A DNA stretch of 54,569 nucleotides, the filler included, from Sphacelaria rigidula (lineage: Eukaryota), in assembly GCA_964200075.2 (NCBI GenBank). It is 2 parts of 2 records of this genome, joined end to end, with 100 filler letters (N's around TTAATTAATTAA, not from the genome) between each part and the next. Parts side by side here need not be neighbours in the genome. Positions count along the whole stretch, not along the records: positions 27,341 to 54,569 come from CAXNAA020000124.1; 1 more part is not named here. One strand, given 5' to 3'. A model generated the notes under the pieces. It was not told where the DNA came from and ran no database searches. It worked only from the letters and a program-made list of their open reading frames with translations. This document shows, piece by piece, positions 1-54,569 of the stretch (position 1 is the first letter of the stretch; the number at the start of each line of letters is the position of its first letter). The position numbers and the translations under genes were made by a program.

Positions 1-58
1 AAAAACCACAGGAAAAAAAAAAAAAAAAAACCCCCCCCCCCCCCCCCCCTCAAGAATG

Positions 59-92
59 AATGGCTATGGCATGCATGATCATGAGTACACCC
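59..92 (+). mobile_element. Extreme 3' fragment of SINE-like family B
   Basis: TGGCATGCATGATCATGAGTACA matches the 3' ends at ~13820-13850, ~34195 (reverse) and ~41140. Flanked by duplicated CAAGAATG (51-58, 93-100). Confidence 0.6.
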
Positions 93-207
93 CAAGAATG
101 TGTTATTTTTCACACGGTGTTTATTTTTCACGATGAGCATGCACGCTGTACTTTTCTTTTTGTCGGGGTGGTGGTGGTGGTGGTGGTGCTGTTGCTACCC
201 CTGTCAG

Positions 208-328
208 GATGAAGCGCGGACTGCTGTACACGTGCTGTCGAGACAACGGCTACAACAAGCTCGTCCTCGCGCAGCACCTAGACGACCTGGCGGAGAGCTT
301 CATCATGTCGGCGCTGCACAACGGACAG
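208..328 (+). CDS. TtcA-like PP-loop tRNA thiolase, internal exon A (gene starts upstream of window)
   Basis: AG acceptor 206-207, GT donor 329-330. Encodes MKRGLLYTCCRDNGYNKLVLAQHLDDLAESFIMSALHNGQ, matching the TtcA RRGxLY...GHHxDD region. Confidence 0.88.
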
Positions 329-663
329 GTGCGCGAGAAAAAAATGAAAGGACGAAGTGCGAGAAAAAATTATGAAAGGACGTTGTTGTGTGACTGACGC
401 AAGCGGAAGGATCAAATATGAGACCTCCGTTTCCGAACCCCTTGTCTCGATCGATCGGCAAGGATCGGATGAATAATCGCTTGTCTGATTCACCAGATAT
501 TTCACCATTTCTGAGGCCTTATTCAACAGTGCCTGCGGTGCGCAGCGCATACCTGGGGTCCAGCACTTGGAAACGAAGCCCAAGGAGTGAGTGGTTCGTA
601 CGGTAAGTATCAATTTCATTAATCCTTTCGGATCTAGACACCAAGGGAGTGCTGATTTTTGTT

Positions 664-722
664 TTTGTGAATCGGCATCATTTTTCATTCATTTTCAAGT
701 CAAAATGATTGCGATTCACAAA
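664..722. repeat. Short hairpin repeat family (GAATCGGCATCATTTT...AAAATGA..CGATTC)
   Basis: Imperfect palindrome. Related copies at ~3294-3350, ~18828-18855 and ~21016-21042. Confidence 0.55.
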
Positions 723-1282
723 GAATTACACAACAATAATCGGCACTCTAGTTCCCGAAGGGTTTAAAAAGCAAATGAGTTTTAGACAAATCATTATTCG
801 TCCGACCCCTTGGAATTTTGTGCCCACGGGCAGGAATACATGAAGACATCACCACGGCAACAACCACAACAGGTAACCGTTTTCGAAACGTTTTACTCCG
901 TTGGGTTTCGGAGCTAATGGTGGTTGCTGTGAGGGAAAACATGTGGAGATAGGGAACAGATTGTGTTGGGAATTCATATCTTGTTTCAGAACAATTTGAA
1001 GGCCGCTGATTTGATCGAGGTACCTTGTCGCCCTCAGCGCCACCGCTATGGCTTTGAACAATTTTTTGGCCGTGTCACGTTTCTTCACTTGTCCACGGCG
1101 GTCAGTAAGATGCCATATATGCGTCTATTGGGTATTTATTGCGAAAGACATTTGCTGATTAGTGAAGTTTGGGTCGAAATCGTGATCCAGCCTCTAGCTT
1201 TTCACGAGATGTGTACCCGGGTACCGTTTTGTTAACAGAATCAGTCCCTATTGTCGACAGACAAAACAATCTTCCCCCTCCC

Positions 1283-1650
1283 ATGGCCCCTGTGGCGAAG
1301 CACTAGAGAGCAGAACTCGTATAGTGGCATAATGTGAACTATTTGAGGAGGAAGGGGACGTGCTAGAGGGGGAGATGCGGGAAGTGAACGAAGGGCATGA
1401 AATCGCTTGATGCATAAGACACTAGGGGGAAAACGATGGCTACACTAGGAGATGGATGGTGGCCACAGAGGGCGGAACAGGACGGGGATGAAAGATATGT
1501 AAACGGTTTTTGTGTCATGTATGGAAGAAACGTAATGAGCGCCGAAATATATGAGGTGTGTCTATTAGGAGTAGGAACGGTGCTCCGTCTCGGAAGGGAT
1601 GCGTGGTCACTGGTCATACGACCAAGGCAAGCGACAAATGAGTACCACTC
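1283..1650 (+). mobile_element. 5'-truncated copy of LINE family A 3' end
   Basis: Aligns with 13075-13440 (GATGGTGGCCACAGA...GCAAGCGACAAATGAGTAC) and ends in a C-rich tract. Confidence 0.8.
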
Positions 1651-2919
1651 CCTCCCGCCCGCCCGCCCGCCGGCTAATTTCCTCATATGGTCATCTGCAT
1701 GTATTACGTGGTAACCTTCTCCTGAGTTCAATCGCCTGTACACGACCAGTTTTGATGGCGCGGTTTGGACGAATATTTAATGAGAATTTAAGCGAAAGTG
1801 CCCCCATTTTTTCTCAGGTCCGGCGGCGCCTATAGTGGGGTTCCCTCACCAGCCGGGTGGAGCGAGGGGAGGGCATTTGGGGCTCGCACAGCGAGGTCCC
1901 TCGGCTTCACTGGATCACTTACTGTGCTAGCCGACATTTTTCCGATGTATCGGCTTCGCCGATCTCCGGTACATTTTTTATCGGTTTTTACTGCTACGGG
2001 CTATACTTCGAGCTGTCTTTGTTCTCTCTTTCAGCTCTGCCGGAGAACCTGAGTAGCGTCCCGTATTCAATTCGCGAAAGCCACTGCAACATAAGCAATT
2101 CGTGGAGAACATCCGGAACACGGAGGGGCAGGTGACCTGTTTCGGGTTTTCCCTGCGTCCAACCTTGTTATACCTCTCCAGAGGGCGGGTGGGCTACCTT
2201 GCCATCACCATAGAGTGGAGGAAGGAGCACATATACACAGGAACACAGGCACACATTATCAACGTGGAAACAAACCCGCGAACACGTGTGAAGTACACGT
2301 GGAATTAATCGAAGAGGGAAAAAAAAAAGTATGATCGAGGTGAAGGATCGATGGGTATATTTTTTACGGCCGTGTTCACGAGGAGATATGAATCAGGTCC
2401 TGAGGCTGTGCCTGATACGTATCGATGTGTTTTGACCAGATCCTTCTTCTGGTCCTCGCACTTCTTATCCAACAACACAGCGCCGACGATACTGTTTCTC
2501 TCACCTCGCAGCCCCGAGCTGCTGTACTCTTATAGCGACAGACGTCCTGCACAAAGCGAGGATCAATCCACAGCAAAGACGACAGACAAGCACATTGGTC
2601 ACCCGTCCATGCTTCAAAATCGAAATACAAGGCGTACTCCGTCACATTCGTGATGCAGAGCACCGCGAAATACGCAAGCAGCGAACGAGTCAGAGCCAGG
2701 GCTATTTTCTCTAGGAGGATCCCGTGGTCTCGACTCCGAAATATGGACTGTTCAAATTGTATTTTTTCCGTTTTTTCCTGTTGTCTTTCTTTTTTCTCTC
2801 TCTCCCCCTCTCTCTCTCTCTTTCTCCTTCTTTGTCTACTCTGTTGGTTTGTTTTGCTTTTTGTGTTTTTTCATTACTTTTTCTTAAGCTAGTTTTTCAT
2901 TTTTTTTTTTTGTGTCGGG

Positions 2920-3010
2920 TTCGTCTATCATGTGGATGATGAGCACGGCTGGATCATAACTCCTGGGGGATTGTTCAAAGTGCGACGATGCATCAATCGA
3001 AATCAATCAA
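2920..3010 (+). mobile_element. 3' end of a retroposon with (ATCA)n tail
   Basis: TATCATGTG...GATC...CTGGGGG...AAAGTGC...ATCAATC is shared with 43385-43470. Confidence 0.5.
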
Positions 3011-4389
3011 CGACCGATTTTTTTTTTTTTTGACGGAAGGAGGAAACCCAACCCAAAACGTAACTCGCAAGCGAGCTTCGCAAGCGAGTTCGTGTGCCGA
3101 TTGCCCGAAGGCTCGGCTAGACCACCTCGCGGCAGTCATGTGGGGAATCAATGACCTAAGAAGAGCGATGCTACGATAGGGGTTGCGCGTTTTGTTTCTG
3201 GGCCTCGTTTTTGTAGGAGCCCAAATATATGGGGCTTACGGTGCGACCCGAATCTCCGGGGACAGGACATGGAGATGCACACAGGGGCCTTTTCGTGAAT
3301 CGGCATCATCTTCAGTCTTTTTCAAGTGAAAATGATGTCGATTCTCAAAATGATCGGCCCAACACCCCCGAGAAACATGTTCGCTCAAAAAGTGCAACCC
3401 TACCGTAGCATCACTCAGAACCCCAAACAAAGCAACAAACAAGATGGATCCTCTGTGTCCTCAGGTAAACGTCCGTCCATGCCATCATCCAATGTGCTGT
3501 AACACATATTTGACAGCATCTTGCCTAAGAAGAAAGAACACTGTCTCATTTATCCTTTGCTACAGCAAATAATGTTACGGAGCTTCGAGGATGGCGAACA
3601 GCACGTTATCACAGCCTACATTCATACAATAGACATCTCATGATGTCTACAGTAGTCAAACTTTAGACGAAACATTTTTAAATTCATGGGCTATTTTTTT
3701 CGGCCTTTTCGGTTACCACGACTCATCACGGTATCTGTTCGATCCCAAACTTTGGGAATCGAGACACATGAGTACCCGAGACAAATTTCGACAAAATATG
3801 ATATTCTATGACTATTTTTTGAACGATTTGTGGGCTCACCGGTCTTTCGGGGTGGTACAAGTTTATACACCACGGCTCTTCCTCTTTGATTTTTTCGCTC
3901 GACTGAATCGATCCCGATCGTTATAATGATGAATTCTATCCCCTCAGCTTTTCTATTTTCTCGATTTTCATGCGCTACAGCCGAGAAACGGTATTTTTCG
4001 GTCATATGCACCCCATCATTAAACGGAGTTTTACTCCGAATCATTCCGTCAACACAAAATGGAGAAAGTGTCCTGAGCACGACCTGATGCGTTTTCCGAC
4101 GCCTACCGACTCTTGAACTCTCGAGTGATGGTGACAAATCACCCGTGCAAAAAAAATCCCATTGAGTGAGCACAATATTCAGAATTGGACTACTGTACGT
4201 CGTGAAGGACTCATGTTGAGGGTGGTTGTTGCCGAAGCCGGTCTTTGTTGTTTGGGCCAGTTTCGACCTCACATAGGCGAGCATGAAGATTCCATCTTCT
4301 CTTTCGGTAATTTTACGCATCGGAAATACCATAGTATCTGTTCGAATTTCACATGATCTGTGCTGGCAATCCTAGAGATACTCCACCTG

Positions 4390-5327
4390 CCGACAGGTTT
4401 GAACATGTCGACCCGCAGTCAAACCCGCGACGAGACACGTTTCCTGTTCGATGAAGGGGCTACTTGAGCGTCTGATGGTACAGAAGACCGAAGACCGACA
4501 GCCTGGTTGGGTGTGGTCAGCGCCCTGCACACGGCCCCGCAGGAAAGGGCACCAAGCTTCAAGACCAGACGGAGATCGGCCGCATGTTCGACCGCCAATC
4601 ATGCGGTTGATCTCGGCCGCCTGGTATTCAAGCCTGGTGCCCTTTCCTGCGTGAGTGTGTGCAGGGCGTTGACCATTCCTCACCAATTTACCCGTCTTCG
4701 CTTTTCTGTACCGTGAGACGCTCAAGTGGCCAATTTGTTGAACAGGCAACGTGTCTTGTTTTGAGTTCGACCGCCGGCCGACATGTTCAAACCTGTCGCT
4801 ACGTACTTCCAAGTGATACACGTTCCCTGTTCGACGAGGCGCTGCTCGAGCATCCCGCGGTACCGGAAAGCGAAGACAGACAGCCTGGTTAGGGGTGGTC
4901 AATGCCGGGCGCACGCTCGTGCAGTGGAGGGCGCCAAGCTTCAAGATCAGGCGGCCGAGGTCGACCGCATGTTCAGCGTGTGGAGGGCGTTGACCACTCC
5001 TAACCAGGTTGTCAGTGCACCGTGAGACGCTCAAGCAGCGCTTCGTCGAAAAACAGGGAACGAGTCTCGTTTCGGGTTTGACTGCGGGCCGATATGTTCA
5101 AACAAGTCGGTTGGTATTTCCAAACGGGGCGCTTTGCCTGTTCGACGAGGCGCTACTTGAGCGCCTCACGAGTACAGGAAAGCGAAGACGGACAGCCTGA
5201 TTAGGGGCGGCCGACGCCCTGCACAAGCTCGCGCAGGGAAGCGTGTTGACCACTCTTAACTAGGCTGTCCGTCTTTGCTTTCCTGTACTCGTGAGAGGTT
5301 CAAGTAGCGCCCCGTCGAACAGGGAAC
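4390..5327. repeat. Array of three consecutive inverted-repeat (hairpin) units
   Basis: A ~90-100 bp unit lies forward at ~4441, ~4819 and ~5131 and reverse-complemented at ~4656, ~4976 and ~5243. Confidence 0.8.
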
Positions 5328-5329
5328 TC

Positions 5330-5770
5330 AACACGGGATTTTCAAAATTGGGTATGGATTCTTTATTGAGGATGAAAACCCGGAGAATTCAAATCTTCGT
5401 ATCCGCACCAAATCTTCGGAATATAGTTCCACTCCTTCACCCCCTGGTAGCTATTGAAAGCTACTACACGCCATACAATTTTGGATCCTGATAACCGACA
5501 TGTTGGGGTCCTGGGCGAAGAATTATTTTTGGGGAATTGAGATGACTAGATCAGATCGCCGAAATTTGTCAAGATTGGTTTTTCACCTAGGACCCCAACA
5601 CTTCGGTTATTGAAATCCAAACTTGTATGGCGTGTAGTAGTTTTCAATAGCCACCAGAAAGTGAAGAAATGGAGCCACATTTCGAGATTTAGCGTGGATA
5701 CGAAGATTTTAGTTCTCCGCGTTTCTCATCCTCAATAAAAAATCCGTCCCCAATTTGTAAAATCTCGCGT
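5330..5770. mobile_element. Fold-back/MITE element with ~190-bp inverted arms
   Basis: 5330-5520 is an imperfect reverse complement of 5580-5770 (e.g. CTACTACACGCCATACAA / TTGTATGGCGTGTAGTAG). Confidence 0.8.
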
Positions 5771-8445
5771 TACACGGCTCGTTTTGCTTCTGAGTGAGGG
5801 TCGACACATTACGATCCTATCGGTTGGTACAGTATCTTCAGGTTTTTGCGGCGCAGATCGTGTCAGATTCGACAGACACTACGGTATTTGCGATGCGTAG
5901 TACTACCGTACGAGAGGATGGAATCTTGAAAGCGTTGCAATGTGTGCATCTCCTGTCCACTGTTGTACATGTAATGGGCGTACATGCTTGCGCGTAGCAG
6001 TTGTGTGGTGTGAAGTTGTCGAGGGGCATGCATCCTGGTGACCCGAGTATGGAGCTCAAAGGACAGTGGCCCCGGTGAGATCCGTCAGCCCAACGCTGCA
6101 CCTCTTGCGCCACGGTCGGATGGAACCCACGCAGCCCCGAGTAGCCAAGTGTGCGTTGGTAGGACAGCAAACGGGGTAACCCCGGCGGAAAGCACCCACG
6201 GGCAGCCGCGTGCATGGCTCCAAATGGTCAGTAATGCCGCACGTACTTGTAGTTGCACCTGTCTGTGGGGTGTACCGTACAGTCAGTAGTCCTTGCGCAC
6301 TGGATACATCACAGTATAGTCACAGACAACCATCATCGACACGGACAACGGCCGAAAGTCGGTGCACTTACAGTTCACATACCCCCAAAACGAAGTACAG
6401 TGATGATTAAGCATAGACGGCGAACTGTGTTGGTGTCCTCGTAACGTGAAGAGTACGGATAGCAAGATCGATGGTGTCGCCAATCCAGCTACTCACTTTC
6501 GCATAACTCAAAGCCAGAAACATCCAGAAAACCAAACTCCAAGACAATCAGAGCACACCCTACTCATCGCTACAAGGAATCCAAGCTTTTTCTCGGTGAT
6601 GAATGAACACACACAAAATCAACCCGCCCCCCCCTCCCATTTTTAGGCTTCCATCCCCCTTTCTCAGCATTCACATCACGGGAAAAGGGTACTGCGTAAA
6701 GCGAGCGTCATCTCCTCCTTCCATCACTCACTGTCGGAGATACCGCCGTGCAGTCGGGGGCTGGGCTTGATCGTCCGTCACCATCCAAAGGCCCTCATCG
6801 TCCGTCACCACCCTTCCGAGATTCCTCCTTCATACACACCCCTCCCTCAAAGGGTTGCACCTGGAGTCACTTTGCCTCACACAATTGTGGGCTCGAAATA
6901 GACATGGTTGTAGAATAGCATCGGGTCGAATGTTAGTCACCGTAAACATCTCATCTTCTTCATCCACGCGTAGGTATACCTCGTCGAAAACATATCTTCC
7001 TACAGTAGTGGGTGGTCTAACTATTCATTTTGTGGCATTTTGTGATTTTCTCGTGGTTGGCGATTCTCTTGGGCTCTTTTTGCTTGCCACCGCTTATCAC
7101 ATTGCGGATCTAAAGATATTTTTATTCCCTCCACATTTCAGGGAAAAAAAAAATCATCTGTACTCAATATTGAGTGACTTACGGGCTGACCGATCATTGG
7201 GGGTCCTGCCACGTTTCGGGTCAGATTCTTACTCTTCAGTATTTTCGATCGATCGAGCCTGTCCCGATCAAATTTGTGAAGAAATGTACAGTTTTTTTTT
7301 CAGTTATACCTACTCATTGCACTAGAGCCAAAAAAACCGTGTTTCACGGTCAATAGCACCCTCCTGATGAACATGGTATTTACTCGTATCGTCCAGTAAC
7401 ACCAACTGACACTGACTTGGGCACTGTGTTTCGATGATGATCTGCTTATCGTACCAAAATTTACTGACACTAGAAATTTCGAGTTCTATCGAAGATTAGT
7501 ACGCGAGGAAAACCCCAAAACATCTCTGAATAGTTAGACCGCCCGCTGCTATATTCCACCCACGGGCCACTTAAAATACTCATAAATTTCCACCAGAAAA
7601 GCAACATCACATCAAGCTGTACTTCCTTTCGAGAACCACAATCCAGTCCCCCAATTCAGTGAGCATCTTTTTTCATTCTCGGAGAATTTCAATCACCTCT
7701 ACAGTCAGTCATCGCTGTTTTGCACGATTTCATCCTACAGTCGCTGTACCTCCGCTACCGCTCTACCAGAAAATCAAGGTTTTAATAATTTCATGCCACA
7801 CAGATCAGCGCACATGGTATTCATTTCGCCAAAAACAGTCAATTGTGTACCAGCATCGTTGAATCTTTCGTTTTCGCTCAAAAACCAAACCTCATTGCTG
7901 CCCTTCCCCGTTCGCCCAATGCAGTCAATAATTTTACTGCGCTCCTACATCCGTCCAAGTCAGTCAGCATTTCTGCGCAAGCTCGTTCGTCTAACAGTAA
8001 AAAAATTCGCTGTGCTCCTACGTCCGCCCAAGTCAAGTCACCATTCCTGAGCAAGTTCGTTCGTCTAACAATTATTTTTGTACTACGTACGTTATCAGCA
8101 GTCAATAATTTTTAGGCATATTTTAGGAGTCCATCTCCCTCGTCAACAGCTACCAAATACTGCGTTCATCAGGGGTTTTGTCTACTACATCATGTCACAC
8201 TGCCGTATTTTCTTCACATCCAACAATTTTCACTGTCCTCATCTTAAGGGTCCACGAGCTTTTTTGCATATCAACGGTCAGCCTCGCAAAACTGTATGAT
8301 TCGGGTCTACCTCGCCAGTCAACAACTCTCTCGTACTGTGCCCGCGTGCTCTCACAAGAAATCAAAATCTCCTTGCAAACCAAAATCCCACAGGAAAATT
8401 CATCCTCGAGGAAAACAGACTTTCATGCATAACAGAAATCGAGTT

Positions 8446-10370
8446 TCACAATGCCTCTCCCTCAGCATCCGACCACACCGGACTTTCCTCGACTGTACCT
8501 CTCACAGCTAGAGCCACGTCCTCGAACTTTTGTGAGGATTTGGGACATTCTACCTGGAAATGTCCCGCTTCTCCGCACCTGTGACAAGTACGTTTCGGGC
8601 AATCTTCTGCCCTGTGTGCCGCCACCTCTTTGCACACATGACAACGCCACAGTGGTGGACTTTCAGCGTTGGTGTCCGGTGCTGCCACCTCCCCCGCACC
8701 ATCACCCTTTTCGCCCCCGCCCCCCCCCCCCCCCCCCGGCAAGGAGGGAGGAAGCGCGTTATGGCAAACCCAGAACGGGGGAAACAGGGGGGNNNNNNNN
8801 NNAGTAGGGAGAAGACGATGGCTATACTAGCAGATAGATGGTGGCCACAGACGGCGAAACAGGACGGGGATAAGATATGTCAACGGTTCTTGTATAATGT
8901 ATGGAAGAAACGGAATGAGCTATGGAAGAAACGTAATGAGTGCCGGAATATTGGAGGTGTCTCTATTAGGAGTAGGGAAGGTGCCTCGTCTCGAAAGGGA
9001 TGCGTAGTCAATGGTCACACGATCAAGGGAAGCAACAAATGAGTACGCCCCCCCCCCCCCCCCCCCCCCCCCCCCACACCCAACCAAAACAACAAAAAAA
9101 CAAAACACAAAAANNNNNNNNNNAGGCGATTCCTGCTCTGTTGCTCCTCAACATTGGGTATCAATACTCTGGGCCCCCCCCCCCCCCCCCCCCCGGCCTG
9201 TCCACCCCTTTTCCCCCGTGATTTCCCATCACCTCGGTGTGTGCCCTTTCGTCTGTACTTTTGACCCTTGGACATGAGTGCCCCACCTTGGCTCTCAATC
9301 AATCGTTTGTACGCGCTAGACTCAAACCTGCCACGCACTGTGGACACTACAACCTCCCATGAGAGATCTCTCCGCATCACTTCCAACATCTGTCTCTGTA
9401 TCTCGTATTCTGGTGGGAGGGCGTTGATGAACTTTGAGAGAATCGGGGCATCATTCAAGTGTTTGAACTCTTCGTAGTTCCGCAGCATTCTCGCAGTACT
9501 CTCGAGATCCACGAGGTGTAGGATCGGATCCTTTTCAGAATCGATCACCACATTGTCGAGCTTGTCGAGCAAAGCCAGCCTAGCACCTTGGTTCTTTGGA
9601 CTATGCATTTCAAGTAAGGCACGCCACGCAGCACCCGGGGAAAGCTCTCGGTGAAGAATATCTTGGTCCACCTCTCGTGTTAGGCTAGCACACAGTAGTT
9701 TCCACGCTCCACGATGTGTTCGGACTATATCCCTGCCGAACCTCATTCTAACTCCTCCACGGTAATCCCCGCGTTTCCGACCTCGACATCGTCGGCTCTA
9801 TCACTAAAAACCCAGTCGAGTCGCATGTGCCTTGCATAGTTGATGAGAGAATGACGGAATCTCTCGAATTCACCTTCCTTACCCGAGAGTTTCGGAATCT
9901 CTGGCTTAAACCCCCTTGTAAGCGCCGTCCCCTAATCAAATGACTCGTAGCGCATACCCGTACTTTGCATGCCTCTATCCTCTAGACCAAAAGACTCACG
10001 AAAGGGGCCCGTGCCCCTTGATGTGTCGTGCGCAGCCCCCGATGCCGCGCCCTGTAGTCCCCTGCTGCTGACCCCGTGCTGCTGCGGCAAGGTGCCTCGC
10101 CCCCCCCGCAGCTGACGATCTGTTTGCAGCTGCACTCGGCCCTTCATGTGGGCCGCTGCTAACGGCGGTGCCGTCCGCCCCGTTGCCGCCGGACTCCCTT
10201 GCCCCTCCTGTGCTCATGGTAGCCAACCTCCGGTTCATTTGTTCGAGAAGCTGCGTAATGACCGTCATCCTGCCTTTGAGGTTAATCACTCTATCTTGTG
10301 CGTTGTCTCCCGAGCCCCTCTCTGACGCGTGGTCAGAAGACTGTTGCAAGCCACCACTTCGCGTCATCAT
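8446..10370 (-). mobile_element. Decayed Ty1/copia-like gag (UBN2-like region plus two CCHC zinc knuckles)
   Basis: 9015-9746 ORF: AWRALLEMHSPK...ILSKFINALPPEYEIQRQMLE. 8446-8742: CHVCKEVAAHRAEDC and CHRCGEAGHFQVEC. Broken by frameshifts and N gaps; no pol seen. Confidence 0.7.
8803..9075 (+). mobile_element. LINE family A 3' fragment with long poly(C) run, between two N gaps
   Basis: Matches 13217-13440 and ends CAACAAATGAGTACG followed by a long C run. Confidence 0.75.
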
Positions 10371-10667
10371 CGGCGCTCATTACGTTTCTTCCATAGCTCA
10401 TTGCGTTTTACGGGTATCTCACCACGAGACCCCAACGTCCATGTGAATTTGACGTGGAGGGGGTGATGACCCTACCCTATCCGTTCTGGTTACATCTTCT
10501 GTACTTTCGATTTGCATGTAAGGTGGTCAACCTTCACGCTGATGTTTACATGCCTAGGTTTTGGATTTATTATTGTCTTACGTTTGTTATGATATTGGGG
10601 GGAGAATCTCGGTTGTTTTCCGGCTTGACATGGGACATTATATCTGTTAACTTCCGCCATTCCACGT

Positions 10668-11135
10668 TGATGTTTGGGCTGTGTTGTTGTGGGTTCAAGG
10701 CAAATGAGGGTAAACTTCTCTATTCCATGTCTATGTCCGGGCTGTGTTATGTAAGGTTCAAGAAAAAGGAGGGTTAGCTTTTCTATTCCATGTCCATGTC
10801 CGGTCCGTGTTATGGTGGGTTATAGAAAAAGGGGAGGATCAGCTTCTCTATTTCATGTCTGTATCCGGGCTGTGTTATAGGAGCTGAAAAAAGAGGAGGG
10901 TTAGCTTCTCAATTCCATGTCTTCGTCCGGGCTGTGTTATGTTAGGTTAGAGAAAAAGGGGGGTCAGCTTTTCTATTTCATGTCTATGCCCGTGCTGTGT
11001 TTTGGTAGGTCAAACAAAAACGATGGTTGGCTTCTATGTTCCATGTCTGTATCCGGGCTGTGTCCTAATAGGTTGAAAAAAGGGGAGGGTCAGCTTCTCT
11101 ATTTTAATGTCTATATCCGGGCTGTGTTATAGGAG
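10668..11135. repeat. Minisatellite, ~63-bp unit, ~7.5 copies
   Basis: Unit ATGTCT.T.TCCGGGCTGTGTTAT...AAAAA.GAGGGT.AGCTT.TCTATTCC recurs at ~10727, 10790, 10855, 10917, 10980, 11043 and 11108. Confidence 0.85.
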
Positions 11136-11460
11136 GTGAAAAAAAAAACGGAGAAATATAGAGAAAGAAAAGAAGGAAAATACCACGAAGGAAGGAAAAA
11201 CAGAATGGCTAAGGAAAAGTAAGTAGTAGAAGTAGGGGAAAGAGGCCATCTTCGGTATATGATGTCTATATCCATTTTGTGTGTGTTTTTTGGGGGAAGC
11301 ATTCGGTTGTTCCATTTTCTTAATGTTGTGTCTGTCGATCCGGGGCTTTCTTTGTCTAGTGGCGGTCCCCGGTATATGGACGGTGACAGTCTGCATATTT
11401 GTCTACATTTTGGTGGCTCGTTTTACAGCGCCGTTGCCACTCGACGCCAACCCAAGAGTC

Positions 11461-13447
11461 TAGGGATGAGGGAGGCGAAGAATGGTTACCACGATGCTTG
11501 TGCTATACAACTGGGTATGGGAGAACGAGTACACACCCAAGAGGTGGCGAGAAGGAGTAGTAGTCAAAATTTTCAAGAAAAGGAGACAAGGCTGACCGAG
11601 GGAACTATAGAGGGATGACGTTTCTGAGCACGGTAGGGAAAACGTTCTGGAAGGTTTTGAACGATAGAGCAGGAACGATGCTAGAGAAGGAAGACAAAAT
11701 CAGCAAGGGACAGGCAGGTTTCAGACCAAACCGTAGTTGCGTAGACCATGTGTACACACTAAGTGAGACTATTCAGGGTAGGAAAGACACGGGGTTGACA
11801 ACGTACTGTTTTTTTCTGGACATGCAAAAGGCTTATGGCACAGTAGGGAGAAATGGGCTGTTGAAAAAATTGTCGGAAACGAGGATCACAGGAAAGATAT
11901 GGAGCATGGTCAAGATGACAGAATGTGCCAAAAGTGCCCTGATGCTAGACGGGGAAATATCGAAGTATTTCGATATCTTACAAGGAGTTGCACAAGGGTG
12001 TACGCTATCATCCGCTTTGTTCAAGGTATTCATTAATGACTTGATGATAGCAATAGAAGCAGAAAATTGAGGAGTCAAGGTGGGTGAAGATGTGATATCA
12101 GGTTTGATATTCGCGGATGATTTTGTGGGGATTTCGGGAACACCAGAAGAATCACAGACATAGACAAGGCGCTAGAATACACTAGGAAATGGAGAGTGAC
12201 GGCGAACGTCAACAAATGCGCGGTACTCGTCTGTAACGAAGATAAGAAAAATCCGGTAGAGTTCAAGTGGAAGTGGGGAGAAGAGGAACTGCCGATCGTA
12301 GACCGGTGTACATACCTTGGCGTGGAGATCTCAAAACACTGTTGTTGGGATGCGCACATGAACAAAGTAATAAAAAAGGTTAAGGCACAGATAGGCAGGT
12401 TGGACGTGACTCTCAGAGACCCGCACCTAGACACTAGGATGTATCCTGATGAACGTGATCGTACCAAAGCTGGAATATGCAGGAGAAGTATGGGAGGGGA
12501 ATGTGAAGTCGGTGGAGAGGTCGGAGACAGTACAGGTGGCAGCAGCTAAGAAGATACTTGAATGCTCGAAAACGACGAGTAATACAGTATTGAGAGCAGA
12601 GTTGGGGATGTACTCACTTGAAACAGAGACATGAGGAAATTGCGATGGCAATATAGCGTAAAGAACATGCAGAGAAATATATCGCCAGCTATAGTTGATC
12701 TGGCTGTATGGAAGAAAAGTACGAAAGGCCAGGAATAAGGTGGGATAAAGAAGTCGAGAAAGTGGGGAAGGAGATAGGCGGAAACCAAGACGGCATACTG
12801 TGCATACATGAAGATGCGGGGTACAAGACAAAAGTAAGAGACACGATCGAAGTAAGGGGAAAAGGAGCGCTCAGACGCAAGGTAGACGAGGAAATACACC
12901 TGGAGATACACGGGTGGTTGAGAGAGGGGATCGGAATGAAAAGATGTCGGCATGCCCCAATGGCCGCTGCGAAAAATATGAAATTGCGATTTCGGGTGTG
13001 GGACCTGGACCTGCCAGAAAGAAGAAAGACATTTACCAGTAGTCATGTGGAGGAGGAAGGAGATGGACAGAACTGCTCATGTGGCAATGGAATAGAGAGC
13101 AGAAGTCATGTAGTGGCAGAATGTACAGTAAACTATTCAAGGAGGAACGGGACGAGCTAGAGGGGGAAATGCGGGACGTGAACGGAGGTGGAATGAAATC
13201 GATTGATGCATCAGACAGTAGGAAGAAAACGATGGCCTTACCAGGAGATAGATGGTGGCCACAGACGGCGAAACAAGACGGGGATAAGAAATGTTTCATG
13301 TTTTAGTGTAATGTATGGAAGAAACGTAATGAGCGCCGGAATGTTGGAGGTGTCTCTATTGGGAGTAGGAACGGTGCCCCGTCTCAAAAGGGATGCGTGG
13401 TCACTGGTCAAACGACTTAGGCAAGCAACAAATGAATGTGCCCCCCC
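11461..13447 (+). mobile_element. 5'-truncated, decayed non-LTR retrotransposon (LINE family A): RT and C-terminal Cys/His motif
   Basis: KKGD...NYRGMTFLS, QAGFRPNRSCVDH, FLDMQKAY, GVAQGCTLS, FADD (12110-12121, in frame after the stop at 12068-12070), YLG, CSCGNGIESRSHVVAEC. Multiple frameshifts and stops. Confidence 0.9.
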
Positions 13448-13450
13448 TGT

Positions 13451-13852
13451 TCTTTTGCAGTAACCATGATGGTGGACTTGCATCATATTGTGCGGGTGAA
13501 AAACCTCACTCTCGTGCAAAGGGGATGATCGTACTGCGTTGTGTTCAAGTGGTGAAACACCCATAAGACCGTGTAGCCCGTGGCTATCTCGGTAAGTGGC
13601 GACACCAGAAAATGAAGCAACTTATTCGCGTCTATCGTCCACATTTAAGAATCATCAGTACGCTTCGGGTCGAACAATCTTAGTAGGATACAGGTCATAC
13701 CTCATGCGACTCGCCGAACACATCACGGCGCTTAGGGCTTGGTGATTGCGAGCCGGGTTTGGCGGAAACCCGACGTGCTCAGTCCCGGCCTTGCAGTGAT
13801 GCGAGGTCAATGATCTTATGACTATAGCATGCACGCTGATGAATACACCCCG
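13451..13852 (+). mobile_element. ~400-bp non-coding retroposon (SINE-like family B), apparently full length
   Basis: Colinear with 40768-41172, both starting GTAACCATGA. Flanked by CCCCCCTGT at 13442-13450 and 13853-13861. Confidence 0.75.
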
Positions 13853-13891
13853 CCCCCCTGTCGCCGCTTCCGGCTCGTGGACCTCCATCAG

Positions 13892-14071
13892 GTTCGCACG
13901 ATGAAAGCGAACTACAAGATTGAGGCGGGAGACGTGCGAGTGATCCGGCCCTTGTGCTACGCCAGAGAGGCCTTGACCAAAGACTTCGCACGGGCCAATC
14001 GCCTTCCCATCGTCAACGAGAATTGCCCGGCGTGCTTCGAGGAGCCCAAGGAGCGGCATAGGGTCAAGAAG
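13892..14071 (+). CDS. TtcA-like protein, exon B
   Basis: CAG acceptor (AG 13890-13891), GTGAG donor at 14072, 180 nt, phase 0. VRTMKANY...VIRPLCYARE...LPIVNENCPACFEEPKER contains the IRPL motif and a CxxC, and continues exon A in frame. Confidence 0.9.
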
Positions 14072-14466
14072 GTGAGCGTGTGATGTCCTCCTGCCTAACC
14101 CCTCCCTCCCTCTCATTTTTGTTGTCGTTGTTCGCTGTTTGCTCGGCTGTTTCGTCGTCTTGCTGCCTTTTTCCTCCTCTTATTGTTGCTTGTTTTGCTG
14201 TCTCTCGTGTTTTTGAACTCTCTGTTCTCCTTGTTTTTTCTGGTCCTTCCGTCCCGTATTCCTTTTTTTTCATCTTCATGCTGTGTTGTTCGGTCTTGTG
14301 ATGGTGATGGTGGTGGCTGTAGTGGTTGTGGGGATACGACTCCTGTGATATCCTGCTACGACCCGACCCTTGTGCTCCACCATGCATTTGTATACCTATC
14401 TCAGGGGAACGTCGATCTAACGTCACCGATTTTCTTGGCCATATTTTGGCCTCCCTCTCTTGTTTG

Positions 14467-14568
<102 letters not shown>

Positions 14569-14843
14569 TTTTGTTAGTATTGCTGGTTTTTGGTACTGTT
14601 GTCGTCGTTGTTGGTGCTATTGATGCTGATGTCGATGTCGTCGTCGTCATCGTCGTCGTTTTTTCACTCCCTAATAAGGATTTAACGCATCTTGTTGAAT
14701 ATCCTAATCACCTTCCACGACTACAGAAACCCCCTTCATACAACTCTGTTTGCCTGTATGTACGTCCACTGTTCTCGTCTGCGTGTGTTTCTATATTTCT
14801 TCATATTTCTCTTTCGGATTTTTCATTTGATGTCTGTGTGCAG

Positions 14844-14957
14844 ATGCTGGCGAAGGAGGAATCTCTGTTCCCCACCATGTACGCCAACCTCCGGCGAGCG
14901 CTGGTGCCTCTGATGGATGACAACGTCTACGAGGCCATGAAACAAACGACTGCCCAG
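14844..14957 (+). CDS. TtcA-like protein, exon C
   Basis: TGCAG acceptor, GTGAG donor at 14958, 114 nt, phase 0. Encodes MLAKEESLFPTMYANLRRALVPLMDDNVYEAMKQTTAQ. Confidence 0.85.
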
Positions 14958-15467
14958 GTGAGCTGGTCATTGAGGTGGTTAGTGGTTCCGTTATTGCGCA
15001 TGAACACGTCGTTAGTATGTATTAATATGATTGCGAACAAAAATGGCAAGGAGGGCAAGTTGGCCGTAGCAGAATCAACGTTCTTCACTTGAGACTGTTT
15101 TGCAACAGTGTGTGTAAGTGTTCCCCCTCCCCTCTTTTTTCTCACCTCTTTGTCCCTCTTTCTCGCCCATACAGTTAAAACGCAATAACGTTATTGTGGT
15201 GTGTTTGGTGAGACGGATATACATGCGTCTTATCTCCACGTTAGATTCAGGATTTGGGTTACGGTTACACTAATGTACATGTGCCTTGTCTCCGGCTCCA
15301 CGAGGTGAAAATTGCTGAATGCTTGATGGTATGTATCCGTGTCGGCGAAAATATGGAGGGAGAAAACACACTGCATGAATTCGTGCCAAACACTGAACGA
15401 GACGAAACGGCGATGGAAGTTGAGACATAATAGTGCGCCTCGAGTCTGGGCCATTTCGGGGATTCTT

Positions 15468-15507
<40 letters not shown>

Positions 15508-16635
15508 CGATTTGTTTTGCCCATCTGTTTGTGGTTAAGCTCACCTCCCCCTCCACCGTGTACGTGATTCGGTGACACAGTGATTGCACACCCTTGACAA
15601 CGACATTATACATCAAAGGCGAAAACTGTATTGCGTACAATATCGAAAATATTTTTGTTGTATTGCAATAGACACTAGATACGATACTGTACCCAGTACC
15701 CGTCTTGCTGATGTCTATTTTTTTGGGTGTGATGATTGATCGACCGATGAATCGTCCCACATTAACTGATCCGCTAAGAATGCAGCCATGGTCTAAAGAT
15801 AGACGTAAGTAAGGGAACCGAACCACTCGCTGAAGTCAATTTGAGAACCGGGAAAATGCGAGGAAAAAAGGGAGACAGCGAACTGAGTACGCTAGATAGA
15901 ATGCGTGCCCAACGCGATCGCTTTGGAGCAGTACGGCCAGAGTAAGTGACCAACTATCTCAACTGCAAAGTTGTCGTTCTGAACTCCCGTTTATTATGCC
16001 ACTCGAAACGTTCTCGATTCGACCGACTTTCAAGTTCAAGTGCTCATGCGCTCACGTTGCGTTCCTACTCCAAGAATATTTTCACCAGTCATGGGGTCGA
16101 AAAACAGATGACTACTCATACACGCACGCACACACACACGCACACACACACACACACACAAGCGCGCGTGAGGGTAGTCTACAGGTATGTCTGTGGTTTC
16201 GAGCTTCTTCTCCGTTTTGTCGTACGATTATTCAACTCTGAAAAACGCTGCCTCTCACACGCCAAAATGTAAAATCACCCCATGCGATCAGGGGTCTATT
16301 TCACTCCCCGTTTGAAGAGGATGGTTGTCATTGTGGGTGAGAATCCAGACCGACTTCACGCGGCGGGGCAATATGGTGGCAACCAATCAGATTGCTCCTT
16401 TTGGATGCTTGCTTTGCGCTTCACTCCTTTTTTTGGTCCCGTTAAGATGGGGCCTTTTTTACGCTGTGCCGAGGGTCATGCATGGCACCACCAGAGATGT
16501 TCTCCGTGCTGCACACGTTGGTACATTATTGGGCAGTATTCGGTTGGAAAGTCTTGTCCGCAAAAAACCGAACAATTCGAGCGTTTTTTTTGGAGACCGA
16601 CCGGCATGTGGGGGTTTAGTCTGCCTCGGGCGGAG

Positions 16636-17020
16636 TGTGTGTGTGTGTGCGTGTGTGTGTGTGTGTTCCACATTTATTCTGTGACGCCAGTCTACATCTT
16701 TCGGTATATGTGGGCGCATCAGCCGGGGCCACACAGGAGGAACGTCAACACAGGAGCTTTTCCTTTTTTATTTTGGGATAGTACTCCCCCTTCCTTCTGC
16801 GGTGCTTGTCTTCTTTTTTATTGCGAGAGGGATCCAGCGGTCCCTTTCCCTCATCGACAGTGAAGTGCAATGTTGTATGCCCCCTACACATGGATCGTCG
16901 CTCTTCACTGTCGGGAATGTTGTGAGATTAAATCCCAGATCTTTTGACTGCACCGAGATTCGAACCTACGACCCAACCGTCAGAAGGTTTCCAGGTTACC
17001 AACTGAGCCACCGGCGTGAC
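16636..17020 (-). mobile_element. tRNA-derived SINE (family C) with (CA)n tail
   Basis: Minus strand has A-box GGTGGCTCAGTTGG (16999-17012) and B-box GGTTCGAATC (16957-16966). Body is shared with 19675-20135 and 20425-20888. Confidence 0.8.
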
Positions 17021-17190
17021 CGGCCGGGGTGTCACAAAAAATGAGAAACTGCAAACCCTATGCGAGGTTTCACGAAAGTGAGAGTCCCTTTTTTTCTTTC
17101 TCTGAATTTCATGCCTCGGATTTTTCGGAATTTACACGTGCTTCTGTGTCTTCGCGTGTGTCCGTGTGTGTATGCGTTGCGTTTCTGAAG

Positions 17191-17664
17191 GTGGTTTCGC
17201 GTCAAACGGCCAGACGTGGCCAATCGACACGAACGAAGAAGAACCAGGAAGGATCGAATGCGGAGGGGGAAGCTGGCGTTTCGTCCCCGCTCAAGAAAAG
17301 CGTCGAAACGGCGAGTTCTGAATACACGGTAACTGCCCCGACCGGGAACGTTGTCGGTAACAGTTGTTCCACCGAACCGGCCCGACAACGTACAACGGGG
17401 AAAGAGAGTTCTCCCGATCGGACCCAAAGACAGTCAGAGAATGAACGGAGATTGTTGAGCGATTTCAGTGAGCAGGCCCTCGAAAGGGAGCTAGCGCGTA
17501 GAAGACAACTGAGAGACCCAACCGCGGCAGGCGGTGTCGGTGGGGGTATTCTTGATGTTGATGTGAATGATGACAATGCCGACCGCTTTAGTGTAGTAGA
17601 GAAGGGGAGTGCATGCGGAGAGGAGAAGGGGGCCGTCTGTGTACCGTGTTTCGAGATCGCTTGA
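17191..17664 (+). CDS. TtcA-like protein, probable terminal exon (low-complexity C-terminal extension)
   Basis: AG acceptor 17189-17190 after a T/G-rich tract, phase 0, open to TGA at 17662-17664. Ends ...CGEEKGAVCVPCFEIA. Confidence 0.7.
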   Translation: MVSRQTARRGQSTRTKKNQEGSNAEGEAGVSSPLKKSVETASSEYTVTAPTGNVVGNSCSTEPARQRTTGKESSPDRTQRQSENERRLLSDFSEQALERELARRRQLRDPTAAGGVGGGILDVDVNDDNADRFSVVEKGSACGEEKGAVCVPCFEIA

Positions 17665-19674
17665 GACGAGGAGGGGACCAAGGAAGCAGGGATAGATCGC
17701 ACTGGCCTGTTATGTGTATATTTGGCGATGTATTATCTCGGTGGTTTCCACCGCGGTATGCATGCATCCTGTTGGAACGGGTATGGTGATGGCGAATTCA
17801 CCTCTACCGTGAGGGTCCCGGTATAGTGCGGTGGGTCGCCAGCCTGGCATGATCGTACTCTGCCGGAACCCCGCACCGCACTGGTATTGTGCGAATGTTT
17901 TATATTGGTATAGGGCATCAGACTTGTGAGCGACAAGTGATTTTGACTGCACTGTGGCGGGAGTTCAATGTGCAGGTAGGTGTTATTGGAGAGAATAAAG
18001 ATAAGTCAGTCGTCCGACAGGGCAGAGGTGGCGAGATGGTGGATGTTGCCCCTTCGGTGTCGATGTAAGCGTTGTGTGCGGGCGCGCAGTTGTGGAGCGT
18101 GCAATAATAAGTTGACGCTGTAAGTTTTGTGCAAAGGTGATGGGCTCGTGGGGCAAGTGATGTCGAAACACGGAAGTCGTGGAGTTGTTGTTCGAAATAA
18201 CGTAACGTGTGTCGTGTGGGTATTTTAAAAGAACGCAGATCGCGCCATTATTGTTTATAACAGTTCTCGTGCTGTCGGTGTTTTACAGTGCAATCAATCC
18301 GTACATTCAATCGCAAGGAACGATGTTGCGCGGCTCGGGCGGTCTGTATATTGTAAGGCAGTATCAAGGGCAAAACACAGACGTTTTGCCAGAGCACATG
18401 AGAAAAATGAATCTAGAATCACCATGAATGTGCCAAGGCCTCGATGTACGCACGGTGCATTCTTCCTACGTATATTGAAGAGGGCTTGGGAACAAAGGTC
18501 ACCGTCAGATAAATCGAAATATTTACCGTGCCATCTTTTTCAATATAGTTTTTCTTGTTGGTTCCTCTTGCTTGCTTGATGTTTATTTTTTTTCTCCTTT
18601 GTTCCTTTTGTTCGCTTCCGTCAATTTACCGCGGGTATGTCCACGGTATTTGGTGATCACGGTTGGATTCGTAAGTAGCGGATTATTTTAATTAACATTT
18701 TCGCCAGATTGGGTGTCTAGCTTTTGATCGAGTGTGAACTGCTCATTTCAGCCCATCTTCACCCCAAGAAGAAGTGAAAACGATACCGGTTCCACAAAGG
18801 GATATGAAGCACCGGAAGTGCCCATTTGTGGAATCGGCATCATTTTCACTTGAAACGTTATTGCGTGACCCAGATTATCACTCTGGTGGTCAAATGGAGT
18901 TAGTTGTTGGATATATAACCCGAAATCAGACAAACAGTAACTCACGATTATTTGGAATCGCCGCGGGTTAATACCCTACACTCGCATTTCAACCTATGAA
19001 TCGGAAGAGTATTTTTGGGATGCATGTCATCATCTGTCGCGTATAGTCAGAACCCGCTCAATGTACAACGGCGCATTACTGGGAGGAATGATTCGATCAT
19101 CGATATCGTCATTTCTCCTTCCGTTCCTGTCTGTCCAACGTAACGTAGTATCTTTAGTACAACATTGACAATCGTATGGCTAGCACCGCAGAAGAAAGTA
19201 ACACTGGATCCTAGAAAATGGGGTTCATACAAAAATGAGGTTGAAGTGACATTTCTCTTTTGCAGGGAAGACGCGAAACACTTACGACCGAGCGAAGCCA
19301 TCTCCCCCCTCAAATGTCTGCAACAGTTAAGCAGCTGTGGCTAGGTGCACCAAACGAATGCGGTGTACACGCGTGTCGATGACGATATCACCAGAGAGAG
19401 GAGCAACGACATGCGTGTACTTCGTGTGTCCTCGCTCGGCGATCACCAATCGCTCGAGAAACTGGCATCATCGATGTTAATACACCAGCATGTATGTGCC
19501 AATTTTTCCATGTGCCAGAGCACCGACGTGCGGAGAGATTCCGTCTCTTCCTGCCTGTCGAGCTCACGAACGCGAAGATCGATTTCTCTCTGCCTCTCCT
19601 TTTGGACAGGGCGCGCCTCTGTGATCCAGCAGTTCTCCTGGCTGGCATCACAGTACACAAAAATCGACTTGATG

Positions 19675-20135
19675 ATCGACGAGGCAGAGGGACCGCTGAA
19701 CCCCTCTCGCTATAGAAGATAAAGGCAAGTACCGCAGAAAGGTGACACTTTCTACGATAGCCCCCCCAAGAAAGTGCATGGTTTTGGGAGGCAAAATCTT
19801 CACGTATTTCGAAATGGGAAAAGCCGAGCACAACGAGAACCTGGGAATTTTCACACTTGGGTTCGCTCTATAGTAGCCGATGTCGCCAATATGAGGCGCT
19901 TCGTGCAGTCTGAACCCGAAGATCAAGCGCTGTATGGCCATTTTTTTCGTGACACTTTTAGCTGGTTTGGGGGGGGGGGCATCGTAGAAAGTGTCAGGTG
20001 GGGAACTAAACGGACGAAGAAAGGAAAAGTTTCTGCGTTGATCTTCCTCCTGTGTGACCTCGGCTGGTGCGCCCAAATATATATTATACCGAAAGGTATA
20101 GACCGACGTCCCGAGTAATTGGGACGACAACACAT
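19675..20135 (+). mobile_element. SINE family C body, interrupted by a MITE
   Basis: Reverse-complement similarity to 16670-16860 on both sides of 19744-19995. Confidence 0.7.
19744..19995. mobile_element. 252-bp MITE with 4-bp TSD
   Basis: Termini GACACTTTCTACGAT / ATCGTAGAAAGTGTC. AGGT duplicated at 19740-19743 and 19996-19999. Confidence 0.85.
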
Positions 20136-20424
20136 ACATGCAATATTTCCAAGTCGTTTGTAGAGCGATAATTGGGAGAGTCACCGTACTTCTCGTGGGC
20201 GGCATTGCCCACGTTTAATGCAGCAACAAAAAGAAACATCTCATCTCAACAAAAATGAACCTCCTCTCTTATTGGTAACTGTTTTAGAGTAAGTTTGTCT
20301 CTTCGCCGCAGCCGGAGTAGTAGGTCTCTCGGCATCTCACTGTCAATCTGAACAATGCATCGATGTGACGGTTTCAAACCGCACCAGCAAAAAAATCCCG
20401 CCCAGCGATCACTTTCCCTCGCCT

Positions 20425-20888
20425 ACTCTTGCGGTAAAAAACAAAGGTAAGCACCGCAGAAGGAAGGTGGGGTACTAAAAACAAATAAAAAAGAAGAAGC
20501 TCCTGAGTTGACTTTCCTCCTGTGTGACACCGGCTGATGCGCCGACATATAACAACGTTTTCGTGAAATTGAAAGTGAAAAGCGGTCAATTAGTGAATGA
20601 GCCGTTTCAGTTCCGAAATGCACCTCCACCAGGCCCAATATTCTCTCTGTAGTAGCTAGCCACTGAGGCCCTCGATATCCTTGAGTAGGATATCAATGTG
20701 CAGCTGTAAGCACATGGCAGTGATGAGACGACGAGAAGCACACACAGAATGAAAAATTAGCCAAGATAAAGCGCGAACGATCAAAGTCATTCTCAATCCG
20801 CACCCAACTCTCAATCTTCTCGCGAAAACCTTGTTATATACCGAAAGGTGTAGGCTGGTGTCCAGAATAGATTGGACGACAACACACG
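20425..20888 (+). mobile_element. SINE family C body, interrupted by a MITE
   Basis: GCACCGCAGAAGGAAGG...CCGGCTGATGCGCC.ACATAT resumes as ATATACCGAAAG after 20835. Confidence 0.7.
20551..20835. mobile_element. 285-bp MITE with 4-bp TSD
   Basis: Termini AACAACGTTTTCGTGA / TCGCGAAAACCTTGTT. ATAT duplicated; removing it restores the SINE sequence CATATACCGAAAG. Confidence 0.75.
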
Positions 20889-23800
20889 CCCTAGACCAGA
20901 TCCTTGAAAATTCACTCTCAATTCAAAACGTCATAAAATCCATTCTTGATCGACACTTTACTCCCCACCTCACTTTGTTCTAACCCTTGGCCGGCGGGAC
21001 TATAGGTCGGCTGCTGAATCGGCATCAATTCCACTTGAAAAAATAACAATACATATGTGTGGTCCTGATGCACCAAGGAACAGAAACAGGCAGTCAATCA
21101 ACCAAGTTTTTGTTCGTCTTTCTCGTACTCGACTTGCCTCGACTGGATGTATAGTAGAAAATCACAGAGACAATCAACTCTTCATTCGATCTATTCAAAT
21201 ACCAATGCTTCTTGCCAGTGCATTTATATACGAATAGCGTACAGTAGTGCGAGCAGTAGCAGAGTATGACAAGATAATAACTGTGATACGTCCCGATCCA
21301 TCGCGGGTCTGAAAGAGAAGAAGTGTGTATAGACCCAAAGTTGAATAATGACCTGGCGGCGTGGACTTCTTTCGTGAGCTCGTGAACACTCAGCGAGCTA
21401 GTCCCGGAGGAGGGGTGACCGAGCAACGACTGAGGACTGCAAGTCCCACCGACAAGGTATTTACTCTCCCTTAAATTCTCTCGATTATTGTCTGGAGACG
21501 TGATATCCTGTGTGATGTTTGCAACAAGCGATCGCAGACGTGCGCGAGGATGGTGGCCTGTACTGGCACTGATAGACCAGGAGTCACAAGGACAGCTGAA
21601 GAAGAGTTGCACCTGCAAAACGACTCTCGATAGTGTTGGCAATGCCTCCCGGCAGCTGTATGGGACGCTGCTTCGGCAGAGAGCAACGCTATGAAAAGAT
21701 CCCTACTTCACTGCCCGTTTTACTCCTGCAGATTGACAATTTCAATATTCTACGCTGAGAGCAAGGTCACAGCAGTCCAGGCGTATCGCCACAACGTACC
21801 CGGCTAACTGACCGGTACTGCTGATTGCACAGTGTTCGTCGGGCACGGAGTAGTCGCAAGGCATATCGTCCGCAACAGCAGTGCCTTTGCGGTGATGTTG
21901 CTGTTAAATTGCTCTATTTTTGAGCCGTTAGTTCGTGTTTTGTTCGCTGCTGCTGCTGCTGCTGCTGCTGCTGTTTGGGCGCTGTTACTAAGGTTCGGTA
22001 GCTCCACCTGCGACATGTGAAATGCAAACACTTTCAAAGCTGGAAACACATGCCACACCGCGGAACCGTACCGGTAGTCGGCGTCGGCTCGACCATAGTG
22101 TAACCAGTACAACCTGGCGAAATCGAACCCACTGACACCATCTTCCAAGCTCAACTTTGTCTAGGATCATTGGTCCATACTGCCTGAGAATTAGGTTTGC
22201 TTCTACCTGTACATGTTTACGAGATGTGGCCAACGATACCCTCATGGTTGTCACCATCTCCGTTTTTGTCGACGAAATTCGAGGCCCCAACATGATACGG
22301 CAACAGTACTCGTAGAGTGTGGGGGGTATCATGTACCCCGAATTTGTCATTTTGAATGCAAGCCTTAAAAGGGCACCCCCATTGGCGACCTACACACTAT
22401 ACGCCTTTCTCAACCGCTATGCATCGTCAGTAGTAGCATGACTGAGCTAATGCGCATTACATGTGCCAGAGGTGGCAGTTTGCTGCCTCTTGGATCAAGC
22501 ATAATAGCGACAGTGGCTGATTGTTCAGCACTGCAGAGTAATCGATTTTTGTACGGTCGGGTACCCGGATTTCCCAGACTCCTTCATTAATTGGAGGATG
22601 CATGTTACTGCTGTACAACAGTATGATAGCACGGTTCATACTGCTCCAGTTTCGCCTCACCTTATTTTTTTCGCTATTTTATGCACAACAACAATAGAGA
22701 GTTTCGGAATATTTCGTTTCTGATCATAGAGTCAGAGTGCAGAGTGGAAGCGTTGAAACTTCAGAGTGGACGCCAAAAAGTTCATAGCGGAAGCTGATGT
22801 GACGTGGCTTGATGTGGACTGGTTCCCCCGCAGTGATTAGCCGCAGGTTGTGTCGCCAAATAAATGTGCGATCGCCCAGCGTGTAGTCAGGTGCAATCCG
22901 AAAATGCACCAGTCAAGACAGCATTTGTTGTACCATACCCTGCGGTACCGTACGTGCCGTACACCACGCTTCATTGCACCTGTAGTACTTCAATGCACCA
23001 CAGGGTACTGTAGTGCTGTAGGGCTATGCAGTGTAGAGTACAGCCAGTGCAGTATAAAGAGTGCAATGCAGAACCCTACAACAGTACAGTAGTAGGCAGC
23101 ACTTTCAAACAGCAGGCAAGGCCGCATCGTGATGATTTCCCAACATGCCACCCATAAGTGTGGTGCAAAAAGTCATGACCTCTAACGAAGTGGCAATGTA
23201 GCCAGGTGTAGTACTGCTTGTGCGTTGTAGACTACGAACCGTTCACACCGTCTTCTTACAGCTGAGGCTGGCAAGAGTGAGGAACTGCACCCAAGGGCAA
23301 CGTGTGCCCGTCGATCATTTGAATACTCACTCAACACAACCAAGCGAATGCTGATACCATGACGGCGGCAGGCAGGTCTTCTGACTGTCATGTCGAGCTT
23401 TTCTACTTCGTGAATGGCCCATCGTGATGAGTACGGCAGTTTTGATGGATGATGAATGTCCGGCTTTGCTTGTTAGGGTGTGTTGACTTTGAACTGGACG
23501 TGACTATAGCGGTAAAGGTGGGCGTGGTTCTTCTTCATTCTACTATGAGCTCTGAAGAGGAACAACGGTTTTCAGAGTGAAGTGGTGCAAACGGCACTCT
23601 GACTCTGAAAAAATCGCTCCGAAAAAAACCTCATAGCAGAAAGTGCACCGTTACCGGCTATTTTTCCTTCCACTCTGACTCTTAAGATTTGAAGAAACGT
23701 TTTCCGAAACTCTCCAAGATATATTTCTTTTTCAACGCGTTAACGTCTACCTAGCGACTACGGCGCCGACACGCAATCGTCAAATTAAGGCGTTAGTGTA

Positions 23801-26491
23801 ATTCGCTGCTGCGAGGTGTGTGCCGTGGCACTCAACACTTGTTCTGGTAACACGTGGAAGATATCCGTGCGATGTTGAATCCTCGGGTGCCCAAGACCAC
23901 TTATCGACCCCGATCAACAACTGGAAGCATGTGAAATACAACCGCCTTTGACTGAAGACGATACAGCACAAGTCAGGGGCTGAAAAGCATGGAACACACG
24001 ATATATTGGCACTGGTAGTGGTGCTCGCAAAGAGAGGGGAGCTGGTCACTCTGTAGTGTCTCACCTCAGAAACACCACGGTGGAGGTCAGCTGGCGATAT
24101 GTCCCGAAATGAGATGTCCCATTCAAGGAGCTAACATACTGCCGCAAGGAATAAAATACACCCTGCTGTTCCCTGTTCCCCTGTTCTCACCACCCCTCCT
24201 GTCCGCGCAGAGAAGCAAATATGCTGGGGATAGCAAGAGGAGGAATATCAGCCGGTCGGCGATCGTTAGCGGGCTTGGGCGATGCCCGGCTTGTCGTGTG
24301 CGGCGGGGCCAATTTCTTGCCAGGGGCAGCGGGAACAGTGCGGGCAAGGCGGCCGGTTCTTGCCGACAGCCGAGGGGGTGGGGCCAGAAATGGGACCTCG
24401 GCAACATCGGTGAGATATCATCACCTGTTTGACTGCAAGTTAGGACAATAGAAGTTGGAAGAGGATATGAGCAGGAGGACTGTTTTTGGTAGCTTTGAGT
24501 GTTGAGTCTGTGCTGTGATGGTGGGTTATAACTTTGTGGTGTACGGGTTCCGCTCTCCAGTAAGCATCGTGAACTAATAAATAGATAAAAATGAGTAGCG
24601 GCCGAAAGTTTGAAACGGTGGAACAGATATCATTGTACACGTACACCACGCAATAGGCGCGGTCACCGGACAGAGTACATATATCATTGTGACGCTTTTT
24701 CGTCAGAGTGACTGACTGCCCTTGGGCGATAAGGGAGAGACGAATGCAAGGATGGCTGAAACGAGACGGGGTTTGAAGCACGCCTTTTTTATCCTCTTTT
24801 CGTTTTGTTCAAACGCTTCCTTCTTTGTGTGTTGTCCTCATCTCACTGGAGTTTTCTTCTATTATTGTGAGTGTTCAAGTGTATTATCCACCTTGGGTAT
24901 ATCTGTCGCGTGACCAAGGGTGGAGTCGTGCGGCGGATGAGTCGAATGGAGGCCGTCGATTATTATTTTCTTCACATGCCCCTCCCCCCCCCTCTCCACC
25001 TTCTCCATTCCCGTCCGAAATCGTAGCACGAGGCGAATGCAGTCGCGTTAATATTCACTGGAAATTTTATGATTTTCGCCTGTTTTCGTTTCGTCACTTT
25101 GATTGGGACTACCAACCGGTCTGTACGCAACACTGAAATGCGGAAGGTTGGTTGATGTGCGTGCGTGTGTGCATGTGTGTGTGTGCTTCGCCCACCCTGG
25201 ACAACAGATTACATCGTCAAGTAGGAGATTGTGTACAGTGTCGGCTCATATGTCTACTGCAACAGACGACAGATTCCATACTGTACGCGGTACACTCTTT
25301 GATTATGTAACATATAGTCATTATCTAGGGTGTGGTGCTTTGTCAAATAGTTGGGGTGCAGGAGGTCAAACTTCGTACACAATGGTCCGCGGTTCTTCTT
25401 TGGATACAAGGCTCATTCTGCCTCTTTTTTTTTTTCGCACGCGTGCTTTACAACGCTTTGCGTGCTCTTTGCCAGAATGCATTGTACGGATTGCATCATT
25501 TCTCGCTTTACCCTGACAATCGGCCCCACAACCTCTTCGAAGGTGTTCCGGGAGAGGGTACCTTGCCTCAGTGACCCGTTACATCTATTACCGCCTTTAT
25601 TTATTTGCCGCCGTTTTCCCTTTCTCGATTTTTTTTTAGCAAGTGTGTTTTTGCTTGTTTACTTTATTGTGATCAAGGCTGGGTTCGTACCGTATCAAGT
25701 AATACGTGACTATCGAAAATTATTCAACTGATTAACCTGTTTCTGAGGGTCCTGGAGTGCCGAGTGCCCCAGAGTCGTACCGCACCCAAAGTATCGACTA
25801 CCGAAAATGCTGGTTGATCCAGAGTAGCTGGTACCTGGGATTACCGACTTGGAAAATGTAAAGAGTGTTGAAGAGTACCGGTAATACTGAACTGTGCCCT
25901 GGCCCGATCATATTTTCATCCCTCGAACGCGCGAGCAGGGTCTCGAGATGCATGGAACGACGATCCTGTGTGTCCGAAAAAAAGGCAAAGTGGTGAGTGT
26001 CATTTTTTTTTTGTCTTGTCCTGTGTTGTCCAGTCTCGATTCCCCTTATGCGTGGTAGATATCTCGGTATTTTCTAGTGTGCTTTTGCAATGCCGTCCAC
26101 CATTTCAGGAAATATTGCTATCATACGGTGTGACGTTTCAATTAGTCCCGTGAAAAGTAGTGGATTTTAGTATAGTTGGTTCGTACCGCACGACTCGATC
26201 CTTGGACTTTATTTCCAGCGTTGCACACCAGGTTCGCTCTGCGCACCCCAGGCAAGTGGAATATCGTAAAATATGTGTAGGTGAAGATTTTTTTACCCGC
26301 GGTCAACTTTTTGTCTCTCTTTCAAGCAATCAGGCCTCTGAAATCGTAGACTTCGTGATTCGGACCAGCGATGATTCCAACGCCCCTTGCATACTGTGCC
26401 CGCGTCTGATTGTGCGCTTGTGTTACGGATACCACAACGGTGGAACGGCATACACATATATGCCGTCGCTACCATTTGCTTGGGATTTAGT

Positions 26492-26493
<2 letters not shown>

Positions 26494-26561
<68 letters not shown>
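26494..26561. repeat. (GT)n microsatellite
   Basis: Directly visible. Others at ~15470-15502, ~16120-16160 and ~31164-31189. Confidence 0.95.
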
Positions 26562-26565
<4 letters not shown>

Positions 26566-26761
26566 GTGCGCACACAACTGCGACACATGATGCATGAATG
26601 TACACATACAATTTTTCGTTGCACACCAGTAGCAATACGCTTGCTCAGTGTCGAACAGAGCCTGGGTTTGTGCACGTTGCATGTGAATATCTCTGCTGTA
26701 TGCTTGCATCTACTTTTGAAATAACACCTTTCATCCGTATGGTGCGTTTGACAATATTGCA

Positions 26762-26870
26762 CACCCTGGACAGTATGTGGTCAACAGATCTCGATGAAGT
26801 ATAGGCCTATACTTAACCCGGTTTTTGGTGTATTGCATCCATTGATCATGTATTGTCATTGTCCAGGGTG
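26762..26870. mobile_element. Small MITE with CACCCTGGACA termini
   Basis: CACCCTGGACA / TGTCCAGGGTG flanked by TGCA on both sides. CCCTGGACAA ends also occur at 43781, 45162 and 45707-45716 (reverse). Confidence 0.55.
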
Positions 26871-27240
26871 TGCAATTTCCCAGGCGAAAGTGAAAGTGCC
26901 TCTGGTGCTCTGTCATGCAGCACATGTCACACGCTTATGCTCCAGTAGCACGAGTTTTTTTTTCCCTCTCCGAGCCGATGTGTATACGTGTGTTGTGCAT
27001 GTGCACCGCCAGACTTCTAGCTGCAAATAGGTGCCGCTGGTCGTTGTTTTTTTTCATTTCACAGCATTATGCGAGCGGACCCTATTTTTATCCAGTTCCC
27101 CCCTGCCACGATCTCATGTTGTGTTCGGACAAGAAATACAAAAACACACGAAGAACAAGGTAAAATACTTTTTTCCCCCCCTCTTACCCCCCCCCCCCCC
27201 CCCCCCCCCACCCTCCTCTCCCTCTCCACTCCCCCCCCCC

Positions 27241-27340
27241 NNNNNNNNNNNNNNNNNNNNNNNNNNNNNNNNNNNNNNNNNNNNTTAATTAATTAANNNN
27301 NNNNNNNNNNNNNNNNNNNNNNNNNNNNNNNNNNNNNNNN
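27241..27340. other. Artificial scaffolding linker (N44-TTAATTAATTAA-N44)
   Basis: Exactly 100 bp and symmetric. The central 12-mer (27285-27296) gives stops in all six frames. Confidence 0.9.
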
Positions 27341-27415
27341 CAGATCGCTCCGAGAATTGAACCCACGACCCAACCGTCAGAAGATTTCGAGCTTGCCAAC
27401 TGAGCCACCGGGGCC
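27341..27415 (-). mobile_element. tRNA-like head of SINE family C, cut by the gap
   Basis: GAACCCACGACCCAACCGTCAGAAG...CCAACTGAGCCACCGG matches 16960-17014. Confidence 0.75.
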
Positions 27416-29035
27416 TTGGGACTTACTGTACCATCAAACACTGTCTGCGAGTGTCAGTATACACCGAAGGTTTATACGTTGCGTGTATATTTGGTTGCAA
27501 TGCTGTACACTGTACTGGACATGGACCTCTTCAGGGCACGTTGATTGACCCACAGGAAGGGTGAACACACACGCCGACACCGTCGGTATCGGGCTGCAAC
27601 ACGCGTTGCACCCCGATCCGCCCGTGTTATTCGCAGCGCCCGAGCCGTGCGGTCTGTAGAGTTGTACCATGATTGCTGCTAGCTGTAATGTCGGCCTAAC
27701 CCCAAGCACGTGTGCAACGGGCGACGTAACCACCGGTGCTCTGGCGCTAGACCACATTGGTCAGCCAGCTACCATGTGAAGCCTGTGTCTTCATGTCGGC
27801 TGTGCTTGTGATGAGAACGCAGTCTAAGAGGGTGGGGCACAATGTCAGCGTGTCCCGACGTCCATCATAACAACAGCCGACTTTAGAGAGGAGGTTGACC
27901 GCAAAAATGAGGCTCGAGCCCAAAAATAGTGCTTTCTAAACATTTACGATGACTTGTTGAGTTGGCATGATGCTCCTCCATGGCACAGGTACTTTTTCAC
28001 AGTGGTTTGCTGCCTCTGTGAGCTTCCATCGCTGGGCAAAACCTTCGCCCACCCCTCATACCCTACCTCCCCCTAAAATATCAACGAAAAGTATGAGTGG
28101 TTCGCTCAACGGTGGAAGTTCACGGCGTCGGTAAAACGCTCCGGCAAAGTACATACGCGAATAAAGGGCATGACGTTAACTCGAAGAGTCACTGCAAATG
28201 TGGGGAAAGCACTGTACTGGAGTTGAATACCTTGTTCGTGGAGACCTAACTGTATATAATTTTCTGTTTGATATTCTACGGGGGTGCCCCCCCCTCCGCG
28301 CGGAGAACGCCAGTAACCAACGATGGCTCAGGCCCCATGTTATCCTCACGCTGTTGTTCTCAGGCGCAAACACGTCGCCTCCATTATCTCCCAATGAATG
28401 ACTTAGTTCCCGTGTCGTGATTTTGTGTGTTTTATGGCGGATATCATACACGCTGAATGCTCTAACTGAAGGTCCCTATATTGGCGGATAGATGCCATCT
28501 CGCCAACGGGGATGCCATAGATGCCAGAGTCGGGTTAGCTGGCAAGGTGGTGATACGGTGATGCTCATTACAACAAAATTAAACCGACTCGGACTTGCGA
28601 GCGAGGACAGCCGAGAAGCGAACTCGTAGTTTGCAGGCCCGTTCACAGGCCAATATGAACAATCTATAGGGGATGATGAAAACAAATACCAGTGCAAACT
28701 ATTTTTGTTTTCCTTTTTCATGAGTGAAGAGAGTTGTACTGATACCTGAAAATTGATCATTGCCCGTAACTCATGGAAAACAAACAAACTTGTGTGCACT
28801 AATACTCGCTTTTATTATGCCCTATGCTTTGTCCGTACAAAAGTTTACGGTCCAACTCTGAATTGGCCGGGTCATGGGCCGTTTGGTGACGGGGTCGGTC
28901 GGTAGAAATTCGGAACAGTATTTTGCAGGCCACTTGCCGGCCCACGTTTGGTGTTTGTGAGTTGAATACTGTGGGGGCCCTCCCAAGGGCATAATTAACG
29001 AAACAAAGTAGGTGTGCTTGTTTTTTGTCGCACAG

Positions 29036-29771
29036 GTGCAACCGCAACTGCAAATACGCCGAGCTTGGGAAAGATTGCCATCCCATACTGTGTGGGTGCA
29101 AGGGGCGGTGCAAGCCGGCTATCGACGCGTGAAGCGTACCAGTTGGCGAAGCGTCGGAATTGGTGATGGCGAATGAAGCGGATCCCGGGGGTGACAGCGA
29201 CGACGACGCAGAGACGATCTCGGATGAAGACTGTGAGTGCCGTAGCAGCACGCCATCGGAGGAGACATTTGCTTCCTACGGGGACACGGGCGAGGACGTA
29301 TTGGAATTGTACTCGGACCGGATGAACGATGTGTGAGAGAGTGTTCAACGCACGGGTATGATACCAAGAGCTTTGGCGGAGCAGGTTCGCGTCAATAGTC
29401 ATGAGCCTCTGTCCCCCCTCGTTTATCATGATCCGCAGGCCCGTGCATTGACCGCAGTCCCGGATAATTCTTCTTCCGTTTGGTATGAAGAAGGATGGAT
29501 GGGGCTGCGATGGATTTGCAGTGATTTTAAAGTTGCAAACTGTGATTTTGTGAGACAAGGGGAGCACAATGTGGCTGTCGTGCATAGTATTGGAATCTGG
29601 CTGTCAAAAGGAACACGACTCTGGCTCGCTGACCCTCTCTGCGTCTATTCATCACCGTGTGCGCTACACTCCACCTCAGGTGCACCAACAGCGGCGAACC
29701 CAGACAGTGAGGCCGCCAGGGGTTGTATCGCGGATGGATGGAGACCATGTACACCGCAGGATGTAACGTGA
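29036..29771 (+). pseudogene. Decayed exon with Cys-rich CXC-like motif and acidic tract
   Basis: CACAG acceptor. One frame reads CNRNCKYAELGKDCHPILCGCKGRCK...DSDDDAETISDED... with only two internal stops (29130, 29334). Confidence 0.4.
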
Positions 29772-32700
29772 TCTCATGGAAGGATCGGTTATTCTTCACA
29801 TTATGCGCTTGACATCTCCGTGCTATATCTGCAGATGTGCCCGCAGCGGCGGCGGTGGAGGGGTCAGCGGGCGCAATTTCCTGTCGATTTTTTTCCCACA
29901 GGAAGTCCTAGAATTTGTTGGGTATCAAATGACGCCGGCGCATCGTGCGTATTGATGTAGGCGGTCGGCATTTTCTCGTACGGTTTTCCCGCCTGAACTT
30001 CCCGCCGCTGGAGGGATACAGTGGTCATACCATCAGGGTATCGAGTGTTGAGGGCAGGTGTTCTTCCTGAGGATATTGTGCGGTTTGAAAGGAACGCAGG
30101 TACTTGTGCAGGCTCCTCCGATATGTTACTCCCTGGAAATAGCAAAAATAAATCCGGCGCTAGATTGCGAGAGTCATGTGTTTTCCTTCCCCAGAATAAT
30201 GTATCGTTGACGTGACCTCTTGCGATATCACCGGAATTTTTCGGTTTCATTTCGTCTTCGGAGAGGTTTCCGGGGATGTATGCAGGGAAGACCCCGCACG
30301 TAAGGGGGCTGGTATCACCTGGAAAAAATACGCGATGACTGTTTTTCGCCGGCGTTGGTCTATGCATGTGTTTTAGTTATTGCGGAACTGCACCCAAGAC
30401 CCGACGCGGTCACGGACCCTGCACATGTTGCCATCGTACTGGGTGGCGGGTGAACGAAGGGGTGCAAAAAGGACGGCGGTAACTCACCGCATCTGTGACA
30501 TGCGGCGCGACCGCATGTCATGTATCTTTCCACAGTTCAGTACTACATTATCCACTTCTGAAGCGTCACTTTGCTTGTGGGTTTCTCCACCGTCTCCACA
30601 CCACCTGGCTTCAAACTTGGCACAGAGGTACAACACAACACAGACAGCATATACGCTGTTCGGCGGCACGTGAACGGGAGTGCGGATTGAACACAGAGAA
30701 CACGGATTGCGGGTCACGCCGTCCATACGCCCTGAAAACGGCGTCTCTGCAACCCAGACCGCGTGAGACATCGCTGGATGCATGTGCTGACACGCGGGTG
30801 CGCTCACTTTCACGTCATGACCTACTACGCAGCTTGTGCGCTGCGAGCAGACATCGATCTGCACTGGCACACTTTCCGGATCATGATATTCTGTGCGGTA
30901 CACATTTTCTCCTTGTCTGAACAGGTGCTCATTTCAGGAGGCACGGCCATGCACGCGCTGTCAGCATTTTCACGCGCTGAAACTTCGCCCGCGTGTCATT
31001 TAGACCGTAGGCAACAACCTCGTATTGCTGAATCCGGGGTTGCGATGTGGGTGTGTGCGTGTCGAGACGAAATTATGTCGGATTCTGTTACGAATCGTGA
31101 TTTTTTTTCCTTCTTTCGGCGCAACGCTGGGCGTCCAGAACAGATGGGATGACGACGACGACGACACACACACACACACACACACACACCAGGGTCATTT
31201 CAGAGAACAACAACATAGCCCACGAAGGTTACTTGCGTTCGAGCGCAGTCATTGTGCGGTGTTGCATCACGCGGCATCGGTCACTTTTCGCAACGAGTGG
31301 TATTGCCCCGTCCTACGCTGTACCTGTCTGACCCAGTGTGTGGAACACACTTCACACGGCGACACAGCAGCAAAAAACGGTGTATATCACCCCTTCCATC
31401 GGTGAGAAGTTTTCCATTCTCGTTTTCCTCGAGAAGGCGGGTCCTCCATTATAACTACACGGCCTTGCGTCATCAAAACAAGATCGGCGGAATCTCTTTA
31501 CCGCCCCATCTTTCTACGACGCGGCCATCGCTGGTTCTTAGTCAAGGAGGACCCAGCAATTACTCGCATACGTGTCATGTTGTCCGCCGCCCACTAGACT
31601 CCAACACAAGGCGGCGCTTAAATCGACCTCACCTCTGCGCGTATCGAGTCCAGATAGGATGGCAACGTGAATATTCCTTTTTGTCACATAAGCTCCACGC
31701 TAGTATTGGATTATTGGATTTCCCTCCCCTGCAGCATCCACCTGTCCTCCTGAATGAAAGTGTTCTGGCAACAGATGTAGCACATGTCATGACCCATTGT
31801 CCCGCCTTTTAGTCGAGGCTTCAAAGCCATTTTTCAGGAGAGTGGATTGTGCCGCGATTGCCAACAAGGCCTGGTCTGATTGCTTCAAGTCTTCCCGAGT
31901 ATTGCTCTCATTGCCCGCAAAATCTCCCCAAATACCGCCTCCATAAGCTTGAAAAATTAGTAACACTTCTCCAACTACTGTACGTGAACAACAACGGCTG
32001 CAGCTGCCGCAAGGCCAAAGCGCAGGGAGACGGGTACACACTGTACGGGAAAGGAATATAATACTAGCGTGGGATCCATCGCGATAGCAAGAAAGGTCGC
32101 ATCGCTATCCCATCGGGACTCGCACCGAGGTGAGGCCGGTTGAAGCTCCTTCTTATTATTTGGTTCAGTCTTGTCGTCGTCTAGCGGGCGATGGACAATG
32201 CCACGCGTATTCGATACTCTGCTCCGTCAGTCTTGACAAGGAACCCTACGATGGCCACGTCATGCAAAGATGGGACGTTGGAGAGATGCATCGATCTCGT
32301 TTCATAAAACGAGGTTGCAGAGTGAGGTGAGACCCGTTTTCTCGAGAAAAACGAGGATGAAAAACTTCGCACCGATTGAGGGGGTGATATACGCCGTCAC
32401 TGCGATTTTATCACATGCAGTGTCGTCCGCACAGTCAGGTACATCGCAGGACCGGGCAGCACTATCTGTTACAACAAAAGTGATCAATGCCATTGGCTAC
32501 GACACGAGACAGAGATTGCGCTTGAACACGAGTGGTTTTGATGGGCTACGTTGTTGTCTGAGTGGCCCTTGTCTGTACCCACGTGCTACCTCGGCTGCAC
32601 GTCACTTGTGCATCTCGGGTGTTTCACACCACGCTATAGTGTAGAGCTGTTAAACCACCACGTTGTCCCTGTCGATGGATGAAGCTCGTGCCTTCAGTCT

Positions 32701-32970
32701 ATCGGTATGGCAGTCCGTCCCGCCCCTGCAGGCCGACGTGGTCGTTGCAGCGGTGTGGAGAGAGCAGGAGCGTCGTGTTTACGGGCTGCGGTGGCGGGCT
32801 GTGGCTCGTTTTTTTATTTGAACAGTTTGCAAGTACAACACAGGGAAGATCAGTCTTGCCGAAGAACACCATACGACGTATTTCATTTCGTTTCTGGCTA
32901 CCATGATTCACTATCATTAGCGGAACTGCCGACTGTCCGAAGGGAGTGCAAGGAAGCCTGCCAGCTGCAG

Positions 32971-33004
<34 letters not shown>

Positions 33005-33072
33005 TCCCACCACCGCAGCACCAGCCACCCACAGCGCAAACGACGACNNNNNNNNNNCCCCCCCCCCTCTTC

Positions 33073-33130
33073 GGATGCGTGGTCAATGGTCAAACGACTA
33101 GGGCAAGCAACAAATGAGTACGCCCCCCCC
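33073..33130 (+). mobile_element. Very short LINE family A 3' fragment
   Basis: GGATGCGTGGTCAATGGTCAAACGACTAGGGCAAGCAACAAATGAGTACG plus C run. CCCCTCTTC duplicated at 33064-33072 and 33132-33140. Confidence 0.75.
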
Positions 33131-33287
33131 TCCCCTCTTCCTCCCCCACATCGCAGCTTGTTCACAATACAGAAAAGCTACGGCAAAAACTGTGATTCTT
33201 GTTCCTCGACAAGCATACGCAATCGAATGACTCCTCTCAGACCCAGGGATCGCCTATGCGTGAGCACCCAAGAACTGAGGAGGTTCA

Positions 33288-34147
33288 GGACCATTCTTAA
33301 CGGAGGGGACTATCCCCTTTTTTATAAAACCCGTTTTCAAAAATGACCGCTGATTCGTCGCTGCGATATCACCCTCCCCCCCCACACACCCCACCAAATA
33401 AATAAACGAATAAAACTCAACGTGCACAGAACTCCCTTTTTTTTCGGGGATTTCAGGAAATGCAAAACACTTCCTGAAATCCCCTTTCGAGAAGGGCATT
33501 TCTGTGCACCTCGAAGTGGAACACACATGTCCCGTCGACAAGGGCTCATGCAAAGCCTTACCACACAACCCAACACCATCAGAGCTGAACCTGAGGAACT
33601 TGGTGGCTCCGCCAACCAAGAACACACTGCTCGAGCTGTAGCTGCTCATGAGCTGTGCACGTGGTGCGTGACCTTGCTCCAATCTGTTCAGAGTTCATTC
33701 AGGAATGATGACTTGTGTTAGACGCGCGCACAGTACACGCTTACAAAACGGTCAGCAACGACACATTTTCGGTTGTTTCTGACACGCACGCAGCCGCCAT
33801 TCGTCCAATACAGAACGTATTTCCGTCAAACAAGGACTGCTGTGTGTAGATTAGCGAGGACTAACAGCGAAACTAATCTACGTGAGTGGTGGGTGTCTGT
33901 GCGTATTTTTCGGGGCTAGGAGTGTAAGTGTTGCCTTCCTTGTCGCGTCTTGTCTGCAGCATTACACAGACCTTGGACCAACGACCACCTCAAGACTCGC
34001 CGCAATTCTGAACCCGTGTGCAGATCTGGGGTCCAATCTGTACAAAACTGCTTCTCGATAGGACTCAGGACTGGTCGTTATGGGGCCAATCCCCTGTCAA
34101 AAGGAGATTGTGTAGAAGGGAAAAATCACCTTCGATGAAAAGGGCCC
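33288..34147. mobile_element. ~0.85-kb non-autonomous DNA element with GGGCCC-type ends (PIF/Harbinger-like), copy 1
   Basis: Reverse complement of 41810-42615 over nearly its whole length. Flanked by TCA and TTA. Confidence 0.7.
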
Positions 34148-34180
34148 TTATTGTGTCAATGCTCTCGGCGGCCGTGGGAG

Positions 34181-34301
34181 GGGGGGGGGGGCGGTGTACT
34201 CATGATCATGCATGCCATAGTCATAAGACCATTGACCTCGCATCCCTACAAAGCCAGGACGGAGCACGCCGGGTTTTCACTGGACCAGGCTCGCACTCAA
34301 T
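34181..34301 (-). mobile_element. 5'-truncated SINE-like family B copy
   Basis: Reverse complement of ~13750-13850. CGGCCGTGG(G/A)AG duplicated at 34169 and 34302. Confidence 0.75.
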
Positions 34302-37300
34302 CGGCCGTGGAAGTGGGCGGTTTGATCGCTGGATTATGACTTTCGAGTGTCTCGGTAGATAGGCATGAGCTTCACCTCTACATGTTTGTGCTTGACGCTT
34401 TCGACGCCAGAGCCTTGAGCTGGACCCTACATCGACACCTCATAAAACTATGAGGAATGGCGAATATTCCCGTGCTAGTACGCGAGTGGGGGGTTCGGGA
34501 CACAGGGTTTTTGCCGAAGGGGGTGTCGTCGGGAGTAAGTGGTGATGTGGAGGTACAATGAAACCAGGATTATCACAAAATAACATACTGCTTGTTATCT
34601 GAATATGGCATTTTCACAACCCAGGCAGTGAAGCAGGAATCAAGCACAGGTTCGTAACGTACTCTCAGATTCACATTTGTATAGGTCCACCTAGCTGATA
34701 GCAGTACAGCCGCGGTTTTTGTGCGAGTGCTTGATGACAGTCCGCAGTGCAACTCGGAGTAAATGACAGCGATGGTGGAAAACATCGGACGGTGTCTTGT
34801 CTCGTGTTCTGCAAGTTGGACTCCCAGCAGCTCGCTGTCAGCGCTTCGTCGCTCAACACATTCCCCGAGTAATACACAGGCAAGCAATGGTCTATGGCCA
34901 GCTGTTATGGGATCAATATCACTCCTTGTCTCCTTTGCGCCGCTGCATATACCGTGGTATAGGCATCGGTTGTCGGCAGACCCCTGTATTACCCAATTCC
35001 AACCGCCATTTACGTCCAAAACGGGCGGTAGAGCATTATACTGCCTGTACTACTCGTTGGCTGAATGTACGGTACATGTTTGGACATATTCCGAGGGACT
35101 GTCAGCCAGAATAGTTTGTCGATATGAGGCCCGTCGCTCAAAGGGTTGATTTTTCATTCTGTCGTACGCCGCATGCCCGAATGCACCGGGAACAAACTAC
35201 TATCCAACCGTAGGCGTCAATAATTCTGTACTGCTGCACCTGCTGTGGTGGTGGTGGGAGCTGTAGATACTTTGCCGGATGTGAGGTACACCTTGTGAAA
35301 CCTCAACCGGCGTAAAATCGATCTGGTTCCATGATGAGTGGTGATTGTCTTTGCCTACCTCCGGGCAGCCGTACTCGATGGATACCCAATGTTCAAGTGT
35401 AATGTTGCACAGCGTATAGGACGGGAGAGGGGGATTGTGTCCCTGCGGCATTGCTGGAACAGAAGTAGCCGATTTTTGTGACTGAATTCGAGTGATGTAC
35501 TGGAATAGGTAGACCCCCGAATGCGGTGCAAAAATAACAAGGTGTCTTGTCAGATCGCTGCAATATTTTTTGGCTCTGCGGTCATGTTTGCATTTTGAGT
35601 CGATGTATGTGCGGTACTTGAGTAACCTTCAATGATCATGGTGGGGTTTCTGAAAATGAACCTCATCCCAGGGTTTGTGGCAGTTTTCCTTCCGTCAACC
35701 CTGCCATGGCCCCTGTTTGGGCATGGCGGGGCACCTTGCATAGCCATGCTCATGAGCATATCATGAATCTGCGGGAATTGGCGAGTTCATACGTGATATA
35801 TCTCGTGCAATCATGCGTTGCATCTGGATTGTGCGTGCAGCATCGGAACAGGAACTTCATAGAGGGAGGCATGTTTGTACACCCATATTCCGACATCAAC
35901 GCAACACGACGACGAGGCCCGCCCCAGGCCTCGGCAGCGCAACAATTTTTAGCACGAAGTTTGGAAAAAGATATACATTCTGTCAACACGGGTCGACCCG
36001 AAACAAAGGCAGTCACAGCACGCACGCTGTGGTGCATCGTTCCTGACAATTGCAAAAGCCGGCGGACTTTCGAGCCCACCTCAAGCTGCTCGGCCCTCCA
36101 TTGCTACGTACGTGTGGAAAATAACACCAGTGTCGACTACTGAGACCTGCTCCACATCTTGAACCGTTCGTGATTCTGCGGTAAAATGTCGTGTGACGCG
36201 ATGCCCCGTGGCAAACTTTCACATTAAGCTCGGGCAACAACAAGCTCCACAGCTCAAGAATATTTGTGGAGCTACGTTTGCCGCTGTTCCTGTGACCTGC
36301 AAACACCATGACCACGTGCAGTAACATGGCCGGCACTTGAGCCTTTTTGTTCTTTCGATAGTTACCCGTGTGAAAGCGCAACGTGGGGGATGATACAGTA
36401 CAGTACCGCAGTAATGTTTGGGCGATTTTCGTGGTGCCCAGAAAAGCCAAATGCGAGTCCTCTTGCACGTGTACCAAGTTCGTGTGCGGTGATCATCGTG
36501 CGAAATCAGCGCCTTCCAGGCCGTTGGCGGGTAAGAGAAGCTAGCATTGTGGGACAAAAATGGGGTATTTTCCACCTTATGTAATCGCACCATGGAGGGA
36601 AGAGAGGGAGCTTGTGTTCGTCAGCGATTTCTCGCCTGTCCGACCTGAGGTTCATTCCAAGCCCTGTCCATATTGGGGTTAGTGACGAAGCGATGTGCGT
36701 GCATGTGAGCGTTTCCAATGGTTTTACGCTGTCCGGGTGTGTCTGGAGATGAAAATAGTGACTCAGTGTACTGTTACATGCAAGCGGGAAAGCCAGCCCG
36801 AAATGCTTTTGCCTTCAAGCCGAAAAAAGAGAGGCCCATGAACAAGATAGATTTCGACGAGACGTTCCATTGTCCTCCTGCTTGGAGAAAGTTCTCTCTT
36901 GGGAACCAGTCACATGTACATTTGTGCGACATAGTTTATTGTAACAGAGACCCCGACTTGGTACCAACTTGTTCTTATGCGCGAAACGGAGCTTGTAAGT
37001 AGGTTTCTGGCGGCACACGGGAAGTCACGAAACTCAGTTTTTACAATATATTGTCTTTCCCTTGCCCTAACAGTAAAATCGAATCGTCCTTCCTTTGCCC
37101 TAAAAATAAAAATTGGTCATCCATGAACCAAACATCCAACCAACAATCCCAATCCCAACCAAGCAATTTATTAATTAATTTTCTTATTCTCATAGAGTAG
37201 AAATACATATATATAATAATACTAATTAATTAATTAATTAATTAATTAATCAATTTTGTTATTTACAGCCCCCCTTAAAAAATACGAAAAGGTCAACGCC

Positions 37301-39077
37301 GGAAAACAATTAGGTCTTCCTTCTGCTGATTATTTTGGCACCACTTCTTCAAGGCCCCGTTGTGGGAAAAACACTCTTCGGCATGGCGACTTTTCCCCCG
37401 AAGGGATGCTTTCGCCGCCCTTTGTTTTTGTTTTTTTATTCGCTGTGAGGTCTTCGGCACCATTTCTGCAAGGCCCCGTTGGGGGAAAAGCTCTCCGGAA
37501 TAGGGACCTTTTTACCCGGAAGGATGCGTTTCCCGCTGATCTCGTAAAGACAGGCACATAATTTCGGGAGAGATGAGAAATGGTAACCAGTATGCACACT
37601 GGAGCGACACACAGCATTATACAGACACCAAGCAACATGACTCACGGCGTAGTGTTAGTCGAGTGTGGACAGTACCACTGTGTAGCCGTGCAGTAGGCGT
37701 CCATGAGGTATCATTATGGCTACCGGGGACCGCAGTATGTAACGACGTCCGTCTGCCTCTTCTCGTCACCCTTGTAACGCACATGATGAGTCCGTGGTCT
37801 CTCGGGATTGATCCGTCTCTCCCCGGTACACGCCTTACTTTCGATAACAGAAATGAGGTCAGCATCCCCTTATCACGTCGACTCTCATCAAGCGAAGTGG
37901 CTTTGCTTCTCACCTCCTCACAGATATCAGATACTCCTCAGAGGGTAAGACCCAAAGGGCAGACCTATCAATAGTGTCAGTTGTACCGATTAGACCACCG
38001 GGCCGCGGCAGCAAGCGTCGTAAGTGCAGTAATGTCCAGAGGTGGTCACCGCTCGGAAGTATGCTACAGAGCAGGACAGTGCTCTCATGCAGCTTGTGTT
38101 GCAGGCCCACCATGCATCCCAAAAATATCTCGTACGCGCACGTTCAGCTATATCCTCGACCGCGGGTCAGAAATATAAAACTGATGTATTGATTTCACCC
38201 TTTCAGCGCCGGATCATTTTGAGAACCTTCAATTAGCATGTCGATTTTTAGGGATTCAGAGTAGCGGTTCTAATGGAAGGCACCTAGCCCACACAAAAAT
38301 CGGGTGGTCCGAGCCCTCGGAGCTGTTGCCACGCATATCTCCATGCCAAAAGTCATTTTAGTGCAGTACAGCATCGTGCAACCATATAGGGTGGGTGAAG
38401 ATCATCATTAGCGGTGATCTTGCCACCAACGCATGTGGTATGACATGTGTAAAGGGTTTACGAGTCCGTAACGGGCGAGACGATTGTACGGATGAATACT
38501 TCGACGCACATAGCTGGGAAGTGCAATGCTTGATGATACAGACGCCGCACAAACTCCAGAGCTGTTCCCGGCTACGGACTTTGAAAAATGGCTGCAGAAA
38601 ACGGAACTTGAGTTTCTTTCGTGGTATCACTGCGGTACACACCTGTGCGGTGCTCGTCAAGTGCGGTGCAGACGGTGGTGGTATGGTATGTCCTTGGGTT
38701 CTCTCAGGGAGTTGGCATGTAGTACTCCGAAGCAGCGGTGCGATGCGGGACGTTACGGAGCCGGACAACAGTGACGCCCACCACGTTGAAGCTATATCGC
38801 TGCGGGTTTTACGGTGATTGGGAACTCGGTACCCTACCGCGGTGACCGCCGCTCTCGGATGCTGTACGTACACGTGGATCGTATGAATCCATACACACAC
38901 TGTGTGGGCTAGATATACTTACAAGTCAATTTGGGCGTTATGGGATTGTCCTGTTGACGCGGAACGGTACGGGTGTTTCGCGGTACATATGTTTTGTGGT
39001 TTCGGTCAATCACGGTAAAGTGCGGCGCGGACATCGTAATCTGCAGTACGGCGTCGAAGAGTTGGCGGTGAGTTCTG

Positions 39078-39340
39078 CAAGGGCAGATCGAGTAGAGTAT
39101 ACCCAATACTCAGTATTTTCGATGAGTCATACTTCTAGTTCTCGAATCATGAGTTTAGTATTTGCGGCCGTACTCCATCTACTCATGATTTGAGTAAAGT
39201 TTGAGGCCGTACTCATTCTACTCGAAATTTGAGCTGAGTATTTAAGGCCGTACTCGACCTACTCAAAAATTGAATATAGCAAATCATCGGGTATATTACT
39301 CGAGGACTCTAAAGTTCATACTCTACTCGACCTGCCCTTG
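39078..39340. mobile_element. 263-bp hAT-like MITE
   Basis: TIRs CAAGGGCAGATCGAGTAGAGTAT / ATACTCTACTCGACCTGCCCTTG. 8-bp TSD GAGTTCTG (39070-39077) / GAGTCCTG (39341-39348). Three internal GGCCGTACTC repeats. Confidence 0.85.
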
Positions 39341-40767
39341 GAGTCCTGCATGAATACCGGAAGATACGAATTGTGGCATTGTAGCGGTTCACCCATGTTG
39401 AATTGTGCAGCTTCGGGCTGTACCACAGATGATAATCGGAATGTAGTAGAGAATCCCGTGTTGTTGAGCGTGGTACAGAGCACCGATGGCGACCCCGATA
39501 AACTCCAACCTGCCTGCTCAACCATGGACCCGACTATCTTTACACTCGCATAGTCCAAAGAAGGACGTTTGTATTTATGCCGAGGAGTAAGTATATAGCG
39601 GCATTTTCCAGGAGCCATGCCCCCCCAAAACGTCATGATGCCTGAGTGCTGCACGGACTGTGAGGAATCCGCAGTTGGCGAGAAGCAGCTGTGAGTATTC
39701 CAGACGTTGGACACCTCATGACGTACCTGAAATGACGGATAAAGATGAGTCCTAAACCCCTTGGTCCAATGGCACAGAGTGCGTGACCGCGGGGCGAGGA
39801 ATGCCAAAGCGCAACCCTTGCGCTACTTCGCGTGCTTAGCGTCCAGCGCTGTAGGAAGCAAATATGGGAACAGGGGCTATATGAGCCAGCTCATGTTTCG
39901 GATTATTATTTTAGTGAGAGGTAATGCGTACGTAGCTCATGAGCTGTCCGTCTTGTGGAGTAATCGGTTTTGGAACTAGGAAGAACAGTGGCAAATCCGC
40001 ATTTACCCCGAAATAACCGGCAGGTGGGCGGGGAGGAGGGTTTTAGTTCCTGGGGGAAGTGTGTGCCCCACTGAGCCTGTCTGGTCTAGCGCCTATTATC
40101 GAGTTTATGCGAGGCTCATTTCAAGGATACGATTGCTGCCCTCCGAGTTCCCTCGGCACTATCTGGCCGGATTCTCGGAACAGAAAGCTCTAAGCCCTCA
40201 AGAGGTTGGATCACGACCAAATACGAACATATCACGTCAGATCAACGGCAGTACAGTACAGCCGAAGACCAAGCACAGCATGAAGTAGAATACAATTTAC
40301 GCATATTTTCCGCACACCTTCAGACGCAACCTATCACAGTGCAGACGGATTATTATAGCGGCGTATTTCCGTGTAGCACTTGTGGGTAGCAGGACGCTCC
40401 TACCAACGATGGCATGCGTATTTTACTCTTGAAAATATTTTTATGGGCACAGTTATAGCACCCAAAACTGTCAGTATGGGCGGAATTCATTGTGAGCATC
40501 CCGCGTGTGTGCCTCATTGTATGCAGCTGCGACACTGGGGCCCGTATCGTGCGTCGTGGCGTCCCCCCAACACTTGGCACCCCCGCCAATCCCCCATCTT
40601 AGCCTGGTCTGGCGAAAACCCAGCGTGCTCCGTCCCGGCTTTTTGGGGGGACTGACCCCTCATGGGTTTTGCGTCAGTTGGCAATGGCGCTGTAAAACAC
40701 GCCACTCACTGCGTAAGCTAGGCAACCTGGTTACCGTTCTTGTTTGCACGCTTGTGTTTTTTCCCCT

Positions 40768-41172
40768 GTAACCATGACGGTGGTCGAACTAGATCCTATT
40801 GTGCGGGGCGGGAGAACTTTATTTCATCGCGAAGGGGATGATAATACTACGTAGTGTTTATATGGTGAGACACCCATGAAACAGTGTGTAAGCCGTAGCT
40901 GTCTCTAGAAGTGGCAATACCAAACAAATGAAGCAACTTACTGTAGGCAGTCATCCCAATGCAAGATGGTCAGTACGCTTCGGGTCGAACAATCTTGGCA
41001 GGATGTAGCTCTCCCTTCATGCGACTCACCGAACACATCACGGCGCCTCGCGCTTGGTGATCGATTGGGAGCCTGGTCCGGCGAAAACCCGGCGAGCTCC
41101 GTTCATGCTTTGTAGGGACGCGATATCAATGGTGATGTGACGACGGCATGCAAGATCATTAGCTCACCCCCC
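40768..41172 (+). mobile_element. SINE-like family B, second full-length copy
   Basis: Colinear with 13460-13852 (shared CAGTACGCTTCGGGTCGAACAATCTT and CCGAACACATCACGGCGC). Ends in a C run; a short fragment lies at ~40600-40650. Confidence 0.75.
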
Positions 41173-41809
41173 ACCGCGCGGGCCTCTACTGCGGTGTTCA
41201 CACATCCTGCCATGTATGGCGCACCCCACTGTACAGAACGTTTGCGCAGCTGCAACACGCGATTATTTTACTACTGACTGCACTGACTGCACTGACTGTG
41301 CACTAGGTGCCCAAAATGACACAGATGGAGGACTATACTGACTGTGCAGTCGAATAGTCCAGTACCGCGACACGCATAGGTGCATGATAACTTCACACGT
41401 GCGACATGTGAAACATCTGTTCAACGTAGAAAGAATTTGCCGAGCATATGCAGGAGACCCGTTCATTTGAAACTATATTGGCACAGTACACTGTGTAGAA
41501 CGTTCTCAGATTATCTGCTAATCAAGAAACACTGCTTTCGGGCGATATCAGACATGTGTAAGTTTCTGCACATGTAGGCACGTCAAGGGCAAGGTGGTCG
41601 AAGATCCTCGTCACATACGATAAACACTAGTTGACCCAACTTCCTCTCCAAAACCTGTCACACAAGTCTCACGCTGCTCCTCTGTAGTGTTAGGCTGACC
41701 GATTGGCACCAGGTTGAACTTCTCAAATATGAGTGCATACATATGCGGCACGGGCAAGCATATGCTTGGCCATCCCTCGCTTCGTGAAACGAAAGGAACG
41801 CACGCTTGA

Positions 41810-42615
41810 GGGCCCTTTTTGCCAGGGGATTGGCCCCATAATCACCAGTCCCGAGTCCTAGCGAGAAGCAGTTTCGTACAGATTGGGCCCCAGATCTGCA
41901 CGCAGGTTCAGAAAATCGGCGGTCCTGGAAGTGGTCGTTAGTGCAAGGTCTGTGTCATGCTGCAGATAAGACGCAACAAGGCAACACAATACCTACACAC
42001 CCAGCCCCGAAGAAACACGCACAGACACCCACCACTCACGCTCATTAGTTTCACTGCCAGCTAGCCCTTGCTAATCATCTACACAGGGCAATCTTTGTTT
42101 GACGCAAATTCGTCCTGTATTGGACGAATGGCGGCCGCGCGCGTGTCAGAAACAACCGAAAACGTATCCTTGCTCACCGTTTTGTAAGTGTGCGCCGTGC
42201 GCGCGTCTCACACAAAGAAATATTCCTCATTGAACTCTAAACAGATTTGAACCAGGTCACGCACAACGTGCACAGCTCATGAGCAGCTACGGCTCGAGCA
42301 GTGTGGTTTTGGTTCGTAGGGCCACGAAGCTCCTCAGGTTCAGCTCTGATTGTCTTGGGTTGTGGGGTGAGCCTTTGCATGTGCCCCTGTCTACGGGACA
42401 TGTGTCTTCCCCTTCGACGTGCACAGAAATCCCCTTTCGAAAAGGAGATTTCAGGAAGTATTGTTGCACTCCCTGGAATTCCTTCAAAAACAGGATTTTC
42501 TGTGCACGTTGAGGGGATTTTTTCTGGGGGGTGGCATTGCATCGGCGAATCAGCGGTCGTTTTCCAAGAAAAGGATTTTAAACAAGGGGATAATCCTCTT
42601 CGTCAAGGAGGGCCC
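41810..42615. mobile_element. ~0.8-kb non-autonomous DNA element with GGGCCC ends, copy 2 (inverted relative to copy 1)
   Basis: Own termini GGGCCCTTTTTG / CAAGGAGGGCCC. Body is the reverse complement of 33288-34147. Confidence 0.75.
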
Positions 42616-44584
42616 CGGACAGTGAACGTCACCAACGCAATGCCGCCCGTCCAACCATCAATACCGCAGTGCGTCACGATAGTTGCTACACGCTCTTCGG
42701 CCTCACGCTAGCGGAGCAGACAGCGTGCCTTGCTCTTTGTGACCACCGTACCGCGCAGTGGTGTATGGAGAGGGTACTGTAATCGACGCTGAACAGCCAG
42801 CTTGTGCAACTCCGGTCATGAACATTTAGTGCTACTCGTGCGTGCGAGCGTCTTGTATATGTTATGATTCAAGTGTGGCATTTTCTCCAGCCAGTCACCC
42901 TTGATATCATTTGGGCTGTTGTTTGGCGTCGCATGCAGCCTCTTCAACCGACACTTGACACCATTCCGTGATATGCTATGACGGCGAGCTCTCCCTCACA
43001 ACTGACGGTGAGGAAGAGGACAGTGTAGGTGGTAAGGGTCATTACAAAAGGTGGCGGCGCGCGGACAAACGAGAAGCAGACCGCCGTCACAAATGAGAGG
43101 CTGCTGCGTCGGTGGCCGCCCATCGAAGAATCCTGTCTGCTCTTACCGATTGTTGACTATGTCCTCAGTCGGTGGCTCTGCGGTGTCCATTGGTGTGTCT
43201 GTATCTATTCTGCTGCCCTGAATATATTTTTTCACTTCTTCATTTGAGATCGGCCATTTCTTTCTGTGCTTTGCTTCTGTTGACTCGAGTCTTTTGTTTT
43301 TTTCACGTCTTCGTCTACTGTGTCGTTTTGTTCGACTTTTTCCTGCCCTTTATTTTTCTTCAGCGAGTGTTTCAACATTTCTGGGTACGGTTATCATGTG
43401 ACCACTGCTTGATCCCTGGGGGGTCAGTTAAAGTGCAACAATTGATCAATCAATCAATCAATCAGTCAAATCCCATAGAAACTGAGCACTATTTCTTGAA
43501 AGTAGTCGCATCTTCCCGTACCGTCGGTCGATAGGTTGACACTGTGCTACTTCGCACAGTGGGAGTCCCACCACAGAGCAGGCAGAATCACGGATCACAA
43601 GTCTGATCCGTTACAGTGATACAAGTAACTGCACTTAACCAGTGCAGTGCAGTGATCCAGCATAGTGCGGTCATGCCTGCCCTGCGATCCACCCTACTCG
43701 GCTGGGACCCTCACAGGATGTAAATATTCCATACCCAGGATGGCGTAAACTACACATTGCAATGACTGGAATGTATCACGCCCTGGACAAAACAACAACT
43801 AATATATACTGCCCGCTCAATATGTCGGCGCGTCAGGTGGTCAATATATGTTGGGGGAGCATATGGTGGCACGAGAGACAGGTCAATATATATTGTGTCA
43901 TCAACATGTTTTCGACTCGCGACATGCAATGTATATATCGACCGAACAATTTATTACGACACGCTCCACCTCAACGTGTATTTGTCGAGTAACATATTGG
44001 CTGCCATACGGGGTCAATGTACGAAGTATAGTGACGCTTTAATTTACGCAACACCCGAAGCACTGATATATATTGCCACCCCAATATGTCGTGCGTTAAT
44101 GCGTCCAATATATGTTGGGCGAACAGCACACCAGAGAATCGATCGTCACAAATTACTTTAAATTCAGTTGGTGAATTTGGTTTCTGCTCCGGGTGAAAAA
44201 TTCGACTAAGCGGTTTGTTGCGACTTTTGTTTGCTACATTTTTTCCACTCTAAAACCTCTATTGATTTGGGTTTTGGAGGGGAAAACTTTGGCAAACATA
44301 AACCCAACGTATCTTGCTCCAAGGGGCACCTGGACACACAGCAGTTGCTGCTGCCTACCTAGTACCATGTCCAAATCGAAGTCTTGAGTGACAACGCCCG
44401 GCGTTTGGTGCCTATGTACATGGATGACAAAGTGAGTTCCGGCTGCCGATGTCTACAACGACAGTGATCGGCCGCGCGTATATCTACATGTCACCATTAT
44501 GCTGAACTGCGACACAACACAGGGAGAGGGTTGCGAAGGGAAATGTTGTGGACTTGGTGTGGCCAAAAGGAAAATCCAACATTA

Positions 44585-44781
44585 GAGGGTTTCGGAAAAA
44601 GCTTTGACATTTCAGAGTGCAAATATCTCAGGATCAGAGTACAGAATAAAAAAAACACACCTCATCCCAAAAACGTTGAGGGGATACCACATTTGACGGA
44701 AGGAGAAACTTTTTTTCGCTACACTCTCATCCTGAAAAAATTGCACTCTGAAATGACAAAAAAGCGTTCTCCGAAACTCTC
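44585..44781. mobile_element. MITE with GAG(G/A)GTTTCGGA termini
   Basis: GAGGGTTTCGGAAAAAGC...TTTCAGAGTGCAA versus TTGCACTCTGAAA...GCGTTCTCCGAAACTCTC. Related ends at 22697-22740 and 23671-23714. Confidence 0.6.
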
Positions 44782-45161
44782 TATTGAGGTAGTCGCCGTT
44801 CCCAAATGAAATCTACGTAAAGCGGTGCTTGTTTAGTTGTATTCAACATACAGACAGTACAGACAGTACAGTGCTGGCTTGTACTGTCTGCACAGTATGT
44901 GTGTTGGGCCAGTTCATTGCCAACACATTGCAAAGCCATATCTGCCAACAATGATGCTGTACGAGGAATATCATCGGGTTCGCCGCCTCGCTTGTTCATC
45001 ACTTCTTTCCTCCACGAACATGCTCTTCTCCACTTCCTTCGACGTACCCCTTCCACCTACCTTTTCGGTATACCCTGCGCAAGCGAACGCTGCCGACATG
45101 CACGTGCGGTGCAGTATAGCAACTACTTCACGACCCCCTGAATCAATTGAACCTGGAAGCG

Positions 45162-45716
45162 CCCTGGACAAAGGGCAACCTATATATATATTGGTGGATA
45201 AATACATTTCGATTCAAGATGTGAATTGGAAAGTGTACAGGAATGAAGATGTTGAACATTTTGTGTTGGCAGGCGCCATCGAAAGATGTATCACCAGATG
45301 CCGAAAATGCTCAATATATCCCTCCGTGAGCGTCTCCAGTTTATATCAGCTGACAATCGCTGTGCGATAAGCTTGCGCAATACATGTTGGAAATGAAATA
45401 CTTTTGCATGGTTTGTGTTCAAAATGTATAACGGCAACAGTATGTTACGCATCGTATCAAGTCAAAATATATTGACACCTTGATTTAAGCACGGCCTGCG
45501 TGAGCAATATATAGTGAATGTTTTGTTCCCGGAGCAAATGCATGTCCGATGTATATTTTCCTGCATCACTTCGCTGTCATGACATGAGAAATATGTATTG
45601 TTGCTTCAATGTCTCCGGGGACATCTAATTACAAAATATAGTTCGAAGGGGAAATATTGGCTCTGTCTCCAATATTAAGAATGATATTATATTGCAACAT
45701 ATTATATTGTCCAGGG
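45162..45716. mobile_element. Putative AT-rich MITE with CCCTGGACAA termini
   Basis: CCCTGGACAA (45162-45171) / TTGTCCAGGG (45707-45716), with many AATATA motifs inside. No clear TSD. Confidence 0.45.
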
Positions 45717-48492
45717 TACAAGCAACACGGCACCGGTGACCAGAGGGATGCCTAAAGACGCATAACGGCCCGCGTTTTCTGCCACCGCACTGTTTATCCA
45801 CGATATATTCCGTACCGTGAAGGGAATGGGAGGCACCGCACCGGTGGCCAGATAGGTATCAGCAGGTATATAGATGTACCAGGTTGCCTTTTCTGTCACC
45901 ATATTTTCCGGCCGAAGTATATATATATATATATATATGTATATATCAAACTCATTACACAACTCTCCGTAGCCATGCACGCGAACTTCTGCAGCTTCCT
46001 TTCAAGGTTTTTCCAATCTTCACGGGCTCCGGGATCCATCGCGCCTGGATCTTTTTCAAAGCGTACACCATACCTATTATATTGCATGACCTTGAAGGTT
46101 TGCGGGGCCTTGCGAAGCCGATGTCCGTGCAGGAGTTTGGCGATTGCCGTCTTGACGACCTCCCGTACACTGGTTGTTGCCGCAACGGGTTGACGCGGCA
46201 AGACGGCGCAGTCATTGTCCCTCGACCCCTGCGAAATCTCACAAGTGTCCCCATCGTCTAACCTCGCCGAGCCACCACCAGACTCGCCGCCAGCGGTCGG
46301 TCGACCAGCGTTACTTAGAAATTCGTCCATCTCCTACTGGTTTCGACTGTCGCTTTTTTTACGCAAATGGTCGCCTTGCTCTCCCGTTATGCGGTGAAGG
46401 GAAGGGGGTTGGGTGGCCTGTAGGGGGCAGAGAGCCACAGAGGTATGCTTTTCCGTGGGCAGCTCGCAGCCATTCACTATTGTTGCAGCTGACAACCACA
46501 AAATAGTACATACCCTGGAAGCTGATTAGCTCGTAAACAACAGAGGTATCTCAAACTCTAGGCTCCCGGTATATAATAGTAGTTTACAGTAAAAAATACC
46601 AGAACTTCGAGTTTGAAATATCTCCAACGCTCCTGGTTTGTTTGCTGGCTCTGGGTGACGGCCTTGTTTCAAGTAAAAGTGATTCCGATTCATCAGTCAG
46701 CGCAACCTCACAGCCGAAGGGTCAGGCAAATGATGAATCGGATCACTTTCTCTCGAAGAATTACTCCGAAATATCCCGAAGGGACGACGCAACACTCTCG
46801 TCTTTTTTTTTCCTCGGCATGATTCGAGATGACCCTCGTATAAACAGTCTGCACGCCAACAAAAAATGTAATATTTACTTGTTGAATTACCCTGGATAAG
46901 AGATTCGTTGAACGGACTGATTTTCAGTTCTTGGATAAAATGGTTTGGTGAAGCATGTACTCGACATCAATGCGCCCACCCCATGTGTACTGGGTTGGTG
47001 ATATGTTGTAACACTCGCTATCCCGATATATATACTTGTACTGGTACCCCTGAACGGGTACTGATATACTGACCGGGCAATATAGTCGCACCCATACAAC
47101 CCCAATATATATTGACCGGCCAGTACATACTGAACTTTCGCAGAGGCAGTAGAGTAATCACAGCAGCAAAAAATCACGGGGGTTATTTTTTGCTCAGTCG
47201 CTTCAGGTCTTGCCGAAGCCAAAGTTTGATCAAAATATTTTAGCAAATCCTTGCTGGTGTGATTTGGATGTCGATCTCTACACTCGCGTTTCTGTGTCGC
47301 CAGCGTTGGCAAGGTGTTTGCAACAGATGAGCAACTGATTCTATGTAGAGGCTTACACAGCCACCGCAATGACACCTGTGGTACATGAAATACCTCTCTT
47401 TCGAGTTTTACTGTCCAATAGGTCAAGATCGCCGTGACGCTTCTCACTAGCCATGATACGACCCGTGCATCTCTGCTGGCGCTGTTGAACATGAAAGCTG
47501 ACCGCCTCTCACCGCGCGCGCCTGTTCAAATGCGTACCCAAGGATGTAGTGTACGCGGCGCTGCACAGCAATCACTCACCCTATCGGTAACATTGTCTGG
47601 CTATTCACTATGTCCAACATCTCCTAGTGGGCTCGTCCTGTCTGCTCTGCGAGCCCTGTGGTTTTTATATGAATACGTCAGGTCTCCTTGATACAGCTGA
47701 GCATGCCTTGACATCGGCATCCTGGTTCACATATTTTATGCAGCAGGGCTATGCTCTCGTGCGACACAAGTGCTTGATCAGCTTTCGACCCCTATTGCAA
47801 TCCTGTAGAAGCCGCCGCGCCCCGGTGGAGTGATGGTCCGACTGTCGCCATCGGGGTGGAAATTACAAGGGTTTGATTCCTGATGCGTTGTTTTATTCTT
47901 CGTATTGCCTGATTTCCACCGTGGAAAGTGTGAGAACGTGAGTAAAGTAAGTAGTCGACGGAGTTTGTGTGACGTGAGTTGACGTTGTGCGAGAGTGCTG
48001 ATAGTCATGACCCAATGGGCAAGGCACAAATGCAAGGGTCGTATCTTTGGAGAGATGGGTTGATCCCGTGAGACCACAGACTCATCCCGAGGCAGGGAAG
48101 GGTTTCAAAGTGCGACGAAAAAGAAAAATTAGAAGAAGACGACGTCCCAATCGCTCGAATCGTCTTGTGAGTAGTACTGTACTTGTTGGCGTCAGTTTGC
48201 ATGAAGCGTGGTCTGAGTTGGTTGCAGTCAGCTGCTTTTTCACCAGAGAATGTGCCGCTATAACAGTAACATCGGTTCTCCACAGCGTTTCCGCTCTCTG
48301 TTACCCACGCTTCACGAGGTGTTTGCCGCCGTCTGTTTGTGCTACTGTGACCAGCTGATTTCAACACCCGACGCGACAGGGCTGATCGACGACGTCACGA
48401 GGTAGTGCATCAGCAAGGCCGGGTACAAGTCACCCCGAGGCTTCTACAAGGCTACAAGGCGGAGTTCTCCCAAGCACGCCAGGAAGGGAAGG

Positions 48493-51219
48493 GTGAATGT
48501 GGGGAAAGAGAGGTGCGGCGGCGGGGGTTGCTACACGTGTGCGTTGTATGGTGTACCGGGGAGCAAGAAGGCAGAGCCCTGCTCCAAGCATGACACGGCG
48601 GGAATTGTAAATGTGGTGGATAAGAGGTGCGGCTACGAGGGCTGCTCTACGCGTCCATCGTATGGTGTAGCCGAAAGCAAGAGAGCGGAGTTCTGCTCCA
48701 AGCACGCCAGGGCGGGAATGGTGAATGTGGTGGATAAGAGTTGCCGCTACGAGGGCTGCTCCACGCGTCCATCGTATGGTGTAACCGAAAGCAAGAAAGC
48801 AGAGTTCTGCTCCAAGCACGCCAGGGCGGGAATGGTGAATGTGGTGGATAAGAGGTGCGGCTACGAGAGCTGCTCCACGCGTCCATCGTATGGTGTAGCG
48901 AGAAGCAAGAAAGCAGAGTTCTGCTCCAAGCATGCCAGCGCGGGAATGGTAAATGTGGTGGATAAGAGGTGCGGCTACGAGGGCTGCTCCACGCGTCCAA
49001 CGTATGGTGTAGCGGGGAGCAAGAAAGCGGAGTTCTGTTCCAAGCATGCCAGGGCGGGAATGGTGAACGTGGTGCGCAAGAAGTGCGGCTACGAGGGCTG
49101 CTCCACGCGTTCATCTTATGGTGTGAAGGAACGCACAGAGGCGGAGTTCTGTTTCAAGCACGTCAGGGAGGGAATGGTGAATGTGGTGGATAAGAGGTGC
49201 GGCTACGAGGGCTGCTTCATGCACCCATCGTATGGTGTAGCGGGAAGCAAGAAGGCGGAGTTCTGTTCCCAGCACGCCAGGGCGGGAATGATAAGTGTGG
49301 TGGATAAGACGTGCCGCTACGAGGGCTGCTCCACGCGTTCGACGTATGGTACAGCGGGAAGCAAGAGAGCGGAGTTCTGCTCCAAGCACGCCAGGGCAGG
49401 AATGGTGAATGTCGTGGATAAGAAGTGCGGCTACGAAGGCTGCTCTACGCGTCCGTCGTATGGTGTAGCCGAAAGCAAGAAAGCAGAGTTCTGTTTCAAG
49501 CACGCCAGGGCGGGAATGGTGGATGTGGCGAACAAGAGGTGCGGCTACGAGGGCTGCTCCACGCGTCCATCGTATGGTGTAGCGGGAAGCAAGAAAGCAG
49601 AGTTCTGCTCCGACCACGTCAGCGCGGGAATGGTAAATGTGGTGGGCAAGAGGTGCAGCAACGAGGGCTGCTCCACGCGTCCATCGTATGGTGTAGCGGG
49701 GAGCAAGAAGGCGGAGTTCTGCTGCAAACATGCCAGGGCGGGAATGGTGAACGTGGTGCGCAAGAAGTGCGGCTACGAGGGCTGCTCAACGCGTTCATCT
49801 TATGGTGTGAAGGAACGCACAGAGGTAGAGTTCTGTTTCACGCACGTCAGGGAGGGAATGGTGAATGTGGTAGATAAGAGGTGCCGCTACGAGGGCTGCT
49901 TCATGCACCCATCGTATGATGTAGCGGGAAGCAAGAAGGCGGAGTTCTGCTGCAAGCATGCCAGGGCGGGAATGTTGAATGTGGCGAACAAGAGGTGCGG
50001 CTACGAAGGCTGCTCTTCGCGTCCATCGTATGGTGTAGCGGGAAGAAATACGGCGAAGTTCTGCCCTAAGCACGCCAGGGTGGGAATAGTGAATGTGACG
50101 AACAAGAGGTTTGCCTACGAAGGCTGCTCCACGCGTCCATCGTATGGTGTAGCCGAAAGCAAGAAAACGGAGTTCTGTTCCGAGCACGCCAGGGCGGGAA
50201 TGGTGAATGTGGTGGAGAAGAGGTGCGGCTATGAGGGCTGCTCCACGCACCCATCGTATGGTGTAGCGGGAAGCAAGAAGGCGGAGTTCTGCTGCAAGCA
50301 TGCCAGGGCGGGAATGGTGAATGTGGTGGGTGAGAAGTGCCCTTACGAGGGCTGCTCTACGCGTCCAACGTATGGTGTTGCGGGGAGCACTAAAGCGGAG
50401 TTCTGCTGCAAGCATGCCAGGGCGGGAATGGTGAATGTGGCGAACAAGAGGTGCGGCTACGAGGGCTGCTTTACGCGTCCATCGTATGGTGTAGCCGGGA
50501 GCAAGAAGGCGAAGTTCTGCTCCAAGCATGCCAGGGCGGGAATGGTAAATGTGGTGGGCAAGAAGTGCGGCTACGAGGGCTGCTCCAAACGCGCTATCGA
50601 CGCGAAGCAAAGCGTTCATGAGTTGAAGTTTTGCGGGCGGCACGCTAGTGCAAACAACACAGCTACGGTGTCGGGCACCACGAAGCTCAGCATTGGGGGG
50701 GGCACCCCCGGCTGTAGCCTGACGGCGGGCGACGGAAAAAGCATTGCTGATGTGCAAAGAGGGAAACGCAAGCGTGCAGCGGTCTCGGGTTCCGTTGCCA
50801 ACGACAATGCTGGTGTTCACCGTGGTATGTACTCCGGTCTCAGGCAGAGTGTGAGAACGACATTGCCTTCGGGGCACTTACCTTCAATGGCTGAGGGTAA
50901 AGTGGTTTTGGGCGCAAGGGCAGGAACAGGAATGAAGGTGGAATTGGCAATGCCTTCTTCCACACACGGTGGCGATGGTGTGAGGGTGTATCGCGAGCAC
51001 GCTGCTCCTTCGAGTGGTTGGAGCAGCAAACGTGGTGATGGTGGCTTCATGGTCAGTGGTGAAGGGAGTACGGGGCGGCTTTGCGGTTCGCTGGCAGTGG
51101 TACGTGAACGTCTGGGCACATCTGATGGCGTGGACTTTGAAGAGGCAGGGGAGAACCCGAACGTGAAGTTGGAGCTACGAATGTCTTGTCCATTCCCTCG
51201 GACATCCGGTACACGGTAG
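48493..51219 (+). CDS. EsV-1-7-like cysteine-rich tandem repeat protein (~19 x 38 aa); true start uncertain (first in-frame ATG 48718)
   Basis: 908-codon open frame. 114-bp repeats at 48499-50664 with consensus VVDKRCGYEGCSTRPSYGVAGSKKAEFCSKHARAGMVN (C-x4-C-x16-C-x2-H), then a non-repetitive tail. Confidence 0.88.
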   Translation: MNVGKERCGGGGCYTCALYGVPGSKKAEPCSKHDTAGIVNVVDKRCGYEGCSTRPSYGVAESKRAEFCSKHARAGMVNVVDKSCRYEGCSTRPSYGVTESKKAEFCSKHARAGMVNVVDKRCGYESCSTRPSYGVARSKKAEFCSKHASAGMVNVVDKRCGYEGCSTRPTYGVAGSKKAEFCSKHARAGMVNVVRKKCGYEGCSTRSSYGVKERTEAEFCFKHVREGMVNVVDKRCGYEGCFMHPSYGVAGSKKAEFCSQHARAGMISVVDKTCRYEGCSTRSTYGTAGSKRAEFCSKHARAGMVNVVDKKCGYEGCSTRPSYGVAESKKAEFCFKHARAGMVDVANKRCGYEGCSTRPSYGVAGSKKAEFCSDHVSAGMVNVVGKRCSNEGCSTRPSYGVAGSKKAEFCCKHARAGMVNVVRKKCGYEGCSTRSSYGVKERTEVEFCFTHVREGMVNVVDKRCRYEGCFMHPSYDVAGSKKAEFCCKHARAGMLNVANKRCGYEGCSSRPSYGVAGRNTAKFCPKHARVGIVNVTNKRFAYEGCSTRPSYGVAESKKTEFCSEHARAGMVNVVEKRCGYEGCSTHPSYGVAGSKKAEFCCKHARAGMVNVVGEKCPYEGCSTRPTYGVAGSTKAEFCCKHARAGMVNVANKRCGYEGCFTRPSYGVAGSKKAKFCSKHARAGMVNVVGKKCGYEGCSKRAIDAKQSVHELKFCGRHASANNTATVSGTTKLSIGGGTPGCSLTAGDGKSIADVQRGKRKRAAVSGSVANDNAGVHRGMYSGLRQSVRTTLPSGHLPSMAEGKVVLGARAGTGMKVELAMPSSTHGGDGVRVYREHAAPSSGWSSKRGDGGFMVSGEGSTGRLCGSLAVVRERLGTSDGVDFEEAGENPNVKLELRMSCPFPRTSGTR

Positions 51220-51764
51220 ATCACACCGTTTGTTGTAGCGATCTCGTTGCTGAGATTACCCGAGGAGAATGTCGGTGTGTTTTCTCGTATGTCGTCAGCG
51301 GTCTCGAAGGGCAACTGGTCCGCAGGGTTGCTTTTGTTCTCTCAATGCATACCTATTCCTGAGCTTGTAGGGTCTTGGTAATCTAGCACCACGTTCCACC
51401 TGATTCTCATGTAGGCGCAGTTACCATACCTGCTTCGATCGTGTGCTTTAGTAGCAAGTTGCCGAGGGCTGGCAGAGAGACGACGTACGCTACAGTAGTA
51501 GAGGTGACTGTCCAAATTAAGGCACGGTTATGGCACCTTACGGGGAAAACTCTGGTTCGTGGGAACCACCACACGTAGAACAATGACCAGAGTATCCGGA
51601 GAGAGACACTTCAGTCGTTTATCACCCAAGCGTTTCAAAATCAATAAATAGCCAAAGCAGTTTGCAGGAGTGGATGTGGAGTATGGCTCTATTGACGTTA
51701 AAAATGCGGCCAGAACACCCTCTGTTTCAATTACGGTACACTTTACCCAGCAGTTGATTTCCCG

Positions 51765-52305
51765 CGGCCTTAGACGGTTCAGACCTTCTCTTTTGGTACA
51801 AACATTTATGAGATCAGTGCGGTCCGTTACAAAGCAAATAAATGAATAGAAAATAACATTATTTTATTCGGGGATGAAAATCGCGCATCCCATGGTGTTC
51901 GGAACAACTTTCGCCATGACGTCGGTTTTTGGCAACGCCGTACTCGACGAAAACGTTTTTCTCCCTTTGTTTTTTCTTTTTCAACCCATTGGTATACATT
52001 TTGATAGTATTCTCCCGAAGTTTGATGTTCATCGGTTACGCTTACGCTAGTTCATGACGTACGTTGAGTGGTGCCCCCCAATCACTCATTTTTAACCAGA
52101 AATCGATAATGACCAAGAAAATGGAACACCTGAGACGTTTCAGACCGTTTCCTTTGGTCCAAATGTTTTTACGACTATTGCGGTCTGTTTTTCAGAGAAG
52201 ACAAAAAGGTGGGGATAAAAATGGCCCATCCCCAAGTGTTCGGGATAAATTTGTCCATCAAGTCAGTGTTGGGCAACGCCGTACTCGACGAAAACGTCGT
52301 TTTTC
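51765..52305. repeat. Diverged direct repeat, two ~190-bp copies ~350 bp apart
   Basis: Both copies contain GGCAACGCCGTACTCGACGAAAACGT and AGACG.TTCAGACC. Confidence 0.7.
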
Positions 52306-54569
52306 GTTCTCTCATTCATCAACACATCGAAACACGTTGTAAGACACACTTTTATGGCAAACAAATCTCGACTTTTTGGCACCCCGATTTTGAAAAAATC
52401 CGGGGGGGGGACTCAAATTCGTGTACTCAAAATCGGGGTGACCGTTCCATGGCAAGACGACTTTTTGAGGGACAGTTTGCTACAGGGAGGGTCATCCTCC
52501 AAATTTCAACTTCATCTAACGCGCATCCGGTCACAGTCCCGCACGGCGCCATTCATAGGCAGCCGACGATCAACACTTCCAGCGCGCACTCGAAGACTAC
52601 AATCTCACCATGAGCGAGACGCTGATGCTGAACATGAGCGAAGCAACAGAATAACAGCTGGCGTGGGCCGTGAAACGGCTTGCATTGTCGTGTGCAGAAT
52701 AAGCGGGGAAGCCGTCATGGGCAGTGGTGCGGACTGCGCGAAACGTCGGCATGTGGTATGCATGGTCTGGCATTCGGCAGGCCAGGGCCATGTCTAGCGA
52801 GGAGAAACACCGAGAAGGCGCGCGAAGCAGCAAGAACTTCGCGATCCCAGCATGCCTCGAATTCTTCAAAGATCACTGCAAGTTCTGTCCGCCGTGGTCG
52901 ACCGCGGACATGATGGGGTACACAACCCTTAGCGGTGGTGAGGGCTGGTTTATGTTCGCATCGGAAAGTTCGCAGTCAGTAGTCCAGAGACTAGAGGTAG
53001 ACTTGAATGTACAGTCAGTGCTGTGTGTGAAGCGCTGTTCAGACCGCTTGAGGGTGAAGGACCAACATGTACTTCCCAGCGGTTTGTCACGCCAATTTTT
53101 TCCAGGCAGACCCCGTTCTCGCCCATGGGGTAGTCTGTGATATCTATAACTCTGCACGAAGAGCCTTTTCAAATTTTGCCTTTTGTACCACATTCTCGGG
53201 GTCCCAGGAGGCATTGTGGCATCTCTGTATGTCTGCCTCTTTCGACGACCCTCCGGCGAAATGAATCCGCGGCGTGAATTGAACAGCTTCCCTCCCATCC
53301 TTTTGCGTCAATGTCTGCTGTGTGTGCACGCCACCTGCGGCACCCTGTACAACCCGCTCGAGAGATCCCCCGAGAGATTTCGCACACGAGTACCGTGTAA
53401 TATTGTTAAACCTCCATGAACGTACTTTATTTGTGTTTTTCAGCGACATATCGGGAGTGTGATGAAGCTCAGAGGCGTTGCAAGATGTACGCTGTGCGGA
53501 TCTGCTCGTAGACCCTGGATCCCGTGACGCGTTGTTATCGCGTTTGCTACTGTCATAAGTTAGGGTTGTTCAGGCGCGGCGCCAGGCCGCCTCGCCCCAT
53601 CTCAAACAGTTACTGCCCTTGCCGTGGTCTACCCTGGGTTATCACTACACTCTGCTCCCATGGCTGCCCTGCGCTGCGGCTGTACTGAGTAAGAGAGCTG
53701 CTTGTAGATAAAACATGAGGCTATGAAACACGTGAGTTCTTAGTCAGCAGTCTAACATCGATGAACATACTTGTGATTGTTCTTGATGGATAGATAAAGG
53801 TCTGTGTGAAGTTGCCCACGTGGGAGCTTGGTGAGTTGGCACCATGGTATCTCCTGGCACTCATACTGAGAGACCCCAGCCAGTACTTTAGTTACTCACT
53901 CCACATGGTAATTGGCGTTGATAAACGGACCTTGTTCTGCTTGGTTGGGAAGTCTTTGTGTTGCTTGGCGTTGTGTTTTGCTGCTCAAGCTGTAATAAGT
54001 AACTCGGTTATTATTCTGCGGTTTTTCTACTTGTATTTAGTGAGGTGCCCCTGGTCTGTTCTGATTGTCGTGGGCCTCAGCCCACCCTGGGCTCGGTTGC
54101 ATTGTACAACGGTAGTGAAGACTGCTGTACGTTGCCCCCGCTTCGCGTATTAATGATACGAATCTGCCCCTCCGTTGGTACACTGCTTGGAGCTGCTGAG
54201 CGATTTGCTGTAGCTACCCTTGGGTCCTGTTCTCGCTTGTTTACATCCACGTAAGTGCCATGGTGACGCACTTTGTTGGAACCCGACTACGCGTCGGTCT
54301 GGCCGAAACTGCGTTCAAGTTCCGCCTTGTGCATGTAACCAACCGTTATTCTTGTCTCACTACGGTGTGTCCACTCTGCTTTCGAACAGGGTATCGTACG
54401 CGCCACTGTGCCTTGTACAAAGTGTGTGCCCGCCGACCACTACTACATTGATGGTTGATAGTTGGTCTCAACGGCTCATGCTGTAGTAGCATATGGTTCA
54501 TGTGCCTCGTGCCGAATTAAAACGCTCCCCCCCCTGTACCTCGGCGAGCACCCCAGATATTAGTAGATG

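Follow-up and report, generated by a model that had tools for sequence, protein, structure and literature searches.

The EsV-1-7 family, known from Ectocarpus siliculosus virus 1 and from the Ectocarpus protein IMM, includes in the latter a developmental regulator, and no paper showing a ligand was found. According to the accessible text of bioRxiv 2026.04.27.720984, the largest brown-algal orthogroup is made up of EsV-1-7 genes. A possible role of the encoded proteins as zinc-finger transcription factors has already been proposed in print (accessible text of PMC12629598, citing Macaisne 2017), and a Mariner transposase of Ectocarpus is described, in the available part of PMC12477816, as bearing an N-terminal EsV-1-7 domain. 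Some of the giant-virus proteins in which the same repeat is fused to a predicted Vsr-type domain are entered in UniProt as "Endonuclease" (A0A3G4ZWE6, A0A2R8FFX4). Binding, zinc, localisation or SUMO data for members of the family were not found in the literature.

The window analysed here is a stretch of 54,569 nucleotides from Sphacelaria rigidula (assembly GCA_964200075.2), in which positions 27,341 to 54,569 come from CAXNAA020000124.1. It contains a long array encoding a protein which is a new, long member of the known EsV-1-7 family and probably a nuclear DNA-binding regulator.

Structure of the repeat array

TRF analysis revealed a tandem array with a period of 114 bp, 18.7 copies, 83% matches and 0% indels at 48459-50587. 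A single plus-strand frame, which opens at 48406 and closes with the stop at 51219 (937 aa from stop to stop), spans the array, the register of which is exact, with 19 units counted from 48514. The period, the approximate unit number of 19 and the freedom from indels claimed in an earlier note on this DNA are thus borne out. Its assignment to EsV-1-7 was also right, as Pfam family PF19114 was found in 18 stretches (E 1.3e-272, 879.7 bits against a curated cut-off of 25), and the Pfam search of the window protein gave no other domain with a passing stretch. A Phe_ZIP match, lacking a passing stretch, was set aside as chance. The array is composed as follows.

48628..50565, plus strand: core array, units 2-18, each of 38 aa (114 bp) with the pattern C-x4-C-x16-C-x2-H-x12 (TRF, Pfam, unit alignment); unit 2 lies mostly 5' of the predicted start
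48400..48627, plus strand: units 0 and 1, both decayed and located 5' of the first in-frame ATG, with an in-frame stop at 48403-48405
49540..49995, plus strand: units 10-13, which arose by copying of units 4-7 (48856-49311) as a block, from nucleotide differences and the unit tree
50110..50223, plus strand: unit 15, first Cys replaced by Phe (unit alignment)
50566..50643, plus strand: terminal unit 19, four ligands retained, loop diverged (repeat profile, E 5e-5)

Eight of the 38 positions (E4, C6, Y12, F22, C23, H26, G30 and V34) are invariant in the 17 core units. The first Cys is present in all of these except unit 15, which has Phe instead, and the same unit is the only one of the 19 without the complete C-x4-C-x16-C-x2-H ligand set; judging from the missing ligand, it is probably a module that does not bind zinc. 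Unit 1 is 20-33 nt away from the core units and lacks the linker Met, and unit 0 lacks most of the ligands. The array is basic, as had been claimed, with 123 Lys and Arg against 61 Asp and Glu residues in 722 aa.

An AlphaFold2 model of units 2-7 (mean pLDDT 92, pTM 0.59) consists of short strands and loops, with no helix of at least four residues. Comparison of the array model with solved structures gave no VIA-align match at Z of at least 2 among 48,161 and a best Foldseek E of 1.5, an absence which does not show a new fold. A match to PDB entry 1q2h was rejected as chance (E 0.17 and 1.7).

Variation among the repeat units

The matching pairs of units 4-7 and 10-13 differ at 8, 7, 5 and 13 nucleotides, and the tree of units pairs 6 with 12, 4 with 10 and 7 with 13, that is, three of the four block-copy pairs. 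The tree is otherwise near-star, which implies that most differences between units postdate the amplification. Growth of the array appears to be recent and to have proceeded by tandem and block duplication.

All variant words listed in the earlier note (STRPS, FMHPS, KER and others) are present in the array. Several of them, such as KER and FMHPS, occur twice only through the duplication of units 4-7 into units 10-13. The clustering of variation claimed for three places (after the second Cys, in the loop, and between the third Cys and the His) was not recovered, since 19/61 possible changes were seen at these ten positions, compared with 33/115 at the remaining positions outside the scaffold (Fisher p=0.73), and a second count of the same sites also gave no enrichment (p=0.35). 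Positions 24-25 alone stand out, mildly (p=0.036, uncorrected). The most variable positions of the core units are 36, 24, 2, 38, 19, 25 and 16, and positions 7-11, which follow the second Cys, are among the quieter ones, with 6 of the 29 substitutions that could alter an amino acid observed and the most frequent word shared by 7 of the 17 units.

At the positions conserved in the family, which were chosen on homologues rather than on the window array, 10 of 92 possible non-synonymous changes were seen, compared with 45 of 157 elsewhere (p=9e-4), and these positions of the array are under purifying selection. Outside the scaffold, non-synonymous changes are about as frequent as synonymous ones (24/48 against 21/37 for transitions, 21/109 against 5/40 for transversions), hence the visible selection is on the fold rather than on specificity. 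Changes among tolerant positions show no overdispersion (p=0.67). The variation that had been taken as patterned is mostly drift at tolerant positions; outside the scaffold it is neutral and evenly spread, the pattern which the earlier note had named beforehand as contrary to its reading. The dN/dS comparison across repeats which it had proposed gave a pairwise value of 0.39 between units.

These counts bear on a TALE-like code, in which the variable residues of each unit would choose the base or bases of one long complex target. The candidate specificity residues, 9 and 11, are monotonous in this array (RS in 11, HS in 3 and RT in 3 of 17 units; pN/pS 0.18 at position 9 and 0.56 at position 11), and the TALE-type arrangement of two hypervariable residues at fixed positions of an otherwise constant repeat is absent from it. 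A protein-level spanning-tree value of 0.62 at position 11 was discarded as a hub artefact, as the DNA-level counts disagree. The even spread of changes, the unenriched named sites and the origin of the repeated variants by block duplication speak against such a code as well, and, even allowing for the mild excess at 24-25 and for the behaviour of relatives described below, it is highly improbable for this protein.

Predicted gene and C-terminal tail

The part of the frame likely to be translated, and the elements found in its tail, are the following.

48718..51219, plus strand: predicted coding sequence from the first in-frame ATG of the 937-aa frame, 833 aa, with 17 EsV-1-7 units (3-19) and a low-complexity tail, pI 9.4
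50644..51219, plus strand: C-terminal tail of about 190 aa, low complexity, without a nuclease domain (no match to the viral tail profile)
50764..50775, plus strand: basic NLS-like motif KRKR, the basic cluster kept in 7/7 aligned paralogue tails
50932..50943, plus strand: SUMO-consensus motif (psi-K-x-E) MKVE, K and E kept in 7/7 paralogue tails
51163..51174, plus strand: second SUMO-consensus motif VKLE, with a counterpart in 5/7 paralogue tails

The putative start at 48718 has a purine at -3 and G at +4, and the same linker Met is the annotated start in five close paralogues. Five out-of-frame ATGs, opening frames of 2-37 codons, are located 5' of it. Unit 2 is intact, yet falls outside the predicted protein. 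Contigs from two sequencing runs end in a break at 48382, close to the AG dinucleotide of 48353-48354. In three runs of guessed or unknown kind, two of which look like one data set, read-contig depth was 81-250 over the unique tail and 3' flank versus 3-13 on flanking unique pieces; as contig depth cannot rank genes, an expression reading of these run data is a lead and not evidence. Depth was flat in one further run, presumably of DNA (23-57 for those flanking pieces that were listed).

The array probably belongs to a nuclear-encoded gene of the brown-algal host. Viral families were found neither among the 99 window frames of at least 112 aa nor among the 15 frames of a second set, the only named matches of these long frames being to reverse transcriptase and copia gag, and the protein is encoded in repeat-rich eukaryotic DNA. 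The closest named paralogues are Sphacelaria rigidula proteins with 3-7 repeats and the same tail; the tails of five of them are 37-49% identical to that of the window protein. When the tail alone was compared with proteins 515-1640 aa long, nothing was recovered; the paralogues, which are shorter, were found by another search. The profile of the viral nuclease domain matched neither the window protein nor a six-frame translation of the window (best E 0.53).

We take KRKR to be NLS-like and MKVE and VKLE to be SUMO-consensus sites. In the two paralogue tails without a VKLE counterpart, one has D for E and the other ends before the motif. Among 78 nuclease-free homologue tails, psi-K-x-E occurs 56 times against 8.9 in shuffles (present in 41 tails) and K(K/R)x(K/R) 55 times against 12.8, and the control motifs gave 14 versus 14.7 for psi-R-x-E and 12 versus 7.6 for psi-K-x-D; the relatedness of these tails inflates the significance obtained from the shuffles, and the majority do not carry an algal name.

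Alternatively, the locus could be a recently amplified, dispensable paralogue within a family of rapid gene birth and death, its length produced by unequal crossing-over, its purifying signal inherited from the ancestral unit, and its own function slight. The great size of the lineage-specific families, 95 to 335 genes according to the accessible part of bioRxiv 2024.02.19.579948, would suit this, as would the decayed units and upstream ATGs at the 5' end, the ligand lost in unit 15, the near-neutral change at tolerant positions, and the fact that homologue searches yielded no orthologue of comparable array length. However, the array extends over 2.1 kb without an indel, none of 16 possible stop-creating changes is seen (weak evidence alone), and all three short motifs are kept in the tail. 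Furthermore, the conserved positions have been spared although the near-star tree places most differences after the amplification. Dispensability is consequently regarded as decidedly unlikely.

Viral relatives of the repeat

A conserved C-terminal domain is joined to the repeats in 68 of 111 homologues, and the same domain is present in 85 of the best 150 representatives. When a model of the viral domain was compared with 48,161 chains, the best matches were Vsr (1cw0; Z 9.2, rmsd 3.2, 114 aligned residues) and I-Bth0305I (3r3p; Z 8.3, rmsd 3.4, 95 aligned), values only slightly higher than the Z of 7-8 which the best chance match usually reaches, and Foldseek gave no match to it at E<=0.001. 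An RxD..ExDExxH motif is found in 137 of 146 cases. The domain is thus modelled as a nuclease domain of the Vsr fold, and a role in cleavage and homing may be proposed from the gene neighbourhood: in 34 of 80 viral loci, near-duplicates included, a major capsid (22) or Rpb2 (19) gene lies within 5 kb, mostly adjacent (six of these neighbours were checked in Pfam, and a single group accounts for 8 of the 19 Rpb2 loci). Searches driven by the repeat recovered the fusion in 3/3 viral and 10/18 metagenome loci, and seven of the eight metagenome loci without it are cut by a contig end. A PHROGs search gave no usable match. The "VSR" of PMC12906663 is a virus-specific region. MIGE elements were considered for the viral genes and set aside; they consist, in the accessible text of bioRxiv 299784, of a single zinc-finger ORF in many copies, with no mention there of the EsV-1-7 repeat.

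In sibling repeats of the viral proteins, pN/pS reaches 1.73 (1.22-2.38) at position 11 and 1.59 (1.09-2.38) at position 9; these were the top two positions in 98.9% of bootstraps (17 genes; 70 sibling pairs, 17/43 gene clusters), a spanning-tree result which held with and without positions 9 and 11 in the distance. The viral relatives have 97 different 9/11 pairs in 232 repeats, and the TALE-type feature is present in them in that positions 9 and 11 are the fastest. Position 9 is also a top variable site of nuclease-free homologues, the variability of which follows that of nuclease-bearing ones position by position (Spearman 0.88). A TALE-like reading draws support from this candidate two-residue code. 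The region after the second Cys, singled out in the earlier note, contains both of the residues which change fastest in the viral arrays, but it is among the quieter parts of the window array, and the loop (15-17) and positions 24-25 are not among the fast sites of the family.

Proposed function

What is established for the window protein is an intact frame of basic CCCH repeats with fold positions under purifying selection, no nuclease, and a tail common to the Sphacelaria subfamily. Beyond this, we consider it moderately probable, with all support for DNA binding drawn from relatives, that this is a nuclear-encoded protein whose recently grown array would bind double-stranded DNA. Each repeat would hold one zinc, the protein may enter the nucleus through its basic motif, and the array would contact the DNA along its length, the likeliest base contacts being residues 9 and 11. 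In giant viruses what is probably the same DNA-reading arm occurs in fusion with a Vsr-type nuclease, and the SUMO-consensus sites could serve regulation or the recruitment of chromatin partners. As residues 9 and 11 are nearly constant across the units, the target is expected to be simple, repetitive or of low specificity rather than complex and coded.

The repeats might instead bind RNA or a repeating protein surface, which is common among CCCH and other small zinc domains, with the protein acting as a nuclear scaffold. A basic array suits any nucleic acid, CCCH ligand sets are known from RNA-binding fingers, and RAP domains of the Vsr fold, which act on RNA, rank third and fifth in the fold search (RAP is named in the title of the fifth entry). 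However, the top two folds for the viral domain are DNA nucleases, the viral genes adjoin conserved core genes in the manner of homing endonucleases, and the protein reported to carry an EsV-1-7 domain in Ectocarpus is a DNA transposase, so that this alternative seems unlikely. The nucleic-acid reading of the earlier note is accordingly sustained in part: the Vsr-fold fusions, the transposase and the NLS-like and SUMO-type host tails lend indirect support to DNA binding, whereas the window array shows no reading code.

Comparison with known systems

The array shares with the EsV-1-7 family the 38-aa C-x4-C-x16-C-x2-H repeat, and a structure search gave 47% identity to EsV-1-7 itself (Q8QNQ2). 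It differs in unit number: the predicted protein has 17, its closest paralogues have 3-7 and IMM has five (accessible text of bioRxiv 2024.02.19.579948). In the same text IMM has a unique N-terminal domain before its repeats, whereas the window protein starts inside the array and, given the in-frame stop at 48403, can have no longer N-terminus in this exon; the two are set apart by architecture only. Compared with the giant-virus fusions, the window protein lacks the nuclease, lies in eukaryotic DNA and has not diversified residues 9 and 11. It is the viral relatives only that resemble I-Bth0305I and the EDxHD homing endonucleases (3r3p; PMC3239194), both having repeated N-terminal DNA-binding motifs and a Vsr-fold catalytic domain. 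I-Bth0305I, however, carries NUMOD motifs instead of zinc repeats and belongs to phage introns, and the window protein has no catalytic domain.

In its presumed way of working the protein recalls KRAB zinc-finger proteins, which combine tandem zinc modules with a short regulatory region, form large lineage-specific families and have a link to SUMO; it differs from C2H2/KRAB proteins in its CCCH spacing, in having no C2H2 or KRAB match in Pfam, and in the absence of a recognition helix from the model. TALE proteins likewise consist of near-identical tandem repeats, but two fixed fast residues per repeat are found in the viral relatives only, and TALE units are helical hairpins of 33-35 aa without metal, whereas the present unit is a 38-aa strand-and-loop module with predicted zinc.

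The window locus is one more member of the family and not itself a coded array. The comparison points to DNA as the expected ligand and to positions 9 and 11 as the residues of interest; the target would be recorded in the cut sites of the viral fusions, and the host tails carry SUMO-type motifs. In a far-reaching and unlikely extension, EsV-1-7 repeats would join C2H2 fingers and TALEs as a third class of natural DNA readers that are modular and can be re-programmed, the specificity pair being residues 9 and 11. The repeats would be the targeting arm of giant-virus homing nucleases, an arm which brown algae kept without the nuclease, equipped with nuclear-import and SUMO motifs, and expanded to several hundred regulators paralleling KRAB zinc fingers. 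If this were true, the near-uniform RS array of 17 units would read simple-repeat DNA and offer a ready scaffold on which to decode a single module type, and a transferable code would provide a new programmable DNA-binding scaffold together with a large class of transcription factors in brown algae.

The repeat array and its gene

A tandem array with a period of 114, 18.7 copies, 83% matches and 0 indels was located at 48459-50587, inside a single plus-strand frame open from 48406 to 51219, where nineteen units of 38 aa with the pattern C-x4-C-x16-C-x2-H-x12 were delineated, the first starting at 48514. Eighteen stretches of the array matched the Pfam EsV-1-7 family (PF19114, E 1.3e-272). The tandem-repeat and Pfam matches thus confirm the array of EsV-1-7 modules with a period of 114 and no indels described in the earlier note, and every variant word listed there is present. 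The units are as follows:

Unit 1: decayed
Units 2-18: core of the array
Unit 15: first Cys lost
Unit 19: four ligands kept, loop diverged

Units 10-13 are a copy of units 4-7, which is why KER and FMHPS are each found twice.

Since an in-frame stop lies at 48403 and no in-frame ATG precedes 48718 (five out-of-frame ATGs are located upstream), the predicted product comprises 833 aa, with 17 units and a tail of ~190 aa. By its tail, the protein is closest to five annotated Sphacelaria rigidula proteins (37-49% identity), all with their start at the same linker Met and with 3-6 strict repeats; P0132 and P0148, also related through the tail, contain 7 and 5 repeats, respectively. Given that the proteins with the closest tails come from this species and share the start Met, the window gene belongs to the brown-algal host; its subfamily is lineage-specific, and its array is unusually long. 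A second EsV-1-7 gene was not found within the window, and the other Pfam matches in the 99 + 15 window frames scanned were solely to reverse transcriptase and copia gag, here listed with a neighbouring repeat:

9018-9797, minus strand: copia-type gag fragment (frame scan, Pfam)
10676-11147: 63-bp tandem array, 7.5 copies, between the gag and reverse transcriptase fragments
11564-12067, plus strand: reverse transcriptase fragment (frame scan, Pfam)

High-copy repeats are present on both sides of the gene (47530-48235, 44000-46100, 51413-52471 and 53178-54569, in a run guessed to be DNA), and 44603-44760 represents a 51-nt inverted repeat. In two runs the contigs break at 48382, with a depth step from ~4 to ~187. 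A transcript start here or a splice acceptor at the AG of 48353-48354 would both fit; the contigs do not separate the two. An AATAAA is found at 51643, ~420 bp past the stop, and contigs of the runs guessed to be RNA end nearby (51702, 51746).

Selection and pattern among the units

With each derived nucleotide counted once, 55 non-synonymous and 26 synonymous changes were tallied in the array, and the pairwise dN/dS between units was 0.39. At the 14 positions with entropy <2 bits in nuclease-free homologues (those without the conserved C-terminal Vsr-like domain), 10 of 92 possible non-synonymous changes were seen, compared with 45 of 157 at the remaining 24 (p=9e-4); hence, the fold of the array is under purifying selection. 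The 24 non-conserved positions change at approximately the synonymous rate (transitions 24/48 vs 21/37; transversions 21/109 vs 5/40), and their changes are spread as by chance (overdispersion p=0.67). A dispensable recent amplification, when this near-synonymous rate is set beside the constraint on the fold, seems quite unlikely.

The variation was previously described as clustering at three places of the unit. This pattern did not hold: the ten positions concerned gave 19/61, and the remaining positions outside the scaffold 33/115 (p=0.73). Just 6 of 29 possible changes were seen at positions 7-11, while positions 24-25 gave p=0.036 without correction. The proposed TALE- or zinc finger-like recognition by modules is not shown by the window locus, and it appears very improbable that this array spells out a complex TALE-like code.

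Candidate reading residues

In the case of the viral arrays, 67 nuclease-fused genes were clustered into 43 groups, 17 of which had sibling repeats within 25 nt of one another (70 pairs). By a spanning-tree method, which is sensitive to hub repeats, pN/pS was 1.73 at position 11 (bootstrap 1.22-2.38) and 1.59 at position 9 (bootstrap 1.09-2.38). In 98.9% of resamplings these were the top two positions; the next was position 36, at 1.04. An earlier, unclustered run that kept both of them in the distance yielded 1.77 for position 11 and 1.62 for position 9. As many as 97 distinct 9/11 pairs were counted in 232 viral repeats; fast change at these positions alone, though, is not proof of base reading. 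In nuclease-free homologues position 9 is among the two most variable sites and position 11 is mostly Ser. The 17 core units of the window carry RS (11), HS (3) or RT (3), with pN/pS of 0.18 at position 9 and 0.56 at position 11. The region after Cys2 emphasized earlier therefore does hold the right candidates, which change fast in viruses, yet the window array hardly varies them.

Tails, structure and proposed function

Tails of at least 40 aa are present in 78 of the 94 nuclease-free homologues. In a test that is generous because the tail proteins are related, psi-K-x-E, the SUMO consensus, occurred 56 times vs 8.9 in shuffles (largest 18), and K(K/R)x(K/R), the monopartite NLS consensus, 55 times vs 12.8, whereas the controls psi-R-x-E (14 vs 14.7) and psi-K-x-D (12 vs 7.6) were not enriched. 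The window tail contains KRKR, MKVE and VKLE, kept by the paralogues as the rest of the tail diverges.

In a confident AlphaFold2 model of six units (pLDDT 92), each unit forms a bead made up of loops and short strands, without a helix; the relative placement of the units is uncertain (pTM 0.59). The best matches in a structure search of a viral library were giant-virus proteins and EsV-1-7 itself, the latter at 47% identity, and 4 of the 29 significant ones bear the name 'Endonuclease'. An RNA or protein ligand for the repeats is considered unlikely.

With its frame, the selection on its fold, its architecture and its motifs directly observed, the window protein is, rather probably, a nuclear, zinc-dependent DNA-binding regulator. 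Its arm of repeats would be the same as that which viruses join to a nuclease, and the uniform modules would suit a simple or low-specificity target; zinc binding, nuclear import, DNA binding, SUMO and the target type are the steps that we infer. The locus points the way to a precise test of the ligand of EsV-1-7 repeats.

Publications already describe the EsV-1-7 family, including its link to viruses and how it has expanded (PMC7457493, PMC12993054, bioRxiv 2024.02.19.579948 and bioRxiv 2026.04.27.720984). The third of these gives gene counts of 95 for Ectocarpus, 234 for Saccharina latissima and 335 for Ascophyllum nodosum, and its Table S17, with 2,018 family members, may include the window gene. 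Two further sources contain an earlier hypothesis of a zinc-finger transcription factor role (PMC12629598, citing Macaisne 2017) and a Mariner transposase with an EsV-1-7 domain (PMC12477816). In the literature covered, mostly outside subscription journals, the nuclease fusion, the 9/11 pair and the SUMO motifs were not found described.

Nuclease-fused relatives

A conserved C-terminal domain of ~180 aa is present in 68 of the 111 homologues (absent from 43) and in 85 of the best 150 of 5,675 representatives; its look-alike clusters belong to Nucleocytoviricota. The domain-motif search, biased toward finding fusion, yielded 80 viral loci, and 86 of 88 domain-bearing frames also had repeats. 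Repeat-only searches revealed the fusion in 3/3 viral and 10/18 metagenome loci, the others being cut by the contig end (7) or complete without fusion (1). Of the 80 loci, which include near-duplicate genomes, 34 have a major capsid (22) or Rpb2 (19) gene within 5 kb, usually adjoining the free-standing repeat-nuclease gene, and such placement is that expected of free-standing homing endonucleases. Both the capsid and the Rpb2 gene are common sites of introns and inteins, according to bioRxiv 299784.

In seven related giant-virus loci (L012, L014, L017-L020, L024) the repeat-nuclease gene is located between the major capsid gene, divergent and 10-100 bp off, and, farther downstream, Rpb2. A second nuclease-gene copy, sometimes shortened, stands beside the first (L058:7018-7545, L046:1844-3517, L087:2-520), which suggests local duplication and decay. 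The nuclease-like domain also accompanies WRKY19-type zinc fingers (PF24906) in 55% of a 66-member viral cluster (ESM Atlas); one homologue, P0039, matches both repeat families, which may be related. Another, P0106, named very-short-patch-repair endonuclease, harbours four EsV-1-7 repeats, seven treble-clef DUF4379 repeats and one DUF559, and is a second, independent pairing of the EsV-1-7 repeat with a Vsr-like nuclease.

Pfam gave no name for the C-terminal domain, and Foldseek with the domain model returned no match at E<=0.001, the top rows being mostly restriction-like endonucleases. In an AlphaFold2 model of one domain-bearing protein (pLDDT 91), the domain was closest, among 48,161 chains, to the Vsr endonuclease (Z 9.2, rmsd 3.2, 114 aligned), with I-Bth0305I, a homing endonuclease, next (Z 8.3, rmsd 3.4, 95 aligned). 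The motif RxD..ExDExxH occurs in 137 of 146 domain-bearing proteins and appears to resemble the Asp/His set of Vsr and I-Bth0305I presented in PMC3239194.
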